64,000 bases of DNA from Mobula birostris (taxonomy: Eukaryota): positions 28,392,782-28,456,781 of the forward strand of contig NC_092377.1 in NCBI RefSeq assembly GCF_030028105.1, read 5' to 3'. The stretch's first letter is position 1. Every line of letters starts with the position of its first letter. Of this stretch, positions 1 through 64,000 are shown in pieces. The translations under genes were made by a program, and so were the position numbers. Below the pieces are notes generated by a model, which was not told the DNA's origin, searched no databases, and saw nothing but the letters and a program-made list of their open reading frames with translations.

Positions 1-729
1 CTTGGTTGTCAGAGGCTATTTGAGTCGCGCGCCATTGGGAGTATTTAATAGGTAGTGGGAGCCTGTCCCCATTATCACCCCTAGCTGTAACAACCTTTGT
101 TATATTGTTCCAGAACTATTCAATGAATAAAAATTCCTTTATAAATCAATGAATTATTAGTCATTGAATAGTTTTGAAGCAATTATTTTTGAAGTTGGGC
201 TTAAATATGAATTAGGTGATACAGAATCGAAGTTCTGAAAATGTGCCTTGTTGTACTAACTGTATTATACCTACTAGCAGCAACACAGCAGTCATTATCA
301 TTGCTTTTGAATGTGTAAACTCAAATACATTCATGTGTTTCAATGTCCTAATTCAGCACAAAATTAATTTTTACAGAATCCCCATCTCAAATATATGTGA
401 ATGTATTGTTCTAAATCATATAAAAGTCAGTATTTTGGTAGATCTCATACCCAATCAGTAAAATGGGATTAAGAAAAGAAATTCTGGAAATATTCAGCAA
501 GTCAGGCAGCATCTGTGCAAAGACAAACTAGATTAGTGTCTCAAATCAATGATTTTCAGCAAAACTTTTATCTTGTGCTGGGCAGTAGGCCATGTAGAGG
601 TCCTGGGAGCAGGAGAGAAAATAGATAACTATAAGAATAAATACCAGTCTTAGAAGGCAAGAATGCTTTATATTCAGTAGGAGGGAACAATGCATTGGCA
701 TCGTCATTAATTGCTATTGTCAATGATAC

Positions 730-2005
730 CATTAGAATTATAGAGTTGCACAGCACAAAATGAGTTCCTTAAACACCATGTTCATGCTGATTCTTTCCCA
801 ATCTATGCTAATCTCATTTGCCCACATTGTGTCTGTATCCTTTAGTCTTGCCTACTTAAGTGCCATCTAAATGTCTCTTAAATTTAGTGATTGTATCTGA
901 CTCCACCATCTCTTTCGGTAGCAAGCTCCAAATATCAATTGCTCTCCATGTGAAAAATCTTTTAAGATCGTAACATATAGGAGCAGTATTAGGCCATTTG
1001 GCCCATCGAGTCTTTCCTGCCATTTCATCATGGCTGATCCATTTCCCTATCAGCCCCAGTCTCCTGCCTTCTCTCCTTGTCTTTTTACGCTCTGACTAAT
1101 CAAGAAACTATCAATCTCTGCCTTTAATATACCCAATGACTAGGCCTCCACAGCCCCCTATGGCAATGAATTCCACAGATTCACAACTCTCTGGCTAAAG
1201 AAATTCTTCCTCATCTCCATTCTAAAAGGACTCCCTTTATTCTGAGACTGTGTCTCTGGTCTTTTCCCTCAAACCTCATTTAAAACTCCTTTCTCTCACT
1301 TAACTCAATACTCACTTGCCTTTGATATGCCTGCCGTGGGAAATAAAATCTATCTATGCCTCTTGCCAAAGGACTTCTGCTCTTTTGTCTTATGGTTTTA
1401 TGGTCTTATAATTTCATTTACCTCTATGAAGCCACTCCTCACCCTCCCTAGCTCTATGGAAAACAAGCCCAGTCTTTCCAATAAATCCTCATAACTGGAT
1501 TTTTTTTCAATTCAGGTACCATCCCTCTCTGCACTCCCTCAAGCACATCTATAATCTTACCTATAGTCTGGCAACCAGAATTGTACACAATAATCCAAGG
1601 GCTGTCTCACCAGTGCTTTGAAAATTTGCAGCATAATGACTCAACTTTTATATTCTGTGCTGATACCTATAAAGGCAAGCATGCTTATGCTTTCTTCATC
1701 ACCCTGTCAATCTGCATTGACACTTTCATGGAGCTATGGACTTAAACCTCGATTCCTCTACTTATCAACATTTCTTATCATCCTACCATTTACCTTAAAT
1801 GTCCAACTCCTTTTGGTCTTCCCAAAATGCATCGCCTCATGATGGTCAAGAAAAATTTCCATTTGCTAATGCTCTATCCAATTTTCTATCTGTTCTATAT
1901 CCTGCTATAGCTTTCGATAATCTTCTTCACTATCTACAGGCACACAGACGTCTGTGTCATCTGCAGATATACTAATCATACTTCCTACGTTCACGTTCAG
2001 ATTGT
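730..2005 (-). mobile_element. Degenerate CR1 LINE 3' region, with a second CR1 3' fragment nested at ~965-1260
   Basis: Minus strand shows CR1 RT-tail signatures: gtgtcatctgca (ADDT), cccaaaatgcatc (MHFG), gaattccacagattcacaactctctggctaaagaaattc (NFFSQRVVNLWNS), and a CR1-type 3' UTR. Many stops. Confidence 0.75.
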
Positions 2006-2029
2006 TACTATATCAAAGGAACAAGGGCC

Positions 2030-2304
2030 CTGTGGACGGAGTTGGCCCATTGTTTCCGTCTGCTCCTACCCCACTAAACTTGTGTCCTCATACCTCGACC
2101 CCATTCCATTTCCCTTGGTTCAGTCCCTTCCATCTACATCTGCGACACTTCTCCTGCTCTTGATCTCCTCACTAACTTTCAATTCTGTGGCCCTGACGGC
2201 CTCATCTTCACCATGGAGGTCTAGTCTCTATACAGTTCTACCCCTACCCCCGTTAAGAGGGCCTTAAAGCTCTTCACTTCTTTCTCAATCAGTTCTCCTC
2301 TACC
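2030..2304 (+). mobile_element. Penelope-like element, upstream part of RT (split by CR1 insertions; continues at 8221)
   Basis: Degenerate translation resembles PLE RT (..PIVSVCSYPTKLVSSYLD..LVQSLP..; IFTMEV.SLYT; GLKALHFFL) and is collinear with the sequence resuming at 8221. Confidence 0.7.
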
Positions 2305-2662
2305 ATAAAACCATAGAACCATAGAACATCACAGCACAGAAACAGGCCTTCTGGCCCTTCTTGGCTGGTTGAACCATTTTTCTGCCTAGTCCCACTGACC
2401 TGCGCCTAGACCATATCCCTCCATACACCTCTCATCCATGTACATGTCCAAGTTTTTCTTAAATATTAAAAAAGAGAGCCCACATTTACGACTTCATCTG
2501 GCAGCTCATTCCACACTCCCACCACTCTCTGTGTGAAGAAGCCCCCCCCCCCATGTTCCCTTTAAATTTTTCCCCCTTCACCCTTAACCCCTGTCCTCTG
2601 GTTTTTCTCTTCTCTAGCCTCAGTGGAAAAAGCCTGTTTGCATTCACTCACTCTATTTATAC
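2305..2662 (-). mobile_element. Host CR1 LINE, 3' end (continues at 6896)
   Basis: Terminal 8-mer repeats (ccatagaa)n at ~2303-2327, 3' UTR, and agctcattccacactcccaccactctctgtgtgaa (FTQRVVGVWNEL). Confidence 0.85.
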
Positions 2663-2760
2663 ACAAGATCACAAGATCACAAGACAAAGGAGCAGAAGTA
2701 GGCCATTCGGCCCATCGAGTCTGCTCCGCAGCTCCCCCATGAGCTAAACTATTCACCCAT

Positions 2761-5615
2761 CTAGTTCCAATTTCCGGCTTTTTCCCCATATCCCTTGATA
2801 CCCTGACTAATTAGATACCGGTCAATCTCCTCCTTAAACACCCTCAATAATCGGGCCTCCACAACCATATGTGGCAATGAATTCCACAAATCCACAACCC
2901 TCTGGCTAAAAAAATTTCTCCTCATCTCTGTTTTAACTGGGTACCCTCTAATTCTAAGACTATGGCCTCTTGTCCTGGACTCACCCACCAAGGGAAACAA
3001 CCTTTCCACATCTACTCTGTCCAACCCTTTCAACATTCGAAACGTTTCTATGAGATCCCCTCTCATTCTTCTATACTCTAATGAATACAATCCAAGAGCC
3101 GACAGACGCTCCTCATATGTTAGCCCCTGCATTCCAGGAATCATCCTTGTAAATCTTCTCTGAACTCTCTCCAACATCAGTATATCCTTTCTAAGATAGG
3201 GGGCCCAAAACTGCACACAGTATTCCAAATGAGGTCTCACCAATGCCCCATAGAGCCTCATCAACACCTCCTTACTCTTATACACTATTCCCCTTGAAAT
3301 GAATGCCAACATAGCATTTGCTTTCCTTACCACCAATCCAACTTGGTGGTTAACCTTTAGGGTATCCTGCACGAGGACCCCCAAGTCCCTTTGCACTTCC
3401 GATTTTTGAATTTTCTCCCCATCTAAATAATAATCTGCCCGATTATTTCTTCTTCCAAAATGTACAACCGTACACTTGTCAACGTTGTATCTCATCTGCC
3501 ATTTCTTTGCCCACTCTCCTAAACTGACTAAGTCTCTCTGCAACCTTTCCGTTTCTTCAACATTTCCTGCTCCTCCACCTATCTTGGTGTCATCTGCAAA
3601 CTTAGCCACAAACCATTTAATCCATAATCCAAATCATCGATATACACTGTAAAAAGAAGTGGCCCCAACACCGACCCCTGCAGAACACCACTAGTAACCG
3701 GCAACCAATCAGAATAGGATCCCTTTATTCCCACCCTTTGCTTTCTGCCTATCAGCCAATGCTCCACTCATTTCAATATCTTTCCTATAATTCCATGGGC
3801 TCTCATTTTATTAAGCAGCCTCATATGCGGCACCTTATCGAAGGCCTTTAGAAAATCCAAATACACAACATCCACTGCCTCTCCCTTGTCAATCTTATTC
3901 GAGATTACCTCAAAAAATTCCAATAAGTTGGTAAGGCAGGATCTTCCCTTCATGAAACCATGCTGGCTTCAGCCTATCTTGTCATGCACCTCGAGATATT
4001 TCATAACCTCGTCCTTGAGGATTGACTCCAATATCTTTCCAACCACTGATGTCAGACTAATAGATCTGTAATTTTCTTTTTGCTGCCTCCTTCCTTTCTT
4101 AAATAGCGGAACTACATTTGCGAACTTCCAGTCCTCTGGAACCATGCCAGAGTCTATTGATTCCTGAAAGATCATTTCCAATGCTTCCACAATCTCCAAA
4201 GCCACCTCCTTCAGAATCCTCGGGTGCAACTCATCCGGGCCGGGAGACTTATCTATTCTTAGTCCACTTAGCTTCCCAAGCACTTTCTCTCTAGTTATCT
4301 TGACTGTACCTAATTCTATTCCCTGATACCTCTGGCTATCAGGTATATTGCTCATGTCTTCCACTGTGAAGACTGATGCAAAATACTCATTCAGTTCCTC
4401 CACCATCTCTTTGTTATCCATTGTAATTACTCCAGCATCATTTTCAAACGGTCCCATATCCACCCTTATCACTCTTTTACTCTTCATATATTTAAAAAAA
4501 CTCTTAGTATCCTTTTTTATGTTAATCGCCAACTTCCTTTCATAATTCATCTTTTCTTTCCTAATGACTTTCTTAGTTTCTTTCTGTAAGTTTTTAAAGG
4601 TCTTCCAGTCCTCATTTTTCCCACTAATTTTTGCTTCCTTGTACGCCGTTTCTTTTGCTTTTATTTTTGCCTTAACCTCTCTCGTTAGCCACATTTGTGC
4701 CATTTTTCCATTCATGATTTTCTTTTTTCTTGGAATATATTTTTCCTGCATTTTCCTTATTTCTTGTAGGAATTTCATCCAATTCTGCTCTGCCGTCCCT
4801 CCATTTAGTTTACTTTTCCAATTGACTTGGGCCAGTTCCTCTCTCATACCACTGTAATTTCCCCTGTTCCACTGAAATATCGATACACCTGATACCAGCT
4901 TCTCCTTTTCAAATTTGAAACTGAACTCAATCATATTATGATCACTACTTCCAAGAGGTTCCTTTACCTCCAGCTCCCTAATCGCCTCAGGTTCGTTACA
5001 CAGCACCCCAATCCAAAACAGCCTGGGGGGCTTCTGGACAAGTTGCTCCAAAAAGCCATTCTGTAGGCATTCTACAAACTCCCTCTCCTGAGATCCATTA
5101 CCTTCCCAACTTTCCCAATCCACTTTCATATTAAAATCCCCCATAATTATCTTGACATTGTCCTTCTGACATGCTTTTTCTATTTCCAGCTGCAACTTGT
5201 AGTCCACATCCCGACTGCTGTTTGGAGGCCTGTATATAACTGCTATTAGTGTCTTTTTACCCTTGCCATTTCTTAATTCTACCCATAAAGATTCTACCTC
5301 TTCTGATCCTATGTCCCTTCTTTCTATTGATTTGATATCGTTACTTACCATCAGGGCCATGCCACCCCCTTCACCTACCTTCCTATCCTTCCTGTACACT
5401 GTGTATCCTGGGATATTCAGCTCCCAATCACATCCATCATCTAGCCATGACTCGGTGATGGCCACAATGTCATATCTTTTAACCTGCAGCTGTGCAGCAA
5501 GGTCATCCACTTTATTTCTAATGCTGCGTGCATTTAAATACAGTACATTTAGATCGGTACCTGTTGCCACTTGTGCTATATATCTACTTTGCAGCAAATT
5601 ATCCTGTATATTCAC
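2761..5615 (-). pseudogene. CR1 ORF2: APE endonuclease + reverse transcriptase, disrupted
   Basis: APE motifs YLNARS, ITESWL, IYRPP, MGDFN, SDHN. RT motifs KSPGPD, WKFANVVPLFKKG, DFLKAFDKVPH, QGSVLGP, FADDTK. Premature TGA at ~3969 and ~3768, and a frameshift near 3600. Confidence 0.93.
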
Positions 5616-5716
5616 CGGCCTGTCCTTCTTACCATCTTTGCTGCACAGTATTTTTGACTTATTTCTATTTTCCTCTTCCTCGATCCTAACACCTTGGTTT
5701 CCTTCCCCTTGCCAAC

Positions 5717-6608
5717 TTAGTTTAAACCCTCCCTAACAGCTATATTAAACAATCCCGCTAGGATATTAGTACCTTTTGAGTTCAGGTGTAATCCATCTTT
5801 TTTGTACAAGTCATGCCTTCCCCAAAATAGAATCCCAATGATTCAGGAGTTTGAAGCCCTGCCCCCTGCACCAGTTACTTAGCCAGTTATTCATCCACTT
5901 AATTTTGCTATTCTTACCATCATTAGCGTGCAGCTCAGGCAGCAATCCTGATATTATTACTCTGGAGGTCCGGCTTTTCAATTTTCTTCCTAGCTCCCAA
6001 TAATCTTTCTTCAGGACCTCCTCTCTTTTTCTGTCTATGTCATTGGTACTAACATGTACCAAGACTTCCGGCTGCTCGCCCTCCCTCCTCAGAATACTCT
6101 GGACTCGATCTGAGACATCCCGTACCTTGGCACCAGGGAGGCAACACACCATCCGGGTATCCTTGTCCGGCTCGCAGAATCTCTTGTCCGTCCCCCTTAC
6201 GATGGAGTCCCCTATAACTACCACATTTCTTCTTGCTCTCTTGATTTTGGCACTGGGCAGAATGCTAAAGTCTCGTTCACTGTGGTCCTCCTCTGTCAGG
6301 TCTGTCTCTTCAACAGAATCCAAAACGATGTATCGATTTCTGAGGGGGACTGTCACAGGGGTGCTATCCACTACCTCTCTATAGGTAGTATCTATCACCT
6401 CCTCACTTTCCCTAATTAGCCGAAGGTCATCTATTTCCATCTCCAGCACCTTAACACGGTCCTTCAGAAGCCTCATCTCAGTGCACCTGGTGCAAATGTA
6501 ATCCTTGGGGAGGCTGGGAGTCTCCCAGGGTCCCCACATCTGGCACTCCAAGCACAACACTAATCCTAGATGCATACCTCTAATGCTACTGTTTGTACCA
6601 ATTACCAA
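5717..6608 (-). pseudogene. CR1 ORF1: zinc finger/coiled coil + SGNH (GDSL) esterase domain, frameshifted near 5830
   Basis: CLEC..CTRC zinc finger, heptad-like helix, VIGDSIV, CLPGAKV, HVSTND. After a one-base frameshift the frame continues FWGRHDLYKKDGLHLN (catalytic DxxH) to ..GLN* at ~5717. Confidence 0.88.
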
Positions 6609-6760
6609 AAAACTGTAACGTACTCTGTTACTATGAGACTCAACGGTCGCAGGAAGCCTCTTCCCGTCTCCGCCGAAGCCCGTTGAGCCAAAGCCCTTTC
6701 AGTCTGCACCCTCTCACTCCACAGCCCGCTCCGACGCTGCCCGCTGGATATGGTGGTTTT

Positions 6761-6810
6761 CTTTTTAAACTGTTCGCGCTCAACTGGCTGACGTCACGTG
6801 CCTGCGCAGT
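6761..6810 (-). promoter_or_regulatory. Putative CR1 internal promoter (NRF1-like, E-box, CRE, TATA-like)
   Basis: TGCGCA 6803-6808, CACGTG 6795-6800 overlapping TGACGTCA 6789-6796, then TTTAAAAA (minus strand, 6762-6769), all within a CpG-rich 5' UTR. Confidence 0.55.
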
Positions 6811-6895
6811 CTGGCCTCTCTCCTACTCTGAGAAATGAAATGGCTTCTTGCTGGAAATCCTTAGCCTCTTACCGCTGTCTTCTTGATCCGAAGAG

Positions 6896-8220
6896 ATACC
6901 CATCATAATTTTATATACCTCTATCAAATCTCCCCTCATTCTTCTACACTCCAGGGAATAAAGTCCTAACCTATTCAACCTTTCTCTGTAACTCAATTTC
7001 TCAAGTCCCGGCAACATCCTTGTAAACCTTCTCTGCATTCTTTCAACCTTATTAATATCCTGCCTGTAATTTGGTGACCAAAACTGCACACAATACTCCA
7101 AATACGGCCTCACCAATGCCTTATACAACCTCACCATAACATTCCAACTCTTATACTCAATACTTTGATTTATAAAGGCCAACGTACCAAAAGCTCTCTT
7201 TACGACCCTATCTACCTGTGACGACGCTTTTAGGGAATTTTGTATCTGTATTCCCAGATCCCTCTGTTCTCCTGCACTCCTCAGTACCCTACCATTTACC
7301 TTGTATGTTCTACCTTGGTTTGTCCTTCCAAAGTGCAATACCTCACACTTGTCTGTATTAAACTCGACCTGCCATTTTTCAGTACATTTTTCCAGCTGTC
7401 CAAATCCCTCTGCAAACTTTGAAAACCTTCCTCACTGTCCACTACACCTCCAATCTTTGTATCATCAGCAAATTGGCTGATCCAATTTACCACATTATCA
7501 TCCAGATCATTGATATAGATGACAAATAACAATGGACCCAGCACTGATCCCTGTGGCACACCACTAGTCACAGGCCTCCACTCAGAGAAGCAATCCTCCA
7601 CTATTACCCTCTGGCTTCTTCCATTGAGCCAATGTCTAATCCAATTTACTCCTCTCCATGTATACCTAGCGACTGAATCTTCCTAACTAACCTCCCATGG
7701 GGGACCTTGTCAAAGGCCTTACTGAAGTCCATGTAGACAACATCCACTGCCTTCCCTTCATCCACAAAAAACTATAATAAATTGGTTAAACATGACCTAC
7801 CACGCACAAAGCCATGTTGCCTTACTGAAGTCCATGTAGACAACATCCACTGCCTTCCCTTCATCCTCAAAAAACTATAATAGATTGGTTAAACATGACC
7901 TACCATGCACAAAGCCATGTTGACTCTCCCCAATAAGTCCCTGTCTATCCAAATACTTGCAGGTCCTATCTCTTAGTACTCCTTCCAATAATTTACCTAC
8001 TACCGACGTCAAACTTCCCGGCCTATCATTTTCCAGATTACTTTTAGAGCCTTTTTTAAACAACGGAGCAACGTGAGCCACTCTCCAATCCTCCAGCACC
8101 TCACCCATAGATACCAACATTTTAAATATATCTGCCAGACCCCTTGCAATTTCAACACTAGTCTCCTTTAAGGTCTGAGGGAATACCCTGGCAGGTCCTG
8201 GGGATTTATCTACTCTGATT
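6896..8220 (-). mobile_element. Host CR1 LINE, RT portion (5'-truncated)
   Basis: ORF fragments 6823-7338, 7296-7601 and 7875-8120 carry VPQGSVLGP, FADDTK, LEYCVQFWSP and QHGF..GRSCLTNL. Confidence 0.9.
7716..7922. repeat. ~103-bp tandem duplication inside CR1 RT
   Basis: gccttactgaagtccatgtagacaacatcc...gccatgtt occurs at 7716-7818 and again at 7819-7922. Confidence 0.9.
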
Positions 8221-9940
8221 TGCCATCACACTCCTTGTCCGCCAGAACTGGTCCTCACCATCAACAACTTTTCCTTTTGCTCCTCTCAATTTCTCCAGGC
8301 TCAAGGGGTAACTACAGGCACCTACGTGGGCCCCAGCTATGCCCTCCTTTTCATTGGTTATGTCACTCCAAGTTCCAAGCCTTCCCTGGTAATGCTCCCC
8401 AACTCTTTTACTATTACCTTAATGACTGCATTGCTGCTGCTTCATGCGTCCATGCTGAGCTCGTTAATTTCATCAACTTTCCCTCCAACTTCCAGCTTGC
8501 CCTTAAATTCACTTGGTCCATTTCTGCCCCCTCCCTCCACTTTCTCAACCTCTCTGTCTTCATCTCTGGAAGCAAACTGCCAGTTGATATCTGTTATAAA
8601 CCTAACAATTTACATGGTTATCTGGACTGTATCTCTTCCCACCCTGTCTCCTATAAAAATGCTTTTCCCTTTTCTCAGTTCCTTCATCTCCACCGCATCT
8701 GTCCCCAGGACATCAGAGACACATTCCTTCTTCAAAGAATGGGGTTTCCCCTCCTCCATTGATGCTGCCTTCATCCACATCTCCTCAATTTCGTGAACAT
8801 CTGCACTCAGCCCACCTTCCCATTGCCTCAACAGTGATAGAGCTCCTCTTGTCCTTACCTACACCCCATGAGCCTCTGCATCCAACACGTCGTTTTCCGC
8901 AATTTCTACCATATCCAATGGAATCCTACCACCAAATATACCTTTACCTTCCCCCCAGTCTGATTTCTGCAGAAATCTCGCCCTCTGTGGTTCCCTTGTC
9001 AATTTGTCCCTTCCCACTAATCTCCCTTAACCCTGCAACTGGCTAACGTGATACACCTGCCCCTTCACCTCCTCCGTCACCTCCATTCAAGGCCCCAAAC
9101 AGTGCTTTCCAGGTGAGGCAACACCTCACCTGTGAATCTGCTGGGGTCTTCTTATGTTTCCAGTGCTTCCGATGTGGTCTCCTCTACATTGGTGAGACCT
9201 GTCATAAATTGGGGGACTACTTTGTCAAACACCTCTGCTCTGCCCACCGAAAGTGGAATTCCTGATGGCCCAACATTTTAATTTCAATTCCCATTCCTGT
9301 TCTGACATGTTGGTCCATGGCCTCCTCTTGTGCCACAATGAGGCCAGATTCAGGGTGGAGGAGCAACACTTTATATTCCACACAACCACGAGGAAATCTG
9401 CAGGTGCTAGAAATTCAACCAACACACATGAAAAATACTGGTGAACGCAGCAGGCCTGACGAAGGGTCTGGGCCGAAGCGTTGATTGTACTTCTTCCTAT
9501 AAATGCTGCCTGGCCTGCTGCATTCACCAGCATTTTGTGTGTGTGTTACTTTATATTCCATCTGGATAGCTTCCAACTTTGATGGTATGAATATCAATTT
9601 TTCCTTCTGGTAAAAATAAAATTCCCTCTCAATCTATTCCATATTCCGGCCTCTTACCTCATCTCACCTGTCTATCATGTCCACCTGTGTACCCTGCTCT
9701 TTCCCTTTCTCCTATGGTCCACTCTCCTCTCCTATCTGGTTCTTCCTCTCCAGCCCTTTATCTTTCCCACCCTCCAGCCTTCACCTATTATCTTCTAGTT
9801 ATCCTCTTCTCCAGGCCCAACATTTTATTCTGCCTTCTTTCCCTTTTCTTTCTAGTCCTGACGGAGGGCCTTGACCCAAAATATTTAATCACTTCCATAG
9901 CGTTACCTAACCTGCTGAGTTCCTCCAGCATTTTGTGTCC
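8221..9940 (+). mobile_element. Penelope-like element: RT C-terminal half, GIY-YIG endonuclease and 3' pLTR (degenerate)
   Basis: ELVLTINNFSF, GPSYALLFIGY, YLNDCI (YIDD), LKFTWSIS..LHFLNL, YKP...HGYLD..SSHP..KNAFPFSQFL. GIY-YIG region QVRQHLTCESAGV..CFQCFRCGLLYIGET at ~9110-9200, then a pyrimidine-rich 3' region and pLTR remnant. Confidence 0.88.
9381..9547. mobile_element. Short fold-back PLE-derived insertion 1, with hammerhead-like core
   Basis: 13-bp TSD actttatattcca (9368-9380 / 9548-9560). Arms acacatgaaaaatactggtgaacgcagcaggcc and ggcctgctgcattcaccagcattttgtgtgtgt are inverted. Core ctgacgaagggtctgggccgaagcgttgattg. Confidence 0.85.
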
Positions 9941-10066
9941 ATAAGACATAGGAGCAGAATTAGGCCAACTGGCCCATGGAGTCTGCTCCACCATTCAATC
10001 ATGGCTGATCCCTTTTTATCTATCTCCTGCTCAACCCCAGTTTCTGGCCTTCTCCCCGTAACCTTT

Positions 10067-10260
10067 AACACAAAATACTCTTCAGATGCTGGGGTCAAAG
10101 CAACACTCACAACACGCTGGAGGAACTCAGCAGGTCGGGCAGCATCTGTGGAAACGATCAGCCAACGTTTCGGGCCGGAACCCTTTATCAGTCCTGACGA
10201 AGAGTTCCGGCTCGAAACATTGACTGATCGTTTCCACGGATGCTGCCCGACCTGCTGAGT
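10067..10260. mobile_element. Short fold-back PLE-derived insertion 2, with two head-to-head hammerhead motifs
   Basis: 14-bp TSD tcccYgtaaccttt (10053-10066 / 10261-10274). Near-perfect inverted arms of ~70 bp centred on 10192-10193. Confidence 0.9.
10187..10228 (+). ncRNA. Minimal type I hammerhead ribozyme motif (PLE pLTR-type), CpG-decayed at the cleavage site
   Basis: ATCAGTC-CTGACGA-A-GAGTT-CC-GGCTC-GAAA-CATT-GACTGAT: helix I ATCAGTC/GACTGAT, core CUGANGA and GAAA, helix II GAGTT/GGCTC. Confidence 0.72.
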
Positions 10261-10819
10261 TCCCTGTAACCTTTGATGCCATGTCCAATCAAGAACCTAT
10301 CAATCTCTGCCTTAAGTATGCCAGTGACCTGGCCTCCACAGCTGAATGTGGCAACAAATTCCGCAAATGCACCACCCTTTGACTGAAGAAATTTAACCTC
10401 ATCTCTGTTTTGAAAGGGCGCCCGTCTATCCTGAGGCTGTGCCCTCTTGTTCTAGACTTTCCCATCATGGGAAGCATCCTTTCTATATCTACTCTGTCTA
10501 GGCCTTTCAACATTCGAAAGGTTTTAATATGAGCCCCCTTCATCCTTCTGAATTCCAGCAAGTACAGACCCAGAGCCATCAAACGTTCCTCGTATGATAA
10601 CCCTTTCATTCCCGCAGTATACAATGGCAAAAGACTTCAAATCAGAAACTTACCCTTCCACCATTACTCTCTGCCACCCGTCACCAAGCCAATTTTGCAC
10701 CCAATTAGACAGATCACCTGGGATGCCATGTAGCTTCTAGGCCAACCAACATGCAAGAGCTTAAGAAATGTCTTACTAAAGTCCATTTCGTTGAGGCTAA
10801 CCACCCACCTTTATCAATC

Positions 10820-11145
10820 TTCAAAGTCAAGGTTGATTTTATTTCCACATGCACAATTACATGTATGTCGAGAAGTAACAACAAGCTTACTTGCACTATC
10901 CCACAGGCACATAGCATCTGATGCACAATGTTCAGAATAAAATCATATTAAATGTAAATTATACAAAATTTTACAAGAAAGAACACAATTAGAATGACAA
11001 AAATAAATAAGTCCACTCTGGTGCAAAGTGATTGAAGTAGTGATTAGGGTTATGCAAGTTGTTTCACAGAGGGAATGGTTGAAGGGAAGTAGCTGTTCTT
11101 GAACTTGGTGATGTGGGACTCCAGGCTTCTGTACATCCTTTCTCG
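10820..11145 (-). mobile_element. Rex1/Babar-type LINE 3' fragment
   Basis: Minus-strand RMYRSLESHITKFKNSYFPSTI (Rex1 C-terminal motif) and AT-rich tail. Confidence 0.7.
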
Positions 11146-11225
11146 CACACAAAATGCTGGAGGGCCTGAGCAAGTCATGGACGGGTACACAGTTGACATT
11201 TTGGGTTGAAACCCTTCTTCAGGGA
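11146..11225 (-). mobile_element. PLE pLTR fragment with degenerate hammerhead core
   Basis: cacacaaaatgctggagg...cagttgacattttgggttgaaacccttcttcagg matches the other pLTR copies. Confidence 0.65.
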
Positions 11226-11844
11226 ATAATCCTGAGACTCGGATCCTCAAGGTTATTCTTTTGCCTAACACCTGACTTCATCCATCTTTCTACTTATGTT
11301 GTTTATTTTTTTCTGAAGTCTTTGGAACACTTAATCAGAATTGTTAATGAGTATCAAGCTAAGAAATAGCTATATGTTAGGAACAATATAAGGGTACTTA
11401 AGCTCCTAAGATTGTTGAGAACTTCACGTCCTGTCTCCAGCGATTGTCATTTAACATAAGTGGCAATTCAGCAAGATGCTACAAATGCGCAGCACATGAG
11501 AAAGCACTGAACTAACACTGAGAAAATGAATTAGTGCCTGATGCCAATAAAGAGGCAGTACTGAGCAGTTGTCAGTTGATCACAGTTCAGCCTGTCACAT
11601 TCTGCCTATGCTCTGTGTACACAGCCTCTGATAATGTCCTATAATATGCAGGACCATTAATCATTATTTATAGTTATCATCATTAAACTGCTGGTAAGGT
11701 CTCAGTGTAGTGAAAGATCACACATTACGTACACAGAAAAAGATGAGAAATTTCACATTCAGTGAAACAAAATGGGAATTTTGTGGCAATATTGGCTAGA
11801 AATTCATTATCAAGCAGTGCTCTGAAAGCTTATCCAAGCATTCG

Positions 11845-12115
11845 TCATTTATTTTTGGGATCTGGGTATTGTTAACAAAGTCATTCTTAATTGTCCTTGA
11901 GACTGTAGCCTTCTTGAACTATTGCATTCCTACTGGTGAATGTACTTTCAAGTTTTTGTTGTGTATGGAGTTCCAGGACCTAGATACGGTGGCAATAAAT
12001 CAATGGTCCTGTTTTTTTCCATATATCAGGGTGGTGCGTAGATCATGTGTGGAGAGGAACGTGAAAGTGGTTGTGTTCCCATGTGCTTGCTGCCTCTGTT
12101 CTCTGGATAATGTTA
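11845..12115 (-). mobile_element. Ancient LINE 3' remnant (family uncertain)
   Basis: Resembles a repeat I recall as common in chondrichthyans (gccttcttgaac..ggagttccagga..gtggttgtgttcccatg). Highly diverged. Confidence 0.45.
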
Positions 12116-12139
12116 GAGTACCCTAAATTAGTAACTGCT

Positions 12140-12467
12140 AGATGAGTTCAAAGTTCAAAGTAAATTTTATTTTCGGAAATATATATATGTCATTACATAC
12201 AATTCTGAGATTCATTTTCCTGAGGGCATACTCAGCAAATCCATAAAATAGTAATTATAACAGGATCAATGAAAGATCAACTAGAGTGCAGAAGACAACA
12301 AACGGTGCAAATGCAAATATAAATAATGAGAACTTGATATAACAAGATAAAGAATCATTTTGTTCAAGAGCCTGATGGTTGATGGGTAGAAACTGTCCTT
12401 AAACCTGGTGGTGTGAGTCCTGGGGCTCTTGTACTTCTACCTGATGGCAGTAGTGAGAAAAGAGCAT
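12140..12467 (-). mobile_element. Rex1/Babar-type 3' fragment
   Basis: Tail (gttcaaa)n at ~12146-12161, and minus-strand HALFSLLPSGRSTR..RFKDSFYPSTIRLLN-like coding sequence. Confidence 0.75.
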
Positions 12468-13247
12468 GGCAGATGGAGTTTAATCTGGGCAAGTACAAGG
12501 CATTGCACCTAGGGAAATCAAAGGTAAAGGCAAAGTGCACATTGAATGGCAAGATCCTAATAGGATTGATGCACAGAGGGATCTTGAGGTCAATGTCTGT
12601 AGATCCCTGAAAGTGACTGAACAAATTGATAGGGTAGTAAAGAAGGTATACGCTATCCTTGCTTTATTACTCAAGTCATTGAGTTGAATAGCCAGGAATT
12701 TATGTAACAGTGGTTTGATTCAGCTGCATCTTGCATTTAGTTCTGTTCACCACATTATAAGAATGACATGGAGACTTTGGAAAGGGTACAGAAGAGGTTT
12801 ACCAGGACTCCGCCTGCATGGTGAGTATCAGCTAAAGGAGGTCGGATAAACTTGGATGATTTTCTCCAGAGCCTGTTGAAAGCTGAGGGATGACCTGATA
12901 GGAATATATATAATAATGAAATATATAAATAGGGTAGTTAACAGAGTTTTTTCCCCTAGGATGGAAATGTTAAATAGTAGATGGCATGCATTTAAGGTAA
13001 GAGGGGAAAAACGTCAAAGGAGACGGGCAGGGCAAGTTTTTTTCACAGAGAGTGGTTGCTACCTGGAATGCATTGCCAGGGGTGTTGGTGGAGCAGATAT
13101 GATTAAGGTATTTAAAAGAGTCCTCAAATACCATATGAAAATGCATAAAATGCATGGGTCTGGACCATATGCAGGCAGAAGGGATTACTGTAATTAAGCA
13201 TCATTATCTTAATTTTAATACAACATTGTGGATTGAAGGGCCTGTTC
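12465..13247 (+). mobile_element. Degenerate CR1 3' fragment
   Basis: WQMEFNLGKYKALHLGK, FSPRMEMLNSRWHAFKVRG, and a CR1 3' UTR. Confidence 0.8.
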
Positions 13248-13850
13248 CTAGAAGATAGAACAATACAGCACAGGAACAGGTCCTTCAGCCCAGACTATCA
13301 TGGCAAACCAATTAAATTCATAATCAAATGGCCAACTAAAATAATCTCTTCTGCCTACAAGATGTCCATACCCTTCCATTTTCCTCACATTCATGTACCT
13401 ATATAAACGCCTCTTAAAAGTCTCTAATGTTTCTAACTCTACCACCACTCCAGGCAGCACATTCCAGGCACCCACCACTCTCTGTGTGAAAATCTTGCTC
13501 CTCACATCTCCTTTGAAATTACCCCCTCTCACTTTAAATGTGTGCCTTCTGGTATTAAATATTTTAACCCTGGGATAAAGGTACTGTCTGTCTACTCTCT
13601 ATATGTCTCTCATAATCTTATAAACCTCTCTCAGATCTCCCATCAGCCTCTGCTGCTCCAGAGAAAACAAGCCAAGTTTATCCAACCTCTCATTGTAGCA
13701 CGAGCCCTCTAATCCAAGCAGCATCCTAGTTAACGTATTCTGCACCCTCCCCAAAGCCTCGACATCTTTCCTATAATGGGGTGAGGAGAACTGTATGCAA
13801 TAGTCCAGATGCAGCCTAACTAAAGAGTTATAAAGCCACACCATAAATTC
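13248..13850 (-). mobile_element. CR1 3' fragment
   Basis: LYNSLVRLHLDYCIQFSSPHYRKDV, FTQRVVGAWNVLPG, and a tagaa tail. Confidence 0.85.
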
Positions 13851-14604
13851 TTGACATTTGAACTTCTTTTGCTGGATGGAGCTCTTTGATGTGGAATAGA
13901 AACTTGCCACATCTCCTGCAGTTGGACATTTTACCTGCACTTTGTTTCGTTTGTCGGGTTTGTTTGAGCTGAGCACTACTGTCACTTCTTTCTGTGGTCT
14001 TTCTGACTGCACCTTGTTTGCACCCTTCTTTCTGTACAGCTGCTAGCTTTACCTCAACATCATTTTCATGCCTGTTGCTGATGAACATGCTCACTCGGCC
14101 TGAGTGAATAGCTTTCTCTAGTGTGAGATTTGCATAAAACTGAAATCTATGACAACTAGGTGTCTAGTAGCCTGAGATCAATCCTGTCTCTAATGAGCTT
14201 ATCTCTCGGATTTCCATATGCACAGTTGTCTGACAGGACATACAACTCTGTGATGAAGTCATTAACAGTTTCATCTGGCTCCTGTTTTCTGGAGTTGAAC
14301 TTTGCTCACTGATACATTGCTTTCTTGTGAAATATTCTTTGAGCTTGCTCTGCTCTGAATTGTATTCCTTTTTCTGAGCATCTGTCAGTCCTAATCCATA
14401 CATGATATCATCTGCCTTGTCACCCATGAAGTATATCAGTGTGCTGAGTTGATATTGTTCTGAAGCCTGAGTGAGATATCTTGCAACCCTAAATCTCTCA
14501 AGGCATCTGAGACATCTCTAAAAGTCCCATGGTTTACAGAAATCAAATGTCTCAGGGGGTTTTAGTAGGTAAGTAGATGTAGGTACACTGGGTATTTGCT
14601 CCAT
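13850..14604 (-). pseudogene. Ty3/Gypsy LTR-retrotransposon gag relic
   Basis: ATG at 14604: ..KPPETFDFCKPWDF*RCLRCLERFRVA..SEQYQLSTLIYFMGDKADDIMYGLGLTDAQKKEY.., later ELIRDRIDLR and a zinc-knuckle remnant CRRCGK..H....HPAKE. Stops and frameshifts. Confidence 0.75.
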
Positions 14605-14934
14605 TTTCCTGTTAGTTTGTTTATTTATTATTTCTTTAGGCTACAGAAGTCTTCTTTTCTCTCCCTGAGAGTTTGACTGACTCTCCTGACTTCTCAACTG
14701 TGATGGTGTCTCTGTGCACTTCCCAGGGCTAGTAGCCCACAGATTATTACAATGAATCCACTTTTGAGTGTATCTTAAAGGCATTATCTAGCAACCCTGG
14801 CCCTTTCTCAGCTCATGCACATACAGTTAGCAAACTTGCATTGTCAGTTTAGGCTGGTAGGTCTCTGGATATTTTTCATAGAGATATGCAAACAGGAACA
14901 GTCAGTGTAAATTCTTTCTTCTTGGAGACCTCAC

Positions 14935-15188
14935 TGTAGCACCAATCATCAACAATCAACCACATCTGACATGTGGCTGTGTTTGTTATTGAGGGATAGC
15001 ACAGAGCACAGCAGGATGCCAGCATGCAGGGTACTCAGCTGAACTCTATTGACAACCTGATTGGACAGTATGTGAACTCCTCCCATGTTCGAGTGGCTGA
15101 CTGAGTGGCATAGGAATACAGTAATACTGCTAGTTCCCACCACAACTTTCAGCTGCACCACTGAGACACGCATACATTGAACATAACA
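14935..15188 (-). mobile_element. Possible degenerate LTR upstream of the gag relic
   Basis: TGT...ACA termini, CCAAT and AATAAC on the minus strand, and position 5' of gag. No TSD or clear PBS. Confidence 0.3.
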
Positions 15189-15539
15189 AATGTAAGGATT
15201 TCTTAAGATTTGTTCTTGTTCTGGCAGGATTCTTTTGGAGGAACTGTGGCAGAGCCAGAGGTTGTCTGGAGAAATTTTCAGGGCAAGTAATTTCACATGA
15301 ACTCATTACTTATAGGCACATTCCACCATTTCCCTGCTCCAGTTTCTGGAACCTCCAGTTATGTCCATGAAATGCTCACAAAATTTCCATGGGCTCTAAG
15401 GTCTGTATTTCGCCAGCAATGACACCAAGTTCCAGTCATCAAGTTGTCAATCAGAATCCTGACTGACAATAAACTATGTAGTAAAATGCTTGACTTCTTA
15501 ATGGACTCTATTAAGCATCTTAGAGAGAATGAGATAAAG

Positions 15540-15665
15540 ATTAGGATTCTGAAGAGGGGTCTCAGCCCAAAATGGTGACTGTCTTGTTCAGTTCCATGGA
15601 TGCTAATTTTCTCCAGTATTTTTTGTGTGTTGTTTTGGATTTCCAGCATCTGTAGAATTTCATGT
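15540..15665 (+). mobile_element. PLE pLTR fragment with degenerate hammerhead core
   Basis: ctgaagaggggtctcagcccaaaatggtgactg...tgtgtgttgttttggatttccagcatctgtag. Confidence 0.7.
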
Positions 15666-16399
15666 TAAAGATAGGGATGTCCACGCAGATTAAGGTAGGT
15701 GCTGAAATATTATGAGAAACTCTAAAATGTAATTTTAATCATTTTAAAATCCACAGGATATTTGAAATAATTATTCTGACAATCCACGTATATATGAGTA
15801 GTTTTTAACAGTCAGTGAGATTATGAAATAATTATGAGACAGTATAACAATAATAACTCAATGGTGTAACATTCAACAATGTATAACATATTCAGTGTAT
15901 CTGCAACAAGAAAATTATGTACTATGTCTCATTATCCAAGAGAGACAGCAGATTGGACTTCCCATAGATTGTGAAAAATGTAGTTACCACTATCTTTATA
16001 TGCCTGATAATGTTTAGAAAGCATTAACATCTATCAATAGGCACATTTAAATACTTAAATACCTGAATGAAAATTATATAAGCTAACAAATTGCTTCCTT
16101 TAAAAGTGAGAAAACTTATAGACAGGGCTGAAATCAGAAGGTGCAACTGTGTGTGAACACAGACCACTTTCCGTTTGAAGAGTGCCCAGCAGGGACATGA
16201 CACAAGTGGACTAGAAACAGATTATTGTATTTAGACAGACAGTGATTAGCTCTTCAATAGAAATATTTGTTTGGCTGACCTTGAAAGTACATGGATATGT
16301 GGATAATAAATTTGCCAATAATCAGGAATAAGTGTACAAAACTCTGAGATTCACTTTGAAATCTTTATGATTGCCTGGGGGAAGGCTGCAATAGAGTAT

Positions 16400-18420
16400 T
16401 CCATGGATTAGCAGAGTATTACTGATAGCAACCACCGTCAGAACGTGCTGTCAGATTTCCTCAATTACAACAGCGAGCCCTGACAGCTTGTGTTACGTGT
16501 ATCATAAATTTTGGACGAATATTATTTGCACTCTCTGGTTTAGTGAAATGAAAGTGAAAAGCACAGAAAAGACAGAGCAGGCCAGTTAGCATAAACATCA
16601 GAAGGAAGGTTTACATTCTCAAAGCAGGAATTTTAACTGAATGATGGGTTTTGATTTATTGCATTTCCTCTTTCGCGATTCTAATTCTTTTGATTATATC
16701 CTGATATGGTCACAGCACAGAATGCAGTTTAATTCCCCCTACGCTTGCTAATTTTCTGTTCTGCTCGCAACACTCTTCACTTCACGGGAACAACGCCAAC
16801 TCCCTCCCTTGAAAGATTGATGTAATTACAGTAATCTGGTGTAAAGATAATGATCCGATCATCTGGTTTTCTTGTTGTAACTGTGACAGCTCTGATAATT
16901 AATGCAGATTAATGGTAAATCTTCCTTCACCTGATAAAATTAGTCTCTTCAAAGAGTTATTGGCACCCATTATATTTTAGGTCTACATCGGCAAGAGAAA
17001 TGGTATCTGCGAAAAGACCACAAACTTTCAGGTAAGCTAAATTTGTTCAGCCAAACTAAAAGAGAACCACTTACTTTGAGAGGAAAATAAAATACACATA
17101 TGCCCAATAATGAGGTTTTGTGTAAGGATCCAGCATGATAACTCCCATTATGTTATAAGGGGATAATAAAGAAAGCAGTTGCTTATATTTAAAGCAATTA
17201 ATGCAAATCTCTTAGAGTACTTTCTCATGAACAAAACAAGGTATTGAAAAGATACTTGTATCAGGGAGCGGAGGGAAAAGTTCACGTGACGTTTCATTAT
17301 CAATATTCAATTACTAGCATCATTAGCTCAAGCAGACCCTCTCATTTCTCAATAATTACACAGTTTGAAACTGAATTAACTCTTCATTTAAGTCTCCGCA
17401 TCACCAATTGGCTTGCTTCCGAACAATATGCAACTGTTACTGCTTTTCAACACTAATTATTCGTAAGAACATTAACTGCAAGGCATGAGCAGAATTAATT
17501 AAATAATGCACTTCTACAAATTTACAGAAAGGAGTGCTGTGATTTGTAAGGCTGACAAGTGTTGGTTGGCATTTCTTATTGAGACAAAGACTGTTGTCTC
17601 AAGGGCTGTTGTGTAAAGAGAATAGGTTGGAATGTTACAGCTTTTTCATTCAAAGATCCTGACACTCATTCTGCCAGAAATGATGGTACTTGGCATGAGG
17701 GTGACATGTTTATAAATCGCAAAAAATCATGTTCGTCTTTTTCATAGCCAATTAGGTTTCTAACAAACAAGCAACAGCTTGACTTTCCACTGTAATTTGT
17801 TGATAAAATAGGTTCAGGGAAACTTCTTGGCCATCACAAAGAGAAAAAGGAGAGATAATGGAGATGGTAATTTTGCTCATAATATTGAAGGAATTATACC
17901 AACCATCAACAGTTTTATTGCTAATGGATAAATACTACACTCTGCAGATTGAGAAGCAAAGAGACCATCAGCCTGCAGTATGACACCATGCATGTCTAGA
18001 AAATCATTTTACTCCTGCCGTGGAATTCTGATCAACAGCTAAAGTGACAGCAATATTTCATGACATGTTTTACAACAACAACCTTGCAAAAACAGAATGG
18101 CTTGATAGATTATGCCCCCCACTGGAATTGCTAACAACCTCATACCCCGGAAAAAATATTCTCTCTGATCTCCTCCTTTGCTCTTGTCTTGCCAGTTGTA
18201 AAGCTGTCCAGCTGTCAGGTCAGCAGTCCTCTTATGCTCAGGCGTGTACATAAGTAATGGTGATCTCAGATTGATAAATCACTGGGATTGAGACAGAAGG
18301 ATGGTGGGTCATCTATTTATTGCTCGATTTTGCCTCACTCAGATTAATGGCCCAGAATTTCCTGGAAGTGATTTTGTAATTGCTGCTGCTCATTTTTTTT
18401 TATCGCTCTTCACAAGCAGA
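16400..18420. promoter_or_regulatory. TE-free island with clustered TALE/Hox-type motifs (candidate conserved non-coding enhancers)
   Basis: TGACAG/CTGTCA at 16448, 16481, 16884, 18045 and 18212. TGATTTATTG at 16652 and TGATAAAT at 18272, plus many TAATTA/TAAT sites. No recognisable repeats for ~2.7 kb. Confidence 0.4.
16981..17031 (+). other. Candidate 51-nt micro-exon
   Basis: Acceptor attatattttag, donor CAG|GTAAGC, length divisible by 3, no stop in any frame. Product not recognised. Confidence 0.25.
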
Positions 18421-18429
18421 AGTTCAGTA

Positions 18430-18620
18430 TTCTTATTTGCATTGAGAGGAGACTTAGTCTTTGCAAAGCGTATTTCACAACTTAGGTGTGTCCCAATGCA
18501 CTTTACAGTTAGTGAAATATTTCTAAAGCATAGTTACTCTTGTAATATCAGAAAAGTGGCAGCAAATGGCATAGAACAAGCTCCCACAAGCAAAGTGTGA
18601 TAATGGCCAGATGATGTTGT
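18430..18620 (-). mobile_element. Ancient SINE remnant (Deu-domain / SacSINE1-like)
   Basis: tcccaatgcactttacagttagtgaaat..tgtaatatcagaaaagtggcagcaaat..ctcccacaagc..tgtgataatggccagat resembles the 3' part of this SINE class as I recall it. Confidence 0.45.
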
Positions 18621-18719
18621 CTGAGACGAATGTACCATTTGTGCCAAAGGATAATAGGATCATAGTGACGAGCATCATGGATGTGGGCCTGGACAGAGCT
18701 TGTGGTACTGGTTCATCAC

Positions 18720-19185
18720 TGTCATATGCACCATGAGACAGTGAAAAGCTTGTCTTATATACTGCTCATGCAGATCAAATCATTACACAGGTAAAACAAT
18801 AGCAATGCAGAACAAACTGTAAAAGCTACTGAAAAAGTGAAATGCAGTGCAGCTGAACAAAAAAGTGCAAAGTCATAGCAAGGTTGACTGTGAGGCCAAG
18901 AGTCTATCTTATCAGAGGAGAGGTCCGTTCAGAGACTGATTACAGTGATAACAGATAGAAGCTGTCAATGAGTCTAATGGTGCTTTCTTTCAGGCTTTTT
19001 GATCTTCTGGCCAATGGGAGGGAAGACCAGATGTCTGGGGTGGGTGGGTATTTGATTATGCTGGCTGTTTTACTGAGGCAGCGAGAAGTGTAGATAGAGC
19101 ATGAAGGGGAGGCTGGTTCCTGTGATCTACTGAGCTGCGTCCACATCTCTCTGTAGTTTCTTGCAGAGCAGGTGACCATCAGTTA
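18720..19185 (-). mobile_element. Rex1/Babar-type 3' fragment
   Basis: SIYTSRCLSKTASIIKYPPTP..SKSLKESTIRLIDSFY in ORF 18940-19179. Confidence 0.75.
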
Positions 19186-19219
19186 CCTGTAGTAATTTAT
19201 GTTTATTTTCTCTGCTGTC

Positions 19220-19420
19220 CCATTAAGTCAGTCCCCAAAACCCTAACACTCACCAGCACATTAGAGGCAATTTTAAATGGCCAATTCACCTCCCAAACCA
19301 CATACTGTACTTTTAGGAAGAATCCGCACAGACAGCATCCAAAGTCAGGATGAGCTGAGACTCTGGTGCCGGTAGGCAGCGGCTGTACTGGCTGTACCGG
19401 CTGTACCACTGTACCAACCA
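19220..19420 (-). mobile_element. Degenerate tRNA-derived V-SINE
   Basis: Minus strand has a tRNA-like head, gctgtctgtgcgga and aattggcc..taaattgcc (V-domain-like). Contains 9-mer repeats ggctgtac(t/c). Confidence 0.55.
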
Positions 19421-19494
19421 GCTCGGCTGACTTATTGTTTATAATTTCACAAATAAACTCTACTCATACTAAAAACATATACAGGTACAAAATA

Positions 19495-20050
19495 ACACAT
19501 GCAAAATGCTGGAGGAACTCAGCAGGTCAAACAGCACCTATGGAGGGGATTAAAGAGTTAATATTTTATGCTGAGACCCTTCATCAGGACTGGAAATGAA
19601 GGGGGAAGATGCCAGAATAAAAAGTTGGGGTGAGGGGAAGGAGTAGAAGCTGGAGGTGATAGGTAAAACCAGGTAAGTGGGAAGGGAGAGGGGGGAGCTG
19701 AGAGATGAGAGTTGGAAAAGGTAAAGGGCTGAAGAAGAAAGAATCTTCTAGGAGTGGAGAGTGGAACAGAGGACAAAGGGAAGGAGGAGAGACACTGGAG
19801 GGAGGTGAGAGGCAGATAAGGAGAAGAAGGATAAGGGGTAAGAGGGGAGCTAGTATGGGGAATGGAAAAGGAGAGGGGGATGGAGGTTGGAGCAATCAAT
19901 GTGCATGCTATCAGGTTGGAGGCTATGGAGGTGGAATATGAGGTATTGCTCCTCCAGTCTGAGAGTAGCCTCATCATGGCCATGGACTGATATGTTGGAA
20001 TGGAGATTAGAATTAAAATGGTTGTCCATCAGAAAATCTTCCCTGCTGCA
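19495..20050 (-). mobile_element. PLE 3' fragment (GIY-YIG end, 3' region, pLTR with hammerhead core)
   Basis: Minus strand NHFNS..HSNISVHG..EATLRLEEQYLIFHL.SLQPDSM.ID, and ccagtcctgatgaagggtctcagc at ~19570-19592. Confidence 0.8.
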
Positions 20051-20509
20051 GATGGAGCAAAGTACAAAAGGTAGCGTGGCAATGTCCAGCTGATTGGGTT
20101 GTTGTGTGACAATGGGGCCAGGCCCGTCCTCTGCATCCTCAGCATGCAGTGGCACTTGGTATCGGTGTACTCTGGTTCCAAGCACAACCCCATCCAGTCA
20201 CACACAGAGGTAGCCATCATGATGAGAGCAAGATTGACTTTTAATTCTACCTAATCATGCAGGCAGTGTTCTATTCAAACAATAGCTCTTTTGACATCAG
20301 GCTCTTAGCCCTGTGGAATACTCTCAGTTTTAGTATGCATGGGTTGAACCCACAGCCCTTGGCCTATAGATAAGCACCTGAGCAAGAACCATCGGTCGAA
20401 TTCTCTTCCCCTTCTCTTGCAGTGGAAAATCGAAAGATTTGCAACCTCCAATCCAGAAAAAAAGATTACTGACATATTAGAGAAGCAATAGGCTTGTGAG
20501 CATCAGGAC

Positions 20510-20531
20510 CACACACACACACACACACACA
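20510..20531. repeat. (CA)n microsatellite
   Basis: Seen directly in the sequence. Confidence 0.95.
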
Positions 20532-21149
20532 GATAACTTGATAAATTTTAGGTCTGACTTCATCAGAACCGGGAAGGAGATCTACTGGGAATGTGGGTGG
20601 GGGGGGGCGGTGCTCAAAGCAATACTCTTATGGAGAGAAGTGGTAGTTGCCCCAGGGAAATGTTGCATACAATGTCATCCAGTCAATTGGCTAATGGGAG
20701 CAGTTGGTAGTGGGGAACATGGTCCATTGCTTTTAAAAGCAATTAAATGAGGGTGTTTAGGAAGCCAACTCAGAATCTTTTTAAAAGTTAATTAAAATGG
20801 AGTAAACACTAGTGCTAATGTAATAGAAAACAGAACAAATAACGTAACAGGAAGAAGCTGAAATTGAATTGCATGATATAAAATACTACAAAATATCACA
20901 ACAAAATACCATGGACTAATATAACCTTTGTAATCTAATGGTCTTACATAGCTTTAAGTGTAACTGCATTTCACATGTACAGTATCTCCTCTAATTCTGT
21001 TTCTGAGTGCAACTCCCCCAGTGATCTCTCAAAGGAGCTTACTCTCATCTATACTGTCCATGGTTCCTTAAAAGATCCCCCTGGTTCCCAGTGAAATTCT
21101 CATCCCTCTCCCCCTTATTGTAATACCAATCTATCACATATAGATGTGA

Positions 21150-21502
21150 AACAGAGACACCTCTTTTCCCCTTATTAGGGAGGGAGAGAGCCTGTTGTAT
21201 GTCAAATTAACGGGTGAATGAGTAGTCTTTGGGGTACTGCAAGACTGTGTCTTTACGGATGCTTTGCTGCACACTTGAGTGCTCGGTGGGGTCGCCAGTG
21301 CCTTTTTTTTGCTGGTGGGGGCCTTGCTGCTGCTTATGCGTGGGTGGGGGAGCTTGGGGGGTGCTTTAGGGTTCTAATATTTAACTGTCATTCATTCTTT
21401 GGGGCACTCCTCTGTTTTCATGGATGGTTGTGAAGAAAAAGAATTTCAGGATGTATATTGTATATATTCCTCTGATATTAAATGTACCTTTGAAACCTTT
21501 GA
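21150..21502 (+). mobile_element. Non-autonomous retroposon with Rex1/L2-type tail
   Basis: Non-coding body ending gaatttcaggatgtatattg..attaaatgtacctttgaaacctttga, like the tails of the Rex1-type fragments in this window. Confidence 0.55.
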
Positions 21503-21564
21503 TAACAAACCACAATAACAGTCATAAAGTTGTACAGCATAGAAACAGGCCTTTCAGTCCACTA

Positions 21565-21774
21565 CACGCTAAATGCTGGAGGAACTGAACAAGTCAGGCG
21601 ACATATATGGAGGGGAATAAAGTGCTGATGTTTCGGGTCAGGACTGGTGAAGGCTCTCAGCCCGAAACATCAACTGTTCATTCTTCTCCATAGCTGCTAC
21701 CTGACTTGTTGAGTTCTTTGAGCATCTTGTATAGGTGCTGCTCAAGATTTCCAGCATCTATAGAAGCTTCTGTA
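21565..21774. mobile_element. Short fold-back PLE-derived insertion 3
   Basis: 13-bp TSD tttcagtccacta (21552-21564 / 21775-21787). Inverted arms meet at tttcgggtcag-ga-ctggtgaaggctctcagcccgaaacatcaactg. Confidence 0.85.
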
Positions 21775-21899
21775 TTTCAGTCCACTATGTTCATGTCAAC
21801 CAGCATGCCCATCTATACAGATTGCACTCATCTGGACTAATCCCAGATCACTCTATGCCTTGTTCATGTAAGTATCTGTGAAGATTATTGTCTACCGAA

Positions 21900-22632
21900 G
21901 GAAGAAACCAGAAGTCCATGAGTCAGTCCTCAGGGGATTTGAGGTGAAGAGGGTCAGTAACTTTAAATTCCTTGCATTATCATATCAAAGGATCTGTCCT
22001 GGCACCAGCATGTAAGTAACATTACAAAGAAGGCACAACGGCAATTTGTTCAAGTGTGGCCTGTCATCTAAAACTTTGACAAACTTCTATAAATGCACAA
22101 GGAACACTTCCACAAGAAAGCAGCATCCATCATCAAGAACCCACACCATCGAGGCTATGCTCACTTCTTGTTGCTGCCATTGGGAAGGAGGTACAGTAGT
22201 CTTACATCCCGCATAACCAGATTCAGGAACAGTTATTAACCCTCCTCAGGACTCGCAGCACCAGGTTCAAGAAGAGTTACTACCCCTCAACCATCAGGCT
22301 CTTGAATATAAGGGGATAAATTCACTCAACTTCACTTGCCGCATCGTTGAAATGTTTACACAACCTATGCACTCATTTCAAGAACTCTTCATCTCACGTC
22401 TTTGATACTTATTGTTTATTTATTTATTATTATTTCTTTCTTTTTGTATTTGCACAGCTTATTGTCTTTTGCAGACTGATTGAACGCCCAAGTTGGTGTG
22501 TTCTCTCATTAATTCTACTATGGTTATTATTCTATTATGGATTTATTGAGTAGGCCCACAAGAAAATGGAACTCCAGGTTGTATATGGTGACATTAATGT
22601 ACTTTGATAATAACTTAACTTGGAACTTTGAA
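21900..22632 (+). mobile_element. Rex1/Babar-type 3' fragment(s)
   Basis: EVKRVSNFKFL, ITKKAQRQ, LTNFYKC, KAASIIK.PHH, LLPLGRRY, and tail aactttgaa. The last coding block is duplicated. Confidence 0.78.
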
Positions 22633-23039
22633 TCAAACATGTGCTATTGACCCTCACTATGCCTGTCATAATTTCTGATACTCTAAAATGTCAGTTCTCC
22701 ATCTCCTTCACGCTAGGGAAAACAGACCTAGTCTATCCATCTCTGTTGAGTAACTGAAACCCTCCAATCCAAGTATTTCTCTTGAGCTGAATTGTGTACT
22801 TGCTGTAGTGAGGTGACCAGAGGGTCTTATGGCCTATGATGTGTACACGTTACACCTTGTGCCCTATCAACATTTTGTACAACTGTAACCTGATGCTCCA
22901 ATTCCAATAACCAATGTCTTGGCTAATGGAGACAAGCATGATATACACCCTCCTCAGCAGCCCACCTACTTGTGTTCCCATTTTCACTGAACTATGTACA
23001 TGTGTATGTCCTGCTAGGGCTTAACTTCCCAAAATGTAT

Positions 23040-23550
23040 CAGAATCAAGTTTAACGTCACCGGCATATGTTGTGGAATTTGTTAACTTTGTGGCGGCAGT
23101 ACAATGCAATACATGATAAATATAGGGGGAAAGCTGAATTACTGTGACTGTGTGTGTGTATAAATAAGCAGTGCAATATCTGAAACACGTCTTTAAGTGA
23201 GGTGGTGTTCATGGGTTCAATGTCCATTTAGAAATCCGATGGCAGAAAGGGAGAAGCTGTTCCTGAATTACTGAGTATATGCGTTCAGGCTTCTGTACCT
23301 CCTTCCTGATGGTAACAATGTGAAAAGAGCAGGTCCTTAGTGATGGATACCGCCTTCCTGAGGCACTGCTTCTTGAAGATGTCTTGAATGCTACATAGGA
23401 GAGTACTCATGATGGGGCTGACTAATTTTACAATTTTCTGCAACTTACTTTGATCCTGTGCAGTAGCTCTCCCCACCCCATACCAGACAGTGATGCAGCC
23501 AGTCAGAATGCTCTCCATGGTACATTTGTAGAAGTTTGAGTGTTTTTAGT
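23040..23550 (-). mobile_element. Rex1/Babar-type 3' fragment
   Basis: NFYKCTMESILTGCITVWYG..QDQSKLQKIV (ORF 23285-23518). Confidence 0.82.
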
Positions 23551-23729
23551 GAACTTCACTTCACACTTGTTGAGTTAAGTTCCAGCTGTTAAACCCTTTC
23601 CCACTTTCACTATTGATTTACACTCTGTTGTAACCACAAACTTCTTCACTGTCTGCTATACCACCAATTTCAGTGTCATCTGCAAACTCACTAAATTATC
23701 ATACAATCTATTAAAATATATCAATATTC

Positions 23730-24140
23730 AATGTTCAGGATTGTTTATTAGCATTCATCAGTACACAAATGTAAAGGGTAGCTAAGTATTGTTACTCTGG
23801 ATGTGATGTAGCATAAAAAAGCACAATAAGCATAAAAACACAATAACAAACAAGTAATATAAAGAATACAACAATAAAAAACACTATAAATATAAATACA
23901 TAAGGTTAGCTTATATACGTAGAGTGATTGGATATAAAGTGATGCTAAGTAAGTATGATGGTCAGCAGTGTGGTGGGGGTGGGTTAATGGGTGGAGATGT
24001 TGATCATCCTGACGGCTTGGGGTAAGTAAGTATTTTTGAGTGTGTTGGTCCTAGCGTGGAAGCTATATAGCCTCCTCTCTGATGGGAGTGGGACAAACAC
24101 TCCCTGAGTAGGGTGGATGGAATCCTTCACAATATTGCTG
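23730..24140 (-). mobile_element. Rex1/Babar-type 3' fragment
   Basis: Minus strand KDSIHP..LFVPLPSERRLYSFHARTNTLKNTYLPQAVRMIN plus AT-rich tail. Confidence 0.65.
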
Positions 24141-24454
24141 GCATGACAAATATTGATGCAAGCTCCTTTCTTTTGATTGCCCCATCTGTGTGCAGCCTAT
24201 TTCGTGTGAGTCCAAACATTATTGACAATTAATCTTGCACCATCAATTTTTATGGAAAGGTTGTTTTGACAGTAAAGAGCCAGAGCCTATCAGTTCCTTG
24301 AAAAGTTCTTACTCTGTGAAATTCCACCCACAGTCATTTTGCAGAGGGTGTGAAGAGATAGCAAACAATGTACATTGTGACCTTGTGTTAGCCGAGTTTA
24401 TGAAAAAATAACTTCTCTCATTAAGTGTTTACCTTATTACACGTTTCTTTAAAA

Positions 24455-25760
24455 AGTGGCAGAAGGAATTCAATCCGGAAAAGTGTAAAGTGATACATTT
24501 TGGAATGTCGAACTTGAAGGCAGAGCACAGGGTTAGTAGCAGAATTCTTAACAATGTGGAGAAACAGATAATCTTGGGATCCACATTCATAGATCACTCA
24601 AAGTTGCCGCACAAGTTGATAGAGTGGTTAAGAAGTCATATAGCTTCATTTGTTGGGGGATTGAGTTCAAGAGCCGTGAGGTAATGTTGCAGCTCTATAA
24701 AACTCTGGTTAGACCACACTTGAGGTATTGCGTTCAGTTCCAGTTGCCTCATTATTGGAAGGATGTGAAAGCTTTTGGGAGGATACAGAGGAAATTTACC
24801 AGGATACTGCATGGATTAGAGAGCATGCCTTATGAGGAATGGTTGAGTGAGTGAGGACTTTCCTCTTTGGCATGTAGGAGAATGAGGGGTGACTTGTTAG
24901 AGGTGTAAAAGTTGATTAGAGGCAATGACCACCAGGATAGAAATGGTTAATACTAGAGGGCATAGTTTTAAAGCATTTGGCGGAAAGTTTAGGAGAGTGT
25001 TAGAGATATTATATTTACACAGAGAATGGTGGGTGCTGCCGGGGGTGATGGTAGAAGCAGATATACTCTATAGCCACTTTTTTAGATACACTGGTACAGC
25101 TGCTCATTAATGCAAATATCTAATCAGCCATTCAGGTGGTAGCAACTCAGTACATGAAAGCATGCTGGCTTGGTCAAGAACTTCAGTTATTGTTCACACC
25201 ATATCATCAGAATGGGGAAGAAATGTGTCCTGAGTGACTTCAACTATGGAATGATTGTTGGGGCCAGATAAGATGATTTGAGTATCTCAAAAACTGCTGA
25301 CCTCCTGGGATTTTCACACACAACAGCGTCTGGAGTTTATAGGGGATGGTGCGAAAAACAAAAAATCCAGTGAGCAGTAGTTCTGGGGGTGAAAATGCCT
25401 TGTTAATGAGAGAGGTCAGAAGTGAGCAGCCTGGCTGGTTCCAGCTGACAGTAAGGCGACAGTAACTCAAATAACACAGTGGTGTGCAGAAGAACATCTT
25501 TGAACGCACAACACGAACTGTTTCTCTCTGGGCTAAAGGAGCAGAGGACCATGCACGTACACTCAGTGGCCACTGTATTCAGTACAGGAGGCTGGTACAA
25601 TCAGAATGTTTAAAGTACATTTGGAACAGTACGTGGATCAGAAACGGTTAGAGGGATATGAGTCAAATGGGGGCAACTGGGATTAGCAGAGATGGATATA
25701 TTGGTCAACATGGACCAATTGGACTGAAGCCCCTGTTTCCTTGCAGTTTAACTCTCTGAA
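24455..25760 (+). mobile_element. CR1 3' fragment interrupted by a Tc1 derivative
   Basis: WQKEFNPEKCKVIHFG, IEFKSREVMLQLYKTLVRPHLRYCVQF, NTRGHSFK, and 3' UTR after 25600. Confidence 0.82.
25062..25598 (+). mobile_element. Tc1/mariner non-autonomous derivative (TIR + N-terminal transposase relic)
   Basis: TIR-like tatactctatagccacttttttagatacac at 25062 and tacactcagtggccactgtattcagtaca at 25558. ATG at 25212: MGKKCVLSDFNYGMIVGAR*DDLSISKTADLLGFSHTTASGVYRGWCEKQK, later RKCL-like and LVPADSKATVTQIT (paired-type HTH). Confidence 0.8.
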
Positions 25761-26019
25761 TTTCTCACTCTACATATGTATCAATGACTTAGTCAGTTTC
25801 TCACCTAAAATGCCTAATCCAATTAAGTGGAGCAGATGTTAACAATATTTGACAGTAGATCTTGGAAGTTCAGTTCCTTATTCATGACTGTCCAGAAATG
25901 AGACATGAAATGTGCATGGAATTTATGCAGAAACTTAAGGGAAGCCATTCTATGATGCACAAATATGAAAACTGCTTTCCTATGAAGTTAACTATTTTCC
26001 ACTCCATCCCAGTGTCACC

Positions 26020-26430
26020 AGTTCCGTCATCAGGGACCCCCACCGCCCAGGTCATGTTCTCTTCTCCCTGCTGCCATCAGGAAGAAGGGACAGGAGCCTC
26101 AGGACTCACACAATCAGGTACAGGAACAGTTATTAACCCTCAACCATTAGGCTCTTGAACCAAAGGGGATGACTTCACTTCGCTTGCCCATCATTGAAAT
26201 ATTCCCACAACTGATGGACTACCTTTCAAGGGCTCTTCATCTCTTGTCTTCGATAGTTATTGTTTATTTATTTATTGTTATTATTTCTTTTATTTTCATA
26301 TTTGCACAGTTTGTTGTCTTCTGCACTCTGATTGAACGCCCAAGTTGGGCAGTCTTTCATTGATTCTGTTAAGGTTATTATTCTATAGATTTACTGAGTA
26401 TGCTCCCAAGAAAATGAATCTTAGGGTTGT
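26020..26430 (+). mobile_element. Rex1/Babar-type 3' fragment
   Basis: IRDPHRPGH..SPLLPSGRR..RYRNSY.PSTIRLLN, with a tail shared with the 22260-22630 copy. Confidence 0.75.
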
Positions 26431-27774
26431 GAATTTTGGTTCATTCAAAATGTTTTCAAAAACTAAGAAAATTGAGTCATAGGTTCATACATTACAGAAA
26501 CAATTCCATCAGCCCAAGTAATCAACGTCGACTAAGTTGCCCATTCCAAGCTAATCCAATTTGCCAGTCATCACAAAATCTTCTTCTTAGGAAGTCTCCT
26601 GGGATTAAGTATGATTTAGCTAAGTAAAACAATTGTCAAGAAAATCTTCAATTAATTCCACCTAAAATGTGTTAAATGCTGACCAATAAAATTTTGAAGA
26701 GCTTTTCAAAAATTCTGTTATGTAGCTTAAAGAAGGAAATTAATATACAGTTAGCAGTGTTGAAATCTGCTTTAGACAATGCAACAATTGTATTGTTGAA
26801 TTAAGACATTCATTTACAAATCTTTCATCTAATTTATCGACCTTTCATAAAGTGTACACAGTTTATTTTGTTTCAATTGCAAGCACACAAAAAGAAATTC
26901 CTTTTAACACTGAAGAAATATGTGTTGTAACATAGTTGTGACTAACACAATCATATAAAGTTCTTTAACTCTCTTTCTCCATATTCCTAGTCAGTGTGTT
27001 TTTATTTTCTAAATTTACATGATTTGGTTTTTAGTGATGTAACCATAATTATTAATAGTCCTACATAAGCATTAAGGGACCATATTCTCTTGTCCGGTGC
27101 CTTAATGGAATTGTTAACCTATAAATAATAGATTCAAGTAGTAAATGCCCCAAGAGAACATTAATTGTAAACTCACAATTCAATCCATTAATGAATTGAA
27201 AGATAAATTATATCTGGCTACAAAGTAAACATAACATGTATAGTTGTCTCTCCAGTCACTTTAACATGCAAAAATTTACACAAGTCACGACAAACTATGC
27301 AGTTCTGCCATATGAAGTTTTATGCTCTGAATACTGATTTGTAAAACCTGCTGGTATATATTCAGTGAAGAAAATTAAAGTATTTTCACATGAAAGGCAA
27401 GCTTTTGTGTTGGAAGCTTTTCATTTTTCACTCTTCATAATGAACCATTGAAGGCACACACCCTGGAGTTATCTAGCAAAGCATGTTCTTATTTTCTTGC
27501 TAACCTTTTTCTCACTGATGCGAGGCTCCCTTCTGCTGTGAGGTGACTTCTTCCAGCAGCACAGGAAGGTGAACTAATCTTTAGTTGTTGTTTTGTCTGT
27601 GGAGGGATGAAGGGTGGAAGCAAGTAATGGTAACTCATTTAGTGTATTCAAAGCTGAGACAGGTACAGTAAGCTTTTGGGCACTGGCAAAATCAGGGGAT
27701 GAGGGAATCGAACTGCAAAGTGGTTGAGAGAGAGTAGATGTTCCTGTATCAAGTGATAGTGTAGGCTTAAGTTT

Positions 27775-28430
27775 CAAATTCGGAATCAGATTTATTATCA
27801 CCTGCATATGTCGTGAGATTTGTTAACTTTGTGGCAGTAGCACAATGCAATACCTGATAATATTTAAAAAACTGTGAATTACAGTAAGTACATATATATT
27901 AAATATTAATATATTTTCCCAGTGCTGAAATGACTAACACAAGAGGGCACAGTGTTAAGGTGATTGGAAGTAGGTACAGAGGAGATGTCAGGGATAAGTT
28001 TTTTACTCAAGGAGTGGTGAGTGTGTGGAATGGGCTGCCCGCAATGGTGGTGGAGGCAGACACGATAGGGTCTTTTAAGAGACTCCTGGATAGGTATATG
28101 GAGCTTAGAAAAATAGAGGGCTATGGGTAACCCGAAGTAATTTCTAAAGTAAGTACATGTTCGGCACAGCTTTGTGGGCCAAAGGGCCTGTATCGAGCTG
28201 TAGGTTTTATATGTTTCAAAGTAAGTAGTTCAAAAACAGAAATGTCCATTCAGAAATCAGATGGCAGAGGGAAAGAAGCTGTTCCTGAATCATTGAGTGT
28301 GTGCCTTCAGGTTCCTGTACCTACTTCCTGATGGTACCAATGAGAAGAGAGCATGTCCCAGGTGGTAGGGGTCCTTGGTGATGAACACCACCTTTTTGAG
28401 GCACTGTTCTGTGAAGATATCTTGAGTACT
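27775..28430 (-). mobile_element. Rex1/Babar-type 3' fragment with a nested + strand CR1 3' fragment (~27915-28217)
   Basis: DIFTEQCLKK..ITKDPYHLGHALFSLVPSGSRYRNLKAHTQ. Nested MTNTRGHSVKVIGSRYRGDVRDKFFTQGVVSVWNGLP. Confidence 0.8.
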
Positions 28431-28527
28431 ACTGTTTCTACTATTTCTGCTCTCACAAGTGACATATAGTACATTGTAATAGCGTGAGATGTTCAGTGGA
28501 ATGTGAGAACTGCCCATCCATAGCAGG

Positions 28528-28665
28528 AGCACAAGGAAGTCTAAAGGGGCTGGAAATCCAAAGCAACACACACAAAATGCTGAAGGAATTCAGCAAGTCA
28601 GGCAGCATCTATGGAAAAGCATAATCAGTCAACATTTTGGGCTGAGGCCCTTCTTCAAGACTGAA
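28528..28665 (-). mobile_element. PLE pLTR with degenerate hammerhead core
   Basis: Minus strand tcagtcttgaagaagggcctcagcccaaaatgttgactga followed by the shared pLTR end. Confidence 0.75.
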
Positions 28666-29624
28666 CCAAGCAGACCAGAGTAGGTTGAGTAAGTCCTTGT
28701 ATTGAGCCAAAGAAGCATACTATTCAGCAACAGCATGTAGATTTGGAGATTAGACTCCTAGATGGGGAGAACAAACATGTGCTTGATAACAGAAGAACCT
28801 AAGCTGCTAATTTTTGTTTGTGTCCCATACCCAGTGAAAAATAATTCTAGATTTATTGTTATTAGACCTCTTGGTTTACATAAAAAATGCTGTCTACTGA
28901 AATGTAGGTCTGGACCAGTGGAGAAACTCATGCATTCAAAAATCTGTAGGCTTTCATCAGAAATTGTTGATAATAAATTTTCACTGTTGGCACAACTGTG
29001 GGCTGAAAGGCCTATTCCTATATTACATTGTTCTATTTTCAAGATTCATGGGTGTAAATTACATGGTAATACTTCAGGAATGCTTCAGTAACATACTTGA
29101 ATATACAGCTGTTCATTCATCAAAAGTAATGGAATAGAAATCAAGGGCATGGGCTTAATTATACAAAAAGGAAGAAATCCACATTTGCATGGCATCTTTC
29201 ATGGAACTTTAAAACAAAGCACAACACAAGCTTGGACATATAACATAGTTGTGACATACAGCAATCAATTTGCAAATGGCAGAAGATTTTCTCAGTTTTT
29301 CAAAACAGCATGTAGGGTACAATATTTAGCATGGTAGAAATATAGAGGATAGAGGGATACAAACCATGTGCAGGCAGAAGGGATTAGTTTAGATTGCTAT
29401 CAGGTTTGATAGACCGAGCTTCCATCAAGAAGGTACAGGAGTCTCAGGACTCGCGCCACCATGTTAGGAACAGATATTACCCCTCAACCCTCCAGCTGTT
29501 GAACCAGAGGAGATAACCTTACTCAACTTCACTCACCCCATCACTGAATTGTTCCCACAACTTATGGACACACTTTTAAGGACTCTTCATCTCATGTTCT
29601 CAATACTTATTGCTTATTATTATT

Positions 29625-29925
29625 GGCGGCCCAGTAGCATAGTGGTTAGCACATTGCTTTACAGTATCAGTGACCTGTGTTCAATTCCTGCTGCAGTCTG
29701 CATGGAGATTGTAATATCTCCCCGTGACTGTGTGGATCTTGTCAAGATGCTCCAGTTTCCTCCCACAGTCCAAAGATGTACAAGTTGGTATGTTAATTGG
29801 TCATTGTAAATTTTCCCATGATTAGGCTAGGCTAGGATTAAATCGGGGATTGCTGGGTGGTGCAGCTCAAAAGGCTGGAAGGGCCTATTCGGCACTGTAT
29901 AAATACATACATAAATAAACAAATA
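29625..29925 (+). mobile_element. tRNA-derived V-SINE (HE1-like)
   Basis: A box tagcatagtgg, B box gttcaattcc, V-domain gctccagtttcctcccacagtccaaaga..ttaattggtcattgtaaatt, CR1-like tail gaagggcct, and (aaat) repeats. Confidence 0.8.
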
Positions 29926-29929
29926 CTAT

Positions 29930-31700
29930 TGTTGTTTTTTATGTTTTCTCGGCTCAAACAAGTAAATCTGAGGTTTGTGCATAGCCAAGTACACACATTT
30001 CTCAATTGCTAGAAACTTTTGGACTATTCTAGTGGTGTTTAGTATTGTGGCTTTCTGAAGATTTGCATAGATATTGCACATTACTGTGTAGTCCTAATTG
30101 TTTCATGCTCTTGTGTAGGGTCTTTTGGATGATACAGTTTTAAATATTACTAATGGGACAATGTATACCTTGGTCATGTTCCATAGTCTTTCAAATTCCT
30201 CTTTTAATTCTGTGTATTTTTGGTGGTTTCACTTATTGATTTCTGTATGTTATATATGCTTAGAATGGCTATATCTATTAAGTAAGTTGTTCTTGCTTGT
30301 TTATCCTGTAATATTATATCCGGCCAGTTATTATGGATTGTCCTATCTGTAATAATGGATCAGTTGTAGTATAATCTGTGGGACTCTGACTCTAAAACTA
30401 GATCAGGCTTGTATTTATAGTAAGATATGGTGTCTTTTATGAGTTTATATTTTAAAGCAAGATTTTGGTGAATGATCTTTGCCACTGGATTGTGCCTATG
30501 TAAATAATCAGATTGAGTTAAACTGCTGCAGGATCCTGTAGGGTGTTGGGTTGTTTCTGGCTTCTCTTTGCATTTTTTGCATTTATCATTTTGTATTTTC
30601 TGGTCCTTTATTATGTACTTTTTGTGTTAACCACCTGGCCCTGCATTGCCACAAGGAACCCATCTATTTCTGGGAAGAAGTCTCCAACTCTGAGCCAGGC
30701 ATTCGACGCTCCCTTGTCAACATCTAGTCTGTTCAGATCATGGGGGTGTCTTCCATGGAGGGTCATGCTCTTCCACTGGTTAACTTTTTCTTCCGTAGTG
30801 ATAATTCCTTCATTTTTCTGGGTTGTGCTTTCATTTAAGTTTAGTGGTGTTTGCTTCTTCTCAGAATTGCACATGCTTGTATGGAGTGCTGAATCCTGTT
30901 TTCATTGATGAAAATATATCCTTAGAAATTTTATCTGACTGTTATGTAATTTTTTTATGTCTGTTATTCCTCTTCTTCATTCTGTCCCAGGTAGCGTTAG
31001 TCTTAATGTTTTCACTGTACATAGTATTTTCTAAAATCTGTCATTTCAGTTCTTATTTTTCTTAGTAAATTTTCCAGATCTGTTTCAGACCAAGCTATTA
31101 TGTCAAAAGAATATATTCATATGGGTATAGAGAAAGCGTTCATTGCCTTTGTTATATTTTTATTATTGAGCTCTGTTTGGCAGATTTTCTAAAGCTTTGA
31201 AGTACATTCTGTTGGAAGTTTCCCTTTATCACACTATGATCTACTTTGTTTGCTTGCTGATATTTCTTATACTTACATGTTTCATATTCATCCATCAGTT
31301 ATATTGTACCTTTCTTGATGTTTAATGTTCTGCACTTATCTAGTCCAAAGTCATGTTTATATCTTTTGAAAATAGTTTTACTATTTGAATTAATTGATTT
31401 AACTTTACTGATGGAGTGTGTAATTTCAGATCATCCATGTCAAGGTATAATTCATTTGGATATTTCTGATTAGATACCCTATTTTCATCCAATTCAGTAA
31501 ATTAGAGAGCAGATTTAAGGCTAAACAAACCGTACTGGCCTTAGAGAGTCACCCTGAAAAATACCAGTTTATTTTGATAACAGTGGTTGTTCTTCTTTGG
31601 TTGTTAATAGATAGGTTGATTACAGTATGCCAAAGCTTCATCAGATGCAGGGATTTCACAAATATTTGTCGTAGTTTATATATATTAAGAGCCTCTATGT
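29930..31700 (-). mobile_element. R4/Dong-clade non-LTR retrotransposon (RT + CCHC + RLE endonuclease), 5'-truncated and degenerate
   Basis: Minus strand GIFQGDSL (~31540-31570), DMDDLK (~31430), WKSMTLHGRH..VDKGASNAWL..FLVAMQGQVVNT, GSCSSLTQSDYLHRHNPVAKIIHQ, TDRTIHNNWPDIIL..YLIDIA (RLE), and QKATILNTTRIVQK. Confidence 0.8.
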
Positions 31701-32634
31701 GTGTGAGACAAAACTAAATGCTTTATTGTTATTAATATTATTATTTTTTATTGTTCTTTTTTTTGTATTTGCACAGTATTTGTTGTCTTTTGCACTCTGG
31801 TTGTTCACCCTGTTGGGGTGGTCTTTCATACATTCTATTATGGTTATTTGCTTTATTGAGTATGTCTGCAATAAAATGAATTTTATACAATATAGAAGAT
31901 TCTCAGGGTTGTTTGTGTGGACATATATGTACTTTGATAATAAATTTAACTTTAAAGTTTGAAATTTGAGCTTGTTCCTATTGTAGCACTTGTCATTATC
32001 AAATACCTGCCTGCCTTCCTTTGTTGGGAAGGCGAACTCTTCATGGCTCCTTGTTCACATGCTGTTGCTGAATAGTATGCTTGTTTGGCTCACTACAAGT
32101 TCTTAGTTGACCTACGTAAGTGATCAATGTTCTGACCGTATATTGTGCTCCAAAGCCAGCATGACCTGTGTAAATTCCCACTTGTTAAAATGAATGCTCA
32201 GACAATTATGTGTGACCCACTGACACACATGGTGACTTTTGCTTTGTAGCTGGAGAAAATCCATCCATCATTTCATTAACGTGAGTTTACGCATTAATGT
32301 CCTCTTAGAAGATCTAGAGTTTACAATTTTAACAGAAATAGGAATCTTCTATATTGTATAAGCTAACAACATTTAATGTAAACACTGGACATGAAATTTG
32401 GTAAGATATTGATTTTATAATAATGATAGAAATTACCACATCCTAATAGCTATATCATATAGTTTAAAAAATTTAAAGTATTCTCATTCAGAATAGAATG
32501 AAAGTTAAAACACTTTATAGAACAACTTCTGATCTACCTTATTTTTCCAATCAGGGTTAAGGAATTTTCTCTTCTGTTATAAAGAATTATGTAGTAATAA
32601 ATGTTAGGCAGGCCTTGGTTAAATGTTTCCTGTT

Positions 32635-32770
32635 AAGCACTTTCAGTAATGCAGTACTCTCTCTGTGCTGCTTTGATTATGTGCTCTTGGCTTTGGACTG
32701 AGTATGTGAAGTGACAGATCTCTGATTTTAGACGTGGGAATTCTGATGCTAAACCACAACTGACACCAGT
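32635..32770 (-). mobile_element. Ancient tRNA-derived SINE head remnant (SacSINE1-like)
   Basis: Minus strand ggtgtcagttgtggtttagc..agagcacataatc..gagagagtactgcattactgaaagtgct. Very diverged. Confidence 0.4.
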
Positions 32771-34239
32771 ACTTAAATCATGTGCTTAGTTTGTTATAAA
32801 TAGAAGTGTGGTTTGAATTTTTTTGTTCTCACATGCCATGTTGATGACATTTAAAATATTCCCTCTCTAGCCTAAAATGTGTTTAATTAATGAACATTGG
32901 ATCTAGATAATAGAAATGCTGTGGATTACTAGAGTTTATTCAAGCTTACATGCTTTGAAGGATGCATTAGAACAGATATTCTGGCCATTGTCCCACAGTT
33001 AGGTTTGTCTCCAGAGTAAATTAAGGCTGCTTATGCCTTCATTTCAGCTTTCATTTAAAAAATCTGTAACCTAAGAGAGTATGGTGCATGCAGAATACGG
33101 TCATTTCCTTGTGCAGATGCTTATAAATTAAGCAGTTATAATAAAACCTGCTGTCCTAGTGTTTATGCTCACATGAGTCTCCACCTATTCTTTTAAATTC
33201 ATCTGTGTAAAAAGAAACATTTGTTTATCTGTTTATCTATTGATTGGCACGCTATAAAAGAACTCTCAGAAGTAGCTGAGCAAAGCAACCACTGGCTATG
33301 GATGAAAAGGAGTGACGGCAGCTGGGCCCTAAAATGTCCTACGTTAAGGGGGTGCACCTGGGATGACAGGTCGCACTGTTGAGCACTATGGAGACGTAGT
33401 GGGCTTAAATTGACGAAACATCTAAAAAGAGGGGTGCCCACCCGATGACCCTGGGAAGCATCTGCCACCCACCAAGCCCCACCTCAAGATCGCTATGCTA
33501 TAATCCAAGTTAGGATCTGCTAATCAAAGGGATTGAACTATCCAGTCCTATGAGCTCGAACTCGTGCACTATAGATCCTATTCATCTCATCCACTCCTGA
33601 AGGTCAGGGGTTTCTACTTATATTCCCAACTATTCAATCAAAAGGATTTGTTTGTATTTCATATTGGATTTATTGGGTGACTGCCTTGTGTTTATATCCT
33701 CCATAAATAGATTTTCTGGAAGGGCTACCTGGCCGGAATTTTTTCAAGGAAGCAGAGAGGAAATGAGGGACACCTGACAAATCTCAGTTAATGCAGGGCA
33801 CCATTTCAAATTATAAAAGCAAGAAACACTACCTGGTTACCAGTGGCTGGATGCCTTTGGGCAATCACTGGCCATCGTGTGAGGGTGAGAGAGATTAATC
33901 GTGCATCGGACATCATCTGTGGTAGTCCTGCTGCAGCAAGTGTCCGACATCAAATCAAAACTGCGGGCAGGGAGGCTAACAGTTGTAACAAGATCTAGGC
34001 AAGGGAGGGTGAATGGTTTTTCATCCATTGTCCATCTACAGCTCTTTCTTTGTCATGTTTTCTTTCGGAGGTGCCCGAGAGTTTTTTTTTACCTCAAGTA
34101 GTTGGACTCACGAATGATCAGTGCACTGAACTGGCAGCATTTTCAGGAAAGCTCACCAAACTGCGTGGCTTGACTTTAGAACTAATATTCAAAGGTAGGA
34201 AGAACAGGAGAGAAGGTGGGCAGATATTATGGATATGGA

Positions 34240-34578
34240 CTTTTCTCCTTGGAGCGACGGAGGACAAGAGGTGACCTGATAGAGGTGTATAAGATAATGA
34301 GAGGCATTGATCGTGTGGATAGTCAGAGGCTTTTTTCCCAGGGCTGAAATGGCTGTCACAAGAGGGCACAGTTTTAAGGTGCTTGGGAGTAGGTACAGAG
34401 GAGATGTCAGGGGTAAGTTTTTTTATGCAGAGAGTAGTGTCTGCGTGGAATGGGCTGCCGGCAGGGGTGGAGGAGCCAGATACGATAGGGTCTTTTAAGA
34501 GGCTCCTAGATAGGCACATGGAGCTATAGGTAACCCGAGGGCCTGTGTTGTGCTGTAGGTTTTCTATGTTCTATAGAC
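34240..34578 (+). mobile_element. CR1 3' fragment
   Basis: FFPRAEMAVTRGHSFKVLGSRYRGDVRGKFF, and tail ttctatgttcta. Confidence 0.85.
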
Positions 34579-35073
34579 TATGTGAAAGAGTTCTAGCTTA
34601 TTGTAAATTCCAGATATGAGTAGTAAACCAAGCAGAAACAGATTCTACCCTAAAACTCTACTCCCCTCACTTTTACTAAGATCGCAGGTTGCAAATTCAA
34701 ACCCAAATGACAGTTTGTGATATTTATCAAAGTATTGTTTGTCCAATTGTCATAAATGCCAGTGAGCTCGTCAGCTTCTGAGCAGGAATATGTTGGCTTG
34801 GAACGCATTCTTTCCTTCTCATTTTCAACTGCTGACAGACACAGTGACATGGCAGGCTTATGAAGATAATTCTCAGTACTGGGCATAAAAGAAATATGTT
34901 TAACTAGAGCCCACATCAAAACACATAGACAGCATTTGCCAGACTGTTATTTCAATATAAAAGGTGATGGAGAAATGTAGACTGGAGCAGAAATAAGCAA
35001 GCCTCTAAAACCAAGAACAATGTTATGGAATTATTCCATCATTGAGAAAGCAAGGGGGTTAATAATGAAGGAC

Positions 35074-36072
35074 AAACAAGGGAAAATCTGCGGATGCTGG
35101 AAATCCAAGCAACACACACAAAATGCTGGAGGAACTCAGCAGGCCAGGCAGCATCTATGGCAAAGAGTGCAGTTGATGTTTCAGGCCCAGATCCTTCAGC
35201 AGGACTGGGGGGAAAAAGATGTGGAGTAGAGTTAGAAGGTGGGGGGAGGGGAGGGAAAAACACAAGGTGATAGTTGACAATGGGAGGGAGAAGGGTGAAG
35301 TAAAGATCTGGGCAGTTGATTGGTGAAAAACTTGCAGGGCTGGAGAAGGGGGAGTCTGATAGTAGAGGGCCCAAGGCCATGGAAAAAAGATAAGGAGGAG
35401 GAGCACCAGAGGGAGGTGATAGGCAGACAAGGAGATAAAGTGAGAGAGGAAGAAGGGGATGAGAAATGGTGAGTGGGGGCGCCATTACGGGAAGATTGAG
35501 AAATTGATGTTCATGCCATCAGGTTGGAAGCTACCCAGACGGAATATAAGGTGTTGTTCCTCCAACCTGATTGTGGTCTAATCGCGAAAGTAAATAAGTA
35601 GACACGGAGGCCATGGATAGACTTATCGGATTGGGAATGGAACGTGAAATTAAAATGGGTGGCCATTGGGAGATCCCGCTTTTCTTGGCGGACGGAGTGT
35701 AGGTGCCCGGTGAAGCAGATTCCCACAGTATATGACCCCAACAGACTCACAGGTGAAGTGAAGTGGAAAAACTGTTTGGGGCACTGAATTGTAGTGAGAG
35801 AGGAGGTGCTGGGGCAGGTTTAGCACTTGTTCTGCTTGCAAGGATAAGCGCCAGGAGGGAGATTAATGGGGAAGGACAAATGGACAAGGGAGTTGCATAG
35901 GGTGTGAACCCCAGGGAAAGCCAAAAGTGCTGGTGGGAGGGGAGGATGTACTTGGTGGTTGGATCTCGCTGGGGATGGCAGAAGTTGCGGAAAATTATGT
36001 GCTGGATGTGGAGCATCAGGGGGTTGGTAGGTGAGGACAAGAGGAACCCTACCAGCATTTTGTGTGTGTTGC
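35074..36072 (-). mobile_element. 5'-truncated PLE (GIY-YIG part + pLTR) with a short inverted pLTR segment at its 5' end
   Basis: HFTCESVGVIYC, HLHSVRQEKRDLPMATHFN, hammerhead remnant ccagtcctgctgaaggatctgggcctgaaacatcaactg (minus, ~35169-35207), inverted accagcattttgtgtgtgttgc at 36051-36072, and degenerate TSD ataatgaaggac / taaatgaaagac. Confidence 0.82.
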
Positions 36073-36454
36073 TATAAATGAAAGACTGAGTTTCTGTAAA
36101 CTTGCAAATAGTTGAGAATGAGAATAAACTGAAATAATGTGTTAAAGTGTATTCAGTAACTACTTTCTAGTGGCATTAACAGGTGAATACATTTTAACCT
36201 AAAATTGCAGAAATAAAAAATAAACTCTTTGATATCGCCTGGATTTTTCCATCAGGCATAAAAACAACAACTTTCCACAGGGAAAAGCTATTTATTCAAG
36301 AAGGCAAGTGAGACTGCAGAGAGAACCTGGGAAATCTAGGTTCACTACAGTCAAGAAAAAAGTTCCTCTTTGATTGGGAGTTAACCAATTTACTAGAAAG
36401 GTACAATGCAGTAGCTGGTAAAAACAAGACAGATGTAGGTTCATGCTTCATGTT

Positions 36455-36945
36455 TTATTTGTTTGCTTGTTTCATTTCCACCATTTGCACATTGGATGTT
36501 TGTCTGTCTTGTGGTTTTTTGTGAATTCTATTGTGTTTCTTTGTTTGTGAGAGCCTAAGGACTGCCATCAACCTGGTCATGCCCCCTTCTCATTGCTGCC
36601 ATCAGGGAGGAAGTACAGGAGCCTGAAGGCACACACTCAGTGATTCAGGAATAGCTTCTTCCCCTCTGCCGTCAGATTTCTGAATGGACATTGAACCCAT
36701 CAACACAATTTCACTACTTTATTTGTACCACTTATTTAAATATTATATTATGTATATATTTACTGTAAATCAGTTTTTTTGTTATTATGTATTGCACTGT
36801 ACTACTGCTGCAAAGACAACAAATTTCATGACATTTGCTGGTATCTTAAACCTGATTCTGATTCTTTTGCAAGAAGTGAATCTCAAGGTTGTATATGGCT
36901 TACATACTTTGATAATAAATTTGAACTTTGAACGTTTGAACTTTC
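36455..36945 (+). mobile_element. Rex1/Babar-type 3' fragments (nested)
   Basis: GHAPFSLLPSGRKYRSLKAHTQ*FRNSFFPSAVRFLN, and tails ctgattctgatt and tttgaactttgaa. Confidence 0.75.
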
Positions 36946-37289
36946 AGTTGATCAGAAAAAAGTCTGAAACTAGAATGAATACAAATTAAATAGAAGTCAA
37001 CATGCTCCACATGGATTCTACCAAACTAGCCTTGTCTACTTTAACAAATTGACATTAACTGTGGATATAAAACTTTTTATAAAATAATGCAATCAATCGA
37101 GCTGCTTCCTCATGAGTCTATTCATGCAAGTTCAGTCGTGCCGTAGAGTCTGAGTGCTGTATTTCCCTGTGACAATATGAATCTATTTTGGGTGCACCCC
37201 AGAGGTGTGTGAACTAGTAAGGTAATAGACCCCTAGTGTGTAGGTGGGAATTGGTGTGTTGATAGGATTGTGAGGAGAATAAAATGGGG

Positions 37290-37841
37290 TTGGAAGAGAC
37301 TGCAGATGCTAGAATCTAGAACTAAAAAGGAATGTTGGAAGAACTCAATGGACGAAGCAGCATCTGTGGAGACAAAATGTGAAGTCAACATTTTGGGTCT
37401 AGACCGTGCATCCAAACTGAGAGGGAAGAGGAAAAGTAGAGTGTGTGTATCAATATGAGGGATTGGAGTTGGTTGATGTAGAGGCTGGTTGGTAATAAGT
37501 GAAACGAGGGGAAGAGGACGATGGGCAGATAGAACCAGGTGATTGAGGAAGAAGAACACATGGATTAGTAAACTGTAAGTGGGAGAAGAACAACATGGAT
37601 GTGGCATTTATAAGATTTAAAATTTCAACATACTGTACATATGATTTGGCTGAATGCTACCCATGTTGTTCTCTCCATAGCAATGGGGAAGGCCAAGGAC
37701 AGGGGTCAGTGTGAGACTGCAAAGCAGAGCTAAAATGACACGCAACCAGAAGCCCAAGATGCCCATTGTGGACAGATTACAGGTTCTCCACACAATGGCC
37801 TGGTCTAGGGTTGGTTTCATCAATGTTTGGGAGAGGTGCAG
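37290..37841 (-). mobile_element. Old PLE 3' remnant (continues weakly after 38679)
   Basis: pLTR-like ctgcagatgctagaatct..tgttggaagaactcaa..gcagcatctgtggag..gtcaacattttgggtctagacc, followed by a purine-rich region. Confidence 0.55.
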
Positions 37842-38678
37842 TGTTACGTACCCCGTGACTGGGTTGCCAATCCAGCAGAAATGGAATGCTCGTTGGAGTC
37901 TGGAATACTAGTAACTAATAAAGTTTTATTAAAGACATAAGTAATACAGTACTCTAATCATAAGGATATCAATGTAACAGGTTAGCAATGATAATACACA
38001 CATATACACAGAAATAGGTTAATAGGAATCAACCAAGCTCTATCGCAGTCTAGGGGTAAAATGATCAGGTAAATGAAGCAGAGTTCAGTTCAGTTTAGTG
38101 CAGTTCGCAGTAATCGTTGTTGTTGTACCGTTGGAGAGAGAGAGAGAGAGAGAGATGCAATTTGGTTCAGGCAGACCTTTGATGTCTTCGCAGTTGGTTT
38201 CGGGCAGACCCTTTTATGTCTTCTAATCCCCGCTGTGGTTACCAACTGAGACCCCTCTGTTCTGGATATGATCACTCTTCCACGGTGAACCCGGCACCCA
38301 GGCAAGGGCAGACACACACCCTAGGTTCCCACCAATCATACCTTTACACCCTGTGAACCTCTGGTCGGTTCCCGCCAACCGGACCTCCAAACTCCCACCA
38401 CTTGTGGGGGTACACTGCTCTTTCCAAGGTCTCGTGGTCTCGTGGTGTGTAGCGTGCCTTAGCAAACCTGCTCTTTTTATCCCCCTGCTGGGGTATCACC
38501 TGTCCATCAAACTTCAAACAGTTCAGGTTCAAAGCAACCAGTCTGTCAATATTCTGAATTGTGTTTCTTTTCCATTAATCCCTCTCTTCTCTCTTATTAG
38601 CATTTTGAATGTTTCTCCATTGTCTTCCTTATCTCTCTCATTAGCATCAATCGTCCAATAGCTTTGCTTGGCGTCACA
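37842..38678 (-). mobile_element. Solo LTR (837 bp), probably Gypsy
   Basis: Termini TGTTACG...CGTCACA, 4-bp TSD GCAG (37838-37841 / 38679-38682), minus-strand TATA-like GATAAAAAG (~38473-38481) and AATAAA (~37925-37930), internal (GA)n. Confidence 0.85.
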
Positions 38679-38849
38679 GCAGAAAAACACTACCTCAGTT
38701 GGCAGAGAGAAAACCATGTTTCCAGAAGGAGGGGACATTTCAAAAGCCCTAGATCAGAACGTCTTGAAATGAGATAATTGAGTGAAAGAGGAGCATGATA
38801 TGAAAGGAGTTAAAAAAATGCCCTCCCAAAAGATATGCTTGCGATCTCA

Positions 38850-39925
38850 ACTCTCTCAACCCCACTTTTCTGCCTTCTCCCCATATGCTATGACACCCTG
38901 ACTAATCAAAAACCTATCAACCTTCATTTTATATATACACAGTGAATTCCACAGATTCACAACCCTCTGGCTAAAGAAATTCCTCCTCATCTTTGTTCTA
39001 AATGGACGTCCCTCTATTCTGGTCCTAGATATACCCACTACCTGAAGCATCCTCCCCACATCAGCTCTATCCTGACCTTTCAATATTCAATAGGTTTCAA
39101 TGAGATCCCCCTTCATTCTATTAAATTCCAGCCAGAACAGGCCCAGAGCCACCAAATGCTCTCCATTTGTTCAACCTTTCATTTCTCAGATCATTCTTGT
39201 GAATTTCCTCTGGACTCTCTGCAATGCCAGTACACCTCTTCCTAAACAAGGAACCCAAAACTTCTCACAATGCTCCAAGTGCTGTCTGGCCAATGCCTTA
39301 TAAAGCCTTAGCACTAAATCCTTGCGCCTATATTCTAGTCCTCTTGAAATGAATGCTAATATTACATTTGCCTTCCTTACCATCAACTCAACCTGCAAGT
39401 TAACCTGTAGTGACTCCTGCACAGACTCCCGTCCCTCTGCACATCTGCTTTTTGAATTTTCTGCCCATTTAGAAAATAGTCTACGCTTTTGTTCCTTCTA
39501 CCAAAGTGTATGACCATATGCACTTCTCTACACTATATTCTATCTGCCACTTCTTTGCCTATTCTCCCAATCTGTCTATGCCCTTCTGCAGATTCCCTAC
39601 TTCCACAACATGACCTGCCTCTCCAGCTATTTTCATATTATTTGCAATCCTGGCCAGAGAGCCATCAATTCTATCATCCAAATCATTGACATATAATGTG
39701 AAAAGAAGCAGTCCCAACACTGACCACTAGTCGCAGGTAGCCAACTAGAAAAAGCCCCCTTTATTCCCACTCTTTGCCTCCCTCCATTCAGCTAGTCTTC
39801 TATCAATAGTAGCCTCATGTTACACTCGTAGACAAAGGCCTTCTGAAAATCCAAGTAAACAACATCCACTGACTCTCCTTTGTCTACCTTGTCTGTTATT
39901 TACTCAAAGAAATCCAACTGATTTC
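38850..39925 (-). mobile_element. Degenerate CR1 ORF2 3' half
   Basis: RKANVILAFISRGLEY, ALQRVQRKFTRMI, and NFFSQRVVNLWNSL. Confidence 0.85.
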
Positions 39926-40005
39926 ACAAGATCACAAGACAAAGGAGCAGAAGTAGGCCATTTGGCCCATCGAGTCTGCTCCGCCACTCCACTTTGAGCT
40001 AAACT
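39926..40005 (-). mobile_element. 80-bp 3' tail of the same young CR1 family as 2663-6895
   Basis: cacaagatcacaagacaaaggagcagaagtaggccat..gagctaaact is nearly identical to 2670-2750. Confidence 0.88.
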
Positions 40006-40512
40006 TGCTACTGAGGGAGTGCAGCATAGGTTCACAAGGTTAATCCGCGGGATGGAGGGACTGTCATATGTTGAAAGATTAGAGCGACTGGGCTTGTATA
40101 CACTGGAATTTAGAAGGATGAGAGGGGATCTGATTGAAACATATAAGATTATTAAGGGATTGGACATGCTGGAGGCAGGAAGCATGTTCCCACTGATAGG
40201 GTGAGTCCAGAACCAGAGGCCACAGTTTAAGAATAAGGGGTAGGCCATTTAGAACGGAGTTGAGGAAAAACTTTTTCACCCAGAGAGTAGTGGATATATG
40301 GAATGCTCTGCCCCAGAAGGCAGTGGAGGCCAAGTCTCTGGATGCTTTCAAGAAAGAGGTGGATAGAGCTCTTAAAGATAGCGGAATCAAAGGTTATGGG
40401 GATAAGGCAGGAACTGAATACTGATAGTGGATGATCAGCCATGATCACAGTGAATGGCGGTGCTGACTCGAAGGGTGGAATGGCCTGCTCCTGCACCTAT
40501 TGTCTATTGTCT
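40003..40512 (+). mobile_element. Young CR1 3' fragment (different subfamily)
   Basis: RFTRLIRGMEGLSYVERLERLGLYTLEFRRMRGDLIETYKII, and tail (ctattgt)n. Confidence 0.88.
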
Positions 40513-41662
40513 TTTGTCATCCCACCAACTGCAAATTTACCTAATCATCTTCCTCACAGTCTCACAACACAGTGCATCTACTTGTATATCATCTACCCCA
40601 TCCTCAGCCCTATCATACTGGTTCCCATCCCCTTGCCAAATTAAGTTAAGCTCTCCCAAACAGCCTAGGCAAACTTGCCCACAGGAGGTGTATGTCAGAT
40701 AATACCTCTTAACATTTGGCATGCCACTATTTTTAAGAATATAAAATTTTATTTTACATATTTTCGCTTCAGGGATTCAGACAGATAAAAAGAAGCAGGG
40801 AGCTACGGATCCATTTGTAAATGATTTGCATGCATGTCTATGGCCAGGAGGGACTTGCTATTTCATGACTGGCCATGCATCTTCTACATTTATGAGCCTG
40901 GAATCTTCGATCCTGCTTGTTAAAGACTATGGCCCCTCTGACCGTGGGGCTACTCTCTTAGTGATCTCTTGCTCCCAACTCTCCGATGTAGTGACATGCC
41001 CATTCCAACTGACAGGCAGTTAGGTTGAACACAGGGAAGGAAATCTGATGAAAAATATTTCAACAGGATGTCGAATTGACTCATATTTTTAGGTTTCCCC
41101 TGCACATGCTCCCTATGAGAATGTGTTCGGGCTGATGTCCCTGTCCAGTGTTACAAACCTGAATGTAGAGATTCAGAGACAATATAAATCCTCATGACTG
41201 GTCAAACTGGAAATTTATGGACACTTTCTCTTCCCAGCCTTTTCTTTATGGATGGAAGAAACCTGTCAGAAACCAGAAAAGCCCTTTTTGCAAATATCAG
41301 TTGGATTCTGTTGACCAACCTGAGCTCCCTCTAATGGTTAATTTAACTCCACTGTCTTTTCATCTTTCTATATGCAATTGTACTCTCATTTTTAATGCAA
41401 GAGCAAAGTGAGAATATCCTCTGAGGAAATATAGGAAACAAAATTCATAGACTATTTCATAACTTGGGCTTATGTGAATAGCTTGGAAAAATACATTGAG
41501 AAAAAAGAGATGATGCAGTTGCTGCCAGGGATCACGCTGTGAATTTTCTGATTTTGAGAAGGTTGGCAGTTTGTATAAATTGTGAACTGTAAGCATTCCC
41601 TGCCATTCACTCCCTGATTCTTATAAGCATTTACACAAGCCTTAATGACACTCCAGTCTGAC

Positions 41663-41726
41663 CTGTACTGAGTCACTTATCTCATGTGAAGATGAACGGT
41701 CGTTGTCACAGTCAGCCGGGAGGAAC
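41663..41726 (-). other. Weak candidate exon (64 nt)
   Basis: Acceptor cttctctttgcag, weak donor CAG|GTCAGA, one open frame FLPADCDNDRSSSHEISDSVQ, locally CpG-rich. Confidence 0.2.
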
Positions 41727-42399
41727 CTGCAAAGAGAAGTGGCTTCATGTAGCTGTGTTTTTATGCAGGCTGACTGTTTGATTGATGCACACTTGAGAAT
41801 TGGTGATGAAGCATAAACTGGAGTTCACCAAGCTTTCTCAGAAAATGTCACCGAAGGGATAATTATTCCCTTTAAAAATATATTGAAATATGTGAATATC
41901 AGTTTTAGGGCTTATGATGATAACCATATTTTTATGGCCATTTATAAGATAACATGGAGATTCTTTTTGAATTTCTGAACCTTTTTTATTGTTCACAATA
42001 TCATTTACAGTTAAGAGAATATGAGCAATGTATTTGGGCTATATTTCTTCCCAAAGCAGCATTCATTTTGGAAATAAAACTTTTTATACTGTAAGTTAAT
42101 TGTGATTCCTAAATGTATCAAAAGTACATAGCAAAAGTAGCAAAAATTCACTTTATTCAGTATTTATTCAAAGAAGCTATGGCCAGAATTCATTGTCCAT
42201 CCTATTCGGTCACTGAAATGGTAGCTGAGCACAACCACTTTGGGGTATCTGGAATCCCACTTGAGTCAGCATAGGCAAGCATGGCAGGTTCTCATCCTTG
42301 AGGAAATAAATGAATCAAAATGAATTTTAAGACCGTGTGGACAGGTTCATTGCCCCCTCCACTCGTTAATGAAATAGTCATAGCTTTTATTTAATCTGG

Positions 42400-45300
42400 G
42401 GCTGGAGTTGGATGCAGTCAGGACCATCTGGGAGGCTGAACATTTCATAGATGTGTCTCATACTGAGGTGGTCACATCCAGAGTGCAGACTTCTGATAGT
42501 GAAGGAGTGATCACCAGGAGCAAAGCAGTTAATACAGGGTTCCCTTGTGGCCATTTCCCTCAGCAATAAGTATACACCTTTGGACACTCTGGTGAGGATG
42601 ACCAAACAGGGAACAGCTGTAGCCGCGTGGCCAGTGGCAATGTGGCGAGCTCTGAGGCTCAGGGTAAAGCCAGGCAAAGTGGTAATGATAGGAGACTGGA
42701 CAATCGGGGGACAGACAGCAGGTTCTGGTGCGCTGAAAGAGAAGCCAGGATAGTGTGTGGCCTCCCAGGTGCTAGGATCCAGGATGTCTCAGAGCTGCTG
42801 CAACAGTTTCTCAAGAGGGGGGATAGGCAGTCAAAGGATGTGGTGCGTATTGGCACCAATAACATAGGTAGAAAGGGGGAAGGGGTCCTGCACAGGTGTA
42901 AAGGAAGCTAGGGATGTGGCTGATGAGCAGGATCTGACTTCTGAGGTAGTAATCTCTCAAATACTTCCACTGCCGTGTGCTTGTCAGGGCTGGACTAAGA
43001 TGACAGTATAGATGAGTGAGTGGCTGAGGGAGTGGTGCAGGAGAACGTCTCAGATTTCTACATCATTGGGATCTCTTCTGGGGAAGGTATGACCTGTACA
43101 AAAAGGACGGTTTACACCTGAACCCTTGTGGACAGGTTTACTAGAGCTGTTAGGGAGAGTTTAAACTAATTTGGCAGGGTGATAGTAACTGGAGTGCTGG
43201 GGCTGAGGATGCGATAGCTGGTATGCAAGTTGATGCAGTATGTAGTGAGACTGTGAGTGAGGATATGCAGATGACAGGGGAAAATTGAAGTCAGTGGGAT
43301 AACTTGAAGTGTAACATGGGGAGGGGGCAAAATTGAAAAGGGTGATGAATTCAGGACTGAAAGTATTATACTGAATGCACATAGTATATGGAGTAAGGTA
43401 GATTACCTTGTAGCACAGTAAAGTTTGGCAAATTTGACATTGTGGGCATCACTGGGGTGTGGCTGAAAGAAGGTCATATTTGGAAGCTTAACATCCAAGG
43501 ATAGTCCTTGTATTGAAAGAACAAGCAGGTAGGGAGATGGGAATGGGTGGTTCTATTGGTAAAAAATTAAATAAAATCCTTAGAAACTGGTGACATAGGA
43601 TCGGAAGATGTAAAATCCTTGTGGGTATAGATAAGAAACTGCAAGGGTGAAAAGACCCTGATGGGAATTACATACAGGCCCCTGAACAGTAGCCACGATG
43701 TAGGATATATATTTCAACCGGAAATAGAAAAGGCATGTAATAAGGGCAATGTTGCAATAGTTTTGGGGGATTTCAATGTGCAGGTAGAGTTGGAAAAATT
43801 ATGTTGGTGCTGGATCCCAAGGGGCGAGCTTGTAGACTGCATATGAGACGGCTTTTCAGAGCTGCTTCTGGTTGAGCCCCACAGGAGAAAGGCAATTCTG
43901 GTTTGCATATTGTGTAATAGAACCAGATTTGATTAGGGAACTTAAGATAAAGGGACCCTTGGGAGGCAGTGATCATAATATGATAAAAAAAAAACACCCT
44001 GCATTTTGAGAGGGAGAAGATAAAGTCAGATGTATCAGTATTACAGAGGAATAAGAGAGGAGCTGGCCAAAGTTGATTGGAAGATGACAGTATCAGGGAG
44101 GAGGGCAGAACAGCGATGGCTGGATTTTCGAGGGGCAACTTGGAAGGTGCAGAATAGAATCTTCCCAAAAAATGAAGAACTATTCTAAAGGGAGGATGAA
44201 GAAACTGTGGGTGGCAAAGAAAATCAAAGACAGCATAAAGCAAAAGAGAGGGCATGAAATATAGCAAAATGTAGTGTCAGTTTAGAGGATTGGGAAACAA
44301 CACAAGGCAACTAAAACACTATAAGGAGAGAAAAGATGAAATTGAAGGCAAGCTAGCCAATAATATCAAAGGGGATACCAAAGGTTTTCTCAAATATATA
44401 AAAGTAAAGAGAGTTGAGTATGGAAATTGGACTGCTGGAAAATTACACTGGAGAGGTAGAAATGGTGGACAAACTTAATAAGTATTTTCTATCAGTCCTC
44501 ACTGTGGAAGATGGTAGCAGTATGCCAGAAATTCAAAAGTGTCGGGGCAGATGTGACTGTAATTGCTATTACTATGGGGAAGGTGCTTGGGAAGCTGAAA
44601 GATCTGAGGGTAGGTAAGTCACCTGGACCAGATGGACTACCTCCAGGGTTCTGAAAGAGGTAGCTGTAGAGATTGTGGAGTCACTAGATTCTGGAATGGT
44701 TCTGGAAGACTTCAAGATTGCACCTATCACTCCACTCTTTCAGCAGGGAGGGAGGCAGAAAAAAAGAAATTACTGGCTAATTAGCCTGACCTCAGTGGTT
44801 GGAAAGATGCTGGATTCCATTATTAAACATGAGGTTTCAAGGCACTTGGATGCACATGATAAAATAGACTGAAGTCAGAATAGTTTCATTAAGGAGAAAG
44901 CTTGCCTGACAAATCTGTGGGAATTTTTTAAGGAAATAACAGCCAGGACAGATGAAGAAGATCAGTGGGAGTTGTGTACTTGGATTTTCAGAAGGCCTTT
45001 GACAAAGTGCCGCACATGAGACTGCTCAACAAGATAAGGGTCCGTTTTATTACAGGAAATATACTAACATGGTTAGACAGTTAGCTAACTGGTAGAAGGT
45101 AAAGAGTTGAATAAAGCTGACCTATTCTGGTTGGCTTCCAGTGACAAGTGGTTTTCCACTGGGGTCAGTGTTGGGACCACTTCTTTTCACATTATATGTC
45201 GATGATTTGGATGATGGGTTGATCGCTTTGTGGCCAAGTTTGAAGATGATACAAAGATAGTGGAGGGGTGGGTAGTGTTGAGAATGCAAGGAGTCTGCAG

Positions 45301-46140
45301 AAGGACTGAGGTAGATCGAGAGAATGGCCAAAGAAGTGGCAGATAGAATATAGTGTAGTAAAGTGTAACTTCATGCACTTTGGCAGAAGGAATGAAGATG
45401 TAGACTATTTCATAAATGGGGAGAACATTAAAAAATCAGATGTGCGAAGGGTGACTTGGGAGTCTTTGTGTAGGATTTCGTAAAGGTTAACTTTCAGATT
45501 GATCTGGTGATACAGAAGGCAAATGCAATGTTAGCATTAATTTCAAGAGGGCTAGAACATAAGGACAATGATGTGATGCTGAGGCATAACAAAGCACTAG
45601 TCAGACTGCTTTTGGAGTATTGTGAGAAGTTTTGGGCCCCTTATCTGCAAAAAGATGTGCTGGCATTGGTGAAGGTCCAGAGGAGGTTCACAAGAATGAT
45701 TCTGGGAATGAAAGGGTTAATGTATTAGGAACGTTTGATGGTTCTGGGCCTATACTTGCTGGAGCTTAGAAGAACGAGGGGGGATCTCTTTGAAACCTAT
45801 TGAATATTGAAAGGCTAGACAGAATGGATGTGGAAATGATGTTCCCTATAGTCTAGGATTAGAAGACACAGCCTCAGAACAGAGAGAAGTCCATTTATAA
45901 CAGAGATGAGAAGGAATTTCTTTAGCCAGGGGGTGGTGAATCTGTGGAATTCAATGCCATAGATGGCTATAGAGGACAAGTCATTGAGTGTAGTAGAGAT
46001 TGGTGGCTCCTTGTTTAGTCAGGGCATCGAAGGTTACAAGATCAAGGCAGGAGAATAGGGTTAAGACAGTTACTAAATCAGTCATGATGGAATAGCTGTG
46101 CAGATTCGATGGGCTGAGTGGCCTAATTCTCCTATTTGTA
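42400..46140 (+). mobile_element. Near full-length but heavily degenerate CR1 (ORF1 esterase + ORF2)
   Basis: VAISLSNKYTPLDT, VMIGDW, CGLPGARIQDVS, IGTNNIG, DGLHLN, YRPLNS, LGDFN, DFQKAFDKVPH, GSVLGP, LEYCEKFWAP. Many stops. Confidence 0.88.
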
Positions 46141-46224
46141 TGTAATATGATTTTTTTATTCAATGCCTTGAATTTATTTTGCTCCATTACCATGGTAGAG
46201 TTCATTGTATGTTCCTCAAGGTTA

Positions 46225-46540
46225 AAGAACGATAAAGGCATAGCATTATTTGTCATGTGTACATCAAAACATGCAGTGGAATGCGCCATTTATGTCAAAT
46301 TAAATCAGTAAAGGTTGTGCTGAACAGCTTGTGACTGTTGCTATGCTTCCAGCACCAACATAGCATGACCATAACTCACTAATCCTAACCATGTGAGAAA
46401 ATAGAGCACCCAGAGGAAACTCATACGCTCAAGGGGAGAACATAAAAACTCCTACAGACAGTGCAGGAATTGAACCCTTGATCTTACAGATGGTGTCATA
46501 GTAGTGTTAAATTAACCGCTATGCTACTGTGCTGCCCAAG
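46225..46540 (-). mobile_element. Degenerate V-SINE with LINE-derived tail
   Basis: gagcacccagaggaaactca..aactcctacagacag..ggaattgaaccc (B box, minus strand)..aaccgctatgctactgtgctgccc. Confidence 0.65.
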
Positions 46541-46619
46541 GCTTCAATGTTCTTCGACCTGGCTTCATGGAGTGTCCTCTAGTGGGTCTCTCATTTGTTC
46601 ACTAAGATTCAATGCAAGC

Positions 46620-48250
46620 AACATTGCTGGAAGCACTGAAGTGACATTAAGTGAAGTTGGCTTATGACCCATGATTTATTGCATTAGAAAGGGGCTAGTC
46701 AGCAGTAACAGCTCATTATACCAGAACCTGCAGCAACTCCTGAATGTCTCTGTTTCTAAAGCCCATGATCACACCTCACACAAAGCAACACTGGATGCAT
46801 CTGAATCAGTGATGGTCTTCCTCATCAATATCAGACCATTGGGAGAGCCAACTGCTGAGGTACAGAGAACACTCCATACATATCAGAGATTTCCTGTCTA
46901 TATGGAATATGCAAGGAATACACAATTAGCATATAGGAGTTTGGTGGAGGACTTCTGTCATGTCAATGTTCTAGGAGAGGCAAGAGTGCCACTGAAGAGT
47001 TCCATTGTCACCAGCAGAGAGAGTCATCATCCACAAACTGAAGATCTTTGTGAGGAGTTTTATGAAAGCCTGAAAGCTTAGATTATAGTGGGAGAATCTA
47101 GGACAAGAGGGCACAGCCTTAGAATAGAGGGATAGCCCTTTGAATGGAGATGAGGATGAATTTCACCAAGGTGCTCTGTTAAAATCAGACCCAATGCAAG
47201 CAGGAGGAGAAACATTTTACTTTCTACTTTGACACAATTCACCCTTCTGGACTCAGTAGCGAATTCTCTAAATTTAGTTATCTCCCTTTGTCTGTACCAG
47301 AACCTGCTGTAAGTCATTCATCTGTGGATTCCCAGATCTGACCTGAAGCACTAGCTCTGTCTCTCTTTCCACAGATGCTGCCTGTCTTGCTGAGTGTTTA
47401 CAGCATTTTTTACTTCTTATTTCAGATATCCTCACATGGTCTATAGTCAGAAGGCTGTGGTCTTCATGATGAAACCATTTTGACCGACGTGGTCAAGAGC
47501 AGATGTTGTTGGTGTTGGCCTTCCACACATTATTCTTTCAATTCTAACTCCAGTTCCAAATTCTGAAGATATGTCCAACTAAAATATTTAAGTTCCACGG
47601 ATGGTTGATCTTGTCATCCCTGAGGATGAAGCAAGGATATTGTTCTGGAGTAGAACCTTTTTCTGACCTCATTGTTGGAATTTGGAGTTCAGGATTATGC
47701 ATTGATGATACAGTATTGACACTGGAACATAGATAGGGGACATCAGCCTTTTGGCAGCAATCTTATTCTTGAAGGTAAAGCCAACCATGCATTTGAGGTC
47801 ATGATCAGATTTCTCTTTTCAGATCTCTGCTGTTCCTCACAGTAGGCTGTGTTTCATGAAGAGCAGCAGGTCTATGTTGTGCTGCACCAGCTTAGATTCT
47901 TTCACGAAATCTGAGCATTTTCACAATACAGTACTTGAAGTTCAGAAAATTTCATCCTCAGTAATGCTGATTCTAGATGTGATCTCCCAAACAGGACAGT
48001 GGGGCAGACTACTGTATGTTTCAGGTACCTTATCTAAACTCTGCCCATTATTGTGAGCAGAGGGCAGCCTGTAGAACTGCTCAGTAAAGGGCACAGTTGC
48101 AAAAGAATACCCTTGTCCCAACCTAGGGACCTTACCATGCACGCGTTACATCGATAACAGCTCCAACCTGTCACCAATCGTCCACTGACTCAGGGCTTTT
48201 GGATTTCATGGAAGTTTATATATATTATGTTCAGCAAAAGGCATCCTGTG
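46620..48250 (-). mobile_element. Possible very old L1/Tx1-like ORF2 remnant, with small CR1 (47080-47165) and pLTR (47330-47430) fragments
   Basis: Only loose motif resemblance on the minus strand (RKTI..; GFRNRDI..CCRFW; LRDDKI). Confidence 0.3.
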
Positions 48251-48427
48251 TGCATTCAGGTCTATGTGATCTTGGTGTTTGGTAGTTGGATGAAATGACG
48301 CAGTGGAGCATAATGACCTGGATTATTTGCATTTCTTTGTCCCCCATTAATACCTCACCAGCGCTATTTTCCAGTGGTCCAATAACAACTCTCACCTCCC
48401 TCCCTTTTACTCTTTAGATAATTAATA

Positions 48428-48957
48428 AAACATCTGTTGGATGATGCTGAGGATGTTCTACGAGTCTGTGGTGGCCAGTGCGATCATGTTTGCTGTTGTG
48501 CTGGGGCAGCAGGCTGAGGGTAGCAGACACCAATAGAATCAACAAACTCATTTGTAAGGCCAGTGATGTTGTGGGGATGGAACTGGACTCTCTGACAGTG
48601 GTGTCTGAAAAGAGGATGCTGTCCAAGTTGCATGCCATCTTGGACAATGTCTCCCATCCACTACATAATGTACTGGTTGGGCACAGGAGTACATTCAGCC
48701 AGAGACTCATTCCACCGAGATGCAACACAGAGCATCATAGGAAGTCATTCCTGCCTGTGGCCATCAAACTTTACAACTCCTCCCTTGGAGGGTCAGTCAC
48801 CCTGAGCCAATAGGCTGGTCCTGGACTTATTTCCTGGCATAATTTACATATTACTATTTCATTATTTATGGTTTTATTACTATTTAATTATTTGTGGTGC
48901 AACTGTAACGAAAACCAATTTCCCCTGGGATCAATAAAGTATGACTATGACTATGAT
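48428..48957 (+). mobile_element. Young Rex1/Babar LINE 3' fragment
   Basis: MLRMFYESVVASAIMFAV/CWGSRLRVADTNRINKLICKASDVVG..HPLH..RCNTEHHRKSFLPVAIKLYNSS, then AATAAA and tail (tatgac)n. Confidence 0.85.
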
Positions 48958-49539
48958 TTAGTACCCTACTTTATATTATTGGCTAGTTTGCCCTCATATT
49001 TCATCTTTTCTCTTCCTATAGCATTTTTAGTAGCCTTTTTTTGGATTTTAAAAGCTTCCTGATCATACAACTTCCCATTCACTTTTGCCACCTTATATGC
49101 CCTTTCCTTGGCTTTTATGTAGTACTTAACTTCCCTTGTCAGCTACAGTTGCCTACCCCTGCTATCTGAGAACTTATTTTTCTGTGGGACCTATCTGTCC
49201 TGTGCCTTGTGAACTATTCCCAGAAACTTCAGCCATCTCTGCTCTGCCGTCATTCTGCCAGTATCCTCCTCCAGTCTAACTGGGCAAGCTGCTCTCTCAT
49301 GCCTCTGAAATTCCCTTTATTCCATTGTGATACTGATACATGTGACTTATGCTTCTCCCACTCAAACTGCAGTACAAATTCAATCATATTATGATCACTG
49401 CCTCCTAAGGGTTCTTTTACATTCAGCTCCCTAATAAGATCTGGGTTATTACACAACACCCAATCTAAAATAACCTCTCCTCAAATAAGCTCAAGCGCAA
49501 GATCCCCCATTACAGTTATGTCATTACCCTCATTACATG

Positions 49540-50066
49540 TGTAACCCTCAGGTTCGGCCGGCAGCATTAGTCTCGGGGAAGACAGTCTCCGGCCCCGGCA
49601 AACTTGTGAAATCTCGTTTGTGTGGATGCTGCGAGATGTATTCCCCTGTTACAAATCAGTACCACGAAATAACAAACAGTACACCATATGCAATTAAATG
49701 ATTGAGCTTTATAATTCTTAATTTGACTATAGTGTTAGTAAAGAAACAAAATAGGGCCCACTTTAATGAAACAGTCTCGCGTGCACGTTGGAGCTCACGG
49801 TTTTCCGTCCATTAGTTCCCCATCGGTTTCCTCCGAGTGTCGTCGACTCCCGGACCCTCACTCCAAGTCCACTCCGTCCTGCGGTCTACCAGCTCGCTCC
49901 TCTCGTGTCTTCTCTCTTCATCCCTCGCCGACAAAAGACTGCGAATACGCTCCCCCCATTGGATGGCACACATTCCAAAGCCCCCATTATCTCTAGTCGT
50001 AACCCAAACACTGCTACTACGGAGAAACCAATACAATAGCACTGAAATCTTTCCCAGGGCGTTACA
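49540..50066. mobile_element. Solo LTR (527 bp), CpG-rich, probably Gypsy
   Basis: Perfect TGTAAC...GTTACA termini and 4-bp TSD CATG (49536-49539 / 50067-50070). The host CR1 is contiguous across it. Confidence 0.88.
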
Positions 50067-50375
50067 CATGCCTTTTCCAGCTCCCTTTGCAATCTTGGCC
50101 CCACATCATGGCTACTGTTTGGAGGCCAATGTATGATTCCCATACTAGTTTTTTTTTGCTCTTTCGGTTTCTTAACTCCGCCCACAAGGATTCAACACTC
50201 TTTGACCCTATGTCACCTCTTTCTAAAGATATAATTCCATCTCTTAGCCACATCGCCACCTATGCCTCCCTGCCTGTCCTTTCAATACAAAGTATATCCT
50301 TTAATGTTAAGCTCCCAACTATGGCCTTCTTTCAGCTATGACTCAGCGATGCCTACGTCATACCGACTAATCTCG

Positions 50376-50505
50376 AAGCAAAAGCTGTAGATGCTGGAAG
50401 TCAGGAATAAAACAGAAAATCCTGGAAATCTCAGCAGACAGCACTTGTGGTGAGAGCAAATGAATTAACATTTCAGCTTGAAGACCTTGTATCAGAACTG
50501 ATAGA
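50376..50505 (-). mobile_element. Older PLE pLTR subfamily remnant with hammerhead-like core
   Basis: Minus strand cagttctgatacaaggtcttcaagctgaaatgttaatt. Related remnants lie at ~470-567, 50960-51035, 53120-53190, 58480-58562 and 61237-61322. Confidence 0.55.
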
Positions 50506-51993
50506 AGTTGGAGATCAAATATGTGTTCTTTTTCATTAAAGCTGGTGTGAAAAGATAAAGAGAAAAATCTGTGATAGGTGGAAACCTACGCTTACTTTGG
50601 TCAGTGCAATGTAAAGTGACTTCTGAGATGAGAGTTCTATCTTTGAGAAGAGATATAGTTCAGAAGAAAAGAGGATCATATTAAGATATAAAAGATTCTG
50701 AGAGGAACTGAAAAGATAAATGTTGGGGTTTGTTCCACTTGGAACTAAGCTGAGAAAAAAATTCTTCAGTTTCTGGAATTCTCCACCTTGAGGTCTTTGG
50801 CAACAGTCATTGCATACACTCAGGTTAGAAATAAATGCAGTTTTGAAGTCAGAAGGAATCAAGGACTTAAGGTTTTTGGTACTTGCTGAGTGCCTGCATG
50901 GCCAAATCTAGCTTCTAAATGATTTTTTTCTAAATGCATACTCTACGTTGGAAAACTGAGATGAAAACAAAGTGTTAAAAACAGGTATGGCAGCACTTGT
51001 AGAGAGAAAAATTAATTTTTCAGTTCTTCAGTTCTGGAGACCAGTTTTAAGTGGTGCAAGCTAACTTTAGTCAATGGAAGTCTCTGTCAGAACTGGACTT
51101 TCTACTGAGGCATGTGGTCAATGAATAATATGGTTAGTGCCAACCACATACTGAAGTTGTTCTAGCAGGCAGCATGGAGTTAGTGTTTTGCCCAGGAACT
51201 GGAACTATTCAGACTAGGTTTATCTTGCATCATAATCTGATTCCCTATTTTTATGAACTACCACGGTTAATCCTCATTTTACTAAAAGTGTACAGCAAAG
51301 CTCAGTTGTATGCACTGAACACTCAGTGAAGTAATATCTCCACACACAATTTAGCTTCCGAATTTTTGTTTTAATGAAGTCCATTACTGAAATGTGCAAG
51401 AGGCTGGAATGAATTTCTGCACTGCCTTGTCTTCAGATATTGAAGTAATGGCTAAAGTACAAAGGAAGAAATATATTTTCACTATATCATTGACAAGGAC
51501 ATCTTTGAACTGTGAATTTGACATTGATGTCATATATTGCTTTATATACCAATTCTGATGACTATCAAAAAGAATCAGTTCTAAAGCCATCCTTTATTCA
51601 ACTGTGCATTTGAAACCTCTGCTCTGAATTGACTTAAAACTTCAAAATTAGACAGTGAATTGCCTTGGCTAAGATAGGAAATTATTTTTTTGAATATATC
51701 ATAACTTTAATTAACTACAAAAGATTTTACTTAAATCTGTTCTTTCCTGCTGTCATTTGCCTGAGGTGGTTCTGTGACCTGACGTAATGATTCTTATCCT
51801 GTGGTGGACTGTTTTTATTTCATCAAATAGAGAAGAGAAATTACATTGATCGAGAATCTTTCTTACATGTGCAGAAGTCATAAAAAAGCTAATGATTTGT
51901 TTCCAATATAGTCAATTTATCTAAGAAAACAAATCAACTTTTGCAGAACAAGCTTCCAGAAACAACCAGATGATAATCAGACAGCCAACATAC

Positions 51994-52235
51994 CTGCTTT
52001 TGTTAGGTGAATTGCGCACGATAGACAGAACATCCAACAATGGAAAACGATCTCCAACAGTGTATATTGACATGACAGCCCTGAATATGTTTTCAGGTTC
52101 ATGATACATCTTGTACCTGCAGTCTTTTGATTCACAGCTTTGAATTGCCATTGTGTCATCATTTAGTCAAGCTGATAACTGCCATGAAGAACAGTACCTA
52201 GATAACCATTAACTGGCCCCTCTTAGCTTCTTCAA
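51994..52235 (-). other. Candidate host exon (5' UTR + start of CDS)
   Basis: Acceptor ttttttgttttcag (AG 52237-52236) and donor CAG|GTATGT (GT 51993-51992). Two ATG-led frames stay open to the donor, one ending in a hydrophobic signal-peptide-like stretch in phase 1. Confidence 0.35.
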
Positions 52236-52244
52236 CTGAAAACA

Positions 52245-52530
52245 AAAAATTCAAAGTAAGTTTATTTTCAAAGTATCTATACCATATAAAACTTTGAAAT
52301 TCATGTTCTTGCAGGCAGCCACAGGAAAATAAAGAAATACAATAGAATCCATGGAAAACCACACATAGCAAAGGCAGAGTCCCTGAAAGTGAGTCTTCAG
52401 GCTGTGTAGTCAGTTCAGCACTGAAGCAAATGAAGCCATCCACACCAGTCCAGAAGGCTATAGGGTAACAACTGTTTCTGAACCCGGTGGCATGAGGCCC
52501 ACCTCCTGCCTGATGGTAGTCATGAGAAGA
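52245..52530 (-). mobile_element. Rex1/Babar-type tail fragment
   Basis: PHATGFRNSCYPIA and an aaattcaaagtaagtttatt tail. Confidence 0.6.
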
Positions 52531-53454
52531 GAAGGAAACAAATACACACAGGCACATGAGACAGCCTCAGGTGGGGGATCTTGGCTGACGTGGAGTCGTG
52601 GGCCTGAACACAGGTTCGTTTTCCACCCTAAGTCCTTAACACTTTCATCTGGCTTGAAGTCCTCCCCCGATGCTTTCTCTTCCTGCGATAGCTGACCTTC
52701 GTCCACCTTGAGGTGCAGTACCCTGCATTCCTGACAGTCCAACTACATTAGAACTGGTTCAAGAAGAGGGGCCCAGAGATCAGGAGTGAATAAACCACAA
52801 GCACAAGGTGTTTTTAGATTAAAAACACTGCCACACTTCAAGGAAGTTTAGCTCTACAGGCACTTGAAGAACGAGGTCAAGAAAAGACTTGGTCAGTGCT
52901 GCATCAATCGGAATCCATTTCTCTCACACCAGTCTTTGAGTTACACCTTCAGTTCTTAATCTTGATGACCCCATGTCAACTTGTATATGGCTCAGACAGT
53001 AATCACAGTGAATATTACCTTTATTTTCCTGCCTTTTATTTTAGACCATAGCTACTCATGCTCCTTCACAGGAACCTCCTTCACAGTTTGATATGTGTCA
53101 TTGAGTTTCATATGGACCATGACAACTGAATCTTTGGAAAGAGCCACCGTTAATGTTTCAGATTAAAGCCCCTTCATCAAGATCTAGAAAAGAGAGAAAG
53201 CAAGTTAGTCCAGGTAGCAGAGTAGTTGGGAAGAGGTGGAACAAAGACAATGGCTGTAACATGGTGAAATAATGTAGCTATTAAATGAGCAGTTAAGCTA
53301 ATTTATATATGTGTAATATGCTAATATTAAGTCTGGGTAATGTTGCCTAAATAACCAGAATACATGGATGAAAGAAAAGTTAGGGAGGAAAGATAGGCAA
53401 AATGGACAATCCTAATGCAAACGGAGAAAAAAAGAGCAAGTTAAAATAAAAATA

Positions 53455-53730
53455 AGCTTCATTTGTCACATCTACATCAGAAACATACTGTGAAATGCAT
53501 CATTTGTATCAATGACCAACACAGTCTGAGGATAGGGTTCTGGTGCCAACATAGCATACGAACCCAGAACTTACTAACCCTTACCTATACGTCTTGGAAC
53601 GTGGGAGGAAATCAGAGCACCCTGAGGAAACCCACAAGGTCACGGGGAGAACATCCAAACTCTTAACAGAAAGCAGCGGGAACTGAAGTCTAATTGCTGG
53701 CACTGCAAAACATTGTGCTAACCACTCCAA
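53455..53730 (-). mobile_element. Degenerate V-SINE with LINE-derived tail
   Basis: tcttggaacgtgggaggaaatcagagcaccctgaggaaacccac..tcacggggagaacatccaaactc (V-domain, minus strand). Same layout as 46225-46540. Confidence 0.7.
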
Positions 53731-55639
53731 TACTTGGAGGATTTAATATTGAACCCTGCCGTCTGCAACATGGATTCACACGGCAACACCAAGAGCAGTT
53801 CTTCAGCATAGTTTAGCACAGTATGTGATACCCACCAAGTTCACTGTGAATGGTGTGTAGAACGTGAGTGAGAAGTTAAATTATTGTATTAAAGTAGGCA
53901 TGGCAATGCAGGCAATTGCTTCGCAGCTGTAGGATATTGGTGAAAGGGAAGTAAAGAAATAACAGAAACACAAGCAGATCATAGAACTGTACAAACCTAT
54001 TCTGCAATTGTTTCTGACCTTGTGGCTCATTCAGTTTGTTTCCCAATCCCCATATTTCGGCAATGTTCCTTACCTCTCAATTCCACTATTTCTTTCTCTT
54101 TCTGCCTCCTTTAACCCATTCAAATGTTATTCAAATCTATTCAGGAGCAGATGCTATGAACAAATTTTCACCATCCTTCCTCATTAGACATCATCACTAT
54201 TTGCAAGATTCAGTCTCTCTTGGTCTTCACCATATCACAGACACTCTCTGTTGTTCTCTTCAGCCCTCCCCCACTCTGCAACTTAAAGCATGCATGTTTT
54301 TGCACTTTGCCCCATTGGTCAATGAAAGGCCATTGAAAGGCAAAATATTGTCAACTATTTTTCAATTTCCACATGTACTCTCTCACTTCAAAGCATTTCT
54401 GGTTATATTCCACTGATACCCATAGCAGTAGGAATAGAAATTTAGTTAAGTAACATGAAGCAGAGAATAGCTATGAATGCATGGAGACACAAGATGCTGG
54501 ACTCTGCAGTTGATGCAGTTTCTGCAGCAATTATGAAAGACTGTTTTTGGTGTTCAAAATTAAATTTGATGCTGAGAAATATGATGTGTTAATTTTATAA
54601 AAAATGACGTGATGAAAATTAGTGAGTGATTATGATCTGAACTGGTCCTGCTATGAGTAGAAATCTGATTCAAATGGGAGCTGGATAGTTATCTGAAAAA
54701 AGTGAATTTGCATGGATTTAGGAGATGGCAAATTAAGCTGAGTGATTTTATATTGAGCTGGAATGGACTCAAAAGGCCAAATAGCCTTCTGTGCTGTAAA
54801 CATGCAGTGAATTTGTGATCTACAAAATAGGGAGAAAAAATGCAGATATTAATTAACTTTTTAAATATTATGTGAAGTTCTTAATATTGTTTGGAGCATA
54901 CAGCATGAGTAAGGTAGGAAATGTGATACAAACATTTTTAAAGTACACTATTTATTTTAAACTTCCATTTAGCTGAAATATTAATGGAAAATAATTACAG
55001 TGCACAGTCATAAAATTAATATATTTTAGGCTAGAAAATCTGCTAAGCAGCAATAATAATTTTGTACATTATCGAAAACTAACTTAAATCTTATGCAATG
55101 AAATGTAGAATGTTTGGCTTATTTTATGGTGAAACGAGTTCATAAATTGTTTCATTTCATGTCAGCTCAAATAGATTCTCTTAGTTCTACTGGAGAAGAC
55201 AAGAAACAGCGCAACCTGTGGAAGTGCATTAAATTACTGATTCCATATTGGGATTTCTGTGCTTAACTGTGCAAATAGAGAAATCTCAAAATCGTTCCCA
55301 GTTTCATGAGATGCTGATTGTGAAGCACAGGTGGTTTCTCCAAGATTAGTGAATCAAACTCAGAGTTATTGTCTCTATATTAACCAATCAAATGCAATAT
55401 TACTTTCAGATGGAGCCCGCATGTGCAGCAGCTGCCTAAAGATTAGCCTTTGTGGATTCTAAAACCTTTTCTGTCATAATCAAGATGTTATTGCTGAATC
55501 ACATCCAACAAAGCTTCCCACAGCACTGGCTTCCCTATTCCCTGCCATTTCCAACACATCACCCCTGCAAAAATAAGAGTACTGAGAAGTATCAAGTGTC
55601 CTTAGGAACATATATCTGCAGCTGCATGTTCATGTCTAC

Positions 55640-55930
55640 CAAAAGGTTGACTATGGTTATCAAGGACAGAAGGACAGGGGTTTCAAGTGGGAAAGGAGAA
55701 ATTTATTAGGAAAAATTAATAACACCTTTTTCATCCAGAGGATGGTCACTATAAAGAGTGAGCTGCCATAGGAAGTGACTGAGGCACAGTAGCAACACTT
55801 AAAGGGTACTTGTTCAGGTACAAGGATTGGAAATTTTGCGTGGGATGTGGACAAATGGATGGGAATCATGGTCAGCATGGACCCTTTGGGCTGAAGGGCC
55901 TGTTTCCATGCTGCATGACTCACTGACTCT
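55640..55930 (+). mobile_element. Old CR1 3' fragment
   Basis: tttttcatccagaggatggt..gagctgcca..ggtcagcatggaccctttgggctgaagggcctgtttccatgctg. Confidence 0.7.
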
Positions 55931-57915
55931 AAAAGTACCAGCCCCCTAAGAAAACCTTCCCCTTGGTCCGAATGGTTCACTTAAGAAAATGTGATTGTAC
56001 AGCTTCTTCACAATCGGTTGGAAATGGATGGATTGTGTTTCTATGTCAGATGTTTTATTGTTTAACTTGGGCACTCCTTTCACATTGGGCATTGAGGTAG
56101 ATCTCCTCCATTCAGCCTTTCTTTCCTGCTTTAGTTGATGAGTCTCTCTCAGACCTATGGTTCGCCACAGAATGGCTGCTAAATGAAGACAAGCAGCCTC
56201 ATTATGATATTTCAATAATGAGCATGCTTCCCACAGCAGGTTAGACCGCTTCTTCAAAATGAGCATAGACTAAAACTGGAAATATAATTATCAAATTTAT
56301 CCTGTAGATTATTGAAATTTAACATTTGGCAAGACCTGAGCCTTTGGAGAGTTAAAATTCAGCTCAATGATGATCATCCATTGCCATAGGTAGATATTGT
56401 TAAACCATGGACGTCTGATCTTGAAACTCTATGTTTTTGCTTTATTTACCTCAGATTAGTTTGTTATTATTTCCATTTTATTGATCTGAGGACATGGTCT
56501 AGTAAACAAAATGCATCCTGAGTTTCTGCCAGATATCCCTGCACCCAAAACCCATTACGCTCTTCCAATTTGTCACCCAAACTGCCAGGAAGGGCTTTGC
56601 TTCCTCACCCTGTTCTCCATATCTCCAAATTGTTTTGTATATTTTATCTCTGTTTGCTTGTTTGTGTCTTCAATAGAATTTTTCTTGTCTCTATATCTTA
56701 GCAGGAAAGGCTGAGGATGATATTTTAAGAGCACTAAGAGCACATTTGATCATATAGGGAATTTTTCAATTGGAGGGCGAAACTGGAAGTGGGGCAGTAA
56801 ATATAACATAACCACCCACAAGTCCAATGGAAAAGACAGAAGAAAATGCTTTACCCAGAGAATGGTCAAAATGGAAAATATGTTGTGTAAAAAATGGTTA
56901 TCTAAAGAGGGCTGGAGGAACCTGGAATAAGGCTATCGACAATCCAGTTTTTTTCTTTCTGTTTGTTGCATTATTTTAATGGTGGGTCTGATTATGCTGG
57001 TAAGGACCATCTCTCAGTGTTACTGCCTGTGGTCCTTGCTTGCCCAACTTCCCTCGGGTGCATGTGGAGATCTGGCCTTGCCCATACAAAACACCATCAA
57101 GTCACTTGAAAAGGTCTAGCTGACAACTGAGTAGCCATGAGAGGTGGAATTGTCTCCGCTCAGAGTACAGAGAATTTAACCATTTTTGAAGGTCTATGCC
57201 ATTGAAGCTGAAATAGTTTCATCCCTTCATCCTAAAGTCTATATTCTTTCAAATAACATTTGACAATATCAAAGTTATTATAGAACCTTTGAAAATTGAA
57301 TAAAGTACATTAAAAGATCTTTAAAAATAGGCAGAAAATTGAAGAGAAAATTTACTTATTGTTCTAAACTGCAATGAAATCAATGCTATAATCTAACAAT
57401 GTGGCATTATGATGGATAGGACATTATCCCTCAGTCTATACTTTTGAATGTTTATGTCCAAAATTGTATAAATGGATAACTGGGACTTATTAAAACTTTA
57501 AGAGTTCACAATGCCAGTTCAGATAGGAACCCTCTTTTATACTGTAATCAGCAAGATACACCATTTGGAGTGAGTTTTGTTTTGCCAAGCTTGCCTCTTT
57601 GCTTTTTGCCTTCTTATGAGCAGACATTTGTCCTCTGCTTTAGTCACTCAAAGCTTGATGAAACAATAAATCTTTTTTAAACTCCAGTTAGTGGAAGCAA
57701 ATCTCAGAAAGAGAATTCAAAATGCATACTCTCTATACCACATTATGCACTTAGTGTATTCAGCAAATGACAATTTTCTATCATCATGGTATATTATCGA
57801 CTTTCCTCATTAAATATCATAGAGCATGGAGTCCCTTAATCTTCCCTTCATCCAAAAGTCTATATTCCTTCAAATCCTGAACAAAGTCTCTGAAGAATTT
57901 TCTGTAGTGATAGTG

Positions 57916-58148
57916 ATAGCAACTCACGCAAAATGCTGGAGGAATTCAGCAGGTGTGGCAGCATCCGTGGAAATGAACAGTCCACGTTTCACTTTCATAC
58001 CCTTCATCAGTCCTGATGAAGGGTCTCAGCCTGAAATATCAACCTTTTGTTAATTTCCATGAATACTGCCTGACCTGCTGAGTTCCTCCAGTATTTTCTG
58101 TGTGTTGCTTTAGATTTCCAGCATCTGAAGAATCTCTTGTGTTTATCA
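57916..58148. mobile_element. Short fold-back PLE-derived insertion 4
   Basis: 12-bp TSD gtagtgatagtg (57904-57915 / 58149-58160). Perfect central palindrome acccttcatcag-tc-ctgatgaagggt (57999-58024) and long inverted arms. Confidence 0.88.
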
Positions 58149-58849
58149 GTAGTGATAGTGTTTTGCATTCTCCATATATAGGTTATAAAAATGTATCCTT
58201 TGAAATTATTGGAGACCAGTCAAATCTTGACCAGTTTCTTATTTCCTGTAACTGATTTGCAAAATCAGTAACAATAGTTCAGAAAGATAAATTAAGCCCT
58301 GACAGTGGAGCAGGCAATAGAAAGCAAAATAATTAGCCGGTGTAAAATCTGGCTTTCCTCTAATCCAAGATATATAGAGAAAATCAATATTACTCAACAT
58401 AAAGGCATTACTGTTCTTTAAATGATAGAGGTAATTCAGTAAGTTTACATCTTATAATGAAACTATGCAATATGAACAGTATGCTAGAAATTCTCAGCAG
58501 ATCAAAGGGCCTCTCTGGAGAAAGAAATGTTTTGGATCGATTCTGATCTTTCATCAGAACTAAGAAAAAATAGAAATCAAACGATCTTTCAATTGCAGAG
58601 TAGGGTAGGGTTGACGATAATAGTTAGAATGCCCCAAGTGGGATGGAGATCAAAGTAGACTGAATGATATAAATGGTGTTGCTGCCATCTGAAAGAGGGC
58701 AGTGAAAGCTTAATAATCCCAAGTGGATAAGTAAATAGAAGATGAATGAAAATGGAGAAGGAAAGAGAAAGAAAAAAAAACTGTGCTGCAACTTTGAATT
58801 ACAAAGTATAGCAGATGCAAAACAAAAACTGAAATGGTGATATCTTGAA

Positions 58850-61236
58850 TAGTAACATCAGGACGGGCAGGACTGGCAGCTCGATATTCTGGGGATCTGT
58901 TGTTTTACATGTGACAAAGCAGGAGGACTGAAGGGAAAATGTCACAGCAGTGCTCCATCAAGATAGACTGGAGAACTCGTCTAGTGAGGCATTATGGGTG
59001 GAACTGAGAAATAAGAAAGGTAAGACCACTTTAATAGGGCTATATTACATACCACTCACCAGTCTGTGGGATTTAGAGGAACAAATTTGCGGAGAGATTG
59101 CAGACTGTTGCAAGAAACATAAGGTTCTTATAGTAGGTGATTTCAACTTTCCGCATATTGACTGGGACTCCCATACTGTAAAAAGACAAATTAGGATAGA
59201 GTTTAAGGCCAATTTTGATAGCATCAAAATTAACTAGCAAGAGTGGATTGCTTGTTTGTTAGTGGATTGAGTGGAAGTCTGTTATCTGGCAAAGGTGTAC
59301 TTGGTAAGTGGGAGGCCTTCAAAAGTGAAATTGTGAGAGTACAAAGCTTGTATGTGCCTGTCAGAATAAAAGATAAAGATAATAAGTATAGGGATTCTTG
59401 GTTTTCAAGAGATATAGAGGCCCTGGTTAAGAAAAAAAGTACATAGCAGCTATAGGCAGGTAGGTACAAATGAGGTGCTTATGGAGTATAAAAAAATGCA
59501 AGAAAACACTTCAAAAAGAAATCAGGATGGCTAAAAGAAGGCATGAAGTTGCTCTAGCAGAGAAGGTGAAGGAGAATCCTAAGGGATTCTACTGATATGT
59601 TAAGAACAAAAGCATTGCAAGGGACAAAATTAGTCTTCGGAGGACCAGAATGGTAATCCATATGTGGAGCCAAAAGAGATGGGTGAAATCTTAAAAATGT
59701 TTTTTTGCATCTGTATTTGCTTACATGACACACTCAGAGTCTATAGAAGTGAGGCAAAGCAGCATCAACTTCTTGACCCTGTACAGATTACAGAGGAGGA
59801 AGTGTTTGCTGGCCTTGGACAAATCAAGCTGGATAAATCCCCAGAACCTGATTAGTTGTTCCCTCAGACCATATGGGGGGCAAGTACCACAGAAATTGCT
59901 GGGGCAATTTACCGACAGGAGAAGTACCAAGGCGATTGGAGGATAGCCAATGATGGTCTGCTGTTTAAGAAAGGCTCTAAAGATAATGCAAGAAATTATA
60001 CATCGGTGACTCTGGTGAATTGTGGGAAAGTTATTGGAAGGCATACTAAGGAACCGGATATATAAGTACATGGATAGACATAGACTGATTAAGGACAGTC
60101 AGCATGGTTTCATGCATGGTAGGTCATGTCTATTAAATGTTATAGAGTTTTTTGAGGAAGTTACCAGGGAAGTGGATAAAGTCAAAGCAGTGAATGTCGA
60201 CTACATGGACTTTACCAAGGCATTTGACAAGGTCCCGTGTGGGAGGTTGGTGAAGAAGGTTCAGTCACCCGACATTCTTGATGAGGAAGTAAATTGAGTC
60301 AAACATTGGCTTTGTGGGAGAAGCCAGAGAGTGGTAGTAGATGGTTGCCTTTCTGCCTGGAAACCTGTGACTAGTGGATGGTCGTAGGGATCAGTGCTAG
60401 GTCTGTTGTTGTTTGTCATCTATATCAACGAACTGGAATGATAATGTAGTGAGCTGGATCAGCAAATTTGCAAATGGACACCAAGACTTGGGATGTAGTG
60501 GACAGACTATCATGGCTTGCAGTGGGATCTGGATCAACTGGAAAAATGGGCAAGTGTGAGGTGTTGCACTTTGGTAGGACCGACCGGGGTAGGTCTTACA
60601 CAGTGAATGGTAAGGCACTGAGGAGTGTGGTAGAACAAAGGGATCTAGGAATACAAGTCCATTACTTGTCGACAGTGGCATCACAGGAAGGTAGGATATT
60701 GAAGAGGGCTTTTGGCACATTGGCCTTCATAAATCAAAGTACTGAATACAGGAGTTGGGACTTTATGTTGAAGTTGTATAAAGACATTGGTGAGGCCAAA
60801 TTTGGAGCATTTCTGGTCATTTAAAAAACAGGAAAGATGTCGGATGAAAGAGTACAGAGAAAATTTACAAGGATGTTTCCAGGTCTGGAGAACCTGAGTT
60901 AGAAGGAAAGATTGAATAGTTTAGGACTTTATTCCTTAGAATATAGAAGATTGAGAGGAGATTTAATAGAGGTATACAAAATTACGAGGGGTATAGATAG
61001 GATAAATGGAAGCTGGCTTTTTCCACTGAGGTTTCCCCGAGGGGATCGTGAGAGTGTGGAGTGAGGTTGATTTCAATGCTTAAGCGAAGTTTGGATAGGT
61101 ACATGGATGGTAGGGGTATGGAGGGCTATTGCACCGGCACAGGTCAATGGAGATAGGCAGTTTGAATGGTTTTGGCAAATGCTAGATGGGCCGAGGTGCC
61201 TGTTTCTGGGCTGTACTTTTCTACGACTCTATGACT
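58850..61236 (+). mobile_element. Degenerate CR1 ORF2 (APE to 3' UTR, internally deleted)
   Basis: EALWVELRNKKG, VGDFNFPHIDW, DKSPEPD, QHGFMHGRSCL, MDFTKAFDKVP, CEVLHFGR, and tail actctatgact. Confidence 0.88.
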
Positions 61237-61394
61237 TGAAAATATTCAGCAGATTAGGCAATATCTAATGAGAAAGAAGCCAAAAGTATTTCCTGTGAGT
61301 GATAGCCATTCATCAGAAGTGGTCAGTTCTTCTGCAAACCAGAAATAGTGTGCAACTGAAATTGTTGACAAAACTACAGGCAATGCATTGCATT

Positions 61395-61625
61395 GGATCC
61401 ACGTTTCAGTGTCTCACAGCACCAGAGACGCAGGCTCTGTCCTGATCTTCGATGCAGTCTGTATGGAATTAGCAAACTTCAAATTTCCCCCATGATTATG
61501 AATATTTCCACTGAGTGCTTGGATTTTCTTCCATATTCCAAAGTTAATTAGCTACTGTATATTACCATTAATGTTATAAGTGGCAATATAGTCAAAGAAG
61601 GATGGGGGGGTTGATAGAGAGGTGA
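61395..61625 (+). mobile_element. Very degenerate V-SINE
   Basis: ctcacagcaccagagac..gcagtctgtatgga..tttcttccatattccaaag..ttaattagctactgta. Confidence 0.45.
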
Positions 61626-62439
61626 AAGGCTTTGAATTGCAAGAGAAGGGGACAATAAAGGGAAGGAAATTTGGGGTCCTCCCTGGAGATGTGTTGTTTT
61701 ATAATGGACAGCACATTTTAGATTTCAGAGGGAGTTGGTCAGGAGTCAAAGAGGAAGAAGTTGGGATGGAAACAAAAGGTTGGACTGGAGAAGAAATTTT
61801 GAAAATAACCCAGTTAAACATAGAAGGAAAACTTTGGCTATTGAACAGATGGATTTGAGGCAATAATACAACTACAAGACGCAATAGGTACTTCCATCCC
61901 TTTAGGCTGTAATTCTGATCATTGTATGAGTAAGGATATCTAATCATTTGAACAGCGCAATAAAGTGCAATCAAGCCATGATCTCTCTTTGAGAGCATTA
62001 AGGAAACAGAAGATTCTTCACCCTGGTGAAGGGAATGCTCAGAGGAAAATATTTAACCACTCAAGACCCTGCAACGTATTTGAAATCCTAGACTTGAATA
62101 CCATATTCAGCTCCTATAAATTCCAGAACAGAATTTTATCCATGAGAAAGCAAAATCGCAAGCTTAAGATCAAGAAATATTGATTAAATGTAATTATTTT
62201 ACATACAGGATAATGACTGAGTCAAAGAATAATTGCCTGGAACAGACTGTCCAAAGAAGCAATGGAAAAAAAATAAAGAATGGTTAGATGGAAGTGTGAG
62301 AGCATGGCCATTCAAGAGATATTTTGGAATAAACCTGATGACTTTGTGAAGTGTATTTTGGCCTTGGAATAAAACAAAGCAGGAGTGATTCAAAATAAAT
62401 GAATCCCAGTAGCAGTACCCATGAAATCCACTAATAGGG

Positions 62440-64000
62440 TCATAAAACACAACAGCACACCAGGCTCTTCAGGCCATCTAGTCTGTGCCGAACCATTAAT
62501 CTGCCTTGTTCTAACAACCTGTACCCGGAACACAGCCCCCCCCCCCCATATGCCTCTTGTCAGTGCACCTATCCAAATTTTTCTTAAATGTTGAAATCTA
62601 CCCCACATTCACCACTTGAGCTGGCAACTCGTTCCACACTCTCACCACCCTCTGAGTGAAGTAATTCAAGTAATTCCCCCTCAAGTTCCCCTTAAACATT
62701 TCACCGTTGACCCTAACCCATGACCTCAGTGGAAAAAGCCTCCTTAGATTTATCCTGTCTATACCCCTCATAATGTTGTATACCTCTATCAAATCTCCCC
62801 TCGCTCTTCAGTGTTCCAGGGAACAAAATCATAACCTATTCAACGTTTCCCTACAACTCAGGATTATCAAGTCTCAGCAACATCTTTGTAAATTTTCTCG
62901 GCATCTTTCAATATTATTTACAGCTTTCCTGTAGGTGCAAGACCAAAACTGCACATAATACTTCAAATTTCCAGTTTAAGATGGCGCAAGTGACACCCTA
63001 CCGGCAGCAAACAAATCTCCCAGCTACTGTATTAGTCCCTCTTTTTCTGGGCAATGATCAGGGCAATCAATAGCCTGCAACTTCCCTTTCAGAGATGAGC
63101 TTTTGAAACGCCTATATAATTTGGCATTTTTGCCGTGGAACTGAAGTCTCAAAGGTGCAGGATGGCTGCGGCGTGGCGGAATCGAGAGGCAAGGCCCAGG
63201 CCCTAGAGAGAAGAATGAGCCAATATTTGCTCTTTGCTGGAGTGGACTTGGGGCTGATTCAAAGCACTGGATCCAAGGTGAGGCAGAGATGAGGTGGCAG
63301 GGCCCAGGCAGTCTTCTTTTTCAATGGCTTTCTTTGTTTTGTGGCTGGTTGTCAGGAGACAAATCTCAAGGTTGTATATAGCATACACACTTTGACATAA
63401 ATGTACTTTGAACTTTGAAATTAGGCCTCACCAACATTTTATACAATTTTAACATATGATCTCAACTCCTGTACTCAATATACTGATTTATGAATGCTGA
63501 TGTGTCAAAAGCTTTCTTTACGGCCCTATCTTTATGTGACGCCACTTTCAAGGAATTATGGATCTGTATTCCCAGATTCCTCTGTTCTATCACACTCCTC
63601 AGTGCCCTACCGCACACCATCTATGACCTACCCGGATTGAACCTCCCAAAGTGCAACAACTCACACATGTCTGCGCTAAATTCCATCTGACAATTTTCAG
63701 CTCATTTTTCCAGCTGGTCCAGATCCCACTGCAATCTTTGACGTTCTTCTTCACTGTCCACTACACCCCCAATTTTGGTGTTATCTGCAAATTTGCTGAT
63801 CCAATTCACCACATTATCATCCAGATCGATGATATAGATGATATAGATGACAAACAACAATGGACCCAGCACCAATCCCTGCAGCACACCACTAGTCACT
63901 TGCATCCAGTCAGAGAAGCAACCATCTGAAACCATTCTTTGGCTTATTCCGTGAAGCCAATGCTTAATCCAATTTACTTGCTCCTCTTGAATACAATACG
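62440..64000 (-). mobile_element. CR1 ORF2 3' half (runs off window end), interrupted at 62970-63417
   Basis: [43 protein letters not shown], and 3' UTR. Confidence 0.88.
62970..63417 (+). mobile_element. Short non-autonomous retroelement with AAGATGGCG 5' end and Rex1-type tail
   Basis: TSD aaatt (62965-62969 / 63418-63422), aagatggcg near the 5' end, tail aatctcaaggttgtatat..ataaatgtactttgaactttg, and no coding capacity. Confidence 0.7.

What the first reader, a model, noticed from the sequence alone, without database searches (positions are those of the whole stretch)
10187..10228. Minimal hammerhead ribozyme motif in a Penelope-derived terminal repeat
Seen: ATCAGTC-CTGACGA-A-GAGTT-CC-GGCTC-GAAA-C-ATT-GACTGAT folds as a type I hammerhead with a 7-bp helix I, intact CUGANGA and GAAA cores, one extra A before helix II, and almost no helix III. 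Helix II here is GAGTT/GGCTC, whereas the opposite arm reads GGGTT/GGCCC, a G-C to A-T compensatory change. Established: PLE pLTRs in other animals carry minimal hammerheads with a very short palindromic helix III, proposed to cleave as dimers. Inference: this PLE family encodes such a ribozyme, and this copy's GUC site has decayed to AUU through two CpG transitions.
Basis: partly seen in the sequence, partly recalled or inferred. Interest (0 to 1): 0.8.

Follow-up and report, generated by a model that had tools for sequence, protein, structure and literature searches.

The report
Decayed hammerhead in a Penelope palindrome
This is a worn-out copy of a tiny self-cutting RNA motif already known from Penelope-type jumping genes; the copy itself is ordinary, but where its many sister copies stop suggests the RNA is usually copied uncut.

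Summary
The motif is real and belongs to a known class: a minimal hammerhead in the terminal repeat of a Neptune-type Penelope-like element (RT and GIY-YIG found upstream in sister copies). It is the right arm of a ~197-bp head-to-head insertion with a 14-bp target duplication. Three claims need correcting. The G-C to A-U 'compensation' matches chance (5 copies genome-wide, 3.0 expected). Two of the seven helix I pairs come from the opposite arm. The subfamily already had GUU (88 of 112 copies), so only one post-insertion CpG change hit the site; it breaks the ACGU dimer palindrome. Read through, the locus folds as one long hairpin. This copy is very likely inactive. The useful result is family-wide: of 100 tail-anchored copies, 78 of the 86 reaching the cut site cross it, and 5' ends pile up inside the ribozyme (2.4%/nt versus 0.19%/nt upstream), stopping near its first base with a partial extra-G excess. 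That fits uncut templates starting at the ribozyme. No cleavage or expression was tested.

The parts
10053..10066 (.). Left target-site duplication (14 bp), in a CR1-like LINE remnant
   Evidence: 13 of 14 identical to 10261-10274, the difference a CpG-type C>T. The host stretch 10322-10612 is 74% like 2845-3135, which runs into an RT-like frame near 3644; the CR1 label is recalled.
10067..10191 (-). Long arm: PLE 3' repeat from the hammerhead core to the element's 3' end, including the ~35-nt tail
   Evidence: 4 differences in 124 nt from the family majority. The tail 19-mer occurs 7063 times genome-wide.
10159..10191 (-). Second, dead hammerhead copy: core CUGAUAA (G8>A), helix II GGGU/GCCC, GAAACGUU, no 5' strand of helix I
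   Evidence: changes at -24, -23, +1; junction at -30/-29.
10188..10197 (.). Head-to-head junction at the natural quasi-palindrome TCAG-TC-CTGA (4-nt overlap of the two arms)
   Evidence: Self-alignment. The same junction occurs in L028 and at window ~58006-58016; most other palindromes have other junctions.
10189..10263 (+). Short arm: from the first base of helix I to +41 after the cut site, without the tail
   Evidence: 4 differences in 75 nt from the majority; 3-nt overlap with the right duplication.
10189..10226 (+). Minimal type I hammerhead, decayed: helix I 10189-10193/10222-10226, CUGACGA 10194-10200, extra A 10201, helix II 10202-10205/10210-10213, GAAA 10214-10217, ACAU in place of ACGU, cut site after 10221
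   Evidence: Helix III self-duplex: ACGU -1.7 kcal/mol, ACAU +3.4 kcal/mol.
10261..10274 (.). Right target-site duplication
8000..9545 (+). Separate, broken PLE of a sister subfamily (RT and GIY-YIG remnants, own decayed hammerhead at ~9451-9487); the start is only the edge of the stretch translated

Best explanation
This is a dead, post-insertion copy of the minimal hammerhead that Neptune-type Penelope-like elements carry in their terminal repeat. Shown: (a) it is one arm of a head-to-head insertion flanked by a 14-bp duplication; (b) the family is a PLE with RT, a CxxxCxxC linker, GIY-YIG, then a pyrimidine tract, the hammerhead and a tail; (c) this arm has lost the ACGU palindrome that builds helix III between two RNAs and ends in AUU, the other arm has lost G8, and read-through RNA pairs arm to arm. 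Inferred: such insertions arise when the RT/endonuclease primes cDNA from both nicked target strands, one at the distal start site (long arm with tail) and one at the proximal site ~35 nt upstream (short arm). Both cDNAs stop inside or at the 5' edge of the hammerhead and are joined by 1-6 nt of microhomology or a few untemplated bases. The templates were mostly uncut at the ribozyme site. In the source element the motif probably cuts only weakly, as a dimer and with protein help, as reported for other PLEs.
For: RT (PF00078, 32.2 bits, cut-off 29.6) and GIY-YIG (PF01541, 25.3 bits, cut-off 22.6) lie upstream of the same repeat in L253, which also has an inverted repeat copy with tail at its other side. 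GIY-YIG frames occur in many shorter copies. Of 100 tail-anchored copies, 58 were called with an abutting inverted arm (4-5 of these calls are likely artefacts of the far end of my reference). 44 inverted arms end in the tail region, 38 of them at +54 to +69, matching the two RT start sites and 30-40-nt tail of PMC11167929. 78 of 86 copies that reach the cut site cross it. Only 24 of 112 copies of this subfamily keep an intact minimal motif. Across 6 subfamily majorities, 1 of 11 core columns and 0 of 8 helix II stem columns vary, against 3 of 4 in loop II and 6 of 13 in the spacer behind helix I. Hairpin and dimer energies. Known precedent.
Against: No cleavage assay and no expression data. 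No convincing covariation was found in this genome: in 352 copies compensatory counts are near expectation, except pair I.4 (9 vs 3.6) and pair II.2 (6 vs 0.9), where 5 of the 6 are the copies I fetched for that change. On 13 aligned copies, 64 of 500 shuffles reach the covariation score. The tail is almost as conserved as the core (5 of 28 columns vary), so core conservation alone does not prove catalysis. 8 of 86 copies end within 3 nt of the cut site (1.1-1.5 expected from background, 8.3 from the ribozyme-wide rate; one of the 8 is a doubtful call), so some cut templates are not excluded. Neptune membership rests on the linker motif, not on a tree.
Confidence: 0.85

Rival explanations
1. 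The short copies end at the ribozyme's 5' edge because the element's capped transcript starts there (around the A of CAGTCC, an initiator-like YYANWYY, consensus recalled). RT starting in the nearby tail runs off the uncut 5' end, like strong-stop DNA, sometimes copying the cap as an extra G.
For: Sharp edge: 32 ends in 1334 nt at risk for -15..-37, then 1 in 2720 for -38..-100. In 38 of 44 palindromes neither arm passes -40, and in 20 the furthest end is at -26..-36. Base before A(-32) in copies truncated there: G 12, A 4, T 2 of 18, P=3e-4 against genome composition (6 further 'T' rows set aside by eye as other subfamilies with a natural T, 6 rows not truncated). In a sister subfamily G 59: A 41 of the first 100 listed, P=2e-4 against composition, 0.04 against 50:50. 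Long arms ending at -31..-33: G in 4 of 4, against 3 of 39 elsewhere in the ribozyme. Extra G as a cap mark: PMC11702581 passage on L1.
Against: Inverted arms show no G excess (3 of 11 against 7 of 24). In the core-selected set only 1 of 5 ends at -31..-33 has G. Ends spread over -15..-37 rather than one base. No matched genome-wide control at another truncation position was run, and there are no RNA 5'-end data.
Confidence: 0.45
2. The ends cluster there because the hammerhead is the first strongly self-complementary stretch the two nascent cDNAs meet, so they anneal (or one folds back) through helix I, helix II or the ACGU/GTCGAC palindromes. No RNA 5' end is needed.
For: The share of positions with a >=5-bp inverted partner within 45 nt is 0.33 (+6..-14) and 0.17 (-15..-37), against 0.04-0.07 elsewhere. 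Junctions such as this one (TCAG/CTGA), L136 (helix I partners) and L150/L170 (GTT/AAC) use those partners. Palindromes at inverted junctions were noted in rotifer PLEs and read as self-priming.
Against: Many junctions carry 1-17 untemplated bases rather than overlap. Ends also fall there in copies with no inverted arm (e.g. L116, L126, L166, L178, L187). It does not explain the extra G. Simple fold-back predicts the long arm always reaches further 5', but the split is 19 long to 24 short.
Confidence: 0.35
3. One reading: this copy records selection on an active ribozyme (compensatory change, long helix I) and might still function.
For: CUGACGA and GAAA are intact, and the isolated 42-mer's minimum-energy fold is the hammerhead shape.
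Against: The A-U pair is at chance frequency. The five A-U copies differ at the cut site and spacer, so they are not one lineage. The outer helix I pairs come from the other arm. ACAU cannot form the dimer helix. In context the motif is buried in a long hairpin.
Confidence: 0.04
4. The palindrome is a MITE or a miRNA-like hairpin gene that spread as a unit.
For: It has two long inverted arms and a target duplication; it gets sub-threshold pre-miRNA-type Rfam matches; at least 40 similar palindromes were scored.
Against: Central junctions and short-arm ends differ from copy to copy, the arms are asymmetric, and duplications vary in length and sequence. The same sequence forms the 3' end of RT/EN-coding elements. 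All Rfam matches are far below their gathering scores.
Confidence: 0.05

Closest known systems
Minimal hammerheads (min-HHR) of metazoan PLE pLTRs, incl. Xena, Poseidon and Neptune of fishes (Cervera & de la Pena 2014, PMC4209133)
   Same: Type I topology, 4-5-bp helix I, extra nucleotide between A9 and G10.1, G10.1-C11.1, no helix III but a palindromic 15.2-16.2, location in the terminal repeat, thousands of dispersed truncated copies, pairs on opposite strands.
   Different: Helix II is 4 bp rather than the 7-8 bp of Schistosoma motifs. Copy number is far higher: 50,077 exact matches to one degenerate 33-mer, against ~9,000 reported for Xenopus (different search methods). This copy is decayed.
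Poseidon of Anolis carolinensis, PAc (Frangieh et al. 2024, PMC11167929)
   Same: Both target strands are extended, two RT start sites define a tail, uncut RNA is the dominant template, and the ribozyme needs protein help. The genomic pattern here fits each of the first three.
   Different: PAc is Penelope/Poseidon clade with the ORF starting inside the ribozyme; this family has the Neptune-type linker. In the parts I read, the PAc work maps 3' ends and RNA reads, not the 5' junctions of genomic copies.
Head-to-head inverted pLTR structures of PLEs (Arkhipova et al. 2013, PMC3846280; Craig et al. 2021, PMC8557442)
   Same: An inverted 5'-truncated copy abuts the 5' end, the tail is on one arm only, target duplications are short, and there are palindromes at the junction.
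   Different: Here both arms are reduced to ~75-125 nt and the junctions can be counted: they concentrate in the hammerhead.
Non-LTR retrozymes (bioRxiv 10.64898/2026.07.22.740005)
   Same: PLE-derived, non-coding, type I hammerhead; reported also from one chondrichthyan genome.
   Different: Retrozymes are head-to-tail tandem arrays with a working ribozyme in each unit. This locus is a single inverted pair with two broken motifs.

Membership tests
PLE minimal hammerhead (min-HHR) | Core CUGANGA ... GAAA | tested here: met
   10194-10200 and 10214-10217; family majorities
PLE minimal hammerhead (min-HHR) | Helix I of 4-5 bp and helix II with an extra nucleotide before G10.1-C11.1 | tested here: met
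PLE minimal hammerhead (min-HHR) | Palindromic 15.1-16.1 (ACGU) allowing a dimer helix III | tested here: inconclusive
   Met by the subfamily (CG in 67 of 112 copies, the rest CpG decay); not met by this copy (ACAU, +3.4 kcal/mol)
PLE minimal hammerhead (min-HHR) | NUH cleavage triplet | tested here: met
   AUU here, GUU in the subfamily source, GUC in sister subfamilies. That U17 cleaves slowly is recalled, not from a call.
PLE minimal hammerhead (min-HHR) | Covariation in helices I and II | tested here: not met
   one genome only, with little stem variation between lineages. R-scape was not available.
PLE minimal hammerhead (min-HHR) | Mg2+-dependent self-cleavage as dimer or with protein | not testable with these tools
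   No assay possible
EN+ Penelope-like element | Single ORF with RT followed by C-terminal GIY-YIG, hammerhead-bearing repeat behind it | tested here: met
   L253: RT PF00078 and GIY-YIG PF01541 in one frame separated by one stop, repeat downstream
EN+ Penelope-like element | Inverted 5'-truncated copy and optional 30-40-nt tail | tested here: met
Neptune clade | CX2-5CxxC linker between RT and EN | tested here: met
   CKRKCYTC in L106, L149, L179, L206, L253. The motif is also described for Nematis.
Neptune clade | RT phylogeny with Neptune references | not tested
   No reference set or tree built
Non-LTR retrozyme | Head-to-tail tandem units each with an intact hammerhead | tested here: not met
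   Single head-to-head pair, both motifs broken
Rfam hammerhead families | Match to an Rfam hammerhead model | tested here: not met

The most novel reading that the evidence does not exclude
In this Neptune-type family the hammerhead works less as a cutter than as the 5' cap-proximal pairing device of the transcript. Transcripts start at its first base and stay uncut. Two RNAs, possibly held together by the intermolecular ACGU helix, are copied from opposite nicks by a dimeric RT/endonuclease, and the ribozyme's own self-complementarity joins the two cDNAs head to head. This would explain why the junctions pile up in the ribozyme, and why successful source lineages tolerated GUU, a mismatch in helix I, G.U at the base of helix II and apparently A6C, while all six subfamily majorities kept ACGU.
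Probability: 0.2. Interest if true: 0.65.

Novelty: new member of a known kind. Interest (0 to 1): 0.27.

Why it matters
The copy itself matters little: it is one of tens of thousands of decayed repeats of a class described in 2014. The family matters somewhat more. What PLE hammerheads do is stated to be unclear (PMC8557442), and in vitro the uncut RNA is the template (PMC11167929). This genome holds over 50,000 near-intact motifs, so every insertion junction is a record of where a cDNA stopped. A 100-copy sample already shows that most cDNAs cross the cut site and stop near the ribozyme's 5' edge. A whole-genome version of this count, with RNA 5'-end mapping, would test directly whether these ribozymes cut, mark the transcript start, or pair two templates.

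Tried and rejected
Rfam: no hammerhead match in the window or the locus. Compensatory change: rejected on genome-wide haplotype counts. A helix I variant AGTT/AACT as a covarying lineage: among the first 100 of 367 matches most AGTT copies keep GACT, so it is not supported at that spacing. Covariation in 352 copies and on a 13-row alignment: none convincing. Per-copy conservation of core versus flanks in this subfamily: the core is not better kept (4.8% versus 1.9% in the tail), but the copies were chosen by tail or spacer and junctions fall in the core, so the comparison is biased and not used. My first impression that all copies start at the ribozyme was a query bias; I replaced it with the tail-anchored sample. 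Splicing at the pyrimidine tract plus CAG as the cause of the edge: short copies keep the AG, none of the 144 ends fell at -30, and no shared upstream exon was seen. A6C lineage size: 0 of the first 100 listed matches; not counted genome-wide. Earlier findings of this scan: nothing returned. Literature: searches for Penelope+hammerhead, Penelope/Neptune/cartilaginous/pLTR, Penelope+palindrom+SINE+shark, Penelope/HHR/cleavage site/truncat/junction and Penelope/elasmobranch terms listed no paper mapping 5' junctions of PLE copies onto the hammerhead. The library lacks most subscription journals, Repbase was not available, and supplement file 1 of PMC4209133 could not be searched, so this is not proof of absence.

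Full report
Setting. The window is C9:28,392,782-28,456,781 of a 4.0-Gb genome, about 41% GC and rich in LINE remnants. It looks like a cartilaginous fish; that is a recalled resemblance and comes from no call. Positions such as -32 or +41 are counted from the first base after the hammerhead cut site (0 = window 10222).

1. The observation. The 42 bases are as quoted. Alone they fold with a 7-bp outer and a 4-bp inner helix, -11.4 kcal/mol, z -1.94; trimmed to the 38 bases that belong to the element, -8.4, z -0.78. Rfam gives no hammerhead match. The motif is not chance: the 19-mer spanning helix II in its common form occurs 5225 times, reversed control 0. A degenerate 33-mer of the commonest sister family occurs 50,077 times. 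nhmmer finds 17 related stretches in this window, both arms included.

2. Anatomy. 10122-10263 is a near-perfect inverted repeat. The left arm (minus strand, 10191-10067) runs to the element's 3' end. The right arm (10189-10263) stops at +41. A 14-bp duplication flanks the pair (10053-10066 and 10261-10274, 13 of 14 identical). The right arm differs from the majority at four places (-19, -10, -3, +16), the left at G8 among others. A transcript crossing both arms folds as one hairpin of -122.7 kcal/mol, with 0 of 200 shuffles as good.

3. Family. Copies found by the tail alone mostly continue upstream through a pyrimidine tract into a GIY-YIG frame about 550-600 nt away (Pfam 23.6 bits in L106, above the cut-off, and 20.2 in L102, below it). 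L253 holds a 511-aa RT frame and a 123-aa GIY-YIG frame separated by one stop, the CKRKCYTC linker, a direct repeat copy behind and an inverted copy with tail in front. This is an EN+ PLE with a Neptune-type linker; no tree was built. A broken element of a sister subfamily lies at about 8000-9545 in the window.

4. The compensatory change. Exact counts of the four haplotypes are G-C 5225, A.C 182, G.U 86 and A-U 5. Independent decay predicts 3.0; P=0.18, Fisher 0.24. The five A-U copies differ in cut site and spacer. In 352 copies no pair shows clear excess once the five fetched copies are discounted; pair I.4 has 9 against 3.6. On 13 aligned copies, 64 of 500 shuffles reach the score.

5. The cut site. 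In this subfamily (112 copies with the motif, of 128) the -1/0 dinucleotide is TG 88, CG 17, CA 4, while the CpG beside it is CG 67, CA 31, TG 13. The source therefore mostly had GUU, and G16.2>A is common decay. Three sister subfamilies have GUC (51 of 67, 16 of 22, 22 of 28). ACAU cannot self-pair (+3.4 against -1.7 kcal/mol for ACGU). Among six subfamily majorities 1 of 11 core columns, 0 of 8 helix II stem columns, 3 of 4 loop columns, 3 of 10 helix I columns, 6 of 13 spacer columns and 5 of 28 tail columns vary. This fits selection on the fold in the source elements but does not single out catalysis.

6. Where copies end. I took the first 100 of 7063 exact matches to a tail 19-mer, all on contig 1, and mapped both arms. 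58 were called with an inverted arm; 4-5 of these are likely artefacts of my reference's far end, and 13 copies ran off the reference. 44 inverted arms end in the tail region, 38 at +54..+69, about 35 nt short of the long arms' end. Of the long arms, 14 stop in the tail, 8 within 3 nt of the cut site (one doubtful) and 78 cross it. Ends per base at risk: tail 13/5103; -15..-37 32/1334; -38..-100 1/2720; -101..-578 30/13,939; P about 1e-24 for the core against upstream. The 8 ends at the cut site exceed background (1.1-1.5) but equal the ribozyme-wide rate (8.3), so there is no separate peak and a minority of cut templates is not excluded. Cutting followed by religation into circles would also leave the site intact. 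In 38 of 44 palindromes neither arm passes -40.

7. Why they end there. For a capped start near -32: the sharp edge; G before A(-32) in 12 of 18 truncated copies; G 43, A 21, T 36 in the first 100 of 362 listed (counted by eye; 10 of the A rows form one cluster, and many T rows are other subfamilies); G 59 against A 41 in a sister family; and 4 of 4 long arms against 3 of 39. Against it: inverted arms 3 of 11 against 7 of 24; 1 of 5 in a core-selected set; pooled 7 of 15 against 10 of 63, P=0.016. For annealing at self-complementary sequence: the ribozyme region is the most self-complementary part of the 3' end, and several junctions use helix partners. The two readings are compatible.

8. Comparison with what is known. 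PMC4209133 (read: parts 1-2 of 4, covering abstract, results, discussion and start of methods; two supplement files searched, one not searchable) describes minimal hammerheads in Xena, Poseidon and Neptune of fishes, the extra nucleotide, the palindromic 15.2-16.2, pairs on opposite strands, and low dimer-only cleavage. PMC11167929 (parts 1-2 of 4) reports extension of both strands, two RT start sites making the tail, a protein-assisted ribozyme and uncut RNA as template. PMC8557442 and PMC3846280 (passages) describe inverted 5'-truncated copies, tails and junction palindromes, and call the ribozyme's role unclear. The 2026 retrozyme preprint (parts 1-2 of 5 and passages; its supplements were not seen) includes one chondrichthyan. 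PMC11702581 and PMC7151607 (passages) were used for the extra-G mark and for A6C. It works like, and at family level meets the sequence features of, a PLE minimal hammerhead; covariation was not met in this genome and cleavage could not be tested.

9. Verdict. A new member of a known kind, and a dead copy. The remaining value is the junction pattern, which makes an open question about PLE ribozymes countable. Interest 0.27.

Noticed in passing
Genome-wide, one search list: The commonest sister family mostly has G.U at the base of helix II (about 79 of the first 100 listed, by eye, against about 17 decayed at the neighbouring CpG), so its source probably carried U11.1 in place of the 'highly conserved' C11.1.
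   Followed up: partly
window 35175-35202 (-); L081:5441-5507, L081:5782-5856, L096:2215-2287, L196:2628-2698, L246:328-400: An older subfamily appears to carry A6C in the core (5 of 9 copies with the motif in that group; 10 C6 calls in two groups). A6C is reported to lower Mg2+ activity and favour Mn2+. Lineage size was not counted.
   Followed up: partly
Subfamilies F2 and F3: Source lineages with a mismatch in outer helix I (CAGTC/GACCG, CAGTC/GACTC) amplified well, which suggests only 3-4 bp of helix I are needed.
   Followed up: partly
window 21582-21716 and 57941-58086: Two more head-to-head palindromes of older subfamilies; the second has the same TCAG-TC-CTGA junction as the finding.
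   Followed up: partly
L223 (centre, ~1430-1520): Three short head-to-tail pieces of the hammerhead region in a row, each ending just after the cut site, which looks like repeated template jumps or a mini-retrozyme.
   Followed up: no
G000:C5:12,147,427-12,776,470: Ten identical pattern hits at 35-170 kb spacing on one strand, probably a segmental-duplication array.
   Followed up: no
Genome-wide: Roughly 40% of tail-anchored copies form 150-250-bp near-perfect inverted repeats. Inside transcripts these would be abundant double-stranded RNA, possible substrates for editing or small-RNA pathways; not tested.
   Followed up: no
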